This document shows, piece after piece, positions 1 through 64,000 of a DNA stretch of 64,000 nucleotides (positions within the stretch are counted from its first letter, which is position 1; every line of letters starts with the position of its first letter). The translations under genes and the position numbers were made by a program. Location of the stretch: NCBI GenBank assembly GCA_965208325.1, contig OZ242326.1:2080001-2144000 (forward strand), given 5' to 3'. Source of the stretch: Candidatus Poribacteria bacterium (GTDB lineage Bacteria > Poribacteria > WGA-4E > PCPOR2b). The notes under the pieces were generated by a model. The model did no database searches and was not told the origin of the DNA. It was given only the letters and a program-made list of their open reading frames with translations.

Positions 1-469
1 CGCCGAAACGGCTGCCAAGCGGCAAAAACATACTCCAAAACAACAACACTCGCAGCACATGGTCACCGCCTTGAAGTACCTGCGGGTTTCGCCGATGCAA
101 CGACAGTATCAATAGCCAAACAATCGGAGTTACTAGCCGTGTATGGTAACCAACGAGCATTGCAAGGGCGAATGCACCCGTAATGAGGAATAAAATCGCT
201 TGAAACTCAACGGAACCATTGAACAAGTGCAGCGAAAATCCCCCTAAGGGAAGCCGCTTTCGCGCCGGTGCTATCGGCCATGCACCTTCGTCCGCATAAT
301 GCGCAGTCAAATCACCCGCACGCGTCAACAAGTCAACCAGAATCAATGTGGCGATTGCAATGCGAAACACCGCTAGTGACCGCAAATCTATCGAAAGTAC
401 TTCGCAGATTCTGGGAAACCACAGCGACGATTTGCTTGCCAAGAATGTGTAAAGGTTTGTGAGTTTCAA
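1..469 (-). CDS. HTTM-domain membrane protein, N-terminal part (runs off the window start)
   Basis: Not in the ORF track. Manual translation of the minus strand: ...IDLRSLAVFRIAIATLILVDLLTRAGDLTAHYADEG...LVGYHTR...RNPQVLQGGDHVLRVLLFWSMFLPLG, typical HTTM motifs. Probable TTG start at 469. Confidence 0.75.
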   Translation of the reverse strand, partial: MKLTNLYTFLASKSSLWFPRICEVLSIDLRSLAVFRIAIATLILVDLLTRAGDLTAHYADEGAWPIAPARKRLPLGGFSLHLFNGSVEFQAILFLITGAFALAMLVGYHTRLVTPIVWLLILSLHRRNPQVLQGGDHVLRVLLFWSMFLPLGSRFG

Positions 470-684
470 CCCGCCTGTCCCAAAAGTACAATCCCGGTTT
501 CTCACGAGTACGGAATTTCCGAGGAGGCTCGCTCAATTCAAATTTCTACAACAACCGTCAATCTAGCGCACGCGGTACGTCCGAAAACCGATGCCTGCGC
601 AAGTTACGGTCGGGAGTCGAATAGATATCTGACGCCATGGGTTTTGACCATTTTTTCCACGTTTCACGCCGCTTTTTCAGCTAT

Positions 685-2046
685 TTATTCATTTTCACCT
701 ACTCGGGGTTCTTCTCGGCCTTTGTTTTCTTCCCTCCTTTTGGAATTCCGCAGCGTTTTGGAGATTTGTGAATCGAATTGATCGGAAATTCCAAGTAAAC
801 ATTCCAGTAATTTAACTCCGTCCTGATAATTCCCGACAAGTATTTCGCTCTCACCTGCAGCGATTAACCGTCTGATAGCGTTCATGTCAACGGACGCCAG
901 TCTCCGATACATCGCCCTAGTTTTATCCCATGCAGCTACCTCTTTATAGCAAATTCCAAGGTTTAGATAGAGGTTAGGAAGGTCTATATCGCGCACCCCC
1001 AGATCGAGGGCTTTTTCTAAACAAGCGCCGGCACGCTTGTAATCTTCCGACATATAATGCATTAAACCCAAATTATAGACTACATCATTCAGCAAAGCGC
1101 CATCTCCAGCCATACTTGCCTTTACGTCTGGCCCCTCAAGTAAACCGCTTGCCTTCAACAGACGACGTGGATTGTATCCAAATGTTGGCGATGCCAACCA
1201 ACTTTTGAATTCCGCCCGTCGATTTAGGGATGGCTTTGGCGCCGCATCGCGTATCTGGGTAAGCGTTTGATTTTTGTTATTCGGAAGCGGCTCGGGCGGT
1301 AATTTTGCCGATGTTTCCGCATTAGAAACCACAAAGCCACCAAGTGCTGCCAGTCGTTGCTGCGCAAGCGCGCATTCCTCCGCCGCATTTGGAAACTCAG
1401 CAATTACTCGCCGATAGGTCTCCGCCGCATTTTCTGAGGAATTAAGGGATTCATGAATTGTTCCGACCTTCAATAACACTCCAGGAATACGCGAATCAGC
1501 GGGGTAACGGGTTTCATAATTTGCTAACGCTTTGAGCGCAGCCGTGTTTGCCCCCAGTTGGACGTAGCAATCGGCAAGATGCAATCGTGCTGTTCGAGTT
1601 CGTGGATCCTGGGAAAAATCTAGGATGAATTGAAGGTATCTGTTCCGGGCATCATCATAGCTCCCGTTTTCATAGCTCCGGTTTGCAAGCAGCCACAACG
1701 CATCACCCGCCTGTGAACTTGTCGGATAAGATTGGACGATTTTCTTAAAAATCTTTATTGCTTTTTCATCTTCACCGGGCTGTCCGCTGTAAATCATCCC
1801 AATTTTGAGATGGGCAATTCGAGCTTGTTCTGAGCCGGGATTGGCTCGCATAATCTGCAAGTTACGGACTATCGCGCTTTGAGGGTTTCCATCGGGAAGC
1901 TGATTTTCAATGCGCAACATGGGTGACCGGGAGGAACAACTCACCGCCCACAAGAAGAACCAAATTGCTCCGAGACGAAACATAACGTACCGCAGGGCAC
2001 ACGTTGCCATAGGGATATGAGTATCTTCTACGAAACGCAAGTTCAA
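685..2046 (-). CDS. TPR-repeat (BamD/CpoB-like) probable lipoprotein
   Basis: Repeated TPR helices (YPTSSQAGDALW, YPADSRIPGVLLKVG, VVYNLGLMHY). Lipobox-like WAVSC suggests the real start is near 1983. Confidence 0.75.
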   Translation of the reverse strand: MNLRFVEDTHIPMATCALRYVMFRLGAIWFFLWAVSCSSRSPMLRIENQLPDGNPQSAIVRNLQIMRANPGSEQARIAHLKIGMIYSGQPGEDEKAIKIFKKIVQSYPTSSQAGDALWLLANRSYENGSYDDARNRYLQFILDFSQDPRTRTARLHLADCYVQLGANTAALKALANYETRYPADSRIPGVLLKVGTIHESLNSSENAAETYRRVIAEFPNAAEECALAQQRLAALGGFVVSNAETSAKLPPEPLPNNKNQTLTQIRDAAPKPSLNRRAEFKSWLASPTFGYNPRRLLKASGLLEGPDVKASMAGDGALLNDVVYNLGLMHYMSEDYKRAGACLEKALDLGVRDIDLPNLYLNLGICYKEVAAWDKTRAMYRRLASVDMNAIRRLIAAGESEILVGNYQDGVKLLECLLGISDQFDSQISKTLRNSKRREENKGREEPRVGENE

Positions 2047-2118
2047 ATGATGGTTGGCTATCTAGCGCGCACGACCTACTGAATGTCCATTGAAACGTCT
2101 ACAAACTGAATGAAAAAC

Positions 2119-2157
2119 AAAAAAGGACAATATGTACACGACATATTGTCCTTTTTT
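2119..2157 (-). terminator. Rho-independent terminator (could act in both directions)
   Basis: Perfect stem AAAAAAGGACAATATGT-acacg-ACATATTGTCCTTTTTT just downstream of the 2195-2890 gene. Confidence 0.8.
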
Positions 2158-2194
2158 GCATACTGGAACCTTTAAGCTAAAATAAAAACCGCAA

Positions 2195-2890
2195 TTATTC
2201 TTTGCCTTTGGTTGTGAATGAAATTGAGTCGGACAATTCATTCCCGGCTCCGTCCGCGGTCGAAACTGAAATCTCATACGATGTTTCGTTGCCAAGTTCC
2301 GCGCCTTTTGCAGGAACAATTGTTACAGAGTTATCACTCCATTCTGCCAACCAATTGAGCGCGTCTCCACCCTCGATTGAGATTGAGATATCGCCCTCGC
2401 TAACATTTTCGCTGAACGTAATGGAGATGCCGTCCGTGTTCAGTCCTGCCGGGTCAACGTCTTTGTCACCGTCACTTACCGAACTGTCCGTAATGGTGGG
2501 CGGGTCCGTGTCAGCGGTTTCTTGTATGGTTAAGGCGACACTTGCCGATCCGGCAGTACCGTCTTTGTTTGTCCAGCCGATGTTCAGCGTTGCGCTCCCC
2601 GCCGGCAAATTAAGACCTGCAAGATTTAAGGACCAGGTTTTCCCGGAACCCGCAGCAGCCGTGCCATTAACCGTCACGCCGTCAACTGCTTCATCCAGCG
2701 TAATTGTGAGGTTCGCATTTGGAGCAACTTCGCTGCCCGCTGCGGGCGACGTAGTAGCGGTCGTCGCCGAAGGCTGTACCACAGCATCCTCACCATCGTC
2801 CTCACCAGTCTCGTCGCCACCACAGCCGACCATAAAAACAACTAGCATTGCAGCCATTATAACAGCTAAGGTTCTCAACAATTTTTGCAT
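2195..2890 (-). CDS. Lipoprotein with two Ig-like (Big_5/SbsA-type) domains
   Basis: Lipobox MVGC, acidic linker, DTDPPTITDSS...ISITFSENV...ADGAGN motifs. Confidence 0.75.
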   Translation of the reverse strand: MQKLLRTLAVIMAAMLVVFMVGCGGDETGEDDGEDAVVQPSATTATTSPAAGSEVAPNANLTITLDEAVDGVTVNGTAAAGSGKTWSLNLAGLNLPAGSATLNIGWTNKDGTAGSASVALTIQETADTDPPTITDSSVSDGDKDVDPAGLNTDGISITFSENVSEGDISISIEGGDALNWLAEWSDNSVTIVPAKGAELGNETSYEISVSTADGAGNELSDSISFTTKGKE

Positions 2891-3731
2891 TAGATTACTC
2901 CTTCATGAAAGAAATTTAAAAACGACAAAATGACTGTGTCAAATTTTTGCAACCTGATACAGTTTTCAACGTCAAATCCTTTGTATTCCCTCTCGGGAAG
3001 ATGGTTAAGACGAATATTCAGACCGCTGTTGGAAACGCCTTCGAGCCAACAACAATTCCAAATTGAAATTGAAACGTTGTTTGAAATCAGATGCGAGCAT
3101 TTTCGATTGACAAACGCTCTTGTGTCTTGCTTTTCCTGAAACGTGGATTATAGTCTACCAAATTTTACAATTTTTGTAAAGAAAAATCTTCACATAAATT
3201 GAAAAATTCGGTCATTAGTAAATCCTGCTTCAACGAGCATTGCTGAAAACTCAAGCGTTGGTTATTGGAATAACTGTTTCAGATAAAGTCTTCCTGCCAA
3301 CAATAGCCGCAGCCCGTTGATTCACATGCGCAGGTTTACGCTTTTTGCAAAGGATTGCCGGTGGGGCCGGTATTTACCGATTCAAACGCGAGCCAAAGTT
3401 CTCTACCGGACACATATACAGTTTTAGTCATTTTCCGCCGCCACGCTCAATCTCAAACTAAGGCATTTGGGCGGAAAAACCAGACACATACAGAAACTCT
3501 CGCCCATTCTCTTTTTGAGAATGGCGCAAGTATAGCACATTACAAAAAACTTTGCAACAAAAAATTGAACGGTATTTCTCAACCGCAAGCAAATGTTCAG
3601 AAAACTCGAATTCATGCTTGTTAGCGCAACCGAACGAACTCTGAAATCTTTGTAAATCAATCCCAATATCAATTAGCTATGCTCTTAAGCCTACGTGAGG
3701 CGAATTACTTGCCTGTTACGGCAATTTCCGG

Positions 3732-4628
3732 TTAATCTCCCCATGCGGCGCCTCGGGGAACCCACAACCATTGCCCTTCATAAATTCGATCGCGGTCAAA
3801 ATCGTAATCATCTTGATTAGCTTCGACCAGCCTTGGCCAGAGTTTGTCGTTGTCATAAACCTCCGGGCGAGCGGCAATCGTTGGGAGTGTATCACCTTTA
3901 CGAACATGGTATCGGTTCACCTTCTCAGGTGAAGCAATTGTAAAGCTAAACGAATAAGGTTCAGACATAGCGTTGCCAGCCGTGTCCGTGACACCGGACA
4001 CAGTAACACTGTATTGCCGCCCTGCCCGCATCGGTGCGTCCGAAACAAAGGTCACCATATTGTCGGATCCGCCGATATTTCCCAAAACTGGACCGGATTC
4101 CTGGCTCATTGAGTCCGGGGTCGGTTCAACTTGAACTGCAATAGCGCCTGATTGACTATCGACGTTTTCGTCAAAAGTAATCGACACGGCAACATTCACC
4201 TTCAGTGAATCATCATACTCAGCTATTATTGTCCCATCTGAAGGTTCTGACGCAGTAATGTTCGGCGGGGTAGCATCAGTGTAAACGAATTTTTGACCTA
4301 ATGTCACCGGTTCTTCAGGTTTACTGTTGTTTGTTACCACAACCGCAGCGGATTGCCCCGCCATGCCCGCCGGCGTTACTGCTGTAATTTCAGTTTCGCT
4401 TGGAACATTTACATTGGTGCCCGCTTTCCCGTCGAAAGTCACAACCACACCGTTCTTCATGTCAAACTTGTCGCCTGAGATTCTGACCGTTGTCCCACCT
4501 GTCTCCGGCCCTTCAGTTGGGCTCATACTTTGCGGTTCAGGTGGAGAAGCGCAACCCGCGCAGCCGGATATCCATGCGGCCACAAATGTCAAAGCAACAA
4601 TTGTTGTGAAATTTCTGAATTTCCTCAT
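3732..4628 (-). CDS. Lipoprotein with IPT/TIG, Big_5 Ig-like and C-terminal LysM domains
   Basis: Lipobox ISGC; SPTEGPETGGTTVRISG (IPT); VTDTAGN (Big_5); YHVRKGDTLPTIA...LVEAN...IYEGQWLWVP (LysM). Confidence 0.8.
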   Translation of the reverse strand: MRKFRNFTTIVALTFVAAWISGCAGCASPPEPQSMSPTEGPETGGTTVRISGDKFDMKNGVVVTFDGKAGTNVNVPSETEITAVTPAGMAGQSAAVVVTNNSKPEEPVTLGQKFVYTDATPPNITASEPSDGTIIAEYDDSLKVNVAVSITFDENVDSQSGAIAVQVEPTPDSMSQESGPVLGNIGGSDNMVTFVSDAPMRAGRQYSVTVSGVTDTAGNAMSEPYSFSFTIASPEKVNRYHVRKGDTLPTIAARPEVYDNDKLWPRLVEANQDDYDFDRDRIYEGQWLWVPRGAAWGD

Positions 4629-4721
4629 GCGTTTTTCTCCTGAACAATTAAGGTTTGAAAATCACCCAATGCGAAGTCGCGTAGCGATTAAAGCGGTTAT
4701 ATTCAATCGGCAATTTCTTCT

Positions 4722-4750
4722 AGTATACAGGCTAACACGAACTTTGTCAA
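4722..4750 (-). promoter_or_regulatory. Sigma70-type promoter of the LysM lipoprotein gene
   Basis: Minus strand TTGACA-17 bp-TATACT. Confidence 0.65.
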
Positions 4751-4812
4751 CAGCAAAACGGACTGAATGTGACCAAATGCCGTTTGCCGTCTGCGACGCG
4801 TAGGCCTAAGTT

Positions 4813-6072
4813 CTATAGTCTGACAATATCTGCACCAACGTTCGCTAATTTCGTTTCGATAGATTCATATCCCCGATCGATGTGGTAGACACGAGCTACA
4901 ACGGTTTCACCTTTTGCCACCATACCGGCGAGCACCAAAACCGCCCCGGCCCGAAGGTCGGATGCCATGACTGGCGCTCCGCTAAGCTTATCGACGCCGC
5001 GAATTATGGCGCGGTTACCCTCAATGTCGATATTGGCGCCCATACGGTTTAGTTCGCTGACATGCATGAATCGATCTGTATGTATAGTCTCGGTAACTGT
5101 ACTGATTCCAGGGGTAACGCTGAGAAGTCCAATAATCTGCGCCTGCATGTCTGTCGGGAAACCTGGAAATGCCTCTGTATTGACGTCGATAGCGGCTAGT
5201 TGGCGAGGCGTTGTGACACGAACGCCGTTCTCTTCCCAATCCAATTGAACACCCGCTTCAAGTAGTTTGTCTGAAACTGCACCAAGGTGATTGCGGAGCG
5301 CATTTTTCACAAAGACATCACCGTTAGTAATTGCACTCGCTACCATGAATGTGCCTGTCTCAATGTCATCTGGAATCACGGTATACTCAGTGCCTCGTAA
5401 TTGCTTGACACCGTGAATTTTCAGAACTGGTGTTCCAACGCCTTTTATTTCTGCTCCCATCGCATTGAGAAAGTTCGCAAGATCGACGATGTGCGGTTCA
5501 CGAGCGGCATTGCGAATGGTTGTTGCGCCTTCCGCCAATGCAGCGGCCATCATGACGTTCGCTGTTGCGCCGACGCTTGGCCCATACCTGCCCTTCAAAT
5601 TCATTTTAGCGCCAATCAATCGATCGGCTTCCGCAGTTATGTAACCGCCTTCGACCGTAATTCTTGCTCCCAGGCACTCTAACCCTTTCAAGTGCAGGTC
5701 TATAGGACGCGGCCCAATCGAGCATCCACCAGGAAACGCGACTTTTGCCTTACCTAAGCGCGCGACGAGGGGACCCAAAACGTACACTGATGCGCGCATC
5801 TTCCGAACCAAATCATAGGGCGCTTCGTAAGCCATGCGGTTTATCGGCTTGATATGGAGCGTGGCATTTTTGTACTTCGCCGTTGCTCCCAGCGTTTCAA
5901 GGACACCGCATAGCGTCTCAACGTCCCTGAGATTTGGAACATTGTGGATGACGCTTGCGCCATCCGCTAAGATTGCTGCAGCAATGGCAATGGGAAGCGC
6001 GGCGTTTTTTGAACCGCTGACGGATACGGTGCCTTCAAGCCGTTTGCCGCCATTGATAACTAATTTATCCAT
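4813..6072 (-). CDS. murA: UDP-N-acetylglucosamine 1-carboxyvinyltransferase
   Basis: GSKNAALP, KMRAS, PGGCSIGPRPIDLH (catalytic Cys), PGFPTDMQAQ, DLRAGA, HIDRGYE. Confidence 0.97.
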   Translation of the reverse strand: MDKLVINGGKRLEGTVSVSGSKNAALPIAIAAAILADGASVIHNVPNLRDVETLCGVLETLGATAKYKNATLHIKPINRMAYEAPYDLVRKMRASVYVLGPLVARLGKAKVAFPGGCSIGPRPIDLHLKGLECLGARITVEGGYITAEADRLIGAKMNLKGRYGPSVGATANVMMAAALAEGATTIRNAAREPHIVDLANFLNAMGAEIKGVGTPVLKIHGVKQLRGTEYTVIPDDIETGTFMVASAITNGDVFVKNALRNHLGAVSDKLLEAGVQLDWEENGVRVTTPRQLAAIDVNTEAFPGFPTDMQAQIIGLLSVTPGISTVTETIHTDRFMHVSELNRMGANIDIEGNRAIIRGVDKLSGAPVMASDLRAGAVLVLAGMVAKGETVVARVYHIDRGYESIETKLANVGADIVRL

Positions 6073-6391
6073 CGTACAGCCTCCTTGTTATCTAATCGCC
6101 GGTGTCATGTCGTATCAAGCACGTGTGAGGACAAATTGACAAGTCTCGATTTTACCTATGTTCCATTTCCTTAATGGCATGACACTAGCAAAATGACTTC
6201 CTTGTGTTATGAACCAACGATATCAACACGCCGTTCGTTTCGCTGAAGGCTAAACCGGTTTTAAATTCAGATGCACGGTGTCAAGAGAACGCCGCGTCTG
6301 CATTCCGCCGCAGGTTATGGATTTGCTGCGGGGATATTGACTGATGAGTGTTGATCGGCGAGGAATTGTGGTTCCGTTTGCGTATCGGTTT

Positions 6392-6955
6392 CTAGAAGGG
6401 TCTGCCCATCCGGTTGAGGGCTGCAGGGACTTCATTCCTAACGGGTTTGATTGTTTTCAGATACGCCCACATCGCCTTAAGATCGGCATCGCTCATGTTT
6501 GCGTAAGCGTTTTTGGGCATCGGCGGGAGAATGCGCCGATTATTTTTGTCACCTTGATGGAATCCGGTCCGCATTGCATCAATAAACATTTTTTCTGTCC
6601 ATTCACCCAGTCCTGTTTCGTTATGGGGCGTCAGATTCGCGGCAAATGTTGTTCCGAAGGGACCGGAAAATGCGGCTAGTGTAGGAGCAGTTAACATGAA
6701 AATATCCTGTTGTATCAAACTAAAATTGTATTTGGGATGTGGTGCATTTGCCGGATGTCCGGCGAGGTACATTTTCATGTTTGGTTCAGCTCGTTCGCGC
6801 GGTGTGTGACAATGACCACAAGCCCCGACCGCATCCACAAGATATTTTCCGCGTTTGACCATGTCACCTTGGCTTTGCGCACGATTAAAAGTAAGTATCG
6901 TGAGCGTTAATGTTGAAATAATTATTGCCCCAAGTATCCACCTTTTTTTGCTCAT
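6392..6955 (-). CDS. Exported c-type cytochrome (one CXXCH)
   Basis: Signal peptide; RGKYLVDAVGACGHCHTP, ANLTP..TGLG.W, PPMP (possible axial Met). Confidence 0.85.
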   Translation of the reverse strand: MSKKRWILGAIIISTLTLTILTFNRAQSQGDMVKRGKYLVDAVGACGHCHTPRERAEPNMKMYLAGHPANAPHPKYNFSLIQQDIFMLTAPTLAAFSGPFGTTFAANLTPHNETGLGEWTEKMFIDAMRTGFHQGDKNNRRILPPMPKNAYANMSDADLKAMWAYLKTIKPVRNEVPAALNRMGRPF

Positions 6956-7213
6956 CCCTTTTGTCCCCTTTTTATGATGGTTAGTAAGCCAACTCAAAAA
7001 ACCTCAAACCATAGTGAATTATATCACTGCTTATATCCGTTTTCAATATTGGCTTTTGCCCATGCACCGATTGAACCCAATTATTTTGATTGCCCTAAGC
7101 ATTCAAATTCGGCTTGATCCTACGAGCGAAGTTTGATAGACTTTTCACGAGAAATAAGAGCGAATTTATGCTTTGCTTTCAACACAGCACATCAACGCGG
7201 AATGAGGCCAATT

Positions 7214-7624
7214 ATGGACTGTATTTTTTGCGCTATAGCTGGGAACGCAATACCAGCTACGAAAGTCTACGAAGAAGACCAGATTCTCGCTTTTATGGAT
7301 ATCAACCCGGCGAATCCGGGACATCTTCTTGTCATTCCGAAACGACATTATCGAAACATTTTTGACATTGACGCCGAGACGGCTGGAAAGATTATGCAAG
7401 TTGGAACGCAGCTTGCGAGCGTCATAAAAACAGCCCTGAATCCAGATGGGCTCAATTTGTTACAGTCGAGCGAGCCCGCGGCATTCCAAACTGTATTTCA
7501 TTTTCACTTACATCTCATCCCACGTTGGGAAGACGATACGCTAGTTCTGCCGTGGAAACCTCAACAGGGCGATATGAATCAGATTGCGGAAGTTGCGGAT
7601 AAAATTAGACAGCACATTCAATAA
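7214..7624 (+). CDS. HIT family hydrolase
   Basis: MDCIFCAI...DINPANPGHLLVIPKRH...HFHLHLIPR. Confidence 0.93.
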   Translation: MDCIFCAIAGNAIPATKVYEEDQILAFMDINPANPGHLLVIPKRHYRNIFDIDAETAGKIMQVGTQLASVIKTALNPDGLNLLQSSEPAAFQTVFHFHLHLIPRWEDDTLVLPWKPQQGDMNQIAEVADKIRQHIQ

Positions 7625-7839
7625 CCGGTAGAGGTGATTGCTTTTGCAGTGCGGAGATGTCAATCAACCGTGGCGCAAGATGTGAAAAGCGATTAGAAAC
7701 CATCGGCACTACTGCGATTATCATTGGCCCGCTTAAACTCAGGCAATGATTGATTATTTCGGATATGAATTCCCTGTGGAGCAATCTGATAAAATTACTT
7801 GTCACACTCGAAAATTATAAGAGTAAAATATTTTTTCAA

Positions 7840-8207
7840 GAGCCTGTTTGAACAATTGGTGCCAAAGCCATTCTTGGGCGTTTGAGTCGGTATAACCGGT
7901 GGAACTTCTATAGCGCGGTTTTTCTATCGCCTTCGCTATTCGTTCAGTCGATTTTATTCGGGCGCTTGATTCCACCAAATGCTTTACTCCAGCATTGTGC
8001 GGGGCAAGATGCCCCGCCTACAAGGCGTGGTGATACACGCTGGGCAAGGAAGTTCTCTAGCGCGCGGGATTTACTATCGCCCTCGTTATTCGCTCAGTTG
8101 ATTCTATTCAGGCGCTTGAACCCCGCCTACCGAGGGTAGTGAGGTGCTATACACCTGCCGCCCCTCCGGGGCTATCGGGTGGTGGAATTATTTTGGAAAG
8201 ATGTCTA
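7840..8207 (+). mobile_element. MITE-like composite repeat, family A copy 1 (right end degenerate)
   Basis: Left end GAGCCTGTTTGAA. Internal blocks (TTCTTGGGCGTTTGA, GGGATTTACTATCGCC, GCGGGGCAAGATGCCCCGCCTAC) are shared with the copies at 21.4, 37.1 and 59.2 kb. Confidence 0.75.
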
Positions 8208-8243
8208 TTAATCAGATGCGGCTTCATGCCAAAATTCTTGGTC

Positions 8244-8289
8244 AAAAAAAAGGCAGGAGGCGAAATTTCTACCTCCTGCCACGTTTTTT
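8244..8289 (-). terminator. Rho-independent terminator after iscA
   Basis: Minus strand GGCAGGAGG-loop-CCTCCTGCC followed by T8. Confidence 0.8.
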
Positions 8290-8302
8290 CGTGAAAACGA
8301 CC

Positions 8303-8644
8303 TTATACGCTGAAAGATTCTCCGCAGCCACATGTGGACTTCGCATTGGGGTTGGTGATTTTGAAACCCGAATCCATTAATCCGTCTGCGTAATCTAGCG
8401 TTGAACCGGCGAGGTAGAGCGTACTGCGTGGATCCAGAAATATTTTTACACCATAATGCTCAAAGACTTTGTCGCCACTTCGTGGTTCGTCGAATCCAAG
8501 TTCGTACTGAAAGCCGGAACACCCCCCACCAACCACCTTCATACGCAAGCCGTACTCTTTCTCAGCGTGGTAATCATCATCATTTTTTGCCGTTTCAAGC
8601 AATGTGAGCGTTTTCTTGGCGGCCGATTCCGTTACAGTAATCAT
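8303..8644 (-). CDS. iscA: A-type Fe-S carrier (IscA/HesB/ErpA family)
   Basis: MITVTESAA start with GGAGG RBS; GGCSG and CGCGESF motifs. Confidence 0.9.
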   Translation of the reverse strand: MITVTESAAKKTLTLLETAKNDDDYHAEKEYGLRMKVVGGGCSGFQYELGFDEPRSGDKVFEHYGVKIFLDPRSTLYLAGSTLDYADGLMDSGFKITNPNAKSTCGCGESFSV

Positions 8645-9038
8645 ACGAACCCTCCTCCTTTCTAATTTCTCGAATTTCACGCGAAAAATAGTCGTGAATT
8701 GCTGTCTTCAATACCTCTACAGCTAGCGCAAGAAATCGAGTTTTGTCTGGCGGCAGGTTACCGAGTGCCGCCTCAACTTGAGAATCTGTAATATTCAATG
8801 CTTCTTCGATTGAAATCCCTTTGATGAGTTCGGTTAATGCTGAATTTGCCGCAATCGCAGCGACACAACCAATGGTCCTGAATTTAGCGTCAACAATCCG
8901 GTTTTGGGAAATTTTGATTGTGAGTTTCATCAAGTCACTATCTGCGGGGGTTCCGACGATTCCTACCCCATCCGCATCCTTAATCGTACCGAGATTGCGC
9001 GGATATTTGTAATGATCGATAACCTGTTGCGTATACAT
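8595..9038 (-). CDS. IscU/NifU-N-like protein with degenerate Cys ligands
   Basis: VIDHYKYPRNLG, AKFRTIGCVAAIA and LGNLPPDK fit the IscU fold, but two of the three conserved Cys are missing. Confidence 0.8.
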   Translation of the reverse strand: MYTQQVIDHYKYPRNLGTIKDADGVGIVGTPADSDLMKLTIKISQNRIVDAKFRTIGCVAAIAANSALTELIKGISIEEALNITDSQVEAALGNLPPDKTRFLALAVEVLKTAIHDYFSREIREIRKEEGSYDYCNGIGRQENAHIA

Positions 9039-9088
9039 AATGATTTAATGTTTGCAAGCTACACTGAAGGCACGGGTAAGTTAGCATA

Positions 9089-9117
9089 ATTATATTCCAC
9101 TACGCTGCAAATGTCAA
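9089..9117 (-). promoter_or_regulatory. Consensus sigma70 promoter for the iscU-like/iscA pair
   Basis: Minus strand TTGACA-17 bp-TATAAT. Confidence 0.8.
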
Positions 9118-9401
9118 ATGTCATTTTCGAAACCCGTACTGAAATTACAATTATCATGACTGCTTAATTCTGAGCGGCAGTAACGTTTGATTTTAGGTAT
9201 CAAACGCCCGTCAATTGCCTTCGACAAATCCATTTACTTTGTCGAAGAATTGATGTATAATCAACAAAAATTGATGTCACAGATTTTATGTTTTAATTAT
9301 TTTCAAGCGGGCGACTATATAGAAACCGAAACGGCTAATGCGCAAGACGTAGTGTAACTTCCAAGGGAAGCGAGCTGTACGCACAGGTTATTGAATTCAA
9401 G

Positions 9402-10430
9402 ATGTCCAATTCCCAAAAGAACGACAGAGAAAAAGTTGACCTCTCGATTGTCATTCCGGTATTCAATGAGGCGGAGAATCTCCACGACCTTTACAGCCGA
9501 CTAACCGATGCGCTTTCAAAACTCAAGAAATCGTATGAAATCATCTTTATTGACGATGGAAGTACTGATCTCAGCTTTGAGATTCTGCGCAAGATGGCTC
9601 AGACGCATACCAATATTCACGCTATCCGTTTTCGCCGCAACTTCGGGCAGACTGCTGCGATGAGTGCGGGCTTCGATTATGCGTGCGGCGAAGTGATTGT
9701 GCCGATGGATGCCGATCTTCAGAATGACCCTTTCGACGTAGAACGGCTGCTAGAGAAATTAGATGACGGCTACGACATTGTCAGTGGGTGGAGAGCGAAT
9801 CGACAAGACGGTTTTTTTCTGCGCCGCATCCCATCAATTCTCGCAAATCGCCTAATCTCCTGGATGACGGGCGTTTACCTCCACGACTTTGGATGTACCT
9901 TGAAAGCCTACCGACGTGAAATACTCGAAAACATTAACCTGTACGGCGAGTTGCACCGTTTTATCCCGGCATTTGCAAATCTGATTGGCGCCCGAATGGC
10001 GGAAATCAAGGTGAGGCATCACCCACGTGCACGCGGGAAATCGAAATACGGCATTTCTCGCACAATTCGGGTCATTTTGGATCTCATCACAGTTAAGTTT
10101 CTCATGAGTTATTCAACGCGTCCAATCCAGATTTTTGGCCTATTTGGCTTAATCTTCTTCCTCTCGGGAATTTGCATTTGCGGATATCTTTCGATTGGGA
10201 AATTGTTTTTCCCGGCGGGCGTTGAATCAGGCATTTTGTCCTATCTTTACGCAGCCACTGGGGAGCGCGGATTTAGTCTAATTGAACGCATGCCGATGCT
10301 GATTTTGGGCGTGCTACTTCTGTTTACAGGCATCCAGTTCATCACAATGGGACTAATAGGCGAATTGGTAATTAGGACTTACCACGAATCTCAGAAGAAG
10401 CCGATTTACGTCATCCGCGACATCATCTGA
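9402..10430 (+). CDS. GT2 polyprenol-phosphate glycosyltransferase (ArnC/GtrB-like)
   Basis: LSIVIPVFNE, IDDGSTD, RRNFGQTAA, MDADLQND; two C-terminal TM helices. Confidence 0.9.
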   Translation: MSNSQKNDREKVDLSIVIPVFNEAENLHDLYSRLTDALSKLKKSYEIIFIDDGSTDLSFEILRKMAQTHTNIHAIRFRRNFGQTAAMSAGFDYACGEVIVPMDADLQNDPFDVERLLEKLDDGYDIVSGWRANRQDGFFLRRIPSILANRLISWMTGVYLHDFGCTLKAYRREILENINLYGELHRFIPAFANLIGARMAEIKVRHHPRARGKSKYGISRTIRVILDLITVKFLMSYSTRPIQIFGLFGLIFFLSGICICGYLSIGKLFFPAGVESGILSYLYAATGERGFSLIERMPMLILGVLLLFTGIQFITMGLIGELVIRTYHESQKKPIYVIRDII

Positions 10431-10574
10431 AGAGAAAGAATGCCGAGTAAATGGGCAGTGCGCAGATTCAACCATTTTCCCACCTAATAGCGGAATGATT
10501 TGACGATTGGATTTCGTCTCGAAAATAACGGATTGAACTCACATTAGAAGAAACTGAAGGAATGCGCCTCGCTG

Positions 10575-10958
10575 ATGAACAATGGCTTAAGCTTTAGAAT
10601 ATTCATACTACTCGTATTAAATGTGTTATTAACAGTTGGCGGGCAACTGCTGCTCAAGCGAGGGATGATGGCTGTGGGCCCGGTTCAGTCCCTGCGAGAC
10701 GCAATTCCCAAGCTCGTCCAAGCCTTATTCAATCCATTCGTCATTGGCGGAATCTCGGTGTACGGATTTACAATGATGATTTGGCTCATCATATTATCAC
10801 GCGTTAAATTGAGTGTTGCCTACCCAATGATTAGCCTCGGCTATGTTATGTCAATTCTGCTGTCGTGGTTATTTCTTAAAGAATCCGTGCCTAAGATTCG
10901 AATCATCGGGGCGGTTGTAATCTGTATCGGTGTTTATCTGGTTGCCCGCAGCGACTGA
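10575..10958 (+). CDS. SMR/EamA-type small membrane protein (ArnE/ArnF-like flippase)
   Basis: Four TM helices; GQLLLKRG, LSRVKLSVAYP, LKESV. Confidence 0.8.
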   Translation: MNNGLSFRIFILLVLNVLLTVGGQLLLKRGMMAVGPVQSLRDAIPKLVQALFNPFVIGGISVYGFTMMIWLIILSRVKLSVAYPMISLGYVMSILLSWLFLKESVPKIRIIGAVVICIGVYLVARSD

Positions 10959-10974
10959 TACAGCGGAGGTCAAA

Positions 10975-11691
10975 GTGGCAGAGATGAGCACCGTGAAGCG
11001 ATCGTACCTAGCGATGCTTTTATCAATTGTTCCAGGAATGGGACAACTCTATTTACGTAAACCGCTGAAGGGTTTGATTCTATTTCTGGGAGTACTCTCT
11101 GCGGGTGCGGTAATTTACATCAGTTCGCTTCCTGTAAATGATTGGCGCGACTTGGTACGCTTCGATGGACTTGAAACATGGTGGAAATCCCGCCAGGCTG
11201 GCATAGAGTCGCGGGAGGATGCTGGAAAGTCCGAACCTACCGCCGTGAAAGCAAAAGAATATCATGAGCGCGATTACCATTTGTACACATTTGACGACAA
11301 CTTCCTGTTTCGCATTGACGCGCAGTTCCAACGGCACTTAGACAGAAAAAGCATCTCGGAAAAATTGCTGCGAATATTTAAGGACAATAACATCCTGCTC
11401 TCTAAGGAAGCCATTGTTTCTATAAAGAAACCCAACACCCGATGGATTATCTCGGACGGAAATCGCACATACGCGGTCAGGAAAGTAGATGGGCAGTTAA
11501 ACATTTTTGCTGTTAAGAATTTAATGTATCGCCCATCCTGGAAGTTAAAAATTAGCGGCTTTATTCAAGGCATTGCCTTCTGGATCTATGCGGTCTTTGA
11601 TAGTTGGAAGGGACGGCGAGGATTCAATCGGCGGGCACTTAAGAAAAAATTGAAGAAAACTGAACGAGATTCAGTAGAAGAGAGTGAATAA
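10975..11691 (+). CDS. Hypothetical membrane protein containing an inserted ~70-aa domain
   Basis: LLSIVPGMGQLY...KG and FWIYAVFDSW ends typical of a small membrane family. GGAGG RBS before GTG 10975. Insert at about 11302-11508. Confidence 0.7.
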   Translation: MAEMSTVKRSYLAMLLSIVPGMGQLYLRKPLKGLILFLGVLSAGAVIYISSLPVNDWRDLVRFDGLETWWKSRQAGIESREDAGKSEPTAVKAKEYHERDYHLYTFDDNFLFRIDAQFQRHLDRKSISEKLLRIFKDNNILLSKEAIVSIKKPNTRWIISDGNRTYAVRKVDGQLNIFAVKNLMYRPSWKLKISGFIQGIAFWIYAVFDSWKGRRGFNRRALKKKLKKTERDSVEESE

Positions 11692-11817
11692 ATCGATGAT
11701 GGTGCGATAAAGAGTTGAATAAGCAAACGATGGCTTTAATTGAGCCGTGAGACATTAGCGTATTCATGTGATGAACGAAATTTAAATACATGCGGATTGG
11801 GTCAAGAAAGGAAAATC

Positions 11818-12189
11818 ATGCCGTTTTTTGCTTCTGAGAAACTACCCAAAATGCAATTATTCCCCGGCGCGCTCAGCGGCATTGTCGCGGGCGAAAATTT
11901 GCTTCTCTCTTTCCTCGAAATGGAAGAGGGGAGTGAAGTTCCGGCGCACAGCCATCCACACGAGCAAGCCGGTATTTTATTATCGGGGAAGATGCGATTC
12001 AGGATTGGTTCAGAGGAATGCCTCATGGAAGCAGGGGATGCATTCATTGTTCCCCCAGACGTGGTGCATTCGGGGAATGTAGTAGAGGGGCCGGCGCGCG
12101 TGTTGGACATCTTCGCCCCGCCCCGAGAAGATTACATTGATAGATACAATAAGTATTCGAGCACTTCAGCTCAGACTCTTTGGAAATAG
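11818..12189 (+). CDS. Cupin domain protein
   Basis: PAHSHPHEQAG...GD...VPPDVVHS...LDIFAPPRED. Confidence 0.88.
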   Translation: MPFFASEKLPKMQLFPGALSGIVAGENLLLSFLEMEEGSEVPAHSHPHEQAGILLSGKMRFRIGSEECLMEAGDAFIVPPDVVHSGNVVEGPARVLDIFAPPREDYIDRYNKYSSTSAQTLWK

Positions 12190-12287
12190 AGGGTAATCTG
12201 GCCTTACTAAAGATTGCCATGAGTCCCGTCGTGCGAGTATGGCGTAATTATTCCCAATCTTTGAGTCCGAGCTAGCAGAAGGCATTT

Positions 12288-15200
12288 ATGCAATCCAAAC
12301 AGTCTAACGAGCACAATCCATACCGTAAAAACATAACATATTCGCAATGCCCCTCGGTTAATCTCTACCCGGGCGAACAACTCCGCGGCTTTGAGGTAAA
12401 AGCCGTCACGCCAATCGACGAACTGCGAGCTACGGCTATTGAACTCGCCCATGAAAATAGCGGCGCACGGCTACTGCATCTCTATGTGGAGGACACCAGA
12501 AACTGGTTTTCAATCAGTCCGATGACTCCGGCACCCGACGATACGGGTGTACAACACATTGTTGAACACTCCGTAATGTCGGGATCTCGAAACTATCCGG
12601 TCAGGAATGTGTTTTTTGAAATGATGAAGATGAGCCTGGCAAGTTTTGACAGCACGAATGCTATGAACGCGGTCGACCACGCCTATTACTATGCTTCAAG
12701 CGGTGTAAAAAAAGACCTATTCAACCTTGCCGAGGTATTCTTTGATTCCGTTTTTCATGCGCTGCTGACCGAGCAGACATTCAAACGCGAGGGGCACCAT
12801 CTTGAACCTGTGGACTCAAATCAACCGACTGGCGGCTTAAAATTTTACGGGATTGTCTATAATGAGGTTAAAAGCGGTAGATCCGATCCAAGAGCGTGCT
12901 TTTATCTCGCCGTGACCGCCGGACTTCTTCCCGACACCTGCTATGCCAACAACGGCGGTGGAGATTCTGCGGCTATGCCGAATCTTACCTACGAAGGTTT
13001 CAAATCCTTTTACCAAACCTACTTTCGTCCGAGCAACTGTTACTTCTTCTTATACGGGAATATTCCAACAGACAATTATTTGGAGTTTCTCGCTGATAAA
13101 CTTGGAGCCATTCCAAAAACTGAAAAAGACGCGGGGCTCCACCCACTTCGACCGGAAATTTCCCGCCAACCGAAATGGAAATCTGCAAAGACGGTGAGAG
13201 TCTGCTATCCGATTGGAGCAGATGAGCCGCTCACCGAAAAGACACATCTGATGCTCAGTTGGTTAATTGGCGATGCAACCGATCCTGAGGACACCGTATT
13301 GTGCCGAATATTGAGCCTTCTCCTCTTTGGCAATGAGGGGGCGCCCCTCCGAAGAGCGATAATAGGTTCCAGACTAGGTACCGACGTATTCGACAGCGGG
13401 TTCATGGACGGACTAACCGGTCCGAACAGCACATTTCACGCCGGACTGTTAGGCAGCGAAGCGGATCGAATTGACACATTCACGGAATTGGTTCTAAATA
13501 CATTAGCAGAAATTGCAGACGCAGATATTGACACGGAAACGGTTGAGGCTGCGTTTCAACAACTCACATATGAATATCAAGAAGTTACGCCGAAGTTACC
13601 GTTTCAGATGATGAAGCGAGTCATAAACGCTTGGATATATGAAAAGGAACCGACCCTCTTTCTTAAGATGGGAGCATGTCTGTCAACTATCCGCAAACGA
13701 TGGGAGCAGAACCCCCGAATTTTCAATGATTTAATTCGGGAAAGACTGCTTAATAACCCGCATCAATTGACGACTGTCCTTTCGCCTGATCCGGGTATGC
13801 AAGCTCGGCTTGACGCTAATGAGAATCAGCGTCTGGAAAAAATACGCGCGCAATTCAGTGATGAGCAGGTGAGACAGATTGCCGCGGAAGCCGGCGAACT
13901 AGAGCGCTTAAACGATCAACCGAACTCACCGGAGGATTTGGCTAAGTTGCCGCAACTGCAGGTCGCCGATCTGCCGGAGAAGCCGCTGCACATTCCCACA
14001 ACCGTGGAATCGGTCAACGGACGTCCCCTCCTCCGCAGCGAAGTCTTTTCAAACGGCGTGAACTACGTGGAACTAAGTTTTGATTTGCGAGGATTACCGC
14101 AGCATTTATGGAGCTACCTACCCCATTACACGAATGCCATCGGTAAGTTTGGCGCCGGCAAAATGAATTACCAACAGATAGCGAAACGCACGGCGGCAGC
14201 TACCGGGGGTGTTGAATGCGCTCCGACTTTTGGCACGCACGCACTTGATTCATGCCGCCCAGTGTGGAACGTGCAGTTTCGATTGAAAACGCTTGACGGT
14301 AAGATTGAGGATGCAATGCGTTTACTGCAAGATTTGGTATTCGCAGTCAACCCGCGCGATAAGGAGCGTTTATACGTTGTGCTCAATCAGGCAATGACAA
14401 CATTTCGGACTTACATGCAGGGTTACCGCGGCCCAAATATAGCCAACCATCATGCTGCACGCGGGTTTTCGCCTCAGGCATACCTATCGGAAATAGTCTT
14501 TGGGCTCCCTCAGCTGCGTAGGATTGAAAACCTGCTCAATCGAGTTGACGAATGCCATGACCAACTCGGTGAGAACCTTGCACAGATTCGAGATTTCCTG
14601 TTGGTACGCGGCCGCGTCACGGCAAGTTTTACGGGCACTGATAAAGCGAATGGCGTGTTTCAAAGAAAATTCAAAGAGTGGATTGGCAGTATGCGTGATG
14701 AGTCGTTAACTCCGGCGCCAACGGGGTTTGAACCCTTTGAGAAATATCCGCGCGAAGGACTGGCGGCGCCAGTTGATGTAGCGTACTGCACGCAAGTAAT
14801 GCCGGCGCCGCACTACTCGCACAAAAACTCAAGCCTTTTGACTGTAGGAGCGAACATCGTTGCATATGACTATGCGTTCAAGGAAATCCGTCTCAAAGGG
14901 AACGCCTATTATGGATCGTTCGCTTACAACCCCTTTGAAGGGCGAATATACCATGACTCCTTCGCTGATCCGCACATTGCTCGAACGCTAGACGTTTTCT
15001 CACGGACGGGTGATTATGTCAGAAAATCGGAGTGGACGCAGAGCGATATTGATCATGCGATTATTTCGAGAGCGGGGTACTTCCAAAAGACACTCCGACC
15101 TAGCCAAGCCGCAGCCGATGCGCTCACGAATCATCTCACAGGTCAGACGCAGGAAGTTATTGAAGAAAAATATGACCAACTGCGAAGCGCAACTCCTAAG

Positions 15201-15335
15201 GAGGTAAAGCGGGCAATGCTCCAAGTTCTTGAGGAAAATCGGGATAAAGCCTCGGTTTGCGTCGTGGCGAGCCGCGAGAAATTAGAAGCCGAAAACAAGA
15301 AAATGGCAACCCCTTTGAGCATTGAGGACATCTAG
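12288..15335 (+). CDS. M16C metallopeptidase (PreP/insulinase family)
   Basis: DDTGVQHIVEHSVMSGSRNYP (HXXEH), GIVYNEV, EIRLKGNAY, DPHI; 1015 aa. Confidence 0.9.
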   Translation: MQSKQSNEHNPYRKNITYSQCPSVNLYPGEQLRGFEVKAVTPIDELRATAIELAHENSGARLLHLYVEDTRNWFSISPMTPAPDDTGVQHIVEHSVMSGSRNYPVRNVFFEMMKMSLASFDSTNAMNAVDHAYYYASSGVKKDLFNLAEVFFDSVFHALLTEQTFKREGHHLEPVDSNQPTGGLKFYGIVYNEVKSGRSDPRACFYLAVTAGLLPDTCYANNGGGDSAAMPNLTYEGFKSFYQTYFRPSNCYFFLYGNIPTDNYLEFLADKLGAIPKTEKDAGLHPLRPEISRQPKWKSAKTVRVCYPIGADEPLTEKTHLMLSWLIGDATDPEDTVLCRILSLLLFGNEGAPLRRAIIGSRLGTDVFDSGFMDGLTGPNSTFHAGLLGSEADRIDTFTELVLNTLAEIADADIDTETVEAAFQQLTYEYQEVTPKLPFQMMKRVINAWIYEKEPTLFLKMGACLSTIRKRWEQNPRIFNDLIRERLLNNPHQLTTVLSPDPGMQARLDANENQRLEKIRAQFSDEQVRQIAAEAGELERLNDQPNSPEDLAKLPQLQVADLPEKPLHIPTTVESVNGRPLLRSEVFSNGVNYVELSFDLRGLPQHLWSYLPHYTNAIGKFGAGKMNYQQIAKRTAAATGGVECAPTFGTHALDSCRPVWNVQFRLKTLDGKIEDAMRLLQDLVFAVNPRDKERLYVVLNQAMTTFRTYMQGYRGPNIANHHAARGFSPQAYLSEIVFGLPQLRRIENLLNRVDECHDQLGENLAQIRDFLLVRGRVTASFTGTDKANGVFQRKFKEWIGSMRDESLTPAPTGFEPFEKYPREGLAAPVDVAYCTQVMPAPHYSHKNSSLLTVGANIVAYDYAFKEIRLKGNAYYGSFAYNPFEGRIYHDSFADPHIARTLDVFSRTGDYVRKSEWTQSDIDHAIISRAGYFQKTLRPSQAAADALTNHLTGQTQEVIEEKYDQLRSATPKEVKRAMLQVLEENRDKASVCVVASREKLEAENKKMATPLSIEDI

Positions 15336-15569
15336 GACGCACGTAGTTGAACGCCCAAAGGTTCGTATTCGAGGTAGGAGTCTGTACAACTTGAATTCTC
15401 GCAACCAAAGACGATTCATTAATGTTGTCGAGCACCAACTCAATGCGGCACACCTGTCGCCCCGCTGGGGCTTTGTGCGGGGCAAGATGCCCCGCCTACA
15501 AGGTGTGGTGGCGTACACAGTTTTTCCGGATGCGAGAGAACGCCGTTTGATGCATCGGCTCGTAAGTCC
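15334..15569 (+). mobile_element. MITE-like element, family B copy 1, containing a GTAG-type REP hairpin
   Basis: Imperfect inverted ends AGGACGCACG...CGTAAGTCC; the left end overlaps the peptidase TAG stop. REP at 15477-15499. The left end matches the reverse complement of 51400-51422 at 18/23 positions. Confidence 0.55.
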
Positions 15570-15617
15570 GGCTATTGCACAAATATGAGGAGTACGGTGA
15601 AGCATCAGGAATATGGC

Positions 15618-16169
15618 ATGAAAGCGTTATGGATTCGCTTCAGTCTCGTTTTGCTAACGGTTACGTTTGCTTGTTCGGATAGAAACTCACCGGACGACGT
15701 TGCCGAAGATTTCATCTATAACTACTATCTGCGTGCGAACCAGGAAGCTGCGCTGCATTTGAGCGAAGCGTTGGCTGAAGAGAAATTAAAATCGGAAATC
15801 GAATTATTGCGTAACGTCCGCCAGCCGGGTGAAGCACCGGACAGTCCGCCGAAAATTAAGTATAAAATGATAGGGAAAAAAGTCTACAATGAAAGCGTTG
15901 TCCGGTTAAAGAATGGGAAAGAAATCATCGGGGTAGTTGAAGGAAATGATAAAAACGCACCTACAGCGTTCACAATTAGACCCCGCGATGGCGAGAGCAT
16001 GACAATGCCTAGCGGCGAGGTTGACCGCATCGTTGAACAGAAGCGTGTTTTTTTCAGCTATCGACTGACGGTCAAGGACGCTGAAAACTTGATTCCGCCC
16101 CGCACCGCTGTGCTTTACACTGAATTAATCGAAGGCGAGTGGAAGGTCGTGAATTTTGACGAATACTAA
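15618..16169 (+). CDS. Hypothetical lipoprotein
   Basis: Lipobox TFAC; SPDDVAEDF...GEWKVVNF NTF2-like frame with an apparent internal insert. Confidence 0.7.
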   Translation: MKALWIRFSLVLLTVTFACSDRNSPDDVAEDFIYNYYLRANQEAALHLSEALAEEKLKSEIELLRNVRQPGEAPDSPPKIKYKMIGKKVYNESVVRLKNGKEIIGVVEGNDKNAPTAFTIRPRDGESMTMPSGEVDRIVEQKRVFFSYRLTVKDAENLIPPRTAVLYTELIEGEWKVVNFDEY

Positions 16170-16175
16170 AGGTTT

Positions 16176-17630
16176 TTAGCCCTTTATTACACCGACTGGA
16201 CGCATGCGCGCAACCCGCCGCGAGAGACCTGCCGCATCAACAACCTTGACGACTTCATCGACATCTTTGTAGGCTTCGGGGACTTCCTCGTGGAGTGTTC
16301 GCCGACCTTCAGCCCGCACAAAGATTCCTTGTTTTTCAAGATGTTGAGCAATGGCACGCCCCTTTGTTAACTCCACCGCTTTTCGACGTGAAAGCATACG
16401 TCCTGCGCCGTGGCAGGTGGTTCCCCAAGTCTGTTCCATCGCCGATGGGCTTCCGACGAGGACGTAAGATGCGGTTCCCATGTCGCCGGGGATTAGCACG
16501 GGCTGCCCAATATTCTGGTACTTCTCCGGAATTTCAGGGTGTCCGGCTGGAAAGGCTCTCGTCGCGCCTTTGCGATGGACGAACAATTCACGTTCCTCAC
16601 CGTCCACAAGATGTTTCTCAAATTTCCCAATGTTGTGAGCAACATCGTAAACTAACTCCAACCCTAGTTCATGTTCGCTGGTTTCGAAAAAGTCCATGAA
16701 TACCTGCCGCACCCAGTGCATGATGCACTGACGATTATTCCAGGCATAGTTTGCGCCGCAAGCCATTGCGGCGATATAGTCTTCTCCCTCTTTCGAGTTT
16801 ATTGGCGCGGACGCGAGTTGGCGGTCGGGGAGGTTGATTCCATACTTTTTGGCAACGTCTATCCATGTCTTGACGTGCTCGTCGCACACTTGATAGCCGA
16901 AGCCGCGTGAACCGGTGTGAATCATCACGCAAATTTGCCCTTCGGATAACCCCATGACCTCTGCTGCCTCGCGATAGAGCACTCGATCGACTACTTGAAC
17001 TTCTAGGAAGTGATTCCCGGAACCGAGCGTGCCGAGCTGGTTTTTCCCGCGCTCAAGTGCGCGTTTGCTAGGCGCGCCAGCGTCGGCGAAATCCAGAAAC
17101 CCGTTTGCCTCCGTAAATTGGAGATCTTCAATATTGCCGTATTCGCGCTCAACTGCCCAGCGTGATCCTTTCGAAAGCATCTCCTTTTCTTCCTGAACGG
17201 AGAGCCGTATCTTTCCACTGGAACCCACGCCGCATGGGATATTGTCAAACAGCTTGCCCACGAGACTTTTGATTTTGCCATCTACGTGTTTAATGTTGAG
17301 GTTTGTCCGTATCAGACGCACGCCGCAGTTTAGGTCGTAACCGATTCCGCCCGGAGAGACAACACCGTCCGCTTGTGGATCTGTCGCCGCAACGCCGCCT
17401 ATTACGAATCCATAACCCCAATGCAAGTCTGGCATAGCGAGCGAATGTTTTACGATTCCCGGCAAATGCGCCACATTTGCGACTTGTTGCAAGGCTTCGT
17501 CGCTCTTCGCTTGCCGGAGCAATTTCTCGTTCGCATAGACTATTCCATCAACACGCATCCCTTTCATATAGCTTTTTGGGATACGCCATCGGTATTGGTC
17601 AATTTTTGATAGAGGTATATTCTTGGACAT
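16176..17630 (-). CDS. rtcB: RNA-splicing ligase RtcB
   Basis: MPDLHWGYGF, GYDLNCG, LGSGNHFLE, HTGSRG, HRKGAT, HGAGR, EVPEAYK. Confidence 0.96.
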   Translation of the reverse strand: MSKNIPLSKIDQYRWRIPKSYMKGMRVDGIVYANEKLLRQAKSDEALQQVANVAHLPGIVKHSLAMPDLHWGYGFVIGGVAATDPQADGVVSPGGIGYDLNCGVRLIRTNLNIKHVDGKIKSLVGKLFDNIPCGVGSSGKIRLSVQEEKEMLSKGSRWAVEREYGNIEDLQFTEANGFLDFADAGAPSKRALERGKNQLGTLGSGNHFLEVQVVDRVLYREAAEVMGLSEGQICVMIHTGSRGFGYQVCDEHVKTWIDVAKKYGINLPDRQLASAPINSKEGEDYIAAMACGANYAWNNRQCIMHWVRQVFMDFFETSEHELGLELVYDVAHNIGKFEKHLVDGEERELFVHRKGATRAFPAGHPEIPEKYQNIGQPVLIPGDMGTASYVLVGSPSAMEQTWGTTCHGAGRMLSRRKAVELTKGRAIAQHLEKQGIFVRAEGRRTLHEEVPEAYKDVDEVVKVVDAAGLSRRVARMRPVGVIKG

Positions 17631-17703
17631 ATTCTCTTATCGCCTTTGATTTGGTATCGTCTGACAACATCAGCAAAATGAATTGAAATTCAGGATGCCG
17701 GTA

Positions 17704-18867
17704 TCATACGGGTATAAGCTCAGGTAAATTCACCCAAGCGCGGGTTTTCCAGGATTCCATGCCTTTTTCAGCCAATTGAACGCCCTTCGCGCCTTCCAAA
17801 AAATCCCACGGGAATGGCTGGTTTATAACAACATGTTTGAGGAAGAGTTCCCACTGCACCTTAAATGCATTGTCGTAACTCTGCGGATTCGCAACTTTAG
17901 ACCATCCGTCCGAAAAATTGATGGGTTGTTCGATATCGGGATTCCAAACGCAATTCGGGGTGTCGCCAAGTGATTGAATCCAGCAATCGCGCAATCCGGC
18001 AATAGCAGAGGCTTTTGTTCCGTCAACTTGAAGGGTCAGAAGATCGTCACGCCGTACTCGTACCGCCCAAGATGAATTGAATTGCGCCACAATACCGCCT
18101 TCCAAATCGAAAGTGGCGTATCCGGCGTCTTCAGCGGTACATTGATAAGGCACTCCCGATTCATCGCGGCGCGATTTAACATGTGTCGCGCCGAAACAGG
18201 AAATTGCTTTTACATTTCCAAAAAGGTTGTCGAGCAGATAGCGCCAGTGACATAGCATATCTAGGATGATTCCGCCGCCGTCCTCCTGGCGGTAGTTCCA
18301 AGAAGGCCGCTGTGCGGGGATAGTATCCCCGTCAAAGACCCAATATCCGAATTCTCCGCGAACCGACAGAATTCTGCCTAAACTCCCCTTTTTAATTAGC
18401 CCTTCTAATTTTTTGATGCCGGGCAACCAGAGCTTATCCTGAACGACGCCATTTTTGAGTTTAGCCTTCGCCGCAGCTTGATATAACCGATAAGCCTCCT
18501 CTGTTGTAGCAGCCGATGGTTTTTCGCAATAAATGTGTTTGCCAGCGGCAATCGCCTTTTGCACCGAATCGACCCGCATTGAAGTCGTCTGTGCGTCAAA
18601 ATAAACAGGATATGCCGAATCGGACAGTGCATTCTCCAAATTAGTCGTCCACTTGTTTACGCCGGATAATCGAGACAGTTCTTCCAATTTTGCAGGATTG
18701 CGGCCAACCAGTATCGGATTAGGCATTATAACTTCCGAATTGCCAATTTCTAACCCCCCTTGCTTAATGATCGCAAGGATTGAGCGAAGCAGGTGCTGAT
18801 TGGTTCCCATTCGGCCGGTTACTCCGTTCATAATTATACCGACCCGGTGGATTTTGGATTTATGCAT
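17704..18867 (-). CDS. Gfo/Idh/MocA family oxidoreductase
   Basis: NGVTGRMG, KHIYCEKP, GGGIILDMLCHW. Confidence 0.9.
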   Translation of the reverse strand: MHKSKIHRVGIIMNGVTGRMGTNQHLLRSILAIIKQGGLEIGNSEVIMPNPILVGRNPAKLEELSRLSGVNKWTTNLENALSDSAYPVYFDAQTTSMRVDSVQKAIAAGKHIYCEKPSAATTEEAYRLYQAAAKAKLKNGVVQDKLWLPGIKKLEGLIKKGSLGRILSVRGEFGYWVFDGDTIPAQRPSWNYRQEDGGGIILDMLCHWRYLLDNLFGNVKAISCFGATHVKSRRDESGVPYQCTAEDAGYATFDLEGGIVAQFNSSWAVRVRRDDLLTLQVDGTKASAIAGLRDCWIQSLGDTPNCVWNPDIEQPINFSDGWSKVANPQSYDNAFKVQWELFLKHVVINQPFPWDFLEGAKGVQLAEKGMESWKTRAWVNLPELIPV

Positions 18868-18963
18868 CGTAGGGATTTGTTATGTGTTTATTTGGGTTAA
18901 TCAATACATCCCGACATGGTGCTTTGGTTGAAAGCAGAGTATATCAGCTTGCGTCTATTTTGG

Positions 18964-20091
18964 TCACAATTCTGATAGCGCTTTAAGAAAATGGGTAACA
19001 TCGGAACTTCCGTTGTAGAGATGCGTCGAAATCCGCACGCGCCCAAATTCGCCCCAGCACAATATTCCCTGTTCAGCCAGTTGATTCTGAATTCCTTCAG
19101 CATCTTCAATCCGAAAACAGGTATTGCCCGACCGCGCAGCACGGCGCTGAGGCGTGATAACCGCAAATCCCAGATTCTCCAGTCCGGCAGTGACCTGTTC
19201 GGATAGAGAGATGGCGTGATGCGCAATACAATCTATACCGATCGAAAGCAAACATTCAAGCGATCGGTCAAGGTGCATTATCACCAACATGGCAGGATTC
19301 CCCGGCTCTAGAAGACTGGGCATGGGTTTTTCTGCAGCATCCGGCAACCGCTCGGCTTGTTGTGCAGGCCATACCGCTAAGTTGCGCCAACCAAAACAGG
19401 AAGCCTCAATTTGTTCTTCTGCCCGTTTGCTCAAATAGCAAGGCGCAGCTCCATGCGTAGCGAGCATCCACTTATAACTGCTGCTAATGGTGAGATCTGT
19501 TAACGCCGCGGGTACGTTCAAGACTCCGGATGAGTGCGTCGAATCTACGGCAAAAAGCACGCCCCTCGACCGCGCACCGTTAGATAGCTGATGCAGGTTC
19601 AAACACTGTCCTGTATAAAAGCTCACATGGCTTACCGCCAATACCCGGGTTCGTGAATCTACCGCATCCAGCAAATCTTCCTCGTGCACAATCCAGTTGC
19701 GGTGAGGCACAAACCGCACCTCTACGCCCAAGGACTTAAGGCCTCTCCAAGCGTAGGCTACCGGCGGAAACTCTAAGTTGGTTGTCACGACATTATCACC
19801 CGATTTCCAGTCAAGTCCACGCGCCAGCCAGTTCATTCCCTCCGATGCTGACGGCATGAACGCAATCCGATCGGGCGGAACATTCCAGAGTGTGCCCATC
19901 CGTTCCCTGCAACGCTCGCCTCGTGCGTAAATCTCTGCCCTACCATCAGAACCAGCGCTTTTCAATCGAGCAAAGTCTGCATGCACTGACTGCTGAGCCT
20001 TGAGCCATGGCGCTTCGCCGCCCACACAAAGGTGTGTGACACCTTCCAATCCTACAAATACATCAGGGGACATTAGTGGTTTAATTTGCAT
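18964..20091 (-). CDS. PLP-dependent class V aminotransferase-fold enzyme
   Basis: VDSTHS, SSYKW (PLP Lys), RVRISTHLYN. Confidence 0.85.
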   Translation of the reverse strand: MQIKPLMSPDVFVGLEGVTHLCVGGEAPWLKAQQSVHADFARLKSAGSDGRAEIYARGERCRERMGTLWNVPPDRIAFMPSASEGMNWLARGLDWKSGDNVVTTNLEFPPVAYAWRGLKSLGVEVRFVPHRNWIVHEEDLLDAVDSRTRVLAVSHVSFYTGQCLNLHQLSNGARSRGVLFAVDSTHSSGVLNVPAALTDLTISSSYKWMLATHGAAPCYLSKRAEEQIEASCFGWRNLAVWPAQQAERLPDAAEKPMPSLLEPGNPAMLVIMHLDRSLECLLSIGIDCIAHHAISLSEQVTAGLENLGFAVITPQRRAARSGNTCFRIEDAEGIQNQLAEQGILCWGEFGRVRISTHLYNGSSDVTHFLKALSEL

Positions 20092-20153
20092 AACGAGAAT
20101 TAATTCGTCCTTTACACCCGTTAGTGTATAAGAATTACATCACTTAAACTGAA

Positions 20154-20789
20154 TCACTCATGTTTTGCACGCTCAATCTCGGCAAGGAGTTGACGCGACG
20201 CTAATACCGGATCCGGTTGCGCACACACGGCCGAAATGACAGCGACTCCATGCGCTCCTGCTAGAATGGTTTCATAAGCAGTATCAGCAGTGACCCCGCC
20301 AATCGCAATGACCGGACGATTGGTCTTTTTCGACACCCGTCGAAGAGCGTCCAAACCCTTTGGAGATTCGGCATCTCGTTTCGACGATGTCCTGAAAACG
20401 GGCCCGAACCCAATGTAGTCTGCGCCATCCGCGACAGCTTGCATCAGATGTTCTTCAGTACGCGCGGAAGCGCCAATGATTGCCTTCCGCGGGAAAATTC
20501 GGCGCCCGATTGCAATCGGCAAATCTTCTTGTCCCAAGTGCACCCCCGCTGCGCCAACGGCCAACGCGATATCCGCCCGATCATTGACGATTAAGGGTAC
20601 TCCATACCGCCTGCAAATGGATTGGAGCCCCTCTAAAGTTTCTATCAACTGACGGGTCGTGCCAGATTTCTGCCGAAACTGAATTGTATCGGCGCCTCCT
20701 TTGATTGCCATCTCTGCTAACTGGTAATGGTTGAATCGAGTTTGGGTAGTTGTGTCGGTGATGACATGGAATACACCAATGCTTTTCAT
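20154..20789 (-). CDS. thiE: Thiamine-phosphate synthase
   Basis: IQFRQK, LIVNDRAD, GVHLGQED, GPVFRTSSK, IAIGG, AVISA. Confidence 0.93.
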   Translation of the reverse strand: MKSIGVFHVITDTTTQTRFNHYQLAEMAIKGGADTIQFRQKSGTTRQLIETLEGLQSICRRYGVPLIVNDRADIALAVGAAGVHLGQEDLPIAIGRRIFPRKAIIGASARTEEHLMQAVADGADYIGFGPVFRTSSKRDAESPKGLDALRRVSKKTNRPVIAIGGVTADTAYETILAGAHGVAVISAVCAQPDPVLASRQLLAEIERAKHE

Positions 20790-20870
20790 GGCTTTTTCCC
20801 TAGTCAACAATGCGATTCGAGCAAGACAATCCGAAGGCTTTCATGGCAGTCCAAAGTGGAAGAGAATTTT

Positions 20871-20899
20871 TTGACGGGAGGTGAATGATACGGTATAAT
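20871..20899 (+). promoter_or_regulatory. Sigma70 promoter
   Basis: TTGACG-17 bp-TATAAT. Confidence 0.7.
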
Positions 20900-20953
20900 T
20901 TAAACTCTTCGCAAGTTTAGAGATACGCCATGGACGATTTGAGGAGGAACACC

Positions 20954-21190
20954 ATGACAGCGGAACAAACACAAACGCTGAAGGAAACTTTGGAATTGAT
21001 GTTTGACGGGATTCAAAAAAAGCAGAATATCACCCAAGCACTTAACCAAATCGAAAAAATACATCAAGAAATTGAATCAACCGCGCCGCCAATGTTGATT
21101 CACTATCTGCAGCGCCGGAGCTACACTAAGGCACTCGATTTTTTAAAGGAAGGCACCGTTGTAGAAGATTCAAACCGTCCTAAATGCTAA
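20954..21190 (+). CDS. Small hypothetical protein
   Basis: GGAGG RBS and upstream promoter; helical, with PPMLIHYLQRRSYTKALDFL. Confidence 0.7.
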   Translation: MTAEQTQTLKETLELMFDGIQKKQNITQALNQIEKIHQEIESTAPPMLIHYLQRRSYTKALDFLKEGTVVEDSNRPKC

Positions 21191-21372
21191 GAATAAAAGC
21201 CGGTGGAAGCAACAACGCTACGGCACCAGAGCAACCGTACACGGAGCATATCGTAATTTTCCCCGTCAAGTATTAAACTCCCGCCCAAGATTTGATTTGA
21301 GCTTGAAGCGGCGATTAGGCGATTATCCGGGCTTGGTGCAGCCATACCTACAGCGAAATCCTTGAATTTTTA

Positions 21373-21666
21373 GGGCCTTTTTTAATAATAGGTGACAAAG
21401 CCTTTCTTGGGCGATTGAGTTGCTATAACAAGTGGAACTTCTATCGCACGGGATTTACTATCGCCTTCGTTAGTCGTTCAGTAGACCCTATTCGGTCGCT
21501 CGTTTGCACCAAATACCTTATTCCAGCATTGAGCGGGGCAAGATGCCCCGCCTACAGAGCGTGGCGGTACTATTAAGTCGCTCGATCCCCGCCTTCGGAG
21601 GGTAGTGGGGAACTATACACCTGCCGACCTTCTGGGGTTGTATAAATTGAATTTTCAAACAGGTTT
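21373..21666 (+). mobile_element. MITE-like composite repeat, family A copy 2
   Basis: Degenerate left end GGGCCTTTTTTAA, right end TTCAAACAGGTT; REP hairpin at 21533-21555. Confidence 0.75.
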
Positions 21667-21740
21667 TCAGAGTTTCCGCGCAATTTCTGTAATTGTCCTC
21701 TCGGTAATTCAACCCGCTTCAAACGCCCCGCGATTAGAAT

Positions 21741-24700
21741 CTAACCCGCACGGTGATACCCATGCCCTTCACCGGTAATCTGGTATAGGGCATCCGCTGT
21801 CCAGAAATGCACCTCCGGATCGTCATCGCCCAAAGCCGATTCCAGCACAGATATAGCACCTTGATGCTTTGACGCGGCAAGTCCCTTGATGATATCTAAC
21901 CTCAAATTCTTGGTCGTCTGATTCACAGGAAGCGATTTCAGTTTCTCAATCAGCGCGGTAACGGCGGCGTCCGTCCCTATTTTTCCAAGTGCAATTGCAG
22001 CATCACGGCGAATCTCTTCATGATTGGTTTCAGTGTTGAAGACATCAATAAGATCTGGCACAGTGGAGGCGTCTGCAAATTCACCCACACCTTGCGTGGC
22101 TCCGCGCCGCACATCTTTATCCGCTTCTGTTTCACCTTTCATTATTTTCACTATTTCATCTTGAAGTTCTCGAAGCTTGCCCTCACCAATGCCCCGCGCT
22201 GTGGACTGGCGGATTTCTTTTTTCTTGTCATTCAGCAGTTCTCTAAGCTTCGATACGGCTTCCGGTGTTTTGGACTTTCCAAGTGCATTAGCAGCTGCGG
22301 CCTTAATTGGCCAACTTTCAGGTTTACTATTCTCGATCCGCTCAATCATCTTGTTCGCAACGAAGGGCGGCAATTGAAACGGTTTGGAGGCACTGACGAA
22401 AGCCTCAAATACAGGGTTGTGGGTAAATGTATCCGGCGTTATGGTCACTCCATATTCTGTGTCGTCAACGAGCCGCCTACTAATTGATTCAGCAGCGCGG
22501 TTATCCCCAATTGCCGCGAGCGCGTCGGCGGCATAAATACGGGTATCCGATTCCAGGCTTCTGTCTTCGAGAATAGCAATCAATTCCGTCACGGCTTCGC
22601 GACTATTGAGTTTGCCTAGTGCCGAAATGGCGCTCTTGTGGACAGCTCCGGTTTCTGCTCTAAAAATTCGAAGGATTGCCGCTGCCGAACTGCTGTCGCC
22701 AATCAATCCGAGCGCGGTTGCACACGCCGTCCGCACCGATGTATCTTCTAGAGGGTTATGGAGGATTTCAACTAGTTTATTGACAGCATTTGCACCTTTG
22801 ATGGCGCCCAATGCCGTTACAGCATGCAACCGAACTTCGGCGTTTTCATCGTCTAACGCAGCCAGGAGCGGGGTTGAAGCACGCTCGTCAAGCAACTTCG
22901 CCAATGACGCGGCTGCCGCTGCTCGAATTGACTTTGACTCATTCGTATCTTCAAGCACCGCAGTTAAGTCTGCAACAGCATTTCGATCTTTGAGTTTTCC
23001 AAGCGCAGCCACTGCCTCCTTGCGAACAAGGTAACTCTGATTTGTCATCGCCTCGCGTATCGCAGCCATTATGTTTTGATGCAGCGCGGGCGTCATTGTT
23101 ACTTTGTCGGACGTTCCCCGGATTTCTCCGATTGTATGTACAACTGCCCAGCGAATCCATTCTTCATCATCGTCGACGGATTTCAGCGTATCAAGCAGCA
23201 AATTGATTGTAGACGCATTGCCGTCTTTGACGAGTGAAGCAATGACTTCATTCATAACGGATTGGACTTCGTGCTTTTCTTCAAAGGGCCCTAAGCCTTT
23301 TTTCAACACATCGACCAACCCTCCGTCCGCTAACTCTTGCTTTAGTTCACGCAAAGCGATGGCTGCTTGTTTACGAGTTTTTTCAAACTTGTCCCTTTTG
23401 AGCGATGTTAGCAGAGGAGCGACCACCTTCTCACCTTTGATTTTGTTTAACGCGGCCGCGGCCTCTTGCCGCACAATGCCGTGCTCATCATTCTTGAGCG
23501 CATCAATCAAGTGGGAGATGACGGATTCTCCGTTGATGTCTCCTAAAGCTAGCGCGGCACTCCGGCGCACCGCTGCACGCTCGTCGTCATTCAGGGCGTC
23601 AAATATCGCATCCAATACTTGGTCACCTTGGGTGTAGACGTTCAGATTATCACCGACTTTCCGGAAATGGTACCGCTGCTGGTTCTCTTTATCGGTAACA
23701 AACCAAATTTCGCCTGCTCGGTCGACTACAATAGTTGGATTTTGGGAAAGCGCGATTTCTTCTTCTCCGAGTTCATGCAGTAAATTTTCCGGAATCTTGC
23801 CACTGTTCAGATCTGTGACATACTCGGCTAATTGAGTGCTAAAAAACAGTAATTCTCCTTTTATTTTGCCTAGTGAGATGGCTGCCTCGCTTCGCACAAG
23901 ACCGGGAATCGGCTTTAATTCTCCCCACTTTTGATAATCAGGTTGGGGATATTCAGGCGTCCATTGAATACCCAAGGAATCAACAGCAGCACCCAAAGCC
24001 TCAAGCGTTTTGTGTTGCCTTTTCATGTGCCGTTGGAAATCCTTGACGTCTTCGTAGCGTGTTGACAAAACCCACAAAAGCGCAGGCACAGTTTCTGGTG
24101 CTTTAATTTCTCCCAAAACTGCCACGGCTTCTTTCCGAATAATTTCACTCGTCTCATCGCTAAACATCAACTGCATCATTGGCTGAACGGCTTCCATTGC
24201 CTTGAGTTGACTTAATGCGGTAAGCGCCGCCCGCCTTATCGTCTCACGTCCACGTTTGTCCATCGCCATTGCGACGAGTTTGTTAATTGCCCGTTGACTC
24301 TTTATGTTGATATTTCCGAGTGCGACAGCAGCGTTAGTTGCGGTTGTATCATCTAAATCAAGGGCGTCAGTGAGTGCATCAACAGCGATGTTATTACTAC
24401 CAGGGGTTTTCATTGTGCCAATGGCTTTAGCGGCTGCCGTTTTGACTTCCTTTCTCGGATCGTTCTTAAGAGATTCGGTGAGGGAGTTTAACGTTCGCAA
24501 ATCTCCAATCGTGTCCATGACCTCGGCAGTCCGAATCCTGATAATATCCCTGGAAACTTTTAGGGTACCCGCGTCTTTTCTGACAGAATATGTTCCTTTT
24601 TTGTGATGTTTACCTTTATCCGTTATCAACCATTTGCTGTCTTCTTCCTCAAGAATAATGGATACATTTTCAGATAAGGTGAATCCGTTATTTTCCAACA

Positions 24701-26036
24701 CCCGTTTAAAATTCTCCGAGACGTATCCGTTGTTTAAATCGTTCTGGAACTCCGTGCTTATAATTAATGACGGATAACGCAGCGCTTGAATTAGATTGGG
24801 AACTGCAACTTCCTTCATTACAGCCAACGCACTAGCCACGTCCCCATGCAAATCATCGTCTTCAAAAAGATTGATTAGCCGTGCAACGGCCTCCTTAGCT
24901 TTCAGGGCGCCAAGGGTTTGAATGGCTGCGGCTTGGGTGCTGATTCGGCGGTTTTTCAGCCGGTCTGTATCAATATAGACATTTGCAATGTACTGATACT
25001 CATTCCTGAAATTAGGTTCGTCATCTTCCTCTGGAATTACGTTCTTAGCCCCTGAGTCCAATACTGCAATCAAAGGATTAATTGCTAACTGTCCAATCTG
25101 AATCAGTGCGGTCATGGCGCTGTTTTTGACGTGTTCATTTGCATCTGCGAGCAACCGGACGAGATCGACTATGGAATCTTCTGCCTTCAGCATACCGAGC
25201 AGCTTTGCGGCTAACATGCGCACTTGCGCTACGTTAGTTCTTGTGGCAAGCCGCAATGCGGGAACAATGCTTTGCTGGTCTTTTAACCCCTCTAGCGCTA
25301 CAATTGCCTCGTACAACACATCTGGCGATTCATCCTTTTTCTTCAGAACGGATTCTAGCTCGCGGATGAGCCGCGGATCTTTCAAGTCTCCTAGGTGCTT
25401 TATAGCCTGTTTTCTGATGGCGGCGTCGGGATTTTGAATTTCATTGACCAACAGATTGTAAACCAGCTCTTCATCATTAAGTTGCTGAATTAGCGCGGCT
25501 GATGCCTGACGATGCTTTGGATGAAAGCAATTTTCCGCCTCCAGCAACGCCGTGATGACAACGGAATTTGGTTGACTCGCTAAGGTTGAAAGGAGTTGTG
25601 AGTTTTGCTCGGCGGCTTCCGCGAGCGCGTTTGCAAAGGCACCAACAATCGAGTTTCGAGATCGAACAAGCCATTCGAGCTGGTCCAACTCATCCGAGTC
25701 TGGATCCTCGAGCCTCTCCGATGCTTCAATCTCCTCCTTGAGAGGCTGTAAATTGCCGAGAATTTTCTGTATGGCAGTGTGCCAGTCAACCGCTTTCGTT
25801 TTCCAACCCGTGCCTGAGGTTGCACGCAACTGGAGTAACACATGCAGTGATTGAGCTTCGAGGTGATTTGGTTTGTTCGACAGTACGGTTTGTATCGCTG
25901 TTTGAGCAACGGTATAATTTGCATCATCCATCGCCTCCCTCGCTTCTAGCAAGTCTACATCCTCTTTTTCGCCACACCCAGCGAGTAAACCGATAATTAA
26001 ACCAAAACTGATAAACAGGAGAATCCTGCGTTTCAT
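21741..26036 (-). CDS. Large HEAT/PBS-lyase repeat lipoprotein (1431 aa) with two inserted ~70-aa domains
   Basis: Lipobox LAGC; many VR..AA.ALG.I.d..av..L...L.D repeats; inserts at about 23631-23855 and 24552-24770. Confidence 0.9.
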   Translation of the reverse strand: MKRRILLFISFGLIIGLLAGCGEKEDVDLLEAREAMDDANYTVAQTAIQTVLSNKPNHLEAQSLHVLLQLRATSGTGWKTKAVDWHTAIQKILGNLQPLKEEIEASERLEDPDSDELDQLEWLVRSRNSIVGAFANALAEAAEQNSQLLSTLASQPNSVVITALLEAENCFHPKHRQASAALIQQLNDEELVYNLLVNEIQNPDAAIRKQAIKHLGDLKDPRLIRELESVLKKKDESPDVLYEAIVALEGLKDQQSIVPALRLATRTNVAQVRMLAAKLLGMLKAEDSIVDLVRLLADANEHVKNSAMTALIQIGQLAINPLIAVLDSGAKNVIPEEDDEPNFRNEYQYIANVYIDTDRLKNRRISTQAAAIQTLGALKAKEAVARLINLFEDDDLHGDVASALAVMKEVAVPNLIQALRYPSLIISTEFQNDLNNGYVSENFKRVLENNGFTLSENVSIILEEEDSKWLITDKGKHHKKGTYSVRKDAGTLKVSRDIIRIRTAEVMDTIGDLRTLNSLTESLKNDPRKEVKTAAAKAIGTMKTPGSNNIAVDALTDALDLDDTTATNAAVALGNINIKSQRAINKLVAMAMDKRGRETIRRAALTALSQLKAMEAVQPMMQLMFSDETSEIIRKEAVAVLGEIKAPETVPALLWVLSTRYEDVKDFQRHMKRQHKTLEALGAAVDSLGIQWTPEYPQPDYQKWGELKPIPGLVRSEAAISLGKIKGELLFFSTQLAEYVTDLNSGKIPENLLHELGEEEIALSQNPTIVVDRAGEIWFVTDKENQQRYHFRKVGDNLNVYTQGDQVLDAIFDALNDDERAAVRRSAALALGDINGESVISHLIDALKNDEHGIVRQEAAAALNKIKGEKVVAPLLTSLKRDKFEKTRKQAAIALRELKQELADGGLVDVLKKGLGPFEEKHEVQSVMNEVIASLVKDGNASTINLLLDTLKSVDDDEEWIRWAVVHTIGEIRGTSDKVTMTPALHQNIMAAIREAMTNQSYLVRKEAVAALGKLKDRNAVADLTAVLEDTNESKSIRAAAAASLAKLLDERASTPLLAALDDENAEVRLHAVTALGAIKGANAVNKLVEILHNPLEDTSVRTACATALGLIGDSSSAAAILRIFRAETGAVHKSAISALGKLNSREAVTELIAILEDRSLESDTRIYAADALAAIGDNRAAESISRRLVDDTEYGVTITPDTFTHNPVFEAFVSASKPFQLPPFVANKMIERIENSKPESWPIKAAAANALGKSKTPEAVSKLRELLNDKKKEIRQSTARGIGEGKLRELQDEIVKIMKGETEADKDVRRGATQGVGEFADASTVPDLIDVFNTETNHEEIRRDAAIALGKIGTDAAVTALIEKLKSLPVNQTTKNLRLDIIKGLAASKHQGAISVLESALGDDDPEVHFWTADALYQITGEGHGYHRAG

Positions 26037-26173
26037 TTGCTAACTCCTTTCGATTCGATAAAGATGCAATAATGAAGGCATGATGTGTGAAATGCGACGC
26101 GCAATTCGCGGGTAAATATTACGATTCTGCTACTTAATGAGCGACAATCGATAACCCTATGCATATGCTATTT

Positions 26174-26926
26174 TTAAATGTTGAGGTTGTCAATGAATTT
26201 TAAGCTCTTCAAATCGCGCTCAATATGATATGAGATAAAGGTTGCAAGCACAAACTTCAGTTCGCGATGATTTAGAATTGAGGCGCGAAATCTCCCCAAA
26301 CGCGATAGACTCGATTTTTGGAGTTGCTGCATTAACTGACAACTTCCTCTTGAAACGGCAATTGCATTCGCATCACGATCTCTACACTTCGCACAGAGCA
26401 TTCCGCCAAAACGAGAACTAAATTGCAACGTGGCATCCTTAAAGTCGCGGGTACAAGCCACACAGTGGGAAAGCTGCGGTGACAATCCTGCTAAACCAAG
26501 CAATTGTAACTCGAATGCGCGAGCAAATAGTGCAATATCATCCACTTGCGCCATGGTTTCAAATCCGCACTGCAGCAGGTGAAAAATCTGGTGGTCCGCC
26601 GAATGATCTGACTCAATTGCGCCAATAAGTTCCGCGAGGTAACAGCCGTATGTAGTCCGATCGAAATCTGCTTTGATTCCTTCAAAGGAACTAATCAAAT
26701 CAAAGTCATTGACAATCTGCAAATCTTTGTTCGGACGCTCAAAAAAAACTAAGGTGCCGTAATTTAAGAGTTCAAGTCCTCCTGCCAAACGACTTCTTGG
26801 TCGTCTGACGCCTCGCGCAACAGCTTTAATCTTACCAAACTCGGCGGTATAAAATGTGATGATTTTGTCAGATTCACGGAGAGGGTAAAATCGAATGACA
26901 ATCGCAGGTGTTTTTTGGACTGGCAT
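26174..26926 (-). CDS. recO: DNA repair protein RecO
   Basis: ESDKIITFYT..GKIKAVARGVRRPRS; Zn site CVAC...CAKC. Confidence 0.93.
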   Translation of the reverse strand: MPVQKTPAIVIRFYPLRESDKIITFYTAEFGKIKAVARGVRRPRSRLAGGLELLNYGTLVFFERPNKDLQIVNDFDLISSFEGIKADFDRTTYGCYLAELIGAIESDHSADHQIFHLLQCGFETMAQVDDIALFARAFELQLLGLAGLSPQLSHCVACTRDFKDATLQFSSRFGGMLCAKCRDRDANAIAVSRGSCQLMQQLQKSSLSRLGRFRASILNHRELKFVLATFISYHIERDLKSLKFIDNLNI

Positions 26927-26993
26927 TTTACGATAACAAAATGGGACAATAGACCGATTGATAAATCGTACCATTGTCCCATGACTTTGTGGA

Positions 26994-27068
<75 letters not shown>

Positions 27069-27099
27069 ATGGGTTGAAAAACGCTGTATTTTGCCACTG

Positions 27100-27128
27100 A
27101 TTGTATCATATCAGGAGTTACCTGTCAA
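27100..27128 (-). promoter_or_regulatory. Sigma70 promoter of tRNA-Pro
   Basis: Minus strand TTGACA-17 bp-TACAAT with extended TG. Confidence 0.75.
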
Positions 27129-27146
27129 GCTTCCTTTGCTGTACTT

Positions 27147-27190
27147 TTCATGTGCTATTACTAATTGATTCATGTGCTATTACTAATTGA
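27147..27190. repeat. Exact 22-bp tandem duplication
   Basis: TTCATGTGCTATTACTAATTGA twice. Confidence 0.9.
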
Positions 27191-27203
27191 AAAGAAATAC
27201 CTA

Positions 27204-28520
27204 CTATACGGCAAAGCCGGCCTGATCAGAATTGCCTTCCGCCGTATTGAGGGTCTGAATTTGGATACGGTGCACCCGGCGTTCATCCGCTTGCAGAACG
27301 GTAAACTCCATACGTTGATAAGAGAATCGATCTCCTTGTGCGGGAACTTTCCCGAAGTAATCTACAACAAAACCACCGATAGTGTCTACGTTTTCCGATT
27401 CTATCTGTGTGCCGAGCTGTTCATTCAGATTGTCGATGCTCATACGCGCGTCAACCGAATACACGTTTTCGCCTAATGAATGGCATTCTTCCAGTTCATC
27501 GGAATCATATTCATCTTGAATTTCACCAACAATTTCCTCAATAATATCTTCCAAGGTAACGACTCCGGCTGTGCCGCCATATTCATCGACAACGATTGCC
27601 ATGTGCTGTTTGTTTGCACGCAAATCGCGAAAAAGTTCTGATATTTTTTTGCTTTCAGGAGTGAAAAACGGCGGTCTATCCTTGACGAGCACCCTTAAAT
27701 CAATTGGCTTGCCCTCGGCCCAATAGTCCAACATATCCTTCACATTAAGGACGCCGACGATATGATCAATTGTGTCTTCGTAAACAGGGATTCGTGAATG
27801 CCTCGACCCAATCGCTGTTTGGAGCACATCTTTCTCAGATGTAGAAACCTCTAGGCATACCATATCTGTTCTAGGAATAATGATTTCGCGAGCAACGATA
27901 TCGGGAAGATCCAAAATACGCGAAATCATTTCTCGTTCATCCGCGTCCAAAATCTCCTGGCTGTCGCCAACATTTACTACCGTTTCCAGCTCCTCGGGTG
28001 TAACTATATTATCTTGTTCAGTGCGGTCTTTTCCACCCAGAATTCGCACACCGAAATATCCAAGCAAGGTTAACGGTTTGATTACAAAATATAGCAACCA
28101 ATAAGCCACCCGCAGAAAGCGCAGCGCATGAATCGTTGAATTCTCGGAACTTCCCCGCACGTAATTTTTCGGAATTAACTCGGTGATGACCACAATGGTA
28201 ACTGCGGCAAGAATCGCTCCAGTAATATTCTTAATCCCCGGAGGCCCGATATTGACTAGTGACATAAAAATTACTACAATCGAAACAATTAATCCGCTCT
28301 TGGCGATGATAATCGTCGACGAATATCTCCGTGAATCTCGGAGAAGAGAAGCCAGAATCTCATACCGCTTGCCGCCTGCTTCGGCAATATTCAGTATATC
28401 ATTCCTGGTCAGCCGGGCAAGCAAGGTTTCTGCGACGGAAAACAACGCTGCCAAGAAAAACAGAGCAAACAAGCCAACCAGTTTAAGGATACTATTAATG
28501 TCGTCCAAGTGTGAAATCAC
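27204..28520 (-). CDS. CNNM/CBS/CorC-HlyC (TlyC/CorC-like) membrane protein
   Basis: FSVAET, ELIPK, HSRIPVY, VVDEYGGTAGVVTLEDIIEEIVGEIQDE. Confidence 0.93.
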   Translation of the reverse strand: MISHLDDINSILKLVGLFALFFLAALFSVAETLLARLTRNDILNIAEAGGKRYEILASLLRDSRRYSSTIIIAKSGLIVSIVVIFMSLVNIGPPGIKNITGAILAAVTIVVITELIPKNYVRGSSENSTIHALRFLRVAYWLLYFVIKPLTLLGYFGVRILGGKDRTEQDNIVTPEELETVVNVGDSQEILDADEREMISRILDLPDIVAREIIIPRTDMVCLEVSTSEKDVLQTAIGSRHSRIPVYEDTIDHIVGVLNVKDMLDYWAEGKPIDLRVLVKDRPPFFTPESKKISELFRDLRANKQHMAIVVDEYGGTAGVVTLEDIIEEIVGEIQDEYDSDELEECHSLGENVYSVDARMSIDNLNEQLGTQIESENVDTIGGFVVDYFGKVPAQGDRFSYQRMEFTVLQADERRVHRIQIQTLNTAEGNSDQAGFAV

Positions 28521-28599
28521 ACTCCTAAAGTTTAGCCTTCAAAATCATACAAGGCAGAAAACTAAGCTTCCGCAGCACAAAGCCGCGTACAGATTGTGA

Positions 28600-29025
28600 C
28601 TAAATCAGGCGGAGGATTGCTTCCTGTTTTTCGAACATAATCGCAGCGTCTTGCGCCGTTTGATGGTCGTAGCCGAGGAGATGAAGCACGCCATGTACAG
28701 TAAGCCAGGCGAGTTCAATTTCAAGGGAATGGTGTTTGTCGGCGGCTTGGCGTTGAGCAGTCTGAACAGAAATTACCACATCGCCAAGCAGATGCGAATG
28801 TAGATTGCCGTCATTTCCATCATTCATGGCAAAAGCCAACACGTCCGTTGGCGTGGTAATTTGACGATATTTTCGATTAAGGGCTTCGATTTCAAGGTCG
28901 TCCGTAATCAGTATACTCACTTCGCAATCTTCCAAACCGTGTATTCTTAAGGATGCCAACGCCGCGTTATGGATTATTGTTTCATCCAAATCGGGTTTCT
29001 GACTGTTATTGCTGGTGAGAATCAT
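28600..29025 (-). CDS. ybeY: rRNA maturation endoribonuclease YbeY
   Basis: PTDVLAF, LGDVVIS, HGVLHLLGYDH. Confidence 0.95.
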   Translation of the reverse strand: MILTSNNSQKPDLDETIIHNAALASLRIHGLEDCEVSILITDDLEIEALNRKYRQITTPTDVLAFAMNDGNDGNLHSHLLGDVVISVQTAQRQAADKHHSLEIELAWLTVHGVLHLLGYDHQTAQDAAIMFEKQEAILRLI

Positions 29026-29037
29026 CGGTGCGGTTGT

Positions 29038-30048
29038 TCAGGTTAGACGACTGTTTTCTTCAGTGTGGTTGGAATTTGGGGATGGAACAACGGTACGATT
29101 TTCGTAAGCTTCGATAATCCGTTGGACTAACTCGTGCCGAACAACATCTTCGCTGGAAAAGTAGATAAACGCAATTCCCGCAACGGTGGAGAGCACTGCT
29201 TGAGCATCGGCAAGCCCCGAGACTTTGCCGAGAGGCAAATCCGTTTGAGTGATGTCTCCAGTGACAACCGCTTTGGAATCATAACCGAGTCGAGTGAGGA
29301 ACATCTTCATCTGTTCTACGGTTGCATTTTGCGCTTCGTCAAGCACAACAAAGGAGTTATTTAACGTACGGCCCCGCATGAAAGCGAGCGGCGCAACTTC
29401 AATTATGTTACGCTCAATATAACGCTCAAGGGATTCCGGAGGAATCATATCGTAAAGCGCATCATACAAAGGGCGCAAATAAGGGTCAATCTTTGCAGAA
29501 ATGTCACCGGGTAGAAACCCGAGCCTTTCTCCTGCTTCAACCGCAGGGCGTGTTAAAATAATTCGGCTAGCCTGACCGCCTTTTAGGGCTGAAACAGCCA
29601 TTGCCATTGCGAGGTAGGTTTTTCCCGTTCCCGCTGGACCTATCCCGAAAACAAGATCGTGGTTTTTAATGGCTTCCACATAACGCCCTTGTCCAGGGGT
29701 TTTCGGACGCACAACCCCACGTTTGGAAAATACGGGAATGGCAGGTCCGACCGTTTTTTCCAGCTGAATGAGTTTCTCGCTTCTTGATACTCGGACTGCG
29801 TGTTTGACGTCGCTTGCATCAATTTGTTGACCGCTTCGAACAAGATTGAGCAACGACTCAAACGTCTTGCCGACACGGTGAACATCTTTGGAATCATCAC
29901 CGACAATTTTCAAGCCGTCACTTTTCACAGTAACTTTGGCGTTGAAGCTATCTTCGACAATTTTCAGAAAAACATCCGCTTGACCAAAGATTACTTGTGC
30001 TTCAGCATGGTCCTGTATCGGGACGCTCAAAGACTCTCGATTTTGCAA
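29038..30048 (-). CDS. phoH: PhoH-family ATPase (YbeZ-like)
   Basis: GPAGTGKT, RPAVEAGERLGFLPG, MRGRT, DEAQN; adjacent to ybeY. Confidence 0.93.
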   Translation of the reverse strand: MQNRESLSVPIQDHAEAQVIFGQADVFLKIVEDSFNAKVTVKSDGLKIVGDDSKDVHRVGKTFESLLNLVRSGQQIDASDVKHAVRVSRSEKLIQLEKTVGPAIPVFSKRGVVRPKTPGQGRYVEAIKNHDLVFGIGPAGTGKTYLAMAMAVSALKGGQASRIILTRPAVEAGERLGFLPGDISAKIDPYLRPLYDALYDMIPPESLERYIERNIIEVAPLAFMRGRTLNNSFVVLDEAQNATVEQMKMFLTRLGYDSKAVVTGDITQTDLPLGKVSGLADAQAVLSTVAGIAFIYFSSEDVVRHELVQRIIEAYENRTVVPSPNSNHTEENSRLT

Positions 30049-30166
30049 TACGATATCACTCTCCCTGCTTAATTTTATATGAAGTTTGGAATAAATGCAA
30101 GCCGAAAGGTTTCGGCTGGCGAAATAACCGAGTCAATTCTTCTGATGAATCATACCGTGAGTTCTT

Positions 30167-31444
30167 TTACATTAAATATCTGGGATGCCCAAACCCATCG
30201 TTAGCGATATGGCTGCGTGCTGGAATCTCTGCCTTATCCGGAATTATGAGATCGATTGCGGAGATGTTTTCGATAATTGTGCCGTCGCCGACTCGGACGC
30301 TTTGTCCTATGCGAATCATTCCCGGTTTGACAGATGCGTTTCTGACGGTACCGATTACAACTGAGGAGCCGATATCACAACCAGCCTCGATTTCCACAAA
30401 ACCGTGAAGTTCTGCGTTAGGGCCAACTGTCGAGTGGTTTCCAATCTTTACGGGCCCCAATAAACTTGCGTCCGTACCAATTCGAACAAAATCTCCAATG
30501 ATGGGATGACGTTGCTTCACCCTAACACTCATGCCTCCGAGCGTGCAAGGGTAGATAACGCAGCCCGATCCGATGATTCCGGTTTGCCCGGTGGTGATGC
30601 CGCGGTGAGGGTGATCAAGAAAGTTAGCGTCGCCGATTTGCGTTTCGGGGTGAAGGTCTGCCTGATAGTAGCGTCCGCCGAGTTCCGCCATTGCGCGAGG
30701 CAAAAACGGCACGGGGAACCGATGTAAATCGGGGTTTCCTTCGACTGAACCTGATTTGGTCAATGCGTGGGCGACATCGTGGTAGAAAAGCAACCGCCAA
30801 CCGGGATAAGTACTCATAACCAGTTGCATCTGATAGTCAAAAGCAAATGCCAAATCAAGACGATTCAAGGCATCTTGATAGGGTTGAAAATCCTTAGTTG
30901 AGATGGCTTTGTCGATTTGTGCGCCGATATTAAGTTCGGTGAGTTTTTCGCGCGAAACACCGCCGTGAAGGAGGTAAGCGTCCCACACGGCCGGGTCTTT
31001 GAAAGACGCGAAGCGATTCCATTGCGCACGGATTTTGAAGTCGGGGAGTTCCCAGAGTAATGCGAACGTGATGTCAAGCGCCCGGTCTTCTAAAGTTTCT
31101 TCGTCGCCCGCAGCCAAAAAGGATTGAGTGATCATCGCGTAGAGCTGATCCGCAACCTCCTCTATTGCATTTGGCAACTCGCGTTCTTGGTGCAACGGGT
31201 GCGGGGCATTGTGCGAACCCGGCGCCACACATTCTAACAGGTTTCCCAATACGATTTCGAGAATCTCCCGATTGACAAACCCGCGCCCGGAACGCAGCGA
31301 CAATACCTCTTCGCTGATTTTGTCAATGCGTAAGACTTTGAGTTCATCCGCAGAGTACATTGGACGGAGATGATTCAGCGCTTGGTTCAACCGTGGACGT
31401 TTACGGGTTTCATAAGATGAATCAAAGAGCGTTGTTTCAGCCAT
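30167..31444 (-). CDS. Divergent serine O-acetyltransferase-like (CysE/EpsC-type) hexapeptide acyltransferase
   Basis: DPA...TYPG...VAHAL...VPFLPR...DLHP..QIG...LDH...TLGG...RHPIIGD followed by left-handed beta-helix repeats. Confidence 0.7.
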   Translation of the reverse strand: MAETTLFDSSYETRKRPRLNQALNHLRPMYSADELKVLRIDKISEEVLSLRSGRGFVNREILEIVLGNLLECVAPGSHNAPHPLHQERELPNAIEEVADQLYAMITQSFLAAGDEETLEDRALDITFALLWELPDFKIRAQWNRFASFKDPAVWDAYLLHGGVSREKLTELNIGAQIDKAISTKDFQPYQDALNRLDLAFAFDYQMQLVMSTYPGWRLLFYHDVAHALTKSGSVEGNPDLHRFPVPFLPRAMAELGGRYYQADLHPETQIGDANFLDHPHRGITTGQTGIIGSGCVIYPCTLGGMSVRVKQRHPIIGDFVRIGTDASLLGPVKIGNHSTVGPNAELHGFVEIEAGCDIGSSVVIGTVRNASVKPGMIRIGQSVRVGDGTIIENISAIDLIIPDKAEIPARSHIANDGFGHPRYLM

Positions 31445-31491
31445 GGCGCATTATACCTGAGAATTCGCTTTACTTAAAATTAAACCTTCCA

Positions 31492-32301
31492 TTACACAAA
31501 CTTTGGAGTCATGCCCGGCACGGCTAAATCGTACTTCACGGCAAGATCGTAAAACTTCATCATTCCTGCAATTTCCGCGCTGTCAAGGTCATAAAAAATG
31601 TGGTTGGTTAGATAATCCTGACAAGTATCCTCCGGCAATCCGAGTTTTTGAGCTTCGATTTGCGCGATTTCAGGTATATTGTTGACGCCTAGTTGCTTGG
31701 CACGCTGCAGCATTTGAGGCACGCTCCGTAAATTGACACCTTCTCTCGCCACCCAGCACGCATAGACAAATGGCAAGCCCGCGAACTCCTGCCACTCGGC
31801 GCCGAGATCTAAAGCAGAATCTGCCCGGCAACTCAATCCCATCGCAGCATCACCGATTAATAGCACAGCGTCCGCATCAGCCGACCATGGGTTAACAGAA
31901 GGAGAATAAGGAGTAAACTCTGGATGGAGATGGTACTTCTCGGCCAGCCAAATTTGCACCAGGGCGCAAGAACTTCGTGAACTTGTGTCAAGCGCGACGC
32001 GGCGGATGGACTCAATGGGGACATTCGTGAAAAATTGGATACTACGAACCGGTCCACGTGAGGAAATTGAGATGTGGGGAACAATCCGGTAGCCGGGGTT
32101 ACGGAAATACTCAATGATAGGAATCAACGCTACATCAAGGTTGCCGCATTTCAAGTCGTCTGCCAAACGACTGGGATAATCGAGAGAAAGCCTGATTTCA
32201 CCGTCAGCCTGAAATAGACAATTATTTAAGAGCGGATAGATTAGAGGTTTTGTGTTCAAGTATGATACCGCACCGACCCTTACGCGGCCCTTCTGTGCCA
32301 T
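31492..32301 (-). CDS. mqnA: Chorismate dehydratase (futalosine pathway)
   Basis: VSYLNTKPL, SSRSS, LLIGDAA, DLGAEW...GLPFVYACW. Confidence 0.92.
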   Translation of the reverse strand: MAQKGRVRVGAVSYLNTKPLIYPLLNNCLFQADGEIRLSLDYPSRLADDLKCGNLDVALIPIIEYFRNPGYRIVPHISISSRGPVRSIQFFTNVPIESIRRVALDTSSRSSCALVQIWLAEKYHLHPEFTPYSPSVNPWSADADAVLLIGDAAMGLSCRADSALDLGAEWQEFAGLPFVYACWVAREGVNLRSVPQMLQRAKQLGVNNIPEIAQIEAQKLGLPEDTCQDYLTNHIFYDLDSAEIAGMMKFYDLAVKYDLAVPGMTPKFV

Positions 32302-33416
32302 CTATGCCCCTCTCGGATGATTTCGTTGTAGAGCGTATCGCGTTCTATGGGAACTCTACCCGCTTCTCTGATTACGCGGGAAATCTCCGCCACGGTGACC
32401 GATTCGGGGGTCACCGCGCCAGCCATGTGAGTAATCTTCTCCTCCGTCACCGTCCCATCAATGTCGTCTGCACCGTAGCTCAATGACACCTGCGCGACGT
32501 TTATCCCAATCATAATCCAGTAGGCTTTGATGTGAGGGAAATTGTCCAGCATCAAGCGGGACACTGCAATATTCTGTAAATCCGTTAACCCCGACGTGCT
32601 CGGTAGGTATGCCATGCGCGTGTTCTCCGGGTGAAACGCTAGCGGAATGAATGTAACGAAACCGCCCGATTTGTCCTGTTGTGTGCGCAGACGAATTAGG
32701 TGGTCAACCCGGTCTTCGACCGTTTCAAGGTGCCCGTAAAGCATGGTTGCGTTTGTTGGGATATCGAGCCGGTGTGCAATGTCATGCACCTCAAGCCAGC
32801 CTTCAGCACTCAGTTTGCCGGGGCAAATTTTCTCCCGCGTCTCTTCCGCAAAGATTTCCGCCCCGCCGCCGGGCAGCGAATCTAACCCTGCTTCACGCAA
32901 CGCAATCAAGACTTCCTCAATCGACATCTTGAATATCCGAGAAAAATGGTGTATTTCCACCGCCGTGAAAAACTTCAGGTGCACTTGAGGCATCCGTTTT
33001 TTGAGTCCACGCAGCATGTCGAGATAATATTCAAACGGTAACTTGGGGTGCAGTCCACCGACGCTGTGGATTTCCGTGCAGCCGTGGTCGATTGAATACG
33101 CCGCATTGTCGAGAAATTCGTCTACGCTCATCTCCCACGCCCCGTCTGTCTTTATGTTCTTACGGGCGAACGCACAGAAGTGACAGCGCGCGTGCAGAAT
33201 ACATACATTCGAGTAGTCGATATGTTGGTTAATATTGTAGTAGGCGAAATTCCCGTTTTGGCGTTCTCGCACGATGTTGGCGAGATACCCGACGCCCGTG
33301 ATGTCAGGGCTTTCATAGAGCGCGACACCGTCGTCAAAAGAGAGACGCTCCTCCGCTTGCACCTTATCGTGGATGGGGTACAGGTTTGCGTCCGTTATCG
33401 GTAGATTTTTTCCCAT
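32280..33416 (-). CDS. mqnE: Aminofutalosine synthase (radical SAM)
   Basis: VGGLHPKLPF, FTAVEI, PGGGAEIF, TNATMLYGH.E, LDNFPHIKAYW, DIDGTV.EEKI.HMAGA; next to mqnA. Confidence 0.9.
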   Translation of the reverse strand: MGKNLPITDANLYPIHDKVQAEERLSFDDGVALYESPDITGVGYLANIVRERQNGNFAYYNINQHIDYSNVCILHARCHFCAFARKNIKTDGAWEMSVDEFLDNAAYSIDHGCTEIHSVGGLHPKLPFEYYLDMLRGLKKRMPQVHLKFFTAVEIHHFSRIFKMSIEEVLIALREAGLDSLPGGGAEIFAEETREKICPGKLSAEGWLEVHDIAHRLDIPTNATMLYGHLETVEDRVDHLIRLRTQQDKSGGFVTFIPLAFHPENTRMAYLPSTSGLTDLQNIAVSRLMLDNFPHIKAYWIMIGINVAQVSLSYGADDIDGTVTEEKITHMAGAVTPESVTVAEISRVIREAGRVPIERDTLYNEIIREGHRWHRRAA

Positions 33417-35050
33417 TTTTGCTCCTGTTTAGATATTGAATCAGTTTTTGAATTTTTTAAAAGACCGTTCGACTTCAGATGGAAGATACTTTCGGAGTAT
33501 GCGCTTTTGTCTTTTTCCGTCCGGTTGAGAACTGGCCGTTGATATTGATTGACAATTCGCATTTCTGAACGTTCGGCGATCGATGGGTACATGTTGAACT
33601 TATCATTTGCCACCAGAAAAACATCATAATTCTGGGCCAAGAATTTTGTACAATTCCGCAATACATCTGAAACACCTTTGATATACTGTTCTCTAGCCTC
33701 TTTACCCTTTCCCTTGAAGAGCGGTCCAATTTCTAGCTCATCTTTTCGATCAAATGCAAACAAATCATAGGCGTAGGCGTGTTGTTCGTGATAGTTGATT
33801 AGCCCAACATAGGGCGGACTCGAGAAAACCCCATTAATCTTCTGAGTATTCACGAAACGAGCAAAATCAGGGTTTTCCGCCTTTAATGCCTCGACTATGT
33901 CAATTGTCCGAGAATCTCCAGTCAGACAGGTTTGAAACGTGCCTGTCCTTAATCTATCGAAGTGAACGAGGCGCTGAATTGTATCTTGACAGTATCGTTC
34001 CCACCAACTCAATATTGAAAACAGCGGCCTGCACATTTTGCCATGCTTGGCGCAGTAATAAACGGTCGTTACAGGTTCTTTTAAAGTTGCCAAATCTGCA
34101 TGCGTCGTTGCTCGGCAGGTACGAATGGTTCGGCTCAAAATAATCTGAATCACCCGCTGGATTTCACGGATTTTAATGTGGCTCACACGCTCAAAAACAA
34201 AATCAATCTCCGCCCTTACCGGCGACAAATACCACATATCAAGGAAATTCTCTGACTTTCTCTGCCACAGCTTTATCCCATGTTGGTTTATTAGTTGAAA
34301 ATACCTGAGTGAGAATTCGTCCTCTTTTTCTTTCCCGTATTTCTCTTGATTAATCAGTCCTTGCCTGACTTTGTACTTGAAATCCGGAGACGGAAAATGT
34401 TCGTTATTGAACTTGGCGAGTTCCTCGGTAAGTTGTATTTCAAATTGAACAACATTGGATTGGCTGATGAACCGTTTCAGAGCGTTTGTGATGCTGTGAA
34501 TTTCATCCTGCACATCAATGAGACTATGTTTTTCTATTTTGATGTTGCTAATGAGTGTATTAAATGCAGATATATCAATTCCGATAGCGTGCATTCCAAG
34601 CTCGTTCGCTTGCACCAGTGTTGTGCCGCTGCCACAAAACGGATCCAGGATAATATCACCTTGTTCGAAACAGACATCTTTTTTAAAATCATCCGTATGA
34701 CCATCTAAGAAGTATTCAACCAGTTGCGGAATGAACTTTCCTTTATATGGGTGGAGCCTATGGACATGTTTCGTCGTATCCGCTTCTTTCAAAAAATCAA
34801 ATGACAATCCCCAATTTACGTCTTCGCCTAACTGCGCTTTCCAGTTGATTTCTCGTTTTCCTAAATATGACTGATAGTATTTAATCAAATCCTGTTTTGA
34901 TATGCTGGTGGAACCATTATTGTCATATTTTCGTATCCTTCCATACTGGATTAGATAAGAGATATTGGAAGCGGTCACATTCTTCTTCAGATATTCGGTT
35001 GCCCATTTGCTGGCTTGAGGAATTGTCAATAAATCCGCGTCTTCAACCAT
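33395..35050 (-). CDS. Amino (probably N4-cytosine) DNA methyltransferase with an N-terminal HTH-like region; no cognate nuclease nearby
   Basis: HRLHPYKGKFIPQL, ILDPFCGSGTT (motif I), FSSPPY (motif IV); visibly more AT-rich than its flanks. Confidence 0.85.
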   Translation of the reverse strand: MVEDADLLTIPQASKWATEYLKKNVTASNISYLIQYGRIRKYDNNGSTSISKQDLIKYYQSYLGKREINWKAQLGEDVNWGLSFDFLKEADTTKHVHRLHPYKGKFIPQLVEYFLDGHTDDFKKDVCFEQGDIILDPFCGSGTTLVQANELGMHAIGIDISAFNTLISNIKIEKHSLIDVQDEIHSITNALKRFISQSNVVQFEIQLTEELAKFNNEHFPSPDFKYKVRQGLINQEKYGKEKEDEFSLRYFQLINQHGIKLWQRKSENFLDMWYLSPVRAEIDFVFERVSHIKIREIQRVIQIILSRTIRTCRATTHADLATLKEPVTTVYYCAKHGKMCRPLFSILSWWERYCQDTIQRLVHFDRLRTGTFQTCLTGDSRTIDIVEALKAENPDFARFVNTQKINGVFSSPPYVGLINYHEQHAYAYDLFAFDRKDELEIGPLFKGKGKEAREQYIKGVSDVLRNCTKFLAQNYDVFLVANDKFNMYPSIAERSEMRIVNQYQRPVLNRTEKDKSAYSESIFHLKSNGLLKNSKTDSISKQEQKWEKIYR

Positions 35051-35228
35051 ATTTGCGATTCTCTAAAAATAGTTATCCTTAGCTGAAATCTCCGTCCATT
35101 TCCCAAAATTGGATATCAGTATTATAGCCCAGAGTATGTTGCCGTGCAAGCGAATATTTCGCCTTGCTCACGGGTTTTCATTTTGGTACACTTTCGAAAA
35201 TTGAGTCAACTGCGGGAGGTGATTTCCA

Positions 35229-36044
35229 ATGGATACTTCTCATTCCAGCGTTATCACGCTGACGACCGATTTTGGAACGAACGACCCTTACATCGGCGTC
35301 ATGAAAGGCGTGATTCTAAATATCAATCCACATATTCACATCGTTGACATCACACATTCGATTCCGCCCCAAAACATTCATGATGCCGCATTCATCATTG
35401 ATTCAGCGTACCGTTATTTTCCGAGCGGAAGTATCCATGTGGTCGTTGTAGATCCAGGAGTTGGAAGTACACGCCGGGCTATCGCCTGCCAAACTGAAAC
35501 GGGTTGCTTCGTCTGCCCGGACAACGGCGTATTGAGCTACGTGCTTGATGAGGATGCCCCGTATCGCGCTGTCTCCGTGGACAACACCGAATATTGCCTA
35601 CCTGAGATTAGCAATACTTTTCACGGCAGGGACATATTCGCACCTATTGCCGCGCACCTATCACGGGGAATTCCCCTCGGCGACATCGGGCGTACGGTTA
35701 ACAACCCCGTGCGTCTGAACAGCTCAAAAGCTCAAGTCACGAAGACTGAAATCATCGGGCGCATTATTTGGATCGATAGTTTCGGCAACCTAATCAGCAA
35801 CATTTCTAGTGAAATCTTCGAATCGACAATTGCCCGTGAAAATTTCGCCATCCGGGCAGGAGATGCCGAGATTAACCGGCTTAACGGCTCTTACGCCGAG
35901 TCTCAAGCCGGAGAGTGTTTGGCGATTATCGGCAGTTTCGGGCGGTTAGAGATCTCGGTCAACCAAGGAAATGCCGCACAACTGCTCGAATTGAAGCGCG
36001 GCGACCAAATCGTGGTTCGTAAGACGGAAAAGACTCGACAATAA
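35229..36044 (+). CDS. DUF62 SAM hydrolase (SAM:hydroxide adenosyltransferase; chlorinase/fluorinase superfamily)
   Basis: LTTDFG, VVDPGVG, PDNG, TFHGRDIFAP, DSFGN. Confidence 0.9.
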   Translation: MDTSHSSVITLTTDFGTNDPYIGVMKGVILNINPHIHIVDITHSIPPQNIHDAAFIIDSAYRYFPSGSIHVVVVDPGVGSTRRAIACQTETGCFVCPDNGVLSYVLDEDAPYRAVSVDNTEYCLPEISNTFHGRDIFAPIAAHLSRGIPLGDIGRTVNNPVRLNSSKAQVTKTEIIGRIIWIDSFGNLISNISSEIFESTIARENFAIRAGDAEINRLNGSYAESQAGECLAIIGSFGRLEISVNQGNAAQLLELKRGDQIVVRKTEKTRQ

Positions 36045-36220
36045 ACCTCGTCAAAGCGAGGCCGTAGACTATTAGTTGCTCAAGCCGAACACCAAACGGT
36101 CTCACTGTCGTTTCACGCTGTAATCGTTGCGGCAGATTTCGTAGTGGATTCAAGTGATATATTGCAATTTTTTTACCGACTGCCTGATAAATGGTGACGT
36201 ATTAAGGGTAGTGATTTCTA

Positions 36221-36249
36221 TTGACGGTATCAGGGATTCTTGCTACGCT
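36221..36249 (+). promoter_or_regulatory. Sigma70 promoter
   Basis: TTGACG-17 bp-TACGCT with extended TG. Confidence 0.55.
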
Positions 36250-36312
36250 ATCCTGACAGCGGATTTGGCACTAACAATCCGTGAATACCTGTCTTTCGGA
36301 GGCATATAATAG

Positions 36313-37071
36313 ATGAGTTCAGTTAGTAAAGTCGCTATCGTCACGGGCGCCGGAACCGGCATTGGTAAACGGACAGCGTTGGCTCTTTTGCAGGAAGGAT
36401 ATTCCGTTTCACTAGCGGGGCGGCGCGCAGAGACGCTTGAGATGACTGCGGCGGAAGCGGGGCAGTCCGGTTGCCGAACTTTGGTTGTACCAACTGACGT
36501 GGCTCAACCTGCCTCCGTACGATCCCTCTTCGCCAAGACGAATGAGGTTTTTGGCAGGCTTGATCTTTTATTTAACAATGCGGGTACCGGCGCGCCGCCC
36601 GTACTATTGGAAGATTTAACTTTCGAACAATGGAAAACCGTGGTAGATGTCAACTTGACCGGCGCGTTTCTGTGCACGCAAGAGGCATTCAAGATTATGA
36701 AAAGCCAGGAACCTAGGGGCGGGCGCATCATCAATAACGGCTCCATATCCGCACACGTACCTCGCCCAAACTCCGCCCCTTATACAGCCACCAAACACGC
36801 GATGACTGGACTTACCCGCTCCTCGGCTCTTGACGGACGCAAATACGATATCGCGTGCGGCCAGATTGACATTGGGAATGCTGCGACTGAAATGACGGAG
36901 CGGATGAACGACGGCGTTCCGCAAGCAGATGGTTCCGTCATGGTTGAACCGAGAATGGACGCAGACAACGTCGCACGCGCGGTAGTTTACATGGCTAGCC
37001 TCCCGCTAGATACCGTGGTACAATTCATGACTGTCATGGCGTCGAAGATGCCTTACATTGGGCGCGGTTAA
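36313..37071 (+). CDS. SDR family oxidoreductase
   Basis: [17 protein letters not shown]. Confidence 0.93.
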
Positions 37072-37088
37072 CCGAATGACGCCCTTAA

Positions 37089-37415
37089 AAGCCTGTTTGA
37101 ATAATAGGCGGCAAAGCGATTTTTGGGCGTTTGAATTGGTATAATTGGTGGGGCTTCTATCGCGCGGGATTTACTATCGCCTTCGCAATTCGCTCAGTTG
37201 ATTCTATTCAGTAGCTTGATCCCAGCAAACATCTTACGCTAGAATTGCGCGGGTCAAGATGCCCCGCCTACAGGGCGTGGTGGCGCGTGCGGGGCAAGGA
37301 AGATCTCTATCGCACTCCTTATTCAGCCGCTTGATACCCGCCTACGGAGGGTCGTGGGGTACTATTCGCCTGTCGGCCGTATCGGGCTGAATAAAATGAA
37401 TTTACAAACAGGTTC
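37089..37415 (+). mobile_element. MITE-like composite repeat, family A copy 3
   Basis: AAGCCTGTTTGAA...TACAAACAGGTTC with TAA/TTA flanks; REP at 37249-37271. Confidence 0.8.
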
Positions 37416-37420
37416 TTAGG

Positions 37421-38356
37421 ATGGTAGACATGCCGAGTTGGGATATATTCGGTTGCGGCATCGTTGCTGTTGATGATTTTATCACCGTGGACAGCTACCC
37501 GCCGCCTGACGCAAAAACCCCGGTTTTATCCAAGATTCGCCAAGGCGGCGGCCTAACAGGTACTACGCTGGTTGCGGCGTCTCGACTAGGAGCGAAATGT
37601 GCGTACGGCGGTGTGTTAGGCGACGATTCACTCTCCGCTTGGACGATTGAAGAGTTAGAACGCGAAGGCGTCGATTGCGGACCGACTATTCGTCAAGCCG
37701 GCGCGCAACCATTCCACTCTGTTATTATTGTTGACCGCACAGCGAAGACCCGGAATATCTTCTACTCAGACGCAGAAGTTATACCGCGCCCGTTAGAAAG
37801 CATCAATGAATCACTCATTGGTCAGACTCGTTTGCTATTTATAGACCACCTTGGCGTCGAGAATATGTTGTACGCAGCCGGAATTGCCAAAAGGATTGGT
37901 ATTCCAACGATCGCCGATATTGAACTTTGTGAACACCCTCAAACCGGCGCGTTGATGGCACAAATCGACTATCTGATACTGTCAGCGAGTTTCGCCGCAA
38001 CATTCACGGGCAAGAATGACCCTGCTCACGCAGTTTCGCATCTAGCAGCTCAGACCCCTCGTACTTGTACGATTGTTACCGCCGGCGATCAGGGCTGCTG
38101 GTACGCCTGCGGAGAAAATCCCGGTGACATCCTACATTTTCCGGCGTTTGCGGTTCAGGTGGTGGATACAACCGGTTGCGGGGATGTTTTTCACGGCGCA
38201 TATGCGGCAGGAATAACGTCTGGATTGCCGATTTCGCAATGCATTCGCTTTGCGTCCGCTGCCGCGGCAATCAAAGCCACAAAGACTGGAGGACGCGCCG
38301 GTATCCCGGACCGCGCCGCAGTTGAACAATTCCTGAATGAACGGGATACGGTGTAA
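37421..38356 (+). CDS. PfkB family carbohydrate kinase
   Basis: GGG...AASRLG, DTTGCGDVFHGA. Confidence 0.92.
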   Translation: MVDMPSWDIFGCGIVAVDDFITVDSYPPPDAKTPVLSKIRQGGGLTGTTLVAASRLGAKCAYGGVLGDDSLSAWTIEELEREGVDCGPTIRQAGAQPFHSVIIVDRTAKTRNIFYSDAEVIPRPLESINESLIGQTRLLFIDHLGVENMLYAAGIAKRIGIPTIADIELCEHPQTGALMAQIDYLILSASFAATFTGKNDPAHAVSHLAAQTPRTCTIVTAGDQGCWYACGENPGDILHFPAFAVQVVDTTGCGDVFHGAYAAGITSGLPISQCIRFASAAAAIKATKTGGRAGIPDRAAVEQFLNERDTV

Positions 38357-38450
38357 TGAAATTGTATGCGGAAACTCGTCTCTCCGCGATTTGGCCTGCC
38401 GCCGATTTTGGCGGCTCGTCCTACACATAATTTGTTCTGGAGAAAAAACG

Positions 38451-39782
38451 ATGAAGAACGATTCATTGACACACACGCTGGGAGAGGGATTGGCAGAAAT
38501 CCCTGCCCTTGATTGCCATTCCCACATTGACGCTTCTCACCTCTCGGCGCGCGGACTCCACGATGTGCTGCTCTACCACATGGTAATCTCTGACTTGTAT
38601 AGCGCCGGCTGCCCCAACGGCGGCCGACTCGCCGAACATCCTGACATAAACGAAATTCACAATCGGATATCGGAAGCCATCCCGTATTTGAAGTATATCC
38701 AGAATACCAGTTGCTATTGGGGATTGAAAATCATTCTGAGGGACCTCTACCACTGGACTGAACCAATCTCTGAGGACAATTGGCTTACACTGGATGGCCT
38801 GATAAAGGAGCGGTCAACGGATTCTGACTGGCCGCGTGAGGTTATGCGCAAAGCGAATAGCCGCCGCATCGGCACAGAATTCTGGCGCGGCCACGACGGT
38901 ACGGCTGATGATATATTGCAGTATAGCTTGGAATGGGCATTTTTTACTCGTACGCAATGGGGACAGAACGACATTCCGCTTTTTGAATTGGAGAAGGCGT
39001 GGAATGAAAACGAACCATCCCCACCGCTGCCTGTGACCATTGAATCCCGCCCAAAACTAGATCGTGTCATTCGCACGATTGACGACGTGCATAACGCAAT
39101 TCAACACTATTGCGATAGAATTCCATATGAGCGAGTGCTGAGCACAGCACAACATTTCTCAACGGACATTAACTACCGTCCGGTGAGTGACAGCGAGATG
39201 GAAACCGCCCTAAGCCGCCGATCGGACGCCACAATCCAGGATCGCGACGTCTACGCAAACTATATCCTTGAAGCATTCCTGACCGAACTGGATAAACATG
39301 CGGACGAGATAGTCTATCAGTTTTCCCTTGGTGCGGAACCCTTGCCTTATGAGACGGGAAGCAAGCTCAGGCAGGAGACCATTTTCCAGTTGGCTCAAAT
39401 TTTTGAACGCCATCCGCAGTTGAGATTTCAGGTTTTTTTATCGAGCGAGCATGCGAGTCCCGCCTTGTGCACATTGGCGAGAGAGTTGCCAAACCTCTCC
39501 TTCGCTGGTTATTGGTGGCATAACTTCTTCCCCTCGACCATCCGGAAAGTCATAGCGGATCGGCTGGATATGGTGGCGGCAAACAAGCAAATCGGCTTTT
39601 TCAGCGATGCATATACAATGGAGTGGGCATACGCGAAAGCAATACTTGTCCGCAAACAACTCGCAGAAGTGTTGGCTCAGAAAGTCAGCCAAGGACAGTA
39701 TTCCATTGATGACTCGCTTTCGATTGCAAGGCAGATTTTGTTTGTGACGCCCCAAAGCCTCTTGGGCATGCAGCCGGCGTGA
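38451..39782 (+). CDS. Uronate isomerase (UxaC)-like amidohydrolase-fold protein
   Basis: LDCHSH, GYWWH.F, FFSDA...E...K. Confidence 0.7.
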   Translation: MKNDSLTHTLGEGLAEIPALDCHSHIDASHLSARGLHDVLLYHMVISDLYSAGCPNGGRLAEHPDINEIHNRISEAIPYLKYIQNTSCYWGLKIILRDLYHWTEPISEDNWLTLDGLIKERSTDSDWPREVMRKANSRRIGTEFWRGHDGTADDILQYSLEWAFFTRTQWGQNDIPLFELEKAWNENEPSPPLPVTIESRPKLDRVIRTIDDVHNAIQHYCDRIPYERVLSTAQHFSTDINYRPVSDSEMETALSRRSDATIQDRDVYANYILEAFLTELDKHADEIVYQFSLGAEPLPYETGSKLRQETIFQLAQIFERHPQLRFQVFLSSEHASPALCTLARELPNLSFAGYWWHNFFPSTIRKVIADRLDMVAANKQIGFFSDAYTMEWAYAKAILVRKQLAEVLAQKVSQGQYSIDDSLSIARQILFVTPQSLLGMQPA

Positions 39783-39842
39783 TTGTTGCCCTGTGGCGAT
39801 TCAAAATCCCAGCTAGCCAAAATAGTATCAAAAGACTGGCAA

Positions 39843-40679
39843 ATGACACCAACATTTCTCGCTATTGGACACTTCTGTTATGATGTTTCACCGAGCGGTT
39901 ATGTGCTTGGAGGTTCGGCGGCATATTCGACGATTACAGCGCGAAATCTTGGTTGCCGCGCACGCGCCATTACTGCTGCCGGAAGTGATTTTGACCCACA
40001 GAATCCGACGTTAGACGGCATCGAAGTAATTTACCTAGAATCGTCAAACACGACCATCTTCGAGAACCGGTACGGCGCAGACGGCGGGCGGGAACAATTA
40101 ATCTTGTCTCTAGGCAGCAGATTAAAACCGCAGGTCATTGGGTCGGATTCTCGTAACGCAGAAATTGCTTATCTGTGCCCGATTGCTGATGAAGTTTACC
40201 CTGATTGTATTCACAGCCTCAATTCCGCCTTAATCGGTGTCACGCCGCAAGGTTGGATGCGGCAGTTGGACGGAGACTCGCAAGTTGTTCGGCCGAAGCG
40301 GTGGGATTCTTCTCCCGCTATTTTACCGTATGCCGATGTGCTAATTTTGAGTGAGGAGGATTTGATCGCCTATCCGGATGAGCTGGAGAAATATATTGAA
40401 TTGACAAGAATTGTGGTTTTAACCAAGGGCAGGTATGGCGCTACATTGTATGAAAACGGCCAAGCATTGGACTCCCAAGCCTATCCTGCGAATGAAGTTG
40501 ACCCTACGGGCGCCGGTGACGTTTTTGCAGCCGCGTTTTTAATCAAATATTTCGAAACTCGGATACCGCAGGAGGCTCTCAATTTTGCGCACTGCGCAGC
40601 GTCATTCGCGGTCGAAGGAAAATATACAACAAACATACCGACGTTGGAGGCAATCCAAAATCGCTTGAAACCAATTTAA
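39843..40679 (+). CDS. PfkB family carbohydrate kinase
   Basis: LGGSAAY, TPQGWMR, DPTGAGDVFAAAF. Confidence 0.9.
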   Translation: MTPTFLAIGHFCYDVSPSGYVLGGSAAYSTITARNLGCRARAITAAGSDFDPQNPTLDGIEVIYLESSNTTIFENRYGADGGREQLILSLGSRLKPQVIGSDSRNAEIAYLCPIADEVYPDCIHSLNSALIGVTPQGWMRQLDGDSQVVRPKRWDSSPAILPYADVLILSEEDLIAYPDELEKYIELTRIVVLTKGRYGATLYENGQALDSQAYPANEVDPTGAGDVFAAAFLIKYFETRIPQEALNFAHCAASFAVEGKYTTNIPTLEAIQNRLKPI

Positions 40680-40779
40680 GGCTGGTGCTTAAGAGTGCCA
40701 GCCGCGGCGATGTGAATTTTCTCTCAAATCGTCAGAACAGTGGACAGATTTGTACTTCCGATTCAACCCCACCGATGCG

Positions 40780-41754
40780 TCAGTTCACCTGCATAGCTCT
40801 TCGCCATTCAAAACAGCGCACCATCTGATCCGAATCGACCGGTTCCAATTGCGGCATTTCACTCCTGCATTGCTCGGTTGCAAATTCACACCGCGACGCA
40901 AAGCGGCAGCCATCAGGCATTTGCGTCGGTTCCGGAACACTACCTTGAATTGCGGTTAGGCGGTGAGCGTTTCCCGATAATTTAGGAACGGCATTCAGCA
41001 ACCCCTTGGTATAGGGGTGGTACGCACGTTCAAACAGCTTGTCGACCATCGCGCTTTCGACAACTTGCCCGGCGTACATGACTAATACTCGGTGCGCTGC
41101 CTCTGAAATTACACCGAGATTGTGCGTGATCAACAAGACCGCCATGCCCATATCGTCTTGAAGTTTGCCGATTAAATCAAGGATTTGTGCTTGAATTGTG
41201 ACATCGAGTGCAGTTGTGGGTTCGTCAGCAATGAGGAGGGAAGGGTAGCAGGAGATTGCCATTGCAATCATGACACGCTGCCGCATGCCGCCGCTCATCT
41301 GATGCGGATAATTGTGCACACTTTCTTTGGGAGTGGGAATGCCGACAGCAGCAAGGGATTCTATGCTCTGTTGCCAGGCTGTTTTTTTATCTAGCCCCTG
41401 ATGACGCCTAATTGCCTCAGCAATCTGATTGCCGACGGTAAATACGGGATTTAGCGAAACCATGGGTTCCTGGAAGACAATCGAAATCTCATTGCCGCGA
41501 ATATCGCGCATTTCGGATTCTCTTCGGGCGAGCAGGTTCTCACCGTTCCACCAAATCTCCCCTGCCACGATTTTTCCGGGCGGCGGCACAAGACGCAATA
41601 TCGAAAGTGCGGTCATACTTTTACCGCACCCTGATTCACCGACTATGCCAAGTGTCTCCCCTTTCGCAAGTGTGAAACTCACGTCATCGACAGCGGGAAC
41701 AATACCATCATCAGTATCAAAATAGGTTTTCAGGTTATTCACGCGAAGCAGCAT
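40780..41754 (-). CDS. Peptide/nickel ABC transporter ATP-binding subunit (OppD/DppD)
   Basis: GESGCGKS, MSGGMRQR, DEPTTALD, HPYT, GCRF..RC. Confidence 0.93.
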   Translation of the reverse strand: MLLRVNNLKTYFDTDDGIVPAVDDVSFTLAKGETLGIVGESGCGKSMTALSILRLVPPPGKIVAGEIWWNGENLLARRESEMRDIRGNEISIVFQEPMVSLNPVFTVGNQIAEAIRRHQGLDKKTAWQQSIESLAAVGIPTPKESVHNYPHQMSGGMRQRVMIAMAISCYPSLLIADEPTTALDVTIQAQILDLIGKLQDDMGMAVLLITHNLGVISEAAHRVLVMYAGQVVESAMVDKLFERAYHPYTKGLLNAVPKLSGNAHRLTAIQGSVPEPTQMPDGCRFASRCEFATEQCRSEMPQLEPVDSDQMVRCFEWRRAMQVN

Positions 41755-41827
41755 AACTGAATTTTAAGGCTGATGATGTGCACGGACAGCGGAATTAGCG
41801 CCTCTGCGCATCCTGACCTCCAGTTTT

Positions 41828-42634
41828 TCATGCCTGATACCGCCAATCACTACCTGCCATACAACCGCCATCAACGAAGATTACTTCTCCGGTAACGAAA
41901 TTAGAAACTTCAGACGCTAGGTAAATTGTCAGGCCGACGAGATCCTCCGGTTCTCCCCAGCGGTTGGCGGGTGTACGATTCAAAACCCACCGGTTTCGCG
42001 AATCTTCCCGCATCGGTTCGGTGAGCGCGGTTCGGATGAAACCGGGAGCGATGCCGTTGACCTGGATATTATGCCTAGCCCATTCCACTGCAAGCAGCTT
42101 CGTGATTTGCATCAATCCGCCTTTGGATGCGGCGTACGCCGTGATTGTCGGCAGTCCAATCGCGGAAGCTAACGACAGATTATTGATAATTTTTCCGGCG
42201 TTCTGCTGAATCATGACTTTCCCGCAAGCCTGTGTAAGAAAGAAAGTTCCTTTGAGGTTCACATCTGTAACCGTATCCCAGTCAGCTTCGGTGTATTCTT
42301 CAGCGGGACGGCGCACGTTAATGCCTGCATTGTTTACGAGAACGTCGATCCTACCGAATTGATCCATTGTTTGTTCAACTATTCGACCGATATCATCGAA
42401 ATTGCCGACATCAGCTTCAATCGGTATCACCTGACGGCCGCTCTCATTTGCGATGCGTTCAGCAATCGACTGAAGCGGCTCTAATCTCCTGCCGACAATT
42501 AGGAGATTCGAACCCGCCCCGGCGAGACCCTCCGCCATTGCTAGTCCGATTCCGCGGCTCGCGCCAGTAACAATGCTGACTTTATCGTCGAGCCGAAACT
42601 TGTCGATTGTTTTGATTGCGGATGTTTGCATCAT
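41828..42634 (-). CDS. SDR oxidoreductase (KduD/gluconate-5-dehydrogenase-like)
   Basis: TGASRGIG, NNAG, YAASKGG, RTPANRWGEPEDL. Confidence 0.85.
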   Translation of the reverse strand: MMQTSAIKTIDKFRLDDKVSIVTGASRGIGLAMAEGLAGAGSNLLIVGRRLEPLQSIAERIANESGRQVIPIEADVGNFDDIGRIVEQTMDQFGRIDVLVNNAGINVRRPAEEYTEADWDTVTDVNLKGTFFLTQACGKVMIQQNAGKIINNLSLASAIGLPTITAYAASKGGLMQITKLLAVEWARHNIQVNGIAPGFIRTALTEPMREDSRNRWVLNRTPANRWGEPEDLVGLTIYLASEVSNFVTGEVIFVDGGCMAGSDWRYQA

Positions 42635-42740
42635 TTGCCTACCTTGCAAATTAACGTCTTGTGCAATGACAGATTATATCACCCTATAGGGATGGGGGCA
42701 AACAAAATGGGCTGAAAACGCTTTACTCAGGTTCATCCGT

Positions 42741-42776
42741 GTGCTACAATAACACACCGTGCTACAATAACACACC
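42741..42776. repeat. Exact 18-bp tandem duplication in the purN promoter region
   Basis: GTGCTACAATAACACACC twice; each copy contains TGcTACAAT. Confidence 0.9.
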
Positions 42777-42858
42777 GTTGCTTTCGCCGTAAGAAACCTC
42801 ATATGAACAACAATCAACCCGATATTTCTGCTAGACCGGAAGGACGAAATTTGAACCC

Positions 42859-43467
42859 ATGAAAATCGCCGTCTTAGCCTCTGGCAGCGGCAGCAATCTA
42901 CAAGTATTGATTGATCAGCTGCACAGAGATACCACGTGTGATATTGAGATTTGCGTGGTGATTAGCGATAAACGAACAGCTTACGCGCTCACCCGTGCGA
43001 GGCAAGCGAACATCCCCATCCATGTTGTAAAGTTACGAGATTTCCCAAATCGCAACGCGTTCGATGCAGAGATTTCAAGAGGTATTGACGAGTACGAAGC
43101 AGAGTTGATTGTCTTAGCAGGTTTTATGAAGGTGCTTCAGCCGCAGTTTGTGCAAAAGTATCGTAACCGCATTGTCAATATCCATCCATCGCTGCTGCCA
43201 GCCTTCCCGGGGGCACATCCGTTACGCGATGCCCTGGCTTATGGCGTCAAAGTTAGCGGGGCGACCATCCATTTTGTAGATGAGGGACTCGATACCGGTC
43301 CTATCATCGCCCAAGTTTCGGTTCCTGTATACGACAGTGATAACGAGGAAAGCCTGCACGCACGAATTCAGATTGAAGAGTATAAAATTTACCCGCAAGT
43401 GGTGAAATTATGTGCGGAAGGCAAGCTCGAAATCTCCGGTCGAAAGGTCACGGTGAAAGAAACCTAG
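42859..43467 (+). CDS. purN: Phosphoribosylglycinamide formyltransferase
   Basis: ASGSGSNLQ, LAGFM, NIHPSLLP, HFVDEGLDTGPII. Confidence 0.96.
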   Translation: MKIAVLASGSGSNLQVLIDQLHRDTTCDIEICVVISDKRTAYALTRARQANIPIHVVKLRDFPNRNAFDAEISRGIDEYEAELIVLAGFMKVLQPQFVQKYRNRIVNIHPSLLPAFPGAHPLRDALAYGVKVSGATIHFVDEGLDTGPIIAQVSVPVYDSDNEESLHARIQIEEYKIYPQVVKLCAEGKLEISGRKVTVKET

Positions 43468-43468
43468 G

Positions 43469-44377
43469 ATGATAGCAGTTTCGACAATGTGGAATGCGAC
43501 AAGTCAATCCGACGGCGCGGCGATGATTGATGAACTTAAAGACCTCGGATTCGATGCTATCGAACTGAGCCGACACCTAACAATGGAGCAACTCGAACAG
43601 CTCAAACCGCATCTGAACCAGACGAAACCGTGTTCCATTCATAATTTTTGCCCTGTTCTCCCGAACCTCCCGCAAGCTGAAGCGGAAAATGATCCGGTTC
43701 AGTTATCAAGTCTGGACGTGAATGAGCGGCAGGAAGCACTGAGGTGGACCACCCAAACAATGGAACTGGCTGCCGATCTTGAGATTCCGATTGTTGTGCT
43801 TCATCTGGGAGAGGTGGACACCCATGATCGGTCTTACCTGATGAGGGATTTGTACGAATACGGGGAGCGGGAATATGAGGCATTTGGCCGCAAAGTTGAA
43901 GAGGCAACCGACTGGCGCAAACGCAAGCAAGCCAAACATCAGGACGCCGCGCTGTTCAGCCTCGACGCCTTAAATGAACTTGCGCTGCGGATGGACCTCC
44001 ATCTGGCAGTTGAGAACCGACCGCACTATTATCAAATCCCAAATTTTGATGAGATGGCGATGTTATTGGAGAAGTTCGAAGGAAGCAACATGCGGTATTG
44101 GCATGATGTCGGACATGCGGCGCTGCAAGAACGCGTTGGGCTCTGTTGGTCGCATCGTTGGCTGGAGGCGTACAAAGACCATCTCATCGGTGTCAACCTA
44201 CACGATCTCAAAGACCTCGAAACCCATTATCCCCCCGGCTTCGGGGATCTCGAATTCAATGAGATTATGGCGGAAATTCCATCGGATGTCCTCAAAGTGA
44301 TCGAAGTCCGGCACGGTCGAGCGGACGAACTCAAGGAAGCGAGGGAGTTGTGTCAATCGCTCGTGCAGGAAGGGTGA
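43469..44377 (+). CDS. Sugar-phosphate isomerase/epimerase (AP endonuclease 2 TIM barrel)
   Basis: SIHNFCP, VENR, WHDVGH, NLHD, H.PPG.G. Confidence 0.85.
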   Translation: MIAVSTMWNATSQSDGAAMIDELKDLGFDAIELSRHLTMEQLEQLKPHLNQTKPCSIHNFCPVLPNLPQAEAENDPVQLSSLDVNERQEALRWTTQTMELAADLEIPIVVLHLGEVDTHDRSYLMRDLYEYGEREYEAFGRKVEEATDWRKRKQAKHQDAALFSLDALNELALRMDLHLAVENRPHYYQIPNFDEMAMLLEKFEGSNMRYWHDVGHAALQERVGLCWSHRWLEAYKDHLIGVNLHDLKDLETHYPPGFGDLEFNEIMAEIPSDVLKVIEVRHGRADELKEARELCQSLVQEG

Positions 44378-44392
44378 GGCGTAGCACGTCCG

Positions 44393-45346
44393 CTAGAACC
44401 CCTGATTTCGATTAAATGTGCCCAACATGGGTTCCCCGTTTATCCACCGAGACAAATTTTCCAAGAATTGATCCCAAGTCCGTTCGAGCCGCACCGGGGA
44501 TGCGCCCGCGCAGTGCGGTGTGATAACGACGTTTTCCATTCCCCAGAGCGGGTTGTCCGGCGGCAGCGGTTCCTCGGGTACGACATCTAACCCGGCACCG
44601 GCAATCCAGCCTTCCTGTAACGCTTCAATTAACCCATGCATGTCCATAATCTGCCCGCGCGTGACGTTAATTAGATATGCCGTCCGTTTCATCTGCTGAA
44701 ATACTTCGCGGTTGAACAACCCTCTCGTCTGCTCTGTCAGCGGCAACCCAATCATCACGACATCGGATTCCCCGAGCAGCTTAGGCAGCTGATCGAGTCC
44801 CCAAATCTCCTCTATGAAGTCCGGCGCCGGGACATCAACAACGATGTCAATGGCGAGCACACCCATCCCGAAGGCGTGTGCACGCACCGCTGCCTCTCTC
44901 CCGGTACCGCCGAATCCGACGACGCCCATGACTTTCCCGTACAACTCCTGGCTTTCATACGGGTAGCCATCCCACTTACGGTGATGCGCGGCGGGCGCAA
45001 TGCCGCGGGTCAAGGCAAGCAACAGTCCAAAAGCGTGTTCCGCCAAAGGGATCCCGACGAAGCCTTTGCCCGAGGTGAGCACAACCTCGCTCTCGACGAA
45101 TTCAGGGAACAGAAACATGTCCACACCGGCGCTGTAGGTCTGCACCCATTTCAATTTTCGCGCCTTCAAGAATAACTCCCGATCGAAATTGGGAAAGAGA
45201 ATCTCGGCATCTTCAACTTCCTTGAGCGACTCCTCTCGCGAGGAGGTGAGCGTTACTTCTATCTTTTGCTCCGGATGTGAGCGCGCGAACTGCTGGAGGC
45301 GATCCACTAGGTCACGGTTCTGAACTCCTTCGACTAATATTTTCAT
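44393..45346 (-). CDS. D-2-hydroxyacid dehydrogenase
   Basis: SAGVD, VGFGGTG, INVTRG, LDV..EPLP, TPH. A minus-strand TTGAGC-17-TATAAT at 45380-45408 supports the start at 45346. Confidence 0.9.
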   Translation of the reverse strand: MKILVEGVQNRDLVDRLQQFARSHPEQKIEVTLTSSREESLKEVEDAEILFPNFDRELFLKARKLKWVQTYSAGVDMFLFPEFVESEVVLTSGKGFVGIPLAEHAFGLLLALTRGIAPAAHHRKWDGYPYESQELYGKVMGVVGFGGTGREAAVRAHAFGMGVLAIDIVVDVPAPDFIEEIWGLDQLPKLLGESDVVMIGLPLTEQTRGLFNREVFQQMKRTAYLINVTRGQIMDMHGLIEALQEGWIAGAGLDVVPEEPLPPDNPLWGMENVVITPHCAGASPVRLERTWDQFLENLSRWINGEPMLGTFNRNQGF

Positions 45347-45597
45347 CACGGTCTCCTTCACGGTTTTTGTCAACGCAGCATTATAACAGAGATATTGATA
45401 CGGCTCAACGGAAAACCGAAATGCTCTAAGATCGCCCTTGAATCTCAATAGCGAAGTTGCTATAATTTCACACATGGAAGACATCTTGGTGCCAGGCGTA
45501 AATCGCCACGGGAGCTACTGTCTTTAGGTATTTGCCGGCTTTAACAGAATGATTGAGGAACAGGTAACTTTGTAAATAATCGATGGATTGGTGCTCC

Positions 45598-46767
45598 ATG
45601 AGTAGCCGACGCTTACAAATAACATTGCAGCCTGAGGTGCTGCGCTGGGCGCGAGAACGAGCCAAACTTCAGCCCGAAGAACTTGCGCAAAAAATGGGCG
45701 TGAAACTGCCGGACCGAGTGTTGAAGTGGGAGCATGATGGGGCGATTAGCGTTGCGCAGGTGGACAGGCTTGCTAAATGCACTTATACGCCGTTGGGGTT
45801 TCTATATTTGGAGCGGCCGCCTGACGAGCGTCTGCCAATTACGGACTTCCGAACCCGAGAGGGTACCCCTCCGCCAAGCCCCGATCTGCTTGAGACCGTA
45901 TATCTGATGCAGCGGCGGCAAGCTTGGATGCGCGATGAACTCATTGAAGACGGCGCTGAACCGTTAGACTTTGTCGGGGCATATGGGTTGCATTCCCTAC
46001 CTCGGGACGTGTCGACTGCTATGCGCGCGGTTCTACAACTTACCGATGGGTGGACAAATACACAGAGCACATGGAGCGGTGCGCTCAGATTGCTCCTAGA
46101 CCGGCTTGATACCGCCGGCGTATTGGATTGCTTTAACGGTGTAGTAGGCAATAACACGCACCGAAAGCTGAATCCAAATGAATTTCAGGGTTTTGCCTTG
46201 GCGGATGAATATGCCCCGCTTGTCTTCGTTAATAGCGCCGATTTCAAAGCCGCGCAAATCTTTACCCTAGCTCATGAGTTTGCTCATCTCTTCATCGGAA
46301 AGAGCGGAGTCTCCAACTTCAGAATCCTTCAACCGGCGTCAAATATAACCGAAAGGTTCTGCAACGAAGCTGCGGCGGAGTTTCTAATACCGGAAGAAAA
46401 ATTTCATGAACTATGGCCTCATGTGGAGCGAGCGAACGATTGCTATCAGGCTATCGCAGGTAGATTCAAAGTGAGTTCCGTGGTAGCCGCACGCCGAGCG
46501 TTTGACCTCAACCTAATCGGCAGAGATGTATTCTTCAGGTTCTATCAGGAATACGATGATAAGGAAAAACGCAGCATTCGGGAGAGCGAAGTCGGTGGAG
46601 GGAATTTCTGGAGTATTCAAAGATGGCGAATAGGCCCCCGTTTTGCCGCTGCAATCGTGCGAGCGGTCAGGGAACGACGTATGCTCTATCGCGAGGCGTA
46701 CAACCTCACAGGGTTGAAAGGCGAAACCTTTGAAAACATGCCTGAGAAACTAGGGGTGTCGATTTGA
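45598..46767 (+). CDS. HTH-XRE plus ImmA/IrrE metallopeptidase
   Basis: N-terminal LRWARER HTH; FTLAHEFAH; ERFCNEAAAEFL. Confidence 0.9.
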   Translation: MSSRRLQITLQPEVLRWARERAKLQPEELAQKMGVKLPDRVLKWEHDGAISVAQVDRLAKCTYTPLGFLYLERPPDERLPITDFRTREGTPPPSPDLLETVYLMQRRQAWMRDELIEDGAEPLDFVGAYGLHSLPRDVSTAMRAVLQLTDGWTNTQSTWSGALRLLLDRLDTAGVLDCFNGVVGNNTHRKLNPNEFQGFALADEYAPLVFVNSADFKAAQIFTLAHEFAHLFIGKSGVSNFRILQPASNITERFCNEAAAEFLIPEEKFHELWPHVERANDCYQAIAGRFKVSSVVAARRAFDLNLIGRDVFFRFYQEYDDKEKRSIRESEVGGGNFWSIQRWRIGPRFAAAIVRAVRERRMLYREAYNLTGLKGETFENMPEKLGVSI

Positions 46768-47279
46768 TGCACACCCGTCGCCCCTTGTACGTGCTAGATT
46801 CGGATGTCTTAATTGGGGCACACCGCCGCCATTACGCACTGGACCTGTGACCGGGATTTTGGGATTGCTTGATACATTTTTGTGGAGAAAACCGGGTGCG
46901 GAGTATTGATCGGGTGCGAGACGAGCTAATTCTCAATTCAGATCGACTGTCTGAGTGGGCGAAGCAGGCACCGGACAATCTGTTTGTATCCACAGCAGAT
47001 GAATTGGTTATAGATACTTACATGGAAATGAATAAATGGGTAGCAGAAAATGGGCAATTCCAACCGCGAGCCAAAGCAGAATTTGCAAACGCTGCCGACG
47101 GATGGGTTGCAGCCTACGCTAGTGTCCACAAAGCAATCGTGATTACCCATGAAGTGTTCAGAGAGAATGTAAAAAGAAGGGTACCCCTCCCAAACGTTTG
47201 CCGACAATTTAACACTAATTATCAGGATACGTTCGAAATGTTGCGCAAGCTAGAGGTACGTTTTGACTGGATCCGTTAA
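46767..47279 (+). pseudogene. DUF4411 (PIN-like) protein interrupted by an in-frame TGA at 46848-46850
   Basis: ATG overlaps the upstream stop (TGATG). Reads MHTRRPLYVLDSDVLIGAHRRHYALDL*PGFWDCL and continues in frame into ORF 46869 (ADGWVAAYA..ITHE..LPNVC). Confidence 0.8.
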
Positions 47280-47334
47280 TTCCGTTAATAATGTGTGCCC
47301 CGTCAACTTATGGTGCTGATTGGCACTCTAAACT

Positions 47335-48096
47335 ATGGACATGCGCCTTGAAGCCGCCGAATACTACGATCTACAGCCCTTTCCAAATGACATGCCATTT
47401 TATGAAAACCTGATATCTTTCAACACGGTTGATGTGCTTGAACTAGGTTGTGGAACTGGGCGTGTCCTGTCGCGTCTCGCAAACCGGTGTAGGTATATTC
47501 ATGGAATCGACCTGTCTGAAGCCATGCTCTCAATTTGCCACCAAAAGCTACAGGAAACGGTAATTCCAAAGGAGAAGGCGTACGTTGAAGTCGGCGACAT
47601 TAAAGACTTTTGTCTCGGACGCACCTTCGATTTCATCATTGCTCCGTTCCGTGCGATCCAAAACCTTGAGACTGATGATCAGGTCAATGGACTCTTTCAC
47701 TGTATTGATAAACACCTAGCACCGAATGGGAACTGTATCTTAAATGCCTTTCACCCTTGGCCCCTTGAGAAATTACGCCATATCTTGACGACCAGAGAGG
47801 AAAAGTTTAATTGGGAGGCGACATCTGGTGAGGTTCGGATTACCTGTCATTATAGATTTCGCCACATTGATTTTGAGAAACAAGTGCTATATCCTGAATT
47901 AATATATCGGAACTACAAAGACAGTACGCTCGAATGCGAGACCATCTTCAAAATTATTATGAAGTTTTACTATCCTCAACAGTTTGAGGATTTGATTGTT
48001 AGGCACGGGTTCAAGATTCTCAATCGCTGGGGCGGATATGCCGATGAACCTTACGGAGGTGGATCTGAACTGGTAATTGAGTTTGGCTTTCGTTAG
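47335..48096 (+). CDS. Class I SAM-dependent methyltransferase
   Basis: VLELGCGTGR, GIDLSEAML. Confidence 0.9.
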   Translation: MDMRLEAAEYYDLQPFPNDMPFYENLISFNTVDVLELGCGTGRVLSRLANRCRYIHGIDLSEAMLSICHQKLQETVIPKEKAYVEVGDIKDFCLGRTFDFIIAPFRAIQNLETDDQVNGLFHCIDKHLAPNGNCILNAFHPWPLEKLRHILTTREEKFNWEATSGEVRITCHYRFRHIDFEKQVLYPELIYRNYKDSTLECETIFKIIMKFYYPQQFEDLIVRHGFKILNRWGGYADEPYGGGSELVIEFGFR

Positions 48097-48250
48097 GGTA
48101 CGACTCGGACGCTTTTGCCGCCGTTCCGTAGACCGATGTATGATATAATGTCCTGATCGGAAAACGGGCAGCGAATTGAACGAATTTAGAAATTGCGACA
48201 ACGGGTTTCTGGGGAGATTCCCACATGCAGCAAGCTTTATTGATGTTGAC

Positions 48251-50509
48251 ATGAATGTGTTCAGGAGAAAGAGTTTGAGATTTGGTTTGCGATTATGTGC
48301 GTTAGCGTTCGCTGCGCTGGTGTGTATACCCATCGCTCCCGCCGCCGATGAGGAAGATGATGATATCATTATGCTGGAAGAGATAATGGTGACTGCCCGC
48401 AAACGCGAGCAGCGGTCTTTTGAGGTGCCGCTTTCGGTTTCGACGCTGCGGGGCGAAAAAGCCGACACCTTGCGCTCATCCGGACTGGACATACGTTACT
48501 TGTCGAACCGCACACCCAGTTTGCAGATGGAATCCTCGTTTGGGCGCGTATTTCCGCGCTTTTATATCCGCGGTCTAGGAAATACGGACTTTGACCTCAA
48601 CGCGTCGCAGCCGGTTTCTGTCCTTTATGACGGCGTTGTACTTGAAAATGCGCTGTTGAAAGGCTTTCCTGCCTTTGATTTGGATCGGATTGAAGTGCTG
48701 CGGGGACCGCAGGGCACGTTGTTCGGACGCAACACCCCCGCTGGCGCTGTCAAGTTTGAATCGGCGCGCCCCACGCAGGAATTTGAGGGATACGGGCGGT
48801 TTAGTTACGGCCGGCATAGCACTAGTAATTTTGAGGCTGCGGTGTCCGGCGCACTCATCCCATCTGTGCTTTCCACGCGGATTTCACTGCTTGACCAACG
48901 GCGAGATGACTGGATAGATAACGTGCATACGGATGGAGACAACGCTCTAGGCGGGCATCGGGATTTCGCAGGCCGGATACAGTTATTATGGACTCCCACA
49001 CCGGAACTAAAAACGTGGGTCAAGTTTCACCTTCGCGATTTGGACGGCACGGCGCGACTGTTCCGCGCCAATACTTTGGCGCAGGGGCAAGGCGATCTCG
49101 TGGACGATTTCGCCCGCGACCGCATTTCACACGACGGCCGTAATGAGCAAACTCTGAATTCACAAGGTTTAGCAGCGGAAGTCCGCTACAACATGGGGAA
49201 CTTCCAACTGGTTTCACTGACAGGGCTGGAGCGGTTGACCATGTTTGCGCGCGGCGATATTGACGGCGGATACGGCGCCGTTTTCAGTCCGCCGAGCGGC
49301 CCCGGCGAGATTCCTTTTTCATCCGAAACAGCGTCCGGCATTCCCAAACTCCACCAGTTTAGCCAAGAGGTCCGCTTAGTGAGTATAGCACCGTACCGTC
49401 TCGCCTATCAGTTCGGGTTGTATTTTTTCCGCGAGTTTGTGGAGATGGAGGATTTCAACTACAATACCTTAGCAGGCGGAACCGATGATGGTAAGGTGCG
49501 GCAAGAGCAAGAAGTGACTGCGCGGGCGGCATTTGCGGCGATGACATACCAATGGAACAAGGATTTGGAATTGGGCGCCGGTTTGCGATTATCTAATGAT
49601 TCGAAGGACTATACCGCATGGCGAGACACTTCCCCAGCCGTTACGGAGGCAGGTCCCATAGGTCCTATCCACCGGAATCCGCAAGGCACGGTGTGGAGTG
49701 GAGATTTGAGTCTGCGCTACCGGGTCTCGCCCAGCGTGCAGACGTATTTGCGCACAGCACGCGGATTTCGTGCGCCGAGCATTCAGGGACGCCTATTGTT
49801 TGGCAATGAGGTCACGGTAGCGGATACGGAGACGATTCTCTCTTTTGAAGGCGGCACGAAATTACGCCTGTGGGAACAGCGGATGCACCTGAACATGGCT
49901 GCATTCCATTACTTTATGCAAGATCAGCAACTGACTGCAGTTGGCGGAGAGGCTAATTTCAACCGGTTGGTGAATGCTGGCAGCACAATCGGCCGGGGCG
50001 TTGAGGCGGAACTGACCCTTGCACCGATTACAGCGATTGAGGTTAAAGCGGGACTCAGCTACAACCATACACGAATTGATGATCCGCACTTAGCGGTACA
50101 GGGCTGCGGCGCTCCCTGCACTATGTTGGATCCGCCCGGTTCTGTCGACGGAACTTACTCCATAAACGGCAACAGTCTGCCGCAAGCACCGGGTTGGATT
50201 GCAGATGCGGCGCTGCGCTACGCCCTCGCACTTCCAGGCGGTGCGCACCTCATCGCGTCTACGGACTGGGCATACCGCAGCCGCGTACGGTTCTTTCTTT
50301 ACGAATCTGCCGAATTCGGCGACGATTGGCTCTTGGAAGGAGGTCTCCGCCTCGCTTGCCTATTGCCATTCGCCGATATGGAAGTTGCAATCGTGGGGCG
50401 CAACATCCTCAACGACACGTCTCCTACCGGCGGTATTGATTTTAACAATCTGACCAGCTACGTCAATGAAACCCGGTTTTGGGGAATGGAAGTCGTGCGG
50501 CGATTTTGA
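48251..50509 (+). CDS. TonB-dependent receptor
   Basis: LEEIMVTARKRE (TonB box), YIRGLG, RIEVLRGPQGTLFGRNTPAG; C-terminal Phe. Confidence 0.93.
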   Translation: MNVFRRKSLRFGLRLCALAFAALVCIPIAPAADEEDDDIIMLEEIMVTARKREQRSFEVPLSVSTLRGEKADTLRSSGLDIRYLSNRTPSLQMESSFGRVFPRFYIRGLGNTDFDLNASQPVSVLYDGVVLENALLKGFPAFDLDRIEVLRGPQGTLFGRNTPAGAVKFESARPTQEFEGYGRFSYGRHSTSNFEAAVSGALIPSVLSTRISLLDQRRDDWIDNVHTDGDNALGGHRDFAGRIQLLWTPTPELKTWVKFHLRDLDGTARLFRANTLAQGQGDLVDDFARDRISHDGRNEQTLNSQGLAAEVRYNMGNFQLVSLTGLERLTMFARGDIDGGYGAVFSPPSGPGEIPFSSETASGIPKLHQFSQEVRLVSIAPYRLAYQFGLYFFREFVEMEDFNYNTLAGGTDDGKVRQEQEVTARAAFAAMTYQWNKDLELGAGLRLSNDSKDYTAWRDTSPAVTEAGPIGPIHRNPQGTVWSGDLSLRYRVSPSVQTYLRTARGFRAPSIQGRLLFGNEVTVADTETILSFEGGTKLRLWEQRMHLNMAAFHYFMQDQQLTAVGGEANFNRLVNAGSTIGRGVEAELTLAPITAIEVKAGLSYNHTRIDDPHLAVQGCGAPCTMLDPPGSVDGTYSINGNSLPQAPGWIADAALRYALALPGGAHLIASTDWAYRSRVRFFLYESAEFGDDWLLEGGLRLACLLPFADMEVAIVGRNILNDTSPTGGIDFNNLTSYVNETRFWGMEVVRRF

Positions 50510-50631
50510 CCAAGGTACAGGCAATCCTTCAACACTGTGATTATTGGGCATGAAACTGAAAATATGACTGGCAAATCTCGTTATAGTCATTTCGGTTCAT
50601 GTTTATGCAAGGAGTGATCAACTGATTGATA

Positions 50632-50657
50632 ATCGAGGCTAGGAAGCCTCTCCCACA
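50632..50657 (-). repeat. Single REP-like palindrome (GTGGGAG foot)
   Basis: Minus strand TGTGGGAGAGGCTTCCTAGCCTCGAT: GAGGCT/AGCCTC stem after a GTGG tetranucleotide. Confidence 0.55.
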
Positions 50658-50730
50658 AAACAATTGGTAAGCGCATAATTTTTAGTCGTAATGGCTATAG
50701 TACAGCTTTGACAAATTTCTTGGTGGACAA

Positions 50731-51021
50731 ATGAACAAAGATTAAGTTTTGAAGGTACTCCGGGCGCACAAATCGATTCTTACGCAACGCTTTGGCGTAA
50801 CAAACCTCGCCGTATTCGGCTCAGCCGCGCGTGACGAGATGTCCTCCGACAGTGACATTGACATCTTGGTTCGATTCGACCGGCCGGGGACCTCAAAAGC
50901 CTACTTCGGCGTGCAATTTTACTTGGAGGACCTGCTGGGGCATCCAGTCGATCTGGTCACTGACAAGGCGTTGCGGGTTGAGCTACGCCCTCATGTTGAG
51001 CAGGAGGCTATTGATGTGTAG
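50731..51021 (+). pseudogene. Minimal nucleotidyltransferase (MNT antitoxin-type) with a stop at codon 5 (could restart at TTG 50749)
   Basis: ATG AAC AAA GAT TAA GTT TTG AAG (MNKD*VLK...); FGSAARDE..SDIDILV, LEDLLG.PVDLV. No HEPN ORF follows. Confidence 0.7.
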
Positions 51022-51104
51022 GTTCGGCGCGAAACCCCACGGCGGACGTTCTTTCTTTTAGAACACAATCGTATTCACGATAGGGAATCTATTTGTAGAT
51101 TAGA

Positions 51105-51230
51105 AATCAGCATCAAATGAACTTTTTGGTTACCAAATGACATGACGGATAAATCACATTTGCTGCTAACAGATGCGCAACAAATTCGTTTGTTGCGCAC
51201 AAAATGAAAAATATGCACGACAAAACTCTC
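51105..51230. repeat. Fragment (3-4 units) of the palindromic array found at 52.6-53.5 kb
   Basis: ...TTTGCTGCTA-ACAGA-TGCGCAACAAA TTCG TTTGTTGCGCA-CAAAATGAAAAATA-TGCACGACAAA. Confidence 0.85.
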
Positions 51231-51240
51231 TTTTTCACAT

Positions 51241-51422
51241 AGGAATTACGCACTTCAGTGATGAACAACAATCGTTGCTCTCTGCCAAAAGGTAGTAGGT
51301 ATACGCCGTATGCCGTAACCCTCGTTCCGATGCTTTCATCTGGTTTCATAGCAATACGTACATGTAACGGCACACGGAGTGTGCCTACTACTATGGTTTG
51401 AGCGTTCAACTAAGTAAGTGCT
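51241..51422 (-). mobile_element. MITE-like element, family B copy 2, carrying a REPIN-like inverted REP pair
   Basis: Ends AGGAATTACG...GTAAGTGCT; inverted pair GTAGTAGGTATACGCCGTATGCCGT (51292-51316) and ACGGCACACGGAGTGTGCCTACTAC (51367-51391). Confidence 0.6.
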
Positions 51423-51469
51423 CTACCTAATCACGTTCCACTAAACCAAATATCAATGACAATTTTATA

Positions 51470-52582
51470 ATGCCACCTGTTGATTATCATTACGGCCAAT
51501 TTCCTCCAGAGAATCTAGATTGGCTCCAACTCGTCCCGTATATCGGTCCAGCATCGCGTGCGCTAGGCGATTTCAGGTGGTTACTCAACGCCATACCCAA
51601 TGCCGATGTTCTGCTGGCGCCGTTGTCGGCTCACGAAGCCGTGCTATCCAGCCGAATTGAGGGGACGCAAGTGACTCTGGGGGAAGTTCTGGAATTCGAG
51701 GCTGACAACGGACGTCATCAGCCTCCGGAGCGCCGCCATGAGATTCGGGAGGTGTACAACTATCGTCTCGCCATACACCAAGCCACTGAACTGCTGGAGG
51801 AGCTGCCGCTTTGCGGTCGGCTACTTAAGAAGGTGCATGCCATATTGATGGAGGACGTGCGCGGCAAGCACAGACAATCAGGTGAGTTTAAATCAACGCC
51901 AAACTTCATTGGTCGGCCAGGCTGTACGGTAGAAACCGCCAAATTCCTCCCTTGCACACCGGACAAGCTGCCCGATGGGTTGACCGCGTGGGAAAAGTTT
52001 CTTCACAACGATTATCCAGACCGCCTTGTTCAGCTTGCGGTGGCGCATGCAGAATTTGAAGCGCTCCACCCGTTCTACGACGGTAACGGACGCCTCGGGC
52101 GTATGTTAATGCCTCTTTTTCTTTACGAGCGGGAACTATTGAACTACCCGTCATTTTATATGAGCGAATACCTCGAAGCCCATCGAGAAGAATACTACGA
52201 GCGGCTATTGGCAGTTTCACGTGATGACGACTGGACCGGTTGGTGCCGCTTTTTCCTTCAAGCACTTGAAAAGCAGGCGGAGGAAAACACGCGAAAAGCA
52301 AAAGCTATCCTCAATCTTTACGATGAACGGAAACGTTGGATTATTGAGAATACTCGTTCACAATACGCGGTCCCTTCTTTGGACTTCATTTTCCGCCAAC
52401 CTATTTTCCGGTCACCGGATTTCGGAAAAGATCAAGGGGTACCCCGTCACTCTGCTCGGCGCATTTTGGGTGAGATTCGAAACGAATTGTTTATTGAATG
52501 GTTACCACCATCAGGTTCGCGACCGGCAATCTTCGCCTACAAAGAACTACTTGACATTGTAGAACAGAAACGCACATTTTAG
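51470..52582 (+). CDS. Fic family protein with N-terminal Fic_N/DUF4172 region
   Basis: EAVLSSRIEGT (SxxxEG inhibitory-type motif) and HPFYDGNGRLGR. Confidence 0.93.
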   Translation: MPPVDYHYGQFPPENLDWLQLVPYIGPASRALGDFRWLLNAIPNADVLLAPLSAHEAVLSSRIEGTQVTLGEVLEFEADNGRHQPPERRHEIREVYNYRLAIHQATELLEELPLCGRLLKKVHAILMEDVRGKHRQSGEFKSTPNFIGRPGCTVETAKFLPCTPDKLPDGLTAWEKFLHNDYPDRLVQLAVAHAEFEALHPFYDGNGRLGRMLMPLFLYERELLNYPSFYMSEYLEAHREEYYERLLAVSRDDDWTGWCRFFLQALEKQAEENTRKAKAILNLYDERKRWIIENTRSQYAVPSLDFIFRQPIFRSPDFGKDQGVPRHSARRILGEIRNELFIEWLPPSGSRPAIFAYKELLDIVEQKRTF

Positions 52583-52636
52583 TGGTTTGCATGTGAGTAA
52601 GGTGTGGCACTTGACAATCGCAATACGGATAAAAAC

Positions 52637-53520
52637 GAGCAATGAATCGCTTTGTTGCTAATGAATCGAGAAATACTAGCAACAAATCACTTTGTTACTA
52701 ACAGATGCACAACAAATCCGTTTGTTGCTAACGAATCGAGAAATATTAGCAACAAATCACTTTGTTGCTAACAGATGCACAACAAATCCGTTTGTTGCTA
52801 ACGAATCGAGAAATATTAGCAACAAATCACTTTGTTGCTAACAGACGCACAACAGTTTCGCTTGTCGGACACAAAACGGGAAATATGACCGACAAATGGA
52901 TTTGTTGGTCACAGGTGTCCAACAAATCTGTTTGCCGGACACGAATTGGAAAATATGACCGACAAATTGCGTTACCTGCTTATGTATGAGCAGCATATGC
53001 TTTTTGTTGCTCACAAAACCCAATATATGAGCAACAAATGGATTTGTGGTGCACAGATGCACAACAAATTGGATTGTTGGACACAAATCGGGAAAAATGT
53101 CCTACAATTGTTTATCGGCCACAGATGTCCAACAAATCTGTTTGCCGGACATGAAACGGAAAACATGACCGACAATTCACGTTACCTGCCCATGTATGAG
53201 CAGCAAATCACGTTTGTCGCTCACAAAACCCAATATATGAGCAGCAAATCACTTTGTTGCTAAAAGACGCACAACAGTTTCGCTTGTTGGACAAAAATCG
53301 GGAAATATGTCCGACAAATTAATTTGTCGGTCACAGATGTCCAACAAATCTGTTTGTCGGACACGAATTGGAAAATATGACCGGCAAATTGCGTTACCTG
53401 CTCATGTATGAGTAGCACATCACGTTTGTCGCTCACAAAAGCCAATATTTGAGCAACAAATCACTTTATTACTAACAGATGCACAACAAATTCGTTTGTC
53501 GAACAAAAATCGGGAAAAAT
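52637..53520. repeat. Non-coding hierarchical array of about 25 palindromic units
   Basis: Units such as TAGCAACAAA-TCAC-TTTGTTGCTA, TGACCGACAAA-TGGA-TTTGTTGGTCA and TGTCCAACAAA-TCTG-TTTGTCGGACA; starts alternate about 30 and 40 bp apart. Confidence 0.93.
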
Positions 53521-53651
53521 GTTAAAATATTCCGCTTTTCAACTAACCGCTGACCTCTCTGTCCGATCGATTGATCCTTCGCGCTTCGTTGGGTTGATTA
53601 CTTATCAGGGGGTATCTGAACGCATGTAAATATAATTTTAAATGTATAAAA

Positions 53652-53686
53652 CCACTAGCCACTGACCACTGGTCACTGGCAACTGT
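53652..53686. repeat. Heptamer tandem repeat (5 imperfect units)
   Basis: CCACTAG CCACTGA CCACTGG TCACTGG CAACTGT. Confidence 0.75.
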
Positions 53687-53709
53687 TTCTTAATAAGGAG
53701 AGTTTCTTA

Positions 53710-56196
53710 ATGAAAATAACCCTGAAGTTAGTAATCATCTTACTAGCCGTATCTTCAATAACGGCGTCTGCTCAAGAATTCTCGCAATGGAACTTACCGG
53801 AGGGTGCGAAACAACGCCTCGGCAAGGGATGGATACGAGATATTCAGTATTCTCCTACTCGCCCGCATCTCGCGGTTGCAGGTTCAATCGGGATTTGGAT
53901 ATATGACACTACGACCAACCGCGAGATTGATTTGTTGACCGGGCACACGCGAACGGTCAATGCGATAGCGTATTCTCCGGATGGCAACTTGATAGCAAGT
54001 GGGAGCAGCGACGACTCCATCCGGATCTGGGACGCGGTCACTGGCGATGAAATTAGTGCCATCACCGATTTGGACGATACTGTTTGGACTTTGGCTTTTA
54101 GTGAGGATGGCGCAACGCTTGCCAGCGGGAGTAACGATTATTTAATTCGTATTTGGGATGTTAACTCAGGCGAGGAACTTAAAAAGTTGAACGGACATAC
54201 CGATTGGGTAAATAGTGTGGCTTTCAGTCCGACACACAATGTCCTCGCAAGTGGAAGCTGGGATCATACTGTTCGTTTGTGGGATTTGGACACAGGCGAG
54301 GAAATCCGAACCTTCCCCCCGCATTCATCTTTGGTGCGGTCTGTGGCTTTCAGCCCCGATGGGAACATGCTCGCCAGTTCGGATTTTGACGCCGTAATCC
54401 GCTTGTGGGATGTTGAAGCTGGAACAGAAATCAGAACATTCAGGGGCCACACTTCGGATGTTTTCGACATCGCCTTCTCGCTGGACGGCAAGACACTCGC
54501 GAGCGCTAGCGAGGACGACACCATTCGGTTGTGGAATACCGAAACGGGCGAAACCGTCAAGACAATCACCGGACATACGGCTGATGTCTACAGCATTGTA
54601 TACAGTCATGACGGCAAGACGCTAGCCAGCGGCGGATATGACGCTACCATTAAATTTTGGGATGCCGAGACCGGAGACGAGATTAGCAGCATCACAGGGC
54701 ACACGGATCTTGTTTTGAGCGTGGTTTTCACGCCTGACGGCCGCACGCTAGTCGGAAGGAGCTGGGACAAAACCGTGCGCCTCTGGAACACTGAAACGGG
54801 TCAGCTTGATAATGTGCTGATAGGGCATACGGATGATGTAGATGTGGTCGTGTTCAGTCCTGACGGCGGTAAAATTGCGAGCGGCAGCCAAGATGACACC
54901 GTACGTGTATGGAATGCGAACACCGGAGAACTTCTGAGAACGCTGGTTGGACACTGGGCTTACCTGATTAGTTTAGCCTTCAGTCCCGACGGGAGTATAC
55001 TGGCAAGCGGCAGCGAGGACGATGTCGTTCGATTATGGCATACGAACACAGGCCTGCGATTGGATTTTCTTTACGGCCACGCGGCTGGCGTTGAGAGCAT
55101 TGCTTTTCATCCCGATGGGGAGATTCTCGCCAGCGGCAGCCGCGACGACACGATTCGAATATGGGATGTCGCTAGTGGTAGAACACAGATCCGCATTGAG
55201 GAACATGACGGAGATGTACTAAGCGTCGATTTCAATTTTGACGGTTCATTGCTCGCCAGCGGCAGCCAAGACCGAACCATCAGGCTGTGGAATCCTACAA
55301 CGGGCGATGCGATTCGGACACTAAACGGGCACGAGAGCGGCGTCCGAACCCTTAAGTTTAGCCCAGATGGACGCACGATTGCCAGCGGGAGCCGGGATAA
55401 CACCGTTCGTGTGTGGAACGCCGCTACAGGCGAACTTATGAACACGTTTGCCGGACATACGGCTGGTGTTAGGAGCGTTGCTTTCAGCCCTGACGGCAGC
55501 ACAATCGCCAGTGGAGGATGGGACGGCACGGTGTTGATTTGGGACGCGCCGATACTGCCTCCGGAGGTTATCGAAGAGCCGCTGGCCGCGGATTTAGACG
55601 GAGATGGAACAGTCGATATAGCCGACCTCGTGCTGGTCGCTTCAGCCTTTGGCGAATCAGGGGAGAACCTAACAGCCGATGTGAATGGAGACGGGGAAGT
55701 TGACATAGCGGACCTAGTAGCGGTTGCTGGCGCTTTCGGAACGGAGATTGCCGCATCACCGGCTCGTCACGATATTACAGCGGTGCTGAACGAAGCGGAC
55801 GTTAGGGAGTGGCTTTTGCAAGCTCAGCAGTTAGGGCTAACTGATTCGAATTCGCAGAGAGGCATTCTCTTCTTGGAACAACTCCTCTTAGCGTTCCGAC
55901 CATCCGAAACAGCGTTGTTGGCGAACTATCCAAATCCGTTCAATCCGGAAACATGGATTCCGTATCACCTTGCCGAAGACGCCGATGTGCAGGTTACAAT
56001 TTATGACACGAACGGCAAGTTAGTCAGGCGAATAGATTTGGGAGTTCAACCTGCGGGCTACTACACCGAACAACGCCTTGCAGCATATTGGGATGGCCAT
56101 AATCAGCGGGGCGAGGCCGTAGCAAGCGGTGTGTATTTCTATACCTTGTCCACCGCGGGTTATGTGGAAACGAGGAAAATGACGATACAGAAATAG
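53710..56196 (+). CDS. Secreted 14-blade WD40 protein with dockerin-like EF-hand pair and C-terminal FlgD-Ig/T9SS-CTD-like domain
   Basis: Signal peptide; GH...V..VAFSPDG..LASGS.D.TIRLWD repeats; ADLDGDGTVDIADLVLVA twice; ANYPNPFNPETWIPY...TRKMTIQK. Confidence 0.92.
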   Translation: MKITLKLVIILLAVSSITASAQEFSQWNLPEGAKQRLGKGWIRDIQYSPTRPHLAVAGSIGIWIYDTTTNREIDLLTGHTRTVNAIAYSPDGNLIASGSSDDSIRIWDAVTGDEISAITDLDDTVWTLAFSEDGATLASGSNDYLIRIWDVNSGEELKKLNGHTDWVNSVAFSPTHNVLASGSWDHTVRLWDLDTGEEIRTFPPHSSLVRSVAFSPDGNMLASSDFDAVIRLWDVEAGTEIRTFRGHTSDVFDIAFSLDGKTLASASEDDTIRLWNTETGETVKTITGHTADVYSIVYSHDGKTLASGGYDATIKFWDAETGDEISSITGHTDLVLSVVFTPDGRTLVGRSWDKTVRLWNTETGQLDNVLIGHTDDVDVVVFSPDGGKIASGSQDDTVRVWNANTGELLRTLVGHWAYLISLAFSPDGSILASGSEDDVVRLWHTNTGLRLDFLYGHAAGVESIAFHPDGEILASGSRDDTIRIWDVASGRTQIRIEEHDGDVLSVDFNFDGSLLASGSQDRTIRLWNPTTGDAIRTLNGHESGVRTLKFSPDGRTIASGSRDNTVRVWNAATGELMNTFAGHTAGVRSVAFSPDGSTIASGGWDGTVLIWDAPILPPEVIEEPLAADLDGDGTVDIADLVLVASAFGESGENLTADVNGDGEVDIADLVAVAGAFGTEIAASPARHDITAVLNEADVREWLLQAQQLGLTDSNSQRGILFLEQLLLAFRPSETALLANYPNPFNPETWIPYHLAEDADVQVTIYDTNGKLVRRIDLGVQPAGYYTEQRLAAYWDGHNQRGEAVASGVYFYTLSTAGYVETRKMTIQK

Positions 56197-56264
56197 GCTT
56201 AAGTATGCAAACCCTTACACGCAAATGTACGCAACACACGATACCATTTATGGAGAATTCTAGT

Positions 56265-59018
56265 ATGAAAATAGTTTCGACGATATTTTTCCTTTTCTTT
56301 GCAATTTCACTGCACTGCCTTGCACAAGACCCTTCACAGTGGGATTTGCCCGAAGACGCCAGAGAGCGCGTCGGCAAAGGTTGGATTACGGAAATTCAGT
56401 ATTCGCCGGATGGCTCTCGTCTAGCGGTAGCGAGCTCTATCGGCATTTGGATTTACGATACCGAGACGCTTAAAGAGGTTTCGTTGCTCTCCGCGCACAC
56501 GGAGGAGGTCACCGCACTGGCATATTCCATTGATGGGAGTATACTCGCCAGCGGGAGTTGGGATAGGACCATACGGTTGTGGGATCCTGAAACTGGCGAG
56601 GTGCTGCAAACCCTCGAAGGGCATTGGAGTGGAATTCGCAGCATAGACATTAACTCTGATGTGACCACGCTTGTCAGCGCGAGTTACGACCGGACGGTTC
56701 GGCTTTGGGATATTGAGACGGGCGATGAGATTCGGATTCTCTGGGGGCATCGAGACCGTGTCAATACTGTGGCATTCAGTCCGGATGGCACTAAGATCGC
56801 CACCGGGAGTTGGGACCAAACGGCGCGTTTGTGGGATGCCGCCACAGGAGACCAACTCCAAATCATCACTGCGCACAGGTCGCTGGTTCAAGCGGTAGCG
56901 TTCAGTCCAGACGGGGAGACGCTTGCCACGGGAGATTACAACGGTGAGATTCACCTCTGGGACATTGCGACAGAGACACAGACTGCGGTTCTCACTGATC
57001 ATACATCCCTTATCTTTGACCTCGCCTTTTCTCCGCTAGACAGCGGCACACTGGCAAGTGTAAGTGAAGACGACACTATCCGCCTGTGGGACACGGAGGC
57101 AGGTACGCTCAAGAAGACGATTACCGAGCATACCGCCGATGTGATTAGAGTTGTTTTTAGTCCTGACGGCGGTACAATCGCCAGCGGCGCTTGGGATGCG
57201 ACTGTTCGTTTTTGGGACGCGGAGACAGGTTCACACCTAAATACAATAACCGGACATGCGGATGTTGTTTTGAGCGTTAGTTTCAGACCGGACGGTCGTG
57301 CGCTTGTTGGGCGAAGTTGGGACTCTACAATTCGGATATGGAACACGGAAACGGGAAAACTCGATCATGTCTTGTTTGGGCATACGGACGATGTAGGTAT
57401 TGTGGTCTTCAGTCCGGATGGGCGCACACTGGCTAGCGGCAGCGAAGACCACACAGTCCGTTTATGGGACGTTGAAACCGGGGCGCACTTGAAAACTCTC
57501 GTCGGGCACAGAGCTTATCTAATTACCCTCGCATTCAACGCCGATGGAACCATGCTTGCCAGCGGCAGCGAAGATGATGATATCCGCTTGTGGGATGTAG
57601 CATCCGGAGCGCGGCTGCGAACACTCATCGGACATACGACAGGGGTGGAGGGACTAGCTTTTAGCCCCGATGGCCGCACGCTCGCGAGCGCAAGCCGAGA
57701 CAATTCTGTCCGTTTATGGGATGTCGAAAACGGCAAGGAATTGCACAAACTTCTGGGACATCGCGGTGATGCGATTACCGTTGCTTTCAGTCCTGACGGA
57801 AACACGGTGGCGAGCGGCGGTTGGGACGCTGTCATCCGTTTGTGGGACGTTTCGACCGGCGAGTTGCGGGAATCCGTCGAGTCGTTTCACACCGGCATTA
57901 AGAGCATAACGTACAGTCCGGATGGTGAGAAGATTGCGACCGGAAGTTGGGATAATACTGTACGCCTTTGGGATACTAAAACGCTTGCACGTATCAAGAC
58001 CTTGCATGGACACAAGTCGTTCGTCTATAGCGTCGCATTCAATGGGGACGGCAGCGTAATTGGCAGCGGCGGGGTTGATGGTACGTTATTGCTGTGGGAG
58101 ACGCCGCCGTTACCCCCAATCTACGTCAAGACGCTAGCACAGGGATTGAACATGATTTCCCTGCCGCTAATGCCAGAAGACCCGATTTCTGCCCGTGCAC
58201 TCGCTCAGATGGCGAATGCCACCGCTGTTATTCGATTCGATAGGGAGACTCAGGGCTTCATAGCATTCACGGATGATGAGCGCGGGTCGGGCTTCCCGAT
58301 TGAAGGCGGCGAGGCTTATATCGTCAACACGCCGGATGGCGGTTCAGTGGCATTCTCCGGTGAGGCGTGGGAGAACGAACCCGCTGCAGCACCGCCGGTC
58401 AGTCCTTTTAGAGAAGCTTGGGCATTCATCGTGGCTAGCGATTTGAAAAATGCCGTGGCTGATACCAACTATACGGTAATTGCCGAGAATCTGCGTACCG
58501 GTGTTGTTGTAACTGACGAAATCGCCCCGAACAAAACACGTGTTGCTGCTGTTTGGGCCGATCTCAATCGGAATAGTGTGGTGCGAGCAGGTGATAAGCT
58601 GGACATCACAGTGATTGATGACGGAGGGAACACTGTTTCTGGCCCGCACCGCTACACGGTCGACGTTGCCGACATCCGCAAAGCTTACATTCGCCTGCCG
58701 CTAGTTGTTGGTGACATACGTCCGGTGCAGACGCTGCTCGCGCAGAATTTTCCCAATCCGTTCAACCCAGAGACGTGGCTGCCCTTCCAGCTTAGTCAAC
58801 CTGGCCTTGCCGCCATACAGATATACGATGCGTCTGGGCGCCTCATAAGGACACTTGACCTTGGCGCAAAACCGGCGGGATACTACATGACACGATCCAA
58901 AGCTGCATATTGGGATGGCCGCAACAGTTCCGGTGAACGTGTTGCCTCCGGCAGCTATTTCTACACGCTTGAGACGGACGAATTTTCCGCGACGCGTAAG
59001 ATGTTGATAGCTAAATAG
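56265..59018 (+). CDS. Secreted 14-blade WD40 paralog with an uncharacterised middle region and the same C-terminal domain
   Basis: WD40 repeats; GLNMISLPLMP region in place of dockerin; QNFPNPFNPETWLPF...TRKMLIAK. Confidence 0.92.
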   Translation: MKIVSTIFFLFFAISLHCLAQDPSQWDLPEDARERVGKGWITEIQYSPDGSRLAVASSIGIWIYDTETLKEVSLLSAHTEEVTALAYSIDGSILASGSWDRTIRLWDPETGEVLQTLEGHWSGIRSIDINSDVTTLVSASYDRTVRLWDIETGDEIRILWGHRDRVNTVAFSPDGTKIATGSWDQTARLWDAATGDQLQIITAHRSLVQAVAFSPDGETLATGDYNGEIHLWDIATETQTAVLTDHTSLIFDLAFSPLDSGTLASVSEDDTIRLWDTEAGTLKKTITEHTADVIRVVFSPDGGTIASGAWDATVRFWDAETGSHLNTITGHADVVLSVSFRPDGRALVGRSWDSTIRIWNTETGKLDHVLFGHTDDVGIVVFSPDGRTLASGSEDHTVRLWDVETGAHLKTLVGHRAYLITLAFNADGTMLASGSEDDDIRLWDVASGARLRTLIGHTTGVEGLAFSPDGRTLASASRDNSVRLWDVENGKELHKLLGHRGDAITVAFSPDGNTVASGGWDAVIRLWDVSTGELRESVESFHTGIKSITYSPDGEKIATGSWDNTVRLWDTKTLARIKTLHGHKSFVYSVAFNGDGSVIGSGGVDGTLLLWETPPLPPIYVKTLAQGLNMISLPLMPEDPISARALAQMANATAVIRFDRETQGFIAFTDDERGSGFPIEGGEAYIVNTPDGGSVAFSGEAWENEPAAAPPVSPFREAWAFIVASDLKNAVADTNYTVIAENLRTGVVVTDEIAPNKTRVAAVWADLNRNSVVRAGDKLDITVIDDGGNTVSGPHRYTVDVADIRKAYIRLPLVVGDIRPVQTLLAQNFPNPFNPETWLPFQLSQPGLAAIQIYDASGRLIRTLDLGAKPAGYYMTRSKAAYWDGRNSSGERVASGSYFYTLETDEFSATRKMLIAK

Positions 59019-59150
59019 TATCAAATGACCGGATGACTGCCGCCCGCGCTGTCATTCATTGTAGCAGGTAGATGCGAACGCTGTATTGTTTCGTGGCTTG
59101 ATTTTGACCTCCATGAGTCGATTGTAACTGATAGTGATGCCATGTCCTTA

Positions 59151-59372
59151 GCGCATGTTTGAATAATTAGGTGACAAAACCATTCTTGGGCGTTTGAGTT
59201 GGTAGAACTGGTGGAAATTCTATCGCACGGGATTTACTATCGCCTTCGCAATTCGCTCAGTTGATTCTATTCGGCCGCTTAACTCCACTAAATACCTTAC
59301 TCCTGAATTGGGCGGGGGAAGATGCCCCGCCTACGGAGGGAGGTTGTATAAAATGAATTTTCAAACACGTTC
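59151..59372 (+). mobile_element. MITE-like composite repeat, family A copy 4, with TTA target duplication
   Basis: tta|GCGCATGTTTGAA...TTCAAACACGTTC|tta; REP at 59312-59334. Confidence 0.82.
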
Positions 59373-59488
59373 TTATAGTTTAGCTCATGGAGTCATTTGA
59401 TACATAACGAATGACAAATATTACGGCAATCTCTGTACGGATAATTGAGCCAATTCACTTAATCTTCAAAATAGGAGATTCTTTATAA

Positions 59489-59989
59489 ATGCCAACTCCA
59501 AGTGCACCTATGCCAAGCATGACTTGGCTGTACTTTGTGTTAATTACCGTCTTATGTTGGGGGCTGTACGGTGTTTTGCTTCATACGGGCCAGATGTCTA
59601 TGGGAGACCCGGTCCATGGGCGTTACAAATCATTTCTCTTCGTTGGGAGCGCTTATTTGCTGATAGCGGTTTTGGCGCCAACCATCATGTTAATCGCCAA
59701 CGGCGCGTCATGGAGTTTTCCTGTAAAGGGCATACTCTGGTCAACCCTTGCGGGTACTGTTGGGGCGGTGGGGGCATTCTGCGTACTATTGGCGTTTGGG
59801 GCGAAGGGTGTGCCGAGCGTAGTCATGTCGATTATTTTTGCCGGTGCGCCGATTGTCAATGCGATTGTGGCGATGGTGATGCACCCACCCGCCGGCGGTT
59901 TAAGTTCGCTGCGTTGGCCTTTTGTGCTAGGCATCCTGTGTGCAGCGCTCGGCGGTTGCCTCGTGACCCTTTTTAGACCCGGGTCGTAG
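59489..59989 (+). CDS. Small multi-pass membrane protein (EamA/DMT-like)
   Basis: About five hydrophobic helices; CWGLYG, VMSIIFAGAPIVNA. Confidence 0.75.
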   Translation: MPTPSAPMPSMTWLYFVLITVLCWGLYGVLLHTGQMSMGDPVHGRYKSFLFVGSAYLLIAVLAPTIMLIANGASWSFPVKGILWSTLAGTVGAVGAFCVLLAFGAKGVPSVVMSIIFAGAPIVNAIVAMVMHPPAGGLSSLRWPFVLGILCAALGGCLVTLFRPGS

Positions 59990-60139
59990 GTTTTCATTTG
60001 ACCGAGTGGGAAGTAAAATAGTTTTCACTGACAGAATACTTACCGCCATAGCCGCTGAAAGCTATTGGAACCGCTACTTGCTCTTTTGAACCTTCCTTAT
60101 TCAATCTGTTAATCATATCAGAATGATACCTACCGTTCT

Positions 60140-61408
60140 TTGAGGTATCAGGAGATTTCTTTGTTAGAACTTATCGCTGGCTTTTTGAAGGGACCACATA
60201 TTAACGACGCGACAGCGGACCTCATCGCGAGAGGTGTTGTCATTGCGCTAATAATCGTATTCAGTGTGCTTACCAACTTTCTTGTTAAACGGCCGCTTTT
60301 GGCTATTCTGACCAATCTGATTGCCCGCACGCAAACGGAATGGGACGACACATTTCTTGAGAAAAAAGTCCTTAATCAACTGGCGCATCTCGCGCCTGCG
60401 ATGATGATTTACGTCACGGCGCCGCTAGCATTAGAGGGATATGAAAAAGCAATCGCATTTACTGCGGCGGCCGTGCAAATCTATATGATTGTTGTTGGGA
60501 TTTTGGTTATCAATGCGTTTCTCAATGCTGTTCTCGATATTTACCGCACATTTGAGGTTGCTAGAGAAATCCCAATCAAGGGCTTTATCCAGGTTGCAAA
60601 GATAGTTATCTGTTTAGTTGGTGGCATTTTCATCGTTTGCATTTTAATGAAAAAAACTCCGCTCGTTTTCCTCAGCGGCCTCGGTGCGTTGACCGCCATA
60701 CTGTTGCTAATTTTCAGAGACGCCATTCTTGGGTTCGTCGCAGGTATACAACTGATTACCAACAAGATGTTATCGCGGGGGGATTGGATTGAAATGCCCA
60801 AGTACGGCGCGGATGGCGATGTGCTGGATGTTGCCTTAACAACGGTCAAAGTTCAGAATTGGGATAAAACAATAACTACGATTCCGACCTATGCGTTGAT
60901 TAGCAATTCTTTCAAGAATTGGCGGGGTATGCAAGAATCCGGCGGGCGCCGCATAAAGCGGTCTGTTTATATTGATGTGAGTACGATTAAACTGTGCACT
61001 GAGGAGATGCTGGCACGGTTTTCCAAAATACAGTACATTTCGGAGTATATCGCAAGGAAAAAGGAAGAGGTCACAGCGTATAACACGGAATCACACGTTG
61101 ATGAGACAAGCGTTGTGAACGGAAGACGGCTCTCCAACATTGGGACATTTCGCGCCTATGTCGTCGCCTATCTGAAAAATCACCGGATGATTAATCAAGA
61201 CATGACGTTTCTTGTCCGCCAGTTGGCACCCACAGACCACGGTCTGCCGCTTGAGGTCTACGTATTCTGCAAAGACATAGTCTGGGCAAACTACGAAGCA
61301 ATTCAGGCAGATATTTTCGATCATATTCTTGCGGTTGTGCCTGAATTTGATTTGAGAGTCTTTCAACATCCATCGGGAAGTGATTTCATTAAATTCGCGA
61401 GCGACTAA
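60140..61408 (+). CDS. Mechanosensitive channel, MscS family (YbdG-like)
   Basis: GDWIEMPKYGADGDV, VKVQNWDKTITTIP, GGRRIKRS, YEAIQADIFDH. Confidence 0.92.
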   Translation: MRYQEISLLELIAGFLKGPHINDATADLIARGVVIALIIVFSVLTNFLVKRPLLAILTNLIARTQTEWDDTFLEKKVLNQLAHLAPAMMIYVTAPLALEGYEKAIAFTAAAVQIYMIVVGILVINAFLNAVLDIYRTFEVAREIPIKGFIQVAKIVICLVGGIFIVCILMKKTPLVFLSGLGALTAILLLIFRDAILGFVAGIQLITNKMLSRGDWIEMPKYGADGDVLDVALTTVKVQNWDKTITTIPTYALISNSFKNWRGMQESGGRRIKRSVYIDVSTIKLCTEEMLARFSKIQYISEYIARKKEEVTAYNTESHVDETSVVNGRRLSNIGTFRAYVVAYLKNHRMINQDMTFLVRQLAPTDHGLPLEVYVFCKDIVWANYEAIQADIFDHILAVVPEFDLRVFQHPSGSDFIKFASD

Positions 61409-61442
61409 TGAAACCCGCTCTTCACGCACAATAGCACGGCTC

Positions 61443-61877
61443 ATGCCACACGAATTCCACACTACACGGCGAATAGAATTCTCTGACACTGACATGGCTG
61501 GTATTGTCCATTTTTCCCGGTTTTTTGTGTTCATGGAAACCGCCGAACACGAATTTTTGCGTTCTTTGGGAACGAGCGTTACCACGGAATGGAATGGAGA
61601 TATTATCAGTTGGCCAAGGTTGGCAGCATCATGCGATTATCTCAAGCCAGCGAAATTTGAAGATGAACTGGACATCCAACTGACAGTTCATAGAAAGGGG
61701 ACCAAATCCCTCACCTACCGGTTCGTTTTTACGAAGGGCGATGTGGACATCGCTTGGGGCAAATTGTCCGTTGTGTGCTGTATCTGCAACCCCGGCGAAA
61801 AGGTGCGCGCCATCCCGATACCGGATTATATCGCTGACCATATTGAAGAAGCGCCACACACCGAATTGGACGGCTGA
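61443..61877 (+). CDS. Acyl-CoA thioesterase (YbgC/4HBT hot-dog fold)
   Basis: RRIEFSDTDMAGIVHFSRFF. Confidence 0.9.
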   Translation: MPHEFHTTRRIEFSDTDMAGIVHFSRFFVFMETAEHEFLRSLGTSVTTEWNGDIISWPRLAASCDYLKPAKFEDELDIQLTVHRKGTKSLTYRFVFTKGDVDIAWGKLSVVCCICNPGEKVRAIPIPDYIADHIEEAPHTELDG

Positions 61878-61913
61878 CACTCAACTAGGGATGCAACAAC
61901 GAAGTCCTGAATT

Positions 61914-62603
61914 ATGACGACATCGGATTCAACCTCACTCAAAATCTCGGAAGTTTATAAGAACTTCGGGCATGAATCGCGTGAGGTCGAGGTGCTTCGC
62001 GGCGTTTCGCTCGAGATGGGCGGCGGCCAATCTCTTGCAATAACCGGCCCCTCCGGCTCCGGGAAAAGTACCTTACTGCACCTGATTGGCACGTTGGACA
62101 GACCGTCATCGGGGAAAATCGAAATCAACGATAAAGACCCGTTTGCGCTGCCAGAGCCGCAACTCGCCAAATTTCGGAACCGGGTAATTGGCTTTGTTTT
62201 TCAAGACCACCACCTGTTGCCGCAGTTTTCGGTTTTGGAAAATGTACTCATTCCCACCATGGCTTTTAAGCGGTACAACGGCGGCGCCGAAGCACGAGCG
62301 AAAATGCTGCTGGAAAGCGTTGGACTCACTCACCGACTGAGCCATCGTCCCCCCGAACTCTCCGGCGGGGAGTGCCAGCGTGTCGCTGTGGCACGCGCTC
62401 TCATTAATCGTCCGAGCCTGCTGCTCTGCGATGAACCCACGGGAAATCTTGACCGAGCTACGGCGGACACGGTCGCGTCGCTCCTATTTGAACTCCACGA
62501 GGTTGAGCAAAATATCCTGATTGTCGTAACACACAGCCTCGAACTTGCTAATCGACTTGGACGCTGTCTCGAACTGGAGGAAGGCACTTGCGTCGAAGTT
62601 TAA
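61914..62603 (+). CDS. ABC transporter ATP-binding protein (LolD/MacB-like)
   Basis: GPSGSGKST, LSGGECQRVA, DEPTGNLD. Confidence 0.93.
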   Translation: MTTSDSTSLKISEVYKNFGHESREVEVLRGVSLEMGGGQSLAITGPSGSGKSTLLHLIGTLDRPSSGKIEINDKDPFALPEPQLAKFRNRVIGFVFQDHHLLPQFSVLENVLIPTMAFKRYNGGAEARAKMLLESVGLTHRLSHRPPELSGGECQRVAVARALINRPSLLLCDEPTGNLDRATADTVASLLFELHEVEQNILIVVTHSLELANRLGRCLELEEGTCVEV

Positions 62604-64000
62604 TCCATTTCTGGCGAATCCACCTCGCTGTGTTGATGGGTACGGCGGTAGCGACAGCAGTTCTCACCGGAGCGCTTCTCGTCGGCGATTCCGTTCGCGG
62701 CAGCTTGCGCGACTTAACGTTGGATCGATTGGGCGGAATTGATTATGCGTTGGTAACAGAACAGTTCATTCGAGAAGCGTTGGCGGCGGATTTATTGAAT
62801 CAGCCGGTATTTGCGGAGCAATTTGAAGACGCGGCACCCGCGATTCTTCTCGGCGGAACCGCTGTTAACGCCGACACACGCGCCCGTGCGTCTCGTGTCC
62901 AGATTCAGGGAATTGACGAACGATTTTTGAACCTGTGGACGACAGGCGAAGCAGCTAACCTAGGCGGATTTCTGGAAAAACAGCCAGGACAATCATTCCC
63001 ATCAGTCATTATTAACCGGTCCCTGCAGAGGGAATTAAAGGTCCAAGTCGGATCGCCCCTTTTAATCTCATTTGAAAGACAGAGCGATATCCATCGTGAG
63101 TTTTTACTTGGGCGCCGTGATTCTTCCGATGTCGTGCAGACTCTCCGACTCACCATTACGAACATCATCCCTGATCGAGGCCTCGGTAGATTCAGCCTAG
63201 ATTCAAGCCAATCCCTACCGTTTAATGCCTATGTCCATCTGCCCATATTACAAAACACGGTCGGGCAAGCGGAATCGGCAAACGCAGTCTTCATCTCTCA
63301 GTCTTCCCATTCGCCGCACTTCACAACCGACCTCCTAAAGTCCCTACATAGAGGGCTGCATCAGGTATTGAAACTCGAAGACCTTGGCCTGACGCTACGC
63401 CAGGGAAACGGTTATTTCGCACTTGAAAGCAAACAGTTCCTTCTCAAACCGTATGTCATTGAGGCCGCGAAAACGGTTGCCACCGAGCGGATTAACCGGG
63501 CAAATAGAACGGGCGATAGCCTTAAGATTCTCCCAATTCTGACATATTTGGCAAACACAATTGAAACCGGCCAACGGCGAGTTCCTTATTCGACGATTTC
63601 GGCGTTTAACCCGGTACACGCCGTGTCACTCCAATTGGCGGACGGTTCACCCGCACCCGCACTTGCCGAAGACGAAATATTTGTCAACGAGTGGGCTGCC
63701 GCAGATTTAGCCGCAAAGGTTGGAGACCAGATTGACGTGAGCTACTACGTTATGGGTGCTCGGGAAGAGCTACTAACACAGCACGCCCAATTCCGTTTGA
63801 AAGGTATTCTTGCTTTGGACGGCTTAGCGGCGGATCACGGCTTGACCCCGAATTTCCCAGGCGTCCACGACGCCGATGACATGTCCGACTGGAACGCTCC
63901 TTTTCCAATCGATCTGAGCCAAATCCGTTCCAAAGATGAACTCTACTGGGATCTGTTCCGTGCTACTCCCAAGGCGTTTGTTTCAGAAGAGGCGGGGCAG
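62588..64000 (+). CDS. ABC transporter permease (MacB/FtsX-like), runs off the window end
   Basis: Not in the ORF track. Manual translation from TTG 62588 (GGAGG upstream): MRRSLIHFWRIHLAVLMGTAVATAVLTGALLVGDSVRGSLR... Confidence 0.85.
   Translation, partial: MRRSLIHFWRIHLAVLMGTAVATAVLTGALLVGDSVRGSLRDLTLDRLGGIDYALVTEQFIREALAADLLNQPVFAEQFEDAAPAILLGGTAVNADTRARASRVQIQGIDERFLNLWTTGEAANLGGFLEKQPGQSFPSVIINRSLQRELKVQVGSPLLISFERQSDIHREFLLGRRDSSDVVQTLRLTITNIIPDRGLGRFSLDSSQSLPFNAYVHLPILQNTVGQAESANAVFISQSSHSPHFTTDLLKSLHRGLHQVLKLEDLGLTLRQGNGYFALESKQFLLKPYVIEAAKTVATERINRANRTGDSLKILPILTYLANTIETGQRRVPYSTISAFNPVHAVSLQLADGSPAPALAEDEIFVNEWAAADLAAKVGDQIDVSYYVMGAREELLTQHAQFRLKGILALDGLAADHGLTPNFPGVHDADDMSDWNAPFPIDLSQIRSKDELYWDLFRATPKAFVSEEAGQ

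Follow-up and report, generated by a model that had tools for sequence, protein, structure and literature searches.

An unnamed ~70-residue alpha/beta module, most likely inserted in frame into many unrelated proteins of Poribacteria

The segment at positions 11302..11508 is most likely one copy of an unnamed ~70-residue alpha/beta module that proteins of the sponge-symbiont Poribacteria have repeatedly incorporated, in frame, at their loops, linkers and termini. The window, i.e. the whole 64,000-nucleotide stretch of DNA that was analysed, carries three copies, one in a small membrane protein and two in a HEAT-repeat protein. We favour, with moderate confidence, the reading that the module folds by itself, is tolerated by its hosts and has spread by in-frame copying, as a selfish-like passenger that does not bring one shared catalytic job to the proteins that carry it. 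The features concerned are the following:

10975..11691, plus strand: host gene, small membrane protein of 238 aa with a GTG start and a weak DUF5683/DUF6677-like match (PF18935, E 3.9e-4)
11302..11508, plus strand: module copy (~70 aa), recognised from the HMM envelope, shuffle controls, AlphaFold and its absence in short homologs
21741..26036, minus strand: host gene, 1431-aa HEAT/PBS-lyase-repeat protein (Pfam HEAT_2, E 2e-106)
23634..23849, minus strand: module copy 2 in the HEAT-repeat protein, residues 731-802 of the 1431-aa ORF
24552..24770, minus strand: module copy 1 in the HEAT-repeat protein, residues 424-496 of the same ORF

The segment codes for 69 aa, residues 110-178 of the 238-aa ORF. 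The original prediction had placed it between YHLYTFDDN on the left and AVKNLMYRPSW on the right, and was borne out in both coordinates and flanks. It had also claimed a likeness to the inserts of the HEAT-repeat protein, to be judged against shuffled controls. This likeness is clear: a profile derived from the two HEAT copies alone gives the segment 36.3 bits, above every one of 2,000 shuffles (mean -1.3, maximum 10.9; 0/2,000 as high). A leave-one-out profile made from the 21 other genomic copies raises the score to 71.6 bits, with a shuffle maximum of 13.4 (0/2,000 reaching the real value). The HEAT-repeat protein itself begins with a hydrophobic, TM-like segment (residues 6-24) reading ...LLAGC, which resembles a lipoprotein signal (lipobox).

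We compared the small membrane protein with 38 homologs: a long class of 15 sequences (229-253 aa) and a short class (151-182 aa) that takes in all the others. Homologs shorter by about 70 aa had been anticipated, and the short forms are indeed interrupted at the module site only: in an alignment of 20 homologs, all long forms contain the module and all short forms display a single clean gap. The empty site reads ...HLYTFEDG|KKLMYRPSWK..., to be compared with ...YTFDDN[FLFRI...LNIFAV]KNLMYRPSW... in the ORF 10975-11691. The orthologs in G028, G029, G027 and G141, which belong to four other families of the phylum (f2, f3, f4 and f7), are short ORFs in which the flanks abut, and the site is filled in G007, a member of the same family (f1) as the genome under study (G000; G001, G002 and so on denote its relatives); this insertion is thus specific to family f1.

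The host protein scores 20.9 bits against DUF5683 (PF18935), below the gathering cutoff of 26.7, and a precomputed PF18935 match exists for 14 of the 38 homologs. In the AlphaFold model of the whole protein, hydrophobic helices (residues 30-51 and 189-216) lie on either side of a long loop that bears the module, and the module is the sole part predicted to fold confidently, with a block pLDDT of 79-89. Predicted strands at residues 104-114 and 174-182 cross both host-module junctions, and the model fits an insertion of the module into a turn between two host strands; the secondary-structure string suggests that its two ends leave the host side by side. Upstream of this gene lie a family-2 glycosyltransferase (9402-10430) and a small EamA-like four-helix protein (10575-10958), and downstream a cupin (11740-12189) and a PreP-like M16 peptidase (12288-15335). 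The glycosyltransferase, the EamA-like protein and the membrane protein could form a candidate lipid-linked sugar module.

The consensus of the module is xLFxIxxxFQxDLDxGxISxxLRxxFxxNGIxLSxNAxVSVxxxGxxWLITDxxNxxTYxVRKExxxLNVY. Given alone to AlphaFold with a 22-row alignment, it is predicted to fold with confidence into a strand-helix-helix-strand x4 arrangement (mean pLDDT 97.4, pTM 0.84). Over 106 copies, the best-conserved columns are nearly all hydrophobic (L2, F3, L13, I18, L22, F26, L33, V39, W48, I50, Y59, I61, L68, V70 and Y71); the conserved columns of another nature, S34, D52 and D14, look like cap or turn residues.

Neither the sequence nor the predicted fold corresponds to a described family in the collections that we searched. 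Pfam and NCBIfam hold no family matching the 11302-11508 segment at E <= 1, and Pfam returned only scattered sub-threshold matches for consensus-like and multi-copy module proteins. PHROGs and PADLOC gave no significant match, the best hit of a PDB sequence profile search has an E-value of 0.071, and Foldseek against the PDB stops at E 0.31. With VIA-align, the best Z among 48,161 chains is 4.0 and none reaches 5; KA1 and AMPK C-terminal domains score at Z 3.0-3.7, a loose likeness that we treat as a lead only. Viral structures from BFVD (best E 0.32) and the ESM Atlas (sub-threshold leads only) complete this picture. The fold may recall the periplasmic alpha2-beta4 domains of BLIP, PepSY and BamE, again as a lead only: PepSY, SmpA_OmlA and BLIP give no Pfam match to the module even at E <= 10 and do not occur among the fold matches listed; a distant likeness is possible. 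We found no description of the module in the literature searched.

We then built a profile from the three copies in the window and ran it, with iteration to convergence, over the six-frame translation of the 4.7-Mb genome. This recovered 24 module copies, 22 of them full, in 20 ORFs. The guess that there would be many more copies genome-wide was correct, and it underestimated the scale, which is phylum-wide and takes in essential housekeeping hosts. According to Pfam, the module lies between the OB domain and the catalytic core of aspartyl-tRNA synthetase (AspRS), between the activator-interacting and core-binding domains of sigma-54, and among the PDZ domains of RseP. The other hosts with a Pfam family are CtaA/COX15, a Wzy-type O-antigen-ligase-like protein, UPF0182 (two copies), a TamB/AsmA-like giant protein, an M23 peptidase, a HAMP histidine kinase, a DUF255 thioredoxin-like protein and a DUF4861 protein; five hosts lack a Pfam family, four having no match and one a sub-threshold match only. 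Note that the module is added at termini as well as internally, since it is N-terminal in a TPR protein (L001) and C-terminal in a HEAT+PDZ protein of G007 (L069, G007:C1:5836760-5839984; residues 476-550 of 564), the 498-aa counterpart of which in G000 (C1:3585956-3587449) does not carry it. An ECF-sigma/Reg_prop host (L017, G000:C1:2412355-2414562) holds one full and two truncated copies in tandem (residues 405-459, 459-494 and 496-576). Within the genus, this host is listed with copies for G000 and G002, and not for G001 or G003.

Hosts are biased towards the membrane and export. With a crude hydropathy predictor and a crude background gene set, a TM- or signal-like segment was found in 16 of the 20 hosts of this genome vs 38% of the background (odds ratio 6.5, Fisher p 2e-4), and in 60/86 hosts of the other genomes. 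In multi-pass hosts, the textbook topology of the families concerned places the loops that bear the module outside the cytoplasm: these are the TM1-TM2 loops of the kinase and of CtaA and, in RseP, a position among the PDZ domains. Plainly cytoplasmic proteins are hosts too, namely AspRS, sigma-54, RpoB, RpoC, SecA and trigger factor.

The module profile matches all 41 of the closest genomes, with 6-41 matches each, and 145 of the 151 genomes sampled across the phylum. The six genomes without a match (G044, G045, G067, G109, G138 and G145) belong to families f5 and f6 of the same class and have a completeness of 79-95%; another f5 genome, G112, has a single weak copy. If the module-free f5/f6 genomes were those of free-living Poribacteria, the module would be tied to life in sponges.

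To follow individual sites, we compared nine genomes, G000 and eight from seven other families: 100 loci were fetched, the module was masked, and the host ORFs were compared with G000. The 106 hosts of these genomes form 67 host families, 46 of which are filled in only one of the nine. Some sites are common with G000, in CtaA (G007, G027 and G029), sigma-54 (G007 and G029), AspRS (G028 and G029) and the kinase (G028 and G029); the CtaA insertion is thereby retained across families f1, f3 and f4. In the HEAT-repeat protein, the second site (23634..23849) is common with the G029 ortholog, in which the first site (24552..24770) is empty. The three deepest lineages share almost no site with G000 (0/13 for G041, RseP only for G042, and for G141 a UPF0182 insertion at a different site).

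At sites that are filled elsewhere and empty in G000, the G000 ortholog aligns cleanly on both sides, with a flank identity of up to 81%. RpoB is filled in G007, with flanks 68/81% identical to those of G000, and RpoC, trigger factor, signal peptidase I and an S41 peptidase are filled in G041. BamA/Omp85 (filled in G028, G029 and G042), CCA/poly(A) polymerase (G029), YibE/F (G007, G028 and G029), VWA proteins, ABC transporters and others belong to the same category. SecA was hit twice independently, since different sites are filled in G007 (residue ~706, in the wing/scaffold domain) and in G042, where the module replaces a 45-residue variable stretch of the second nucleotide-binding domain (residues ~510-556 of the module-free G000 protein; L121, C1:1561247-1564003). 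The host sites were filled at different times in the phylum. Gain and loss were judged by parsimony over these nine genomes, and differential loss from a module-rich ancestor is a possible alternative to repeated gains.

A module copy can also be removed exactly. The G002 histidine kinase is 93-96% identical to that of G000 and lacks precisely residues 164-243; the residues abutting the junction differ (QLYIQPD vs ELFAEPE) and no flanking repeat is visible. Since the copy is present in G000, G001, G003 and two other families, its absence from G002 points to a recent exact loss or an allelic replacement.

The copies are old and what is kept is the protein, as shown by the identities among the 22 full copies of this genome, which average 31.5% for amino acids, 48.5% for nucleotides and 35% at third codon positions. 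Comparing 19 hosts between G000 and its congener G002, we obtained a pooled dN/dS of 0.265 for the module (1,573 codons) vs 0.174 for the flanks (8,904 codons, including some upstream stop-to-stop sequence), with an equal dS of ~0.20. The module is a translated sequence under purifying selection. One of these pairs, the L005 host, contributed only 46 aligned module codons; its G002 ortholog (C1:3352468-3352674) has an in-frame TAG within the module copy, which could reflect an incipient pseudogene, a sequencing error or recoding.

We also looked for a signature of mobility in the DNA. On the 22 full copies with 30-nt flanks, terminal inverted repeats score 6.36 vs 5.87 in shuffles and junction direct repeats 5.1 vs 4.6, and the mean RNA-fold z-score is 0.08. 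A DNA profile run over the genome with nhmmer gave 24 matches, all of them (24/24) the in-frame copies and none intergenic or out of frame. Young copies were not found either, the closest pair at non-orthologous sites having 58% amino acid identity. The nearest non-orthologous copy comes from the same genome at roughly the chance rate. G141 (6/9) departs weakly from this; identities there are only 35-46%, and the single 99% pair corresponds to a duplicated host.

These data bear on how the module arose and why it persists. It might be a selfish DNA repeat, RPE-like or MITE-like, whose translation is accidental, since in-frame insertion into many unrelated genes, housekeeping ones included, is also described for Rickettsia palindromic elements (RPEs; PMC10969869). 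However, terminal inverted-repeat, direct-repeat and RNA-fold scores near those of shuffles, nhmmer matches that are all in frame with none in intergenic DNA, and a protein pattern kept at ~48% nucleotide identity with third positions near saturation make this an improbable account. Today's copies largely refute it; the module may have begun long ago as such an element. As the copies come without inverted repeats, target duplications or non-coding counterparts, the module is not a Rickettsia-type palindromic element. Removal after transcription or translation, as for an intron or an intein, would suit its presence in highly conserved essential proteins, where inteins also reside; we nevertheless regard it as extremely unlikely. 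The first columns are L/L/F and columns 69-71 are N/V/Y, with neither a conserved Cys/Ser/Thr nucleophile nor a terminal His-Asn; Hint and intein families of Pfam are not matched, there is no RNA structure signal, and codon-level purifying selection together with a confidently predicted fold of its own indicates a retained part of the protein. To our knowledge, 70 aa is also below the size of the shortest mini-inteins.

A more serious contender, which we hold to be possible though doubtful, is a working adaptor that binds the same ligand or partner in all its hosts (for instance an envelope component, a lipid or the module itself), selected to tether, co-localise or regulate its hosts. Purifying selection (dN/dS 0.27), the retention of some sites across families, the enrichment of membrane or exported hosts with a module that is usually extracytoplasmic (as in the TM1-TM2 loops of the kinase and CtaA) and tandem arrays in large repeat proteins elsewhere all speak for it, and the conserved aromatics F3, F26, W48, Y59 and Y71 could, from their conservation in the sequence, form a binding site. 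Against it stand the strictly cytoplasmic hosts (AspRS, sigma-54, RpoB, RpoC, SecA and trigger factor), because of which a partner would be needed on both sides of the membrane, and conserved columns that look like a hydrophobic core with turn caps rather than a polar surface patch. Moreover, the module evolves faster than its hosts, a copy has been lost from a kinase that is otherwise 93-96% identical, and no known binding domain is matched. Bacterial genomes tend to delete useless DNA, and retention across families, with CtaA filled in f1, f3 and f4, together with the dN/dS of 0.27 argues for more than mere tolerance. The enrichment of membrane and exported hosts may likewise stem from a genuine function in the envelope and not from loops that tolerate insertion, and the tandem arrays in non-Poribacteria-like proteins with pentapeptide, MORN, Baseplate_J or CARDB parts look like a working binding module.

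The reading that we favour, a self-folding unit tolerated by its hosts, would work as follows. Because its two ends appear to leave side by side, the module could be accommodated in a surface turn without much harm to the host. It would spread by duplicative copying of coding DNA, in frame, from gene to gene, leaving no transposon hallmarks; because no young copies were found, this copying step is one that we infer. As an unfolded insert would harm the host protein, selection would act on the fold of the module, and copies that fold would persist. A secondary role in the cell envelope is compatible with this reading, given that the hosts tend to be membrane or exported proteins. A stronger version, which we consider rather unlikely, would make the module a selfish element at the level of the domain: a coding cassette copying itself in frame, by a mechanism not yet described, into at least 67 families that include RNA polymerase, SecA and a tRNA synthetase, its fold rendering it both harmless and hard to remove.

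Several known systems resemble the module in part. RPEs, presented as 'selfish DNA in protein-coding genes' (PMC10969869), are likewise short units inserted repeatedly, in frame, into unrelated genes of one lineage at places that the host tolerates. RPEs are, however, DNA palindromes visible at the nucleotide level that also occur between genes, whereas the module shows neither dyad symmetry nor terminal or flanking repeats nor a non-coding copy. Unlike RPEs, it is conserved at the protein level only and codes for a complete domain predicted to fold with confidence. With inteins, the module shares the appearance of a selfish insert in the most conserved essential proteins (RNA polymerase subunits, SecA, an aminoacyl-tRNA synthetase), but it has no splicing residues, Hint fold or homing endonuclease, and the selection on it and its fold suggest that the mature protein keeps it. 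The lineage-specific insertions of RNA polymerase (SBHM/SI domains) are small beta-rich modules largely confined to that enzyme. They too are small autonomous domains at permissive surface sites of RpoB and RpoC, but the module occurs in at least 67 host families, and its alpha/beta fold is a different one for which the PDB searches gave no clear neighbour. PARCEL repeats are described as 25-residue amphipathic tandem repeats with palindromic DNA in ORFs of unknown function; like the module, they are coding repeats, patchy across taxa, shuffled within genomes and often found in membrane-targeted proteins (PMC2996958). Unlike PARCELs, the module is a 70-residue globular domain, inserted singly and into housekeeping hosts.

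What is new here is a complete and, by prediction, well-folded domain that has no DNA signature and, in the collections searched, no family name or clear structural neighbour. Within a single phylum it occurs in several dozen proteins that are unrelated to one another, including those that are most strongly conserved in the cell. With about 2,600 cluster representatives worldwide, it constitutes a new domain family. Its sites form a natural catalogue of insertion-tolerant positions in essential proteins and can serve as lineage markers within Poribacteria. The module also raises the question of how a domain-sized coding piece is copied in frame time and again; if a common partner exists, the module would instead be a lineage-wide tagging system.

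The family probably extends beyond the phylum. Among 1.84 billion cluster representatives, 2,634 proteins match the module at E <= 0.001 and 1,018 at E <= 1e-10. Of the best 150 of these 2,634, 138 have at least two copies, a figure biased towards multi-copy proteins because the ranking is by whole-protein score, and in 111 of the same 150 the flanks have no G000 homolog. Some of the matches listed have a high-GC composition; in these, tandem copies of the module are joined to pentapeptide, MORN_2, TPR/Wzy_C, Baseplate_J/BNR, CARDB or ProW-like permease parts. These versions are the same domain, since a profile of ten high-GC copies (A3) recovers 21 of the G000 copies. We looked for the high-GC carriers among Chloroflexota and did not find them there: 80 loci of Dehalococcoidia/Chloroflexota and others match only the permease part of the high-GC module protein P0113, with the module in 0/80 of these loci, in 0/5 genomes of the P0113-matched loci and in 0/301 sampled Chloroflexota genomes. 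In tblastn searches of phages and plasmids, the matches of P0059 were confined to its baseplate-J part and those of P0095 to its ProW-like part, and P0008 had none in phages. Two of the metagenome proteins, P0059 and P0029, are large Baseplate_J proteins with 3-4 module copies, P0059 having BNR/Sortilin repeats as well, and may belong to phage-tail-like particles of high-GC bacteria.

Follow-up and report, generated by a model that had tools for sequence, protein, structure and literature searches.

The locus described here raises the question of how one and the same domain came to lie, in frame, inside unrelated proteins of a Poribacteria genome. The window, i.e. the whole stretch of 64,000 nucleotides analysed, contains on its minus strand a gene (21741..26036) for a HEAT-repeat protein of 1431 aa that starts with a signal peptide and contains a lipoprotein-type ...LLAGC motif, which we take to be the lipobox. 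Membership in the HEAT family was evident from Pfam, where HEAT_2 matched 15 stretches with E = 2.2e-106 and 348.8 bits (cut-off 27.7) and HEAT_PBS matched with E = 2.4e-57 and 185.2 bits. The repeats are interrupted twice. Based on a comparison with insert-free orthologs, insert A comprises positions 24552..24770 (minus strand, aa 423-495, 73 aa), identical to the limits given in the initial annotation, and insert B comprises 23628..23858 (minus strand, aa 727-803, 77 aa), which extends one codon further at either end than the approximately 23631-23855 proposed there. Empty alleles with exact junctions had been predicted and were found: orthologs of other genera read ...ALxxP|RDxxRI... and ...LGKIK|GDxV... 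without intervening residues, so that nature itself provides the restored HEAT spacing expected after removal of the segments. Both inserts are spanned by contigs from four studies without a joint, and both are fixed in the populations. A third copy, which had been noticed at 11.3 kb in an unrelated small membrane protein, was located at ~11299-11514 (plus strand, aa ~106-177), with approximate limits taken from the ends of split matches. Its host gene (10984..11691, plus strand) encodes 235 aa from an ATG at 10984 and is also open from a GTG at 10930; the N-terminus of the product is weakly DUF5683-like (E = 4.7e-4, below the curated cut-off), and one hydrophobic segment was scored ahead of the insert.

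The assumed homology of the three copies held up. Pairwise BLASTP comparisons gave E-values of 7e-10, 5e-12 and 3e-8 at identities of 26-31%, and an HMM built from the three copies retrieved further copies from the same genome, amounting to 24 copies in 20 proteins after iteration at a cut-off of E <= 1e-4. Inserts A and B were recovered with i-E values of 3.8e-21 and 2e-19, the E-values of the family HMM reached down to 1e-28, and the protein identity between copies was 26-37%. No named family had been recognised for the domain, and the databases supplied none: at E <= 1 the two HEAT copies gave a single weak sub-threshold match in Pfam and no covering family, at E <= 10 each weak Pfam family was matched by just one of 22 copies, NCBIfam gave one match (E = 0.088) and none above its curated threshold, PHROGs gave no match for five copies, and the best match of a sequence profile search of the PDB had an E-value of 0.071. 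Altogether, the insert domain is one homologous family of about 70 residues without a name, whose sequence is predicted to fold autonomously.

The occurrence of this family is very strongly enriched in one lineage, the Poribacteria, in line with the lineage-specific spread suggested at the outset. The domain was present in all 41 relatives examined, with 6-41 matches per genome, and in 117 of 121 genomes of a phylum-wide sample, compared to one of 101 genomes (another phylum) outside Poribacteria and none of five assorted controls. The Poribacteria that carry it are sponge-associated. In a library of 1.84 billion proteins, 2,628 clusters matched at E <= 1e-3. Among the 150 best of these clusters, 287 of 309 full-length copies lay internally in their protein.

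For the isolated domain, AlphaFold2 predicted a strand, two consecutive helices and four further strands with a pLDDT of 90.7. The same topology was obtained within a model of aspartyl-tRNA synthetase (AspRS), where the domain is placed between two strands of the N-terminal OB fold (pLDDT 87-94). Judged from the sequence pattern, the N- and C-termini would be adjacent in the folded domain, which also appears to lack a conserved surface patch. The best-conserved positions belong to the hydrophobic core and to the two ends of the unit, i.e. the first two (L-F) and the last two residues ([IV]-Y); in 358 copies the first residue was Leu in 93% and the last Tyr in 95%. All positions conserved to at least 90% are hydrophobic or aromatic, and among polar residues conservation peaks at Asp51 (80%) and Ser33 (76%). 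Searches with the predicted model gave best E-values of 0.43 (Foldseek, PDB) and 0.12 (BFVD), which, weak as they are, do not imply a new fold. VIA-align against 48,161 chains reached a best Z of 4.8 and none of at least 5, a level that often arises by chance. The best rows were kinase-associated 1 (KA1) domains (5iri_B with Z 4.8, rmsd 2.7 A and 60 aligned residues; 5wi2_B with Z 4.1), which are similar in size and likewise consist of two layers, two helices packed on a small antiparallel sheet. However, no sequence signal links the two, no chain reaches Z 5, and the order of secondary structure elements in KA1 differs from that of the insert domain.

The hosts had been described as exported or membrane proteins. 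This applies to 16 of the 20 hosts in the window's genome, for which a crude hydropathy scan showed a signal or membrane segment, but it is too narrow as a general statement: AspRS, sigma-54, an ECF sigma factor and a TPR protein of the same genome showed neither, and the hosts in other Poribacteria classes, where signal peptidase and BamA also occur, include the cytoplasmic SecA and trigger factor. Hosts are thus found on both sides of the membrane, with AspRS, sigma-54, SecA and trigger factor on the one side and the PDZ region of RseP, BamA, lipoproteins and sensor loops on the other. RseP is among the hosts of the window's genome. In Pfam terms, more than 40 different host architectures were counted, and the host sets mostly differ between the classes. 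The expected in-frame position, within loops or inter-repeat turns of proteins unrelated to each other, was confirmed; in AspRS it corresponds to the point between residues 81 and 82 of the E. coli enzyme (1c0a). Comparison with empty orthologs gave clean junctions for AspRS, HEAT A, HEAT B, signal peptidase, an S41 protease, an ABC permease and trigger factor, with only ~0-5 extra residues before and 0-2 after the domain.

These comparisons bear on the explanation that nothing was inserted at all, the segments being either ancestral host parts lost elsewhere or similar by chance. In AspRS, the segment is missing from the enzymes of other phyla and from those of three further Poribacteria families. 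Within the order, matches run through the sigma-54 insert in one piece in 34 of 36 genomes; outside it, four of five genomes skip the insert with two adjacent pieces. Chance similarity conflicts with the pairwise and family E-values given above. We consider this explanation refuted for AspRS, sigma-54, HEAT A and B and the 11.3-kb host; for hosts lacking an outgroup it is a bare possibility, and overall we attach next to no probability to it.

If insertion is accepted, the vehicle could have been a true mobile DNA element of the MITE or Rickettsia-palindromic-element type, or a homing cassette, with a coding-compatible sequence over its entire length, moved by a trans-acting enzyme; the element itself would now be extinct or very slow in the lineages examined. 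The discrete units, near-constant in length (~69-81 aa) and sharply delimited at eight independent sites, the conservation maximum at both ends, the many independent insertions over a long time with lineage-specific host sets, and patchy distributions that conflict with the host gene tree would suit such an element. At the DNA level, however, its marks are missing. Six 150-nt halves of the three window copies, folded as DNA and compared to shuffles, showed no hairpin potential (z-scores of +1.29, -0.38, +0.76, +1.79, +0.19 and +0.60). Neither terminal inverted repeats nor the target duplications that the initial annotation had proposed to look for were present at the codon-level junctions of A and B relative to empty orthologs, and a repeat search found none bracketing an insert, although such marks could have decayed at this divergence. 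An nhmmer profile retrieved the 24 coding copies and none that was non-coding or degenerate (other matches E >= 0.02), and blastn among 22 copies gave short weak matches only. Information per codon position was 0.81, 1.01 and 0.39 bits and hence lowest at the third position, and synonymous codons were mixed at conserved residues including the unit ends; the domain is conserved at the protein level only. As to transposase-linked copies, also suggested for inspection, none of the 119 host clusters scanned contained a transposase family within the same protein. The 24.6-kb copy is indeed AT-rich, as had been noticed (insert A 37.7% GC compared to 48.8% in the rest of the HEAT gene), and GC was below that of the host in 19 of 22 copies. 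At third codon positions the difference was not significant (49.3% in inserts, 51.8% in hosts, lower in 15 of 22; Wilcoxon p = 0.08), which indicates that the skew reflects mostly amino-acid composition and is no signature of foreign DNA. The set of insertion sites is moreover stable within the window's genus, and the patchy cases are largely explained by allele transfer (see below). Taken together, we regard a mobile DNA element as quite improbable.

The parallel to Rickettsia palindromic elements, drawn at the beginning, therefore stands in one respect and fails in the other. According to a review (PMC10969869), these are repeats of ~150 bp that occur in frame within unrelated genes. In both cases a single unit recurs across numerous unrelated genes of one lineage, housekeeping genes often among them, and the added peptide is tolerated. 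Those elements are recognised as palindromic DNA repeats, whereas the copies of the insert domain are non-palindromic as DNA and resemble each other as protein only; in contrast to the elements so described, a confidently predicted globular domain is encoded and non-coding copies are missing. Since palindrome, terminal repeats, non-coding copies and recent copies are all lacking, the insert domain is not an element of the Rickettsia type.

Inteins are likewise selfish-looking in-frame segments of conserved, essential proteins, which persist because only their precise removal is harmless. The insert domain shares this location, which could suggest an intein-like element spliced from the mature proteins. 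Splicing requires a Cys, Ser or Thr nucleophile as first residue and directly after the insert as well as a terminal His-Asn. The conserved Leu and Tyr ends do not agree with this, nor does the residue following the insert, which was Gly, Arg, Asn or Asp at the sites examined. In addition, even known mini-inteins are much longer than ~70 residues, and no Pfam intein or Hint family matched the domain. With no splicing residues, Hint fold or endonuclease, the domain is expected to be retained in the mature protein, and the intein-like reading, close to refuted by end residues, size and the missing Hint match, has hardly any chance of being correct. Another parallel is offered by small promiscuous domains that sit within the loops of housekeeping proteins, sandwich-barrel hybrid motifs in RNA polymerase subunits and zinc ribbons being examples; these are also compact domains inside other folds at lineage-specific positions. 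Unlike these, the insert domain is one family with its many matches per genome and host architectures in a single phylum, and its presence varies among close genera.

In a tree of the copies, grouping followed the insertion site and not the genome, which indicates that each site represents one old event. The sites differ in age. Insert A, the youngest of the three window copies, was confined to two genera of one family, the window's own (4 of 4 genomes) and g7; among paralogs, the copy in a 572-aa protein (L013, support 88) is closest to it. Insert B was present in genera g1 and g4 and in family f3 and absent in g2, g3, g5, g6, g7 and f2, and its orthologous copies form one clade (support 99). 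The 11.3-kb copy, scored by a host match in one piece or split, was present in 22 of 41 related genomes (g1, g4, g5, g6) and absent in 19 (g2, g3, g7, f2, f3, f4); this distribution fits one gain on the well-supported clade ((g4,(g6,g5)),g1) (95/95). Clade tests were based on gene trees and not on a species tree, and the tested groups were chosen by the trait once the free tree was known. With this scope, the carriers of the AspRS insert are compatible with one clade despite crossing family borders (AU p = 0.51). For insert B, a single clade of carriers is rejected by the whole gene (p = 0.0056) and not by 110 residues on each side (p = 0.59). For insert A it is rejected even by the local flanks (p = 0.017), which calls for either two precise losses, transfer of a very short tract or a second gain at the same site. 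We infer that recombination carries insert-bearing alleles from one lineage to another.

Purifying selection acts on the inserts, relaxed about twofold relative to the host genes: dN/dS ranged from 0.16 to 0.56 in inserts and from 0.09 to 0.31 in hosts, with 0.30-0.56 for insert A compared to 0.13-0.18 for its HEAT host, and 0.18-0.25 for insert B. A spreading domain had been envisaged. Neither the window's genome nor its genus nor a relative with 39 copies contained recent copies, and there is no sign of current mobility. In the 39-copy genome the closest pair at different genes shares just 45% amino-acid identity, and identities above that (up to 56%) are confined to copies in three paralogous genes that neighbour each other.

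The best reading of these data, to which we give about an even chance, is that of an insertion-competent, tolerated passenger domain that was repeatedly inserted into Poribacteria proteins. In the course of the phylum's history, a coding cassette would repeatedly have entered surface loops and inter-repeat turns that are permissive, in frame and with at most a few extra residues on either side. Each insertion would be a rare, single and datable event, and the inserted copy would be translated within its host protein. Purifying selection would preserve the ability of the insert to fold, an unfolded insert being harmful to the host protein. The insert would then be inherited vertically and, together with flanking host-gene sequence, could cross between related lineages by homologous recombination. 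Most likely it persists as a passenger since it is structurally inert and hard to delete cleanly, with no single biochemical job across hosts. Location of hosts in both cytoplasm and envelope and the restriction of strong conservation to hydrophobic and aromatic positions support the passenger reading. On the other hand, dozens of reuses with sharp ends are hard to obtain from random illegitimate recombination and selection alone, and hint at a dedicated mechanism or a real benefit. The very long purifying selection and the fact that essential proteins, AspRS and sigma-54 among them, have retained the domain would also fit a function, and the location in baseplate proteins outside Poribacteria speaks against a mere passenger as well.

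A shared binding function is therefore the main rival, possible and somewhat less probable than the passenger reading. The domain would be a recruited interaction module that binds a shared partner or ligand, or itself, and whose addition was repeatedly favoured by selection, for example for tethering or placing proteins in a Poribacteria-specific cell structure, or for binding a surface or host molecule as in baseplates. This would account for the phylum-wide conservation, for a dN/dS well under 1 in every insert tested, for the retention in essential proteins and for the high share of hosts with a signal or membrane segment. It also agrees with the multiplicity within proteins, where 2-6 copies are common and 138 of the 150 best library clusters contain at least two (a list biased toward multi-copy proteins). 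The copies outside Poribacteria lie in baseplate proteins of a contractile injection system, and the baseplate hosts (contractile-injection or T6SS) comprise Tail_P2_I, Baseplate_J and TssG; extra domains of such proteins are usually binders. However, one common ligand is hard to name for hosts on both sides of the membrane, the strongly conserved positions are core hydrophobics, and neither structure nor sequence links the domain to a known binding domain (Pfam, PDB and BFVD searches). Furthermore, close relatives thrive without a given insert, as six genera of the same family have an insert-free AspRS and HEAT A and B are missing in most genera. Beside the passenger reading, a bolder and rather unlikely view is that of a selfish element at the protein level, i.e. 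a self-folding cassette, possibly derived from phage-tail-like injection systems, which would have colonised loops of essential and envelope proteins across the phylum and would persist because only an exact deletion is harmless. If true, this would be the first globular domain to act as a transposable unit in frame with neither splicing nor a recognisable DNA element.

The insert domain is an obvious gap in the domain databases. It also represents a natural, pre-validated insertable scaffold for protein engineering, and would provide a useful set of phylogenetic markers for Poribacteria. Exon shuffling is not known from bacteria, and the nesting of domains in essential enzymes is regarded as a rare one-off accident. 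One small domain in so many protein architectures of a single phylum points to an unusual route of domain gain. Since the insertion events are datable and both filled and empty alleles are extant, it becomes directly testable how domain insertions originate in bacteria, what makes a fold insertion-competent, and whether a protein module can persist as a passenger.

The HEAT-repeat protein of the window (21741-26036, minus strand, 1431 aa), defined by its ORF and Pfam matches and starting with a signal peptide that ends in the lipoprotein-type motif LLAGC, is interrupted by two copies of the domain, insert A at 24552-24770 and insert B at 23628-23858, both on the minus strand, while a third copy is found in a small membrane protein at about 11299-11514. 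The limits of all three were set by orthologs without the segment. Pairwise BLASTP comparisons of the three copies gave E-values of 7e-10, 5e-12 and 3e-8, so that the initial annotation, which had described a HEAT protein interrupted twice and a third copy at 11.3 kb, was borne out. The same HEAT protein comprises at about aa 1000-1020 a loop rich in indels (...IRGTSDKVTMTPALHQN...), which is long in the window's genus g1 and in genus g4, shorter in family f3 and missing elsewhere, and which shows no relation to the domain. In the HEAT ortholog of genus g7 (L118, G009:C258), insert A contains two short internal tandem duplications, RWLIT and DKTK/ITDKTK, and still scores as a full domain.

An HMM built from the three window copies, as had been proposed, was iterated over the six-frame ORFs of the genome (single contig, 4.71 Mb) with a cut-off of E <= 1e-4 and determined 24 copies spread over 20 proteins. 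According to Pfam, the hosts include sigma-54, aspartyl-tRNA synthetase (AspRS), RseP (M50 with PDZ domains), a TamB/AsmA protein, CtaA, an O-antigen ligase, an M23 peptidase, a HAMP histidine kinase, UPF0182 (two copies), a DsbH-like thioredoxin, DUF4861, a TPR protein and an ECF sigma factor with propeller repeats (three copies), as well as five proteins without any Pfam family. A crude hydropathy scan showed a signal or membrane segment in 16 of the 20 hosts. The expectation that the domain occupies loops of exported or membrane proteins thus holds for most hosts, but not for AspRS, sigma-54, the TPR protein and the ECF sigma factor, in which the scan found no such segment. As anticipated, no name was obtained for the domain from Pfam, NCBIfam, PHROGs (searched with five copies) or PDB sequences, and a search of the ESM Atlas gave no usable match. 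A MOSC_N match (E = 3.8e-6) appeared on one five-copy protein; it was absent from single copies and was treated as spurious. Literature searches found nothing on this domain, nor did term searches in passages of PMC3909097 and PMC8546597.

The AlphaFold2 model from a 22-copy alignment (pLDDT 90.7, pTM 0.77) predicts a strand, two helices and four strands. No clear counterpart emerged among known folds, with a best Foldseek E of 0.43 against the PDB, a best E of 0.12 in BFVD and a best VIA-align Z of 4.8 against 48,161 chains, where KA1 domains recur among the weak rows. An alignment of 358 copies, taken from the 150 top-ranking library clusters, is most strongly conserved at L1 (93%), F2 (98%), L12, L21, F25, L32, W47 (98%), I49, Y58, L67 and Y70 (95%); the best-kept polar positions are D51 (80%) and S33 (76%). 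Based on L1/F2 and Y70, both ends of the unit therefore belong to its best-kept parts. Read from this conservation, the first and last strands would clasp each other, an arrangement that would suit insertion into loops.

The comparison with orthologs yielded empty alleles with sharp junctions, as had been looked for. Residues 87-159 of AspRS are missing, with an exact junction, in other phyla and in three other Poribacteria families, and likewise in six genera from the family to which the window belongs. In E. coli AspRS, the insertion point falls between residues 81 and 82. When the first 231 residues of AspRS were modelled (mean pLDDT 65.9), the insert (pLDDT 87-94) came to lie between two OB-fold strands, the OB part itself being modelled only moderately well. 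The insert in sigma-54 occurs throughout the order, where matches run through it unbroken in 34 of 36 genomes and are split within it in two; outside the order it is skipped in two adjacent pieces in four of five genomes. Two genomes of another class showed a mostly different host set, comprising signal peptidase I, BamA, an S41 protease, MFS and ABC permeases, trigger factor, SecA, ComEC, a glycosyltransferase and a RAMP protein, with a weak match in RNA polymerase beta-prime, and the comparison of these inserts with the orthologs of this genome was clean again. Across eight sites, about 0-5 residues in front of the unit and 0-2 behind it were additional. RseP is the only host that these two genomes and the present one have in common at the same site, which may be the oldest shared insertion; in f5 and f6, the families that lack the domain, RseP contains no copy. 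The other-class RseP (L174, G042:C303) carries two copies, the second at the site of the single copy in L011, the RseP of this genome. Two copies were also observed in L163 (G042:C1), a protein of 792 aa with a match to the CRISPR-associated RAMP superfamily. The 572-aa host L013 has an ortholog in a close relative whose domain match (G002:C1:3352468-3352674) holds one in-frame TAG; gene disruption, faulty sequencing or recoding could account for it.

Profile matches were found in all 41 relatives (6-41 per genome) and in 117 of 121 genomes sampled across the phylum Poribacteria, including 11-15 copies in two families of another class. The four match-free genomes, 89-95% complete, all belong to f5 or f6 of the window's class, and a further f5 genome showed one weak copy. 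Outside the phylum, none of five assorted genomes contained the domain, and in another phylum 1 of 101 genomes was positive. A library of 1.84 billion proteins gave 2,628 clusters at E <= 1e-3; the 119 scanned among the 150 best comprise more than 40 host architectures, with Baseplate_J, Tail_P2_I and TssG hosts among them, and one cluster carries the label of a Deltaproteobacteria MAG. Poribacteria thus show an enormous enrichment of the family, which is not strictly confined to them, and the suggestion of a lineage-specific domain is borne out as an enrichment. A tblastn search of viral contigs gave three weakly matching loci (38% over 47 residues), none of which passed the family HMM at E <= 1, so that no viral copy was found. 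Both copies of the one positive genome from the other phylum (L197 and L198, G182:C77) sit inside baseplate proteins. Their locus, of contractile-injection or phage-tail-like type, has Baseplate_J, Tail_P2_I, Phage_GPD and CIS_tube and is a possible clue to the origin of the domain.

The sharp ends of the unit would fit a true mobile DNA element, and Rickettsia palindromic elements, for which parts of PMC10969869 served as the source, were taken as the comparison system. This explanation appears improbable, as it fails every DNA test in present-day copies. The inserts showed no DNA folding signal, no bracketing repeats and no target duplications at the junctions, nhmmer recovered only the 24 coding copies, synonymous positions are free, and DNA matches among copies did not exceed short stretches; the suggested parallel to the Rickettsia elements was accordingly not sustained. 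Among 31 examined copies of a 39-copy relative, protein identity reached 45% for the best pair in different genes, and the three copies that are more similar (up to 56%) come from paralogous genes next to one another. A foreign origin based on lower GC was rejected, the difference at third positions being non-significant. An imperfect 14-nt inverted repeat (24616-24629/24764-24777, 86% complementary), which has one arm spanning insert A's upstream junction and its second arm within the insert, is short and probably due to chance.

The 11.3-kb copy was found in 22 of 41 relatives and is missing in 19. Since the HEAT gene tree unites its four carrier genera (g1, g4, g5 and g6) in a clade (support 95/95), this copy represents one gain. 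Insert B is carried by g1, g4 and family f3, insert A by g1 and g7 only, and the HEAT tree built without inserts requires at least three and at least two changes, respectively. All trees are built from single genes, and the groups for testing were defined by the trait once the free tree was known. The AU test rejected a single carrier clade for the whole HEAT gene (p = 0.0078 for A, p = 0.0056 for B); with flanks of 110 residues per side, such a clade was not rejected for B (p = 0.59) and was rejected for A (p = 0.017). Carriers of insert B also have residues just downstream of it in common. In the AspRS tree (L019-L028 compared with L049, L050 and L191-L194), the window's genus joins f3 (support 85/86), apart from other genera of its own family, which suggests that AspRS, a housekeeping gene, may have been transferred or recombined between Poribacteria lineages. 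Multiple precise excisions as the cause of the patchy AspRS pattern were rejected in favour of one gain and allele transfer, as a single clade of carriers is compatible with the AspRS tree (p = 0.51). The tree of copies groups by site (HEAT-B 99, HEAT-A 88, AspRS 88) and is star-like between sites. From this tree and the gene-tree tests we infer one event per site, with filled alleles moving later between lineages by recombination, which insert A fits only partly. Within the genus, the set of sites is stable. In the genomes G001 and G002 of the genus, the additional weak copies belong to accessory genes, WD40-like ones among them, for which this genome has no clear ortholog; they do not count as new insertions into genes that are shared. 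Four sponge-metagenome studies gave contigs covering 23400-25000 that contain both inserts A and B and no excision joints, although contigs drop rare variants; no RNA data set was among the sequencing runs listed as carrying the sequence.

Within the genus, dN/dS was 0.30-0.56 for insert A and 0.18-0.25 for insert B compared to 0.13-0.18 for the HEAT host, and 0.16-0.39 for the AspRS insert compared to 0.09-0.31 for AspRS itself. The inserts are thus constrained, about twofold less than their host genes. The main rival to a passenger role is a binding function shared by the copies, in line with the baseplate hosts and the long retention of the inserts; we regard it as possible but rather doubtful. 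Because hosts are found in either cell compartment, the best-kept positions appear structural and close relatives manage without individual inserts, we favour the persistence of the domain as a tolerated passenger, with a confidence that is about evenly balanced. What seems secure is that the copies form a domain family without a name, that this domain has been nested in frame time and again in unrelated proteins, and that both filled and empty alleles are still alive.

Follow-up and report, generated by a model that had tools for sequence, protein, structure and literature searches.

A palindromic array beside a SoFic-type Fic gene of Candidatus Poribacteria: putative DNA sites of the adjoining protein

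Introduction

What could a dense array of palindromes be doing immediately downstream of a Fic gene? The question is raised by a locus in the genome of a Candidatus Poribacteria sponge symbiont, found in the window studied here (the whole stretch of 64,000 nucleotides that was analysed). A sequence-only reading of the window had proposed either an iteron- or centromere-like protein-binding platform or a multi-hairpin RNA or single-stranded DNA. The adjoining gene is of the SoFic type. Fic enzymes of this type form an established anti-phage defence family, and the regulation of AMPylation is studied on them as a model. According to recent studies, the SoFic-type winged helix binds DNA, and DNA binding or dimerisation alters activity (PMC9755527; bioRxiv 10.64898/2026.07.09.737422; PMC10628234); the available text of these reports identifies no general recognition sequence. 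Our literature search found no published DNA motif for SoFic and no description of the motif TGnnnnACAAA or of a repeat array beside SoFic.

Architecture of the array

The main array (52636..53525, unstranded) consists of 25 units of 26 bp with the template TG-N4-ACAAA-N4-TTTGT-N4-CA, in agreement with the roughly 25 palindromes seen earlier, and begins 56 bp past the Fic stop codon. Its elementary part is demonstrably the 11-bp half-site TGnnnnACAAA, present about 50 times in alternating orientation. Linkers of 4 nt and 14 nt alternate between the units, and unit starts are alternately 30 and 40 bp apart, as first described, or 31 and 41 bp where the loop has 5 nt. The spacers between half-sites run 4, 4, 4, 14 bp, so that one 70-bp period is made up of a wide palindrome (TTTGTnnnnCA-N14-TGnnnnACAAA) and one narrow pair. 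Eight of the 25 units are degenerate, with 4–5 mismatches to the template. The linkers, just 4 and 14 nt long and themselves conserved, bear out the earlier view that this is not a CRISPR array.

Tandem Repeats Finder (TRF) recovers the 70-bp dimer twice: as a young sub-block (52651..52854, unstranded), which has 2.9 copies with 97% matches in the assembly's count, and as a longer stretch (52682-53521; 11.9 copies, 66% matches). The block of about 210 bp, the older of the two levels, is also recovered, with a period of 212 bp that corresponds to three dimers (52813..53522, unstranded; 3.4 copies, 82% matches); GTTACCTG occurs in it three times, at 52971, 53181 and 53393. A block of about 420 bp, also suggested by the sequence-only reading, is not reported by TRF. 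These figures (70 bp × 2.9 at 97%, 212 bp × 3.4 at 82%) establish that tandem duplication produced the 25-unit size. The idea that the spacing puts the sites on one face of the DNA proved inexact: at 10.5 bp per turn, distances of 30, 40 and 70 bp amount to 2.86, 3.81 and 6.67 turns, and the helical phase recurs only each 210 bp, or 20 turns, which is the higher-order block. A sigma-70 scan gave two promoter-like sites, none of them in the array, against 5.1 expected, and a terminator scan gave a single terminator-like hairpin (52976-52993).

The core-motif clusters are confined to one locus of the 4.7-Mb genome. There are 22 exact half-sites in the 890-bp array (24.7 per kb) and 695 genome-wide (0.148 per kb), and the density elsewhere is near chance. 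An assembly artefact, which had been considered, was checked with Logan contigs of four runs. The segment 52816-53800 is covered by a contig of run X5, from a separate study, with 2 differing letters, and in runs X2 and X4 with none; this segment is no artefact. In all four runs, nothing longer than pieces of 44–100 nt covers the three near-identical 70-bp copies (about 52650-52815). A contig of run X6 fuses position 51119 directly to 53165.

Symmetry of the half-sites

Complementarity was scored at five variable or outer positions, for which random pairing gives 2.48 ± 0.20. In the array, the score is 3.28 within the unit, 1.83 over the 4-nt linker and 4.33 over the 14-nt linker, where all 12 pairs score 4 or more. 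Within-unit covariation, claimed earlier, does not generalise: over all loci described below, the N4 likeness between the two arms of a unit is 1.99, compared to 2.33 for non-adjacent half-sites of the same locus. For the pair that flanks the 14-nt linker it is 2.89 vs 2.29 (36 loci; one-sided Wilcoxon p 0.0016). Symmetry is thus specific to the half-sites that border the 14-nt linker. Only there does the proposed selection on symmetry hold; the invariant bases are kept as sequence and not as pairs, which argues for sequence-specific recognition. Several N4 types occur side by side within one array. This variety was counted against binding by the Fic protein, as was the N4 symmetry over the 14-nt linker, which could equally reflect a hairpin or a cruciform.

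The Fic gene and its surroundings

The gene that precedes the array (51470..52582, plus strand, 370 aa) encodes a class II Fic AMP-transferase of the SoFic type with a C-terminal winged helix, and it belongs to a known anti-phage defence family. Its domains follow the order Fic_N, Fic core with the HPFYDGNGRLGR motif and winged helix (residues 300–365 in the model). Pfam matches Fic_N plus Fic, and the PDB matches are SoFic (3eqx, E 2.2e-38) and EcSofic (9vjc, E 4.2e-34). PADLOC matches SoFic over the full length (E 2.5e-103), so that the protein is, as in the SoFic defence system, a full-length family member. The sequence match to SoFic settles its predicted fold, and the AlphaFold2 model (mean pLDDT 89.7) has winged-helix topology at residues 300–365.

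The only other copies of the repeat in this genome lie 1.4 and 2 kb upstream of the array. The nearer one is a cluster of three units (51143..51240, unstranded) located 230–330 bp ahead of the Fic start, with a dispersed repeat inserted in between; a perfect 11+4+11 palindrome forms its middle unit (51174-51199) between two degenerate ones, and 51159-51196 is the sole copy that BLAST finds outside the array. The farther one (50545..50590, unstranded) is a degenerate fragment, a 14-nt linker plus one unit, between a TonB-dependent receptor gene and a small nucleotidyltransferase gene. The main array itself is found past the end of the gene, outside the promoter, a position that was counted against binding by the Fic protein.

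The neighbours of the array are the TonB-dependent receptor, the MNT-type nucleotidyltransferase, Fic and WD40 proteins, and in relatives type III restriction-modification genes are found at the locus, which is a defence island. RptR (PMC12255303), which is described as binding TAGCTA and regulating islands of type I restriction-modification genes, is unrelated. Among the neighbours scanned there are no Rep, ParA or ParB genes. The platform part of the sequence-only reading is the one best supported, while a plasmid iteron or a partition centromere was rejected, as no Rep/ParA/ParB-type gene adjoins the sites.

Three congeners carry short arrays of 6–7 units at the same locus without this Fic, another observation that was counted against its being the binding protein. 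Two of them (G001 and G003) have Fic paralogues elsewhere, just 31–35% identical, and the third (G002) gave none with this query. G002 matches the window collinearly, at 92% as far as 51211 and at 90% once more from 53314 onward, which places both breakpoints of the 2.1-kb Fic indel inside units.

Conservation of the sites across phyla

A pattern of 19 fixed bases was scanned over one genome per species and recovered the same site architecture in at least 119 loci, compared to about 4 expected by chance. The matches listed belong to Spirochaetia, Gammaproteobacteria, Chloroflexota, Acidobacteriota, Planctomycetota, Verrucomicrobiota, Bacteroidota, Cyanobacteria, Actinomycetota, one Methanobacteriota archaeon and others; none of them comes from Enterobacterales or Shewanella. 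Their consistent partner is the SoFic-type Fic protein with its winged-helix domain. An HMM made from 12 adjacent proteins (the window's own and 11 from scan loci, each matched by Pfam Fic_N plus Fic) finds such a protein beside the motif in 61 of the 119 loci listed: 44 of 80 flanked loci and 17 of 39 short ones. In the other 36 flanked loci among the matches listed Fic was not found by the HMM, which was likewise counted against the Fic protein. A search with the C-terminal domain beside the motif gave 59 matches, of which 58 are Fic proteins and one is a weak fragment; none shows this domain fused to another effector.

The position of the sites is similarly regular. Among the matches listed, a chain of at least three half-sites lies no more than 400 bp downstream in 40 of the 55 loci that include the 3' end of Fic. 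Of these 40 chains, 11 have their first half-site start at −4 or −2 relative to the stop codon, and 22 no more than 16 nt away. Eleven loci have an upstream chain 5–230 bp ahead of the Fic start, and five have both. The comparison shows that the site architecture travels with this Fic clade and starts usually at or just past the stop codon, sometimes also in the promoter region. Large arrays beside an intact Fic are found in other phyla, with 22 units at L062, 17 at L142 and 5–7 at L044 and L085.

Across 521 distinct half-sites, conservation is 97% for T1, 95% for G2, 92% for A7, 96% for C8, 99% for A9, 99% for A10 and 89% for A11; the N4 is only biased, toward AGC. The spacing across the 14-nt linker, absent from the search pattern, is seen in 39 loci, and the linker consensus is a T-tract/A-tract, CTTTTGGCGAAAAG. 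Past the Fic stop, in 49 of 53 loci, reading frames of 30 aa or longer run open through the chain on both strands. Their similarity between loci, a weak test, is short (14–32 aa) and crosses strands, as a palindromic DNA motif would give, and is no evidence for a conserved peptide. The proteins that flank the motif (66 from 42 loci) include one tyrosine integrase and one serine recombinase.

The association was also approached from the protein, with a sample of 80 metagenome loci that carry Fic relatives at 28–51% identity. A strict half-site chain is present in just two of the 80, and a plasmid homologue at 52% identity has degenerate sites only; both results were counted against the Fic protein as the partner. 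PWM matches are enriched in the flanks only for relatives of at least 41% identity (2.35 and 2.94 per kb, against 0.61 per kb in the gene body and 0.69 farther out), and only four of these 14 relatives, several of which end at contig edges, have at least two matches in a flank. A Thermus plasmid homologue (39% identity) has one uninformative half-site-like match upstream, and a phage collection gave 13 distant matches (MloA of streptococcal prophages).

Discussion

The array is best explained, with a probability of about 0.6, as an expanded cluster of putative cognate DNA sites of the adjoining SoFic-type protein. The same sites accompany relatives of this protein in many phyla, so they are most likely its landing pads. 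As operator sites would, they adjoin a gene for a class II Fic with a C-terminal winged helix, and the inverted repeats are conserved beside orthologous genes in unrelated genomes, more weakly in the protein-first sample. Candidate operator sites are found here in the cluster 230–330 bp upstream, and in the majority of loci at the 3' end of the gene. Fic dimers would bind through the winged helix. The upstream cluster could mediate autorepression as in CccR, and the 3'-end cluster could act on the gene as a roadblock or as the anchor of a loop, serve as a docking platform, or do both. Such a platform would keep the toxic enzyme dimeric, DNA-bound and beside its own gene, with a capacity that rises with copy number. 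Chains anchored on the stop codon suggest a mode of regulation that has yet to be considered for toxins of this kind, be it a 3'-end operator, a roadblock or loop, or protein docking. TGnnnnACAAA with its 4/4/4/14 spacing grammar is a concrete, testable candidate ligand for one large clade.

The closest parallel is CccR of Yersinia pseudotuberculosis, a Fic enzyme with a C-terminal HTH that is reported to repress its own promoter, where it binds as a dimer to two inverted repeats of 10 bp set 26 bp apart (PMC9755527). Common to both systems are the protein architecture and the inverted repeats next to the protein's own gene, but CccR is described as having one promoter operator of unrelated sequence, while here the half-sites, 11 bp long with 4/14-bp spacers, number 3 to about 50 per chain, and most chains are anchored at the 3' end. 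SoFic dimers of S. oneidensis reportedly bind their own upstream 100 bp (bioRxiv 10.64898/2026.07.09.737422). CbFic2 of Coxiella burnetii is, like the window's protein, a class II Fic with a winged helix, and DNA binding is reported to stimulate the enzyme and induce its dimerisation; the available text of that work describes random DNA only, and its authors call a specific motif unknown. Unlike the partner of the array, CbFic2 is a secreted effector that acts on histones (PMC10628234). For EcSofic, antitoxic activity was mapped to DNA just downstream, and its reported antitoxin AS1 is described as a 47-residue protein whose purification was unsuccessful (PMC12249575). The motif suggests a check on AS1.

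Among arrays of sites, sopC of the F plasmid has 12 repeats of 43 bp with an inverted repeat in each. Here too, as in centromere and iteron arrays, tandem inverted-repeat sites adjoin the gene of the (putative) binding protein, but they stand in a chromosomal defence island that lacks partition and replication genes, and their partner fuses an enzyme to a regulator. The REP/BIME elements of enterobacteria are tandem palindromes of alternating orientation with two alternating linker lengths; REPs occur in hundreds of dispersed copies and are tied to RAYT genes. The imperfect palindromes of the array, with their alternating orientation and two linker classes, resemble them, and Y1 transposase genes are present in the genome at two places, 1.96 and 3.32 Mb. 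However, the family described here is tied to a Fic gene and present at one locus per genome, the 3.3-kb loci of both Y1_Tnp genes contain no half-sites, and no GTAG-type head was seen. Upkeep by a RAYT transposase is effectively refuted by the single-locus distribution, so that the match to a REP/BIME family envisaged at the outset did not materialise.

Of the other explanations, a multi-hairpin RNA or single-stranded DNA, in which the palindromes would stabilise or terminate the Fic mRNA in its 3' UTR or act as a type III-like RNA antitoxin, is kept as a rival and judged unlikely. ToxI-like RNAs are processed from a one-strand transcript of direct repeats that stand in tandem ahead of the gene for an endoribonuclease toxin. 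Here the toxin is a Fic protein and no endoribonuclease, the repeats come after its gene and not ahead of it, and the strands fold alike, all of which rules against a type III RNA: the 212-nt block reaches −64.9 kcal/mol on the plus strand (z −4.8) and again −64.9 kcal/mol on the minus strand (z −3.7). In favour of hairpins, a transcript of the Fic gene would take in a chain that begins at its stop codon, and the wide palindrome often reaches into the linker: the outer 4 nt of the 14-nt linker have a complementarity of 2.25 (shuffled, 1.15), with 3 or all 4 of them paired in 47% vs 8%. The N4 symmetry over this linker and the antitoxic activity mapped 'downstream of Sofic' in E. coli (PMC12249575) point the same way. 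Yet the invariant bases are kept as sequence over bacteria and an archaeon, the arms of the core palindrome show no covariation (1.99 vs 2.33), and 11 loci have clusters upstream of the gene as well. Rfam in E-value mode gave only chance-level microRNA and snoRNA models for 51000-55000, none at even one quarter of any gathering score, and any Rfam family was rejected for the array, whose best match, to a microRNA model, is at 23.1 bits against a gathering score of 80.

It is more doubtful still that the clusters are recombination sites or the ends of a mobile Fic cassette, with the array a pile-up of ends. The idea is invited by the X6 contig that joins 51119 to 53165 and by both breakpoints of the indel relative to G002 inside units, an indel that ordinary homologous recombination between any repeats accounts for. 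The units do start with TG and finish with CA, clusters stand on both sides of the gene here and in five other loci, and the setting is a defence island; but recombinases or transposases are no consistent neighbour (2 of 66 flanking proteins, 42 loci), chain length varies from 3 to about 50 half-sites, and fixed-register anchoring on the stop codon is unexpected for a transposon end. An equally poor prospect is a functionless satellite, old binding sites expanded by replication slippage and persisting by chance. The 25 units here against 6–7 in close relatives, the congener arrays (G001–G003) without a cognate Fic and the many degenerate units (8 of 25) would suit it, whereas the 22 exact half-sites still present in 890 bp, the near identity of 52816-53800 in a run from another study and the independent recurrence of large arrays beside an intact Fic in other phyla (L062, L142, L044, L085) would not.

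Binding by the Fic protein might also go beyond transcription, with the chain at the stop codon capturing newly made dimers in cis as a stoichiometric DNA dock that regulates the toxin itself. This is a tentative suggestion that we consider rather unlikely. The number of sites (3 to about 50) would then set the amount of enzyme held, and the AMP-transferase would be released or switched once phage attack brought loss of, or competition for, this DNA. It would follow that the antitoxic effect reported for the DNA just downstream of EcSofic may be due wholly or partly to such sites and not to the AS1 peptide.

In the genome of this Candidatus Poribacteria sponge symbiont, the array marks a defence island that is prone to recombination. 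Other SoFic-like subfamilies have other palindromes in the same positions relative to the gene. In one of them the palindrome ACGTTAATAA-N9-TTATTAACGT lies upstream in four genomes of two families, a second has a TATGTATA-type repeat on either side of the gene, and a third has an 11-bp inverted repeat with a 30-bp spacer.

Architecture of the palindrome array

The main array (52636–53525) lies 3′ of the SoFic-type Fic gene (51470–52582, + strand) and consists of 25 palindromic units of 26 bp, TG-N4-ACAAA-N4-TTTGT-N4-CA, in agreement with the approximate count made in the sequence-only reading. The linkers alternate between 4 nt (mostly CAGA) and 14 nt (such as CGAATCGAGAAATA). The informative element is the 11-bp half-site TGnnnnACAAA, in strictly alternating orientation, rather than the 26-bp unit: with L denoting this half-site and R its complement, the array runs L-4-R-4-L-4-R-14-L and onward. 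At the five positions that are outer or variable, half-sites facing each other over the 14-nt linker are the most complementary (4.33 of 5; all 12 pairs reach at least 4), ahead of those within the unit (3.28) and over the 4-nt linker (1.83); random pairing gives 2.48 ± 0.20. This makes the wide palindrome TTTGTnnnnCA-N14-TGnnnnACAAA the symmetric object, and one 70-bp period comprises one wide palindrome and one narrow tail-to-tail pair. The GTTACCTG element, found at 52971, 53181 and 53393 as noticed earlier, is a degenerate unit whose right arm pairs instead with the next unit over a 5-nt linker.

Tandem Repeats Finder detects a 70-bp period with 97% matches in the young part (52651–52854, 2.9 copies) and 66% over a long stretch (52682–53521, 11.9 copies), as well as a 212-bp period (52813–53522, 3.4 copies, 82%). 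The array has thus grown in at least two waves, the youngest being the three 70-bp copies at its 5′ end. The 70-bp dimer and the block of about 210 bp described from the sequence are both recovered by the program, but a 420-bp period is not. At 10.5 bp per turn, our own arithmetic gives 2.86, 3.81 and 6.67 turns for 30, 40 and 70 bp. Because these values are not integers, the sites spiral round the helix instead of lying roughly on one face, as had been proposed; it takes 210 bp (20 turns), the higher-order block, to bring them back into phase.

Exact matches to the half-site TG-N4-ACAAA, in either orientation, number 22 in the 890-bp array (24.7 per kb) and 695 in the entire 4.7-Mb genome (0.148 per kb), the latter near the chance density that we calculate for seven fixed bases (0.12 per kb). 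No cluster of core palindromes was found elsewhere in the genome, and BLAST of the genome returns a single further significant copy outside the array, at 51159–51196. An upstream cluster of three units (51143–51240) has a perfect 11+4+11 palindrome at its centre, and a degenerate fragment of the repeat was found at 50545–50590 on reading the region. As to a possible assembly artefact, Logan contigs cover 52816–53800 without a differing letter in sequencing runs X2 and X4 and with two in X5, which stems from another study. All four runs break up the near-identical 70-bp triplet into 44–100-nt pieces, so its copy number comes from the assembly alone.

Occurrence of the motif across prokaryotes

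The search for other arrays and their gene neighbours in related genomes, suggested in the sequence-only reading, recovers the same grammar widely, with Fic as the recurring neighbour. One genome per prokaryote species was scanned with ACAAA-N4-TTTGT-N4-CA-N4-TG-N4-ACAAA, and at least 119 loci match, against about 4 expected for 19 fixed bases; in an order-level search, the reversed-pattern control gave 0 matches in 159 genomes. The commonest form is a minimal cluster of four half-sites. Dimers of 70 bp occur in three other loci (L138, L088, L067), and pure 30-bp arrays reach 22 units in L062, 17 in L142 and 5–7 in L044 and L085. The R-14-L spacing is present in 39 loci although the search pattern does not require it. 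The consensus of the 14-nt linker, CTTTTGGCGAAAAG, is a T-tract and an A-tract around a GC centre, and its outer 4 nt pair above the shuffled level (2.25 vs 1.15); the window carries an asymmetric A-rich variant, also seen in a few other loci.

Among 521 distinct half-sites, conservation is 97% at T1, 95% at G2, 92% at A7, 96% at C8, 99% at A9 and A10, and 89% at A11, and these fixed positions are kept as sequence. The N4 segment is merely biased, towards AGC, and is locus-specific, with an identity of about 2.3 of 4 among half-sites of one locus and 1.29 among those of different loci. Compared with non-adjacent half-sites of the same locus, N4 likeness shows no excess between the two arms of the 26-bp unit (1.99 vs 2.33) or in the narrow pair (2.14 vs 2.34); the wide pair alone stands out (2.89 vs 2.29; 36 loci, p 0.0016). 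Covariation of the outer arms, claimed for the unit, thus holds across the 14-nt linker but not within the unit.

The partner Fic gene

ORFs flanking the motif are strikingly often about 370 aa long. Pfam assigns 12 of 66 flanking ORFs to Fic, 11 of them also to Fic_N, and finds no other recurring family; the others include one tyrosine integrase, one serine recombinase, several restriction-modification subunits and housekeeping genes. With an HMM built from 12 motif-adjacent Fic proteins (that of the window and 11 from scan loci), the family adjoins the motif in 61 of the 119 listed loci (44 of 80 with flanks, 17 of 39 short). Motif-adjacent Fic proteins have a median identity of 46% across phyla. 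The window gene encodes a full-length SoFic (PADLOC E 2.5e-103) that matches the crystal structures of SoFic (E 2.2e-38) and EcSofic (E 4.2e-34), and its predicted structure (mean pLDDT 89.7) has a C-terminal winged helix at residues 300–365.

A chain of at least three half-sites lies within 400 bp downstream in 40 of the 55 loci that hold a Fic 3′ end. The first half-site is within 16 nt of the stop codon in 22 of these 55, and at −4 or −2 in 11, so that the last codons and the stop belong to the site. Upstream chains end 5–230 bp before the Fic start in 11 loci of this set, and five have chains on both sides.

A converse sample comprised 80 metagenome loci with Fic relatives of 28–51% identity. 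Of the 80, 2 have a strict chain; after shuffling, none do. PWM matches are enriched in the flanks only for relatives of at least 41% identity (2.35 and 2.94 per kb; the gene body has 0.61 and more distant sequence 0.69). Two or more matches in a flank occur in only 4 of the 14 such relatives, several of which are cut by contig ends. By eye, all eight best relatives (L152–L158, L161) carry half-sites of a related, degenerate form to one side of Fic. The TGnnnnACAAA motif belongs to one Fic clade.

The locus in related genomes

Three relatives of the same genus (G001, G002, G003) carry 6–7 units each at the homologous place. The gene order in G001 and G003 is type III res, M78/HTH peptidase, DUF4411, small MNT nucleotidyltransferase, units and type III mod; in G002 the units lie between the nucleotidyltransferase and a WD40 gene. 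G035 and G044, which belong to another family of the order, have two units about 60 nt ahead of the mod start. The Fic gene is absent from all five unit loci; paralogues elsewhere in G001 and G003 are only 31–35% identical, and G002 yields none with the window Fic as query. The window and G002 are collinear up to 51211 (92%) and again from 53314 (90%). The 2.1 kb by which the two differ therefore take in what remains of the upstream cluster, a dispersed repeat, the Fic gene and 19 units, with both breakpoints inside units. A contig of X6 (a sponge metagenome from a third study) links 51119 to 53165 through 16 other letters; as in G002, this allele lacks Fic. Further joints of X6 inside the array, with skips of 168 and 253 and one step back of 418, point to arrays of differing length in related strains.

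The dispersed repeat (51289–51411), about 120 nt long and hairpin-forming, lies between the upstream cluster and the Fic start. It has 31 BLAST HSPs in the genome, its own place included, and weak microRNA-like Rfam matches on both strands. Its summed contig depth is about 3,000–7,000 in X2 and X4 and 230–575 in X5 and X6; the adjacent Fic gene has about 8–30 in X2, X4 and X5.

Window segments 45583–47279 and 50749–51021 (compare loci L009 and L011) are a decaying defence island. It contains an HTH-M78 peptidase (PADLOC RmrA/CapP-like), an N-terminally shortened DUF4411 (136 aa vs 172–182 aa in relatives) and an MNT-type nucleotidyltransferase (PDC-S09) without a HEPN partner. Type III res and mod surround the same module in G001 and G003, and both are lost from the window. 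About 60 nt past the nucleotidyltransferase stop (51021–51110; L005 1440–1490) are conserved across two families of the order and non-coding by ORF listing; they may represent a regulatory element or what is left of the absent partner gene. Before the WD40 gene, a 14-bp tandem repeat (53651–53682, two copies, TRF score 42) and an overlapping palindrome are both CCACTG-rich, and a similar CCACT-rich stretch precedes mod in G044 (L013 ~1560–1600).

Predicted role of the half-sites

The most economical reading is that the half-sites are targets read by the winged helix of the adjacent Fic protein, a prediction that draws on the association, the conservation at the sequence level and published work. 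The Fic-HTH protein CccR represses its own promoter, to which it binds as a dimer at two 10-bp inverted repeats spaced 26 bp apart (PMC9755527); SoFic dimers, not monomers, bind the 100-bp stretch upstream of their own gene, and EF-Tu AMPylation by SoFic depends on dimerisation (bioRxiv 10.64898/2026.07.09.737422); CbFic2 is stimulated on binding to DNA, and this binding induces its dimerisation, and its specific motif is described by its authors as unknown (PMC10628234). The upstream cluster would then repress the Fic promoter, and the chain on the stop codon would block or loop the end of the gene. The lacI gene offers a precedent for such a 3′ roadblock: the auxiliary lac operator at its 3′ end causes truncation of the mRNA. 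Alternatively or in addition, the chain may be a dock that holds the toxic enzyme DNA-bound beside its own gene. The A/T-tract linkers would fit DNA bending round a protein. Counting against Fic binding are the arrays of G001–G003 and the 36 of 80 flanked motif loci without such a Fic, the downstream position of the large array, and a plasmid homologue, 52% identical, that has only degenerate sites.

The N4 symmetry of the wide palindrome would fit one homodimer reading both arms or, equally, cruciform or hairpin formation. That the units act as RNA or ssDNA hairpins is unlikely: a 212-nt block folds at −64.9 kcal/mol (z −4.8), but its other strand does so equally well (z −3.7), no Rfam family matches the array and the core palindrome arms do not covary. 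Ends of a mobile cassette would account for indel breakpoints within units; a recombinase, however, is not consistently present beside the motif. A REP/BIME-type element is disfavoured by the restriction of the family to a single locus in the genome, where two Y1 transposase genes elsewhere have no half-sites nearby. A functionless satellite would be compatible with the proposed origin of the array, but not with the fact that large arrays recur next to intact Fic genes of other phyla.

As a kind, operator sites through which a Fic-HTH protein regulates itself are already known. New here are the half-site and the grammar of its spacing, its anchoring on the stop codon, its spread across phyla and its expansion to arrays, with binding predicted; a full-text literature search found no description of the TGnnnnACAAA motif or of repeat arrays beside SoFic genes. 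A 2025 paper reports that AS1, an ORF of 47 residues located "downstream of Sofic" in E. coli H397, neutralises Sofic toxicity; neither AS1 nor the complex could be purified there, and Sofic was unrecovered from co-expression (PMC12249575). In 49 of 53 loci the chain is spanned by open ORFs of 30 aa or more, on either strand and in no conserved frame, so AS1 might overlap such half-sites.

Palindromes of other Fic subfamilies

A second SoFic-like gene (Fic_N, 83 bits) has upstream palindromes of the form ACGTTAATAA-N9-TTATTAACGT, twice, in G000, G001, G003 and G029 (G000:C1:2843996-2844241, L144 ~1100–1500; also L146, L147, L148). They are conserved in these four genomes of two families, and the surrounding DNA has diverged. 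A third paralogue, about 30% identical (L150 in G003, L151 in G001), has an AT-rich TATGTATA-type palindromic repeat both upstream and downstream, the same two-sided layout as that of the motif studied here. With other palindromes at the same places in distant subfamilies, it looks like a rule that every winged-helix Fic gene is accompanied by palindromes of its own. In L167, an 11-bp inverted repeat with a 30-bp spacer lies beside a Fic subfamily gene.
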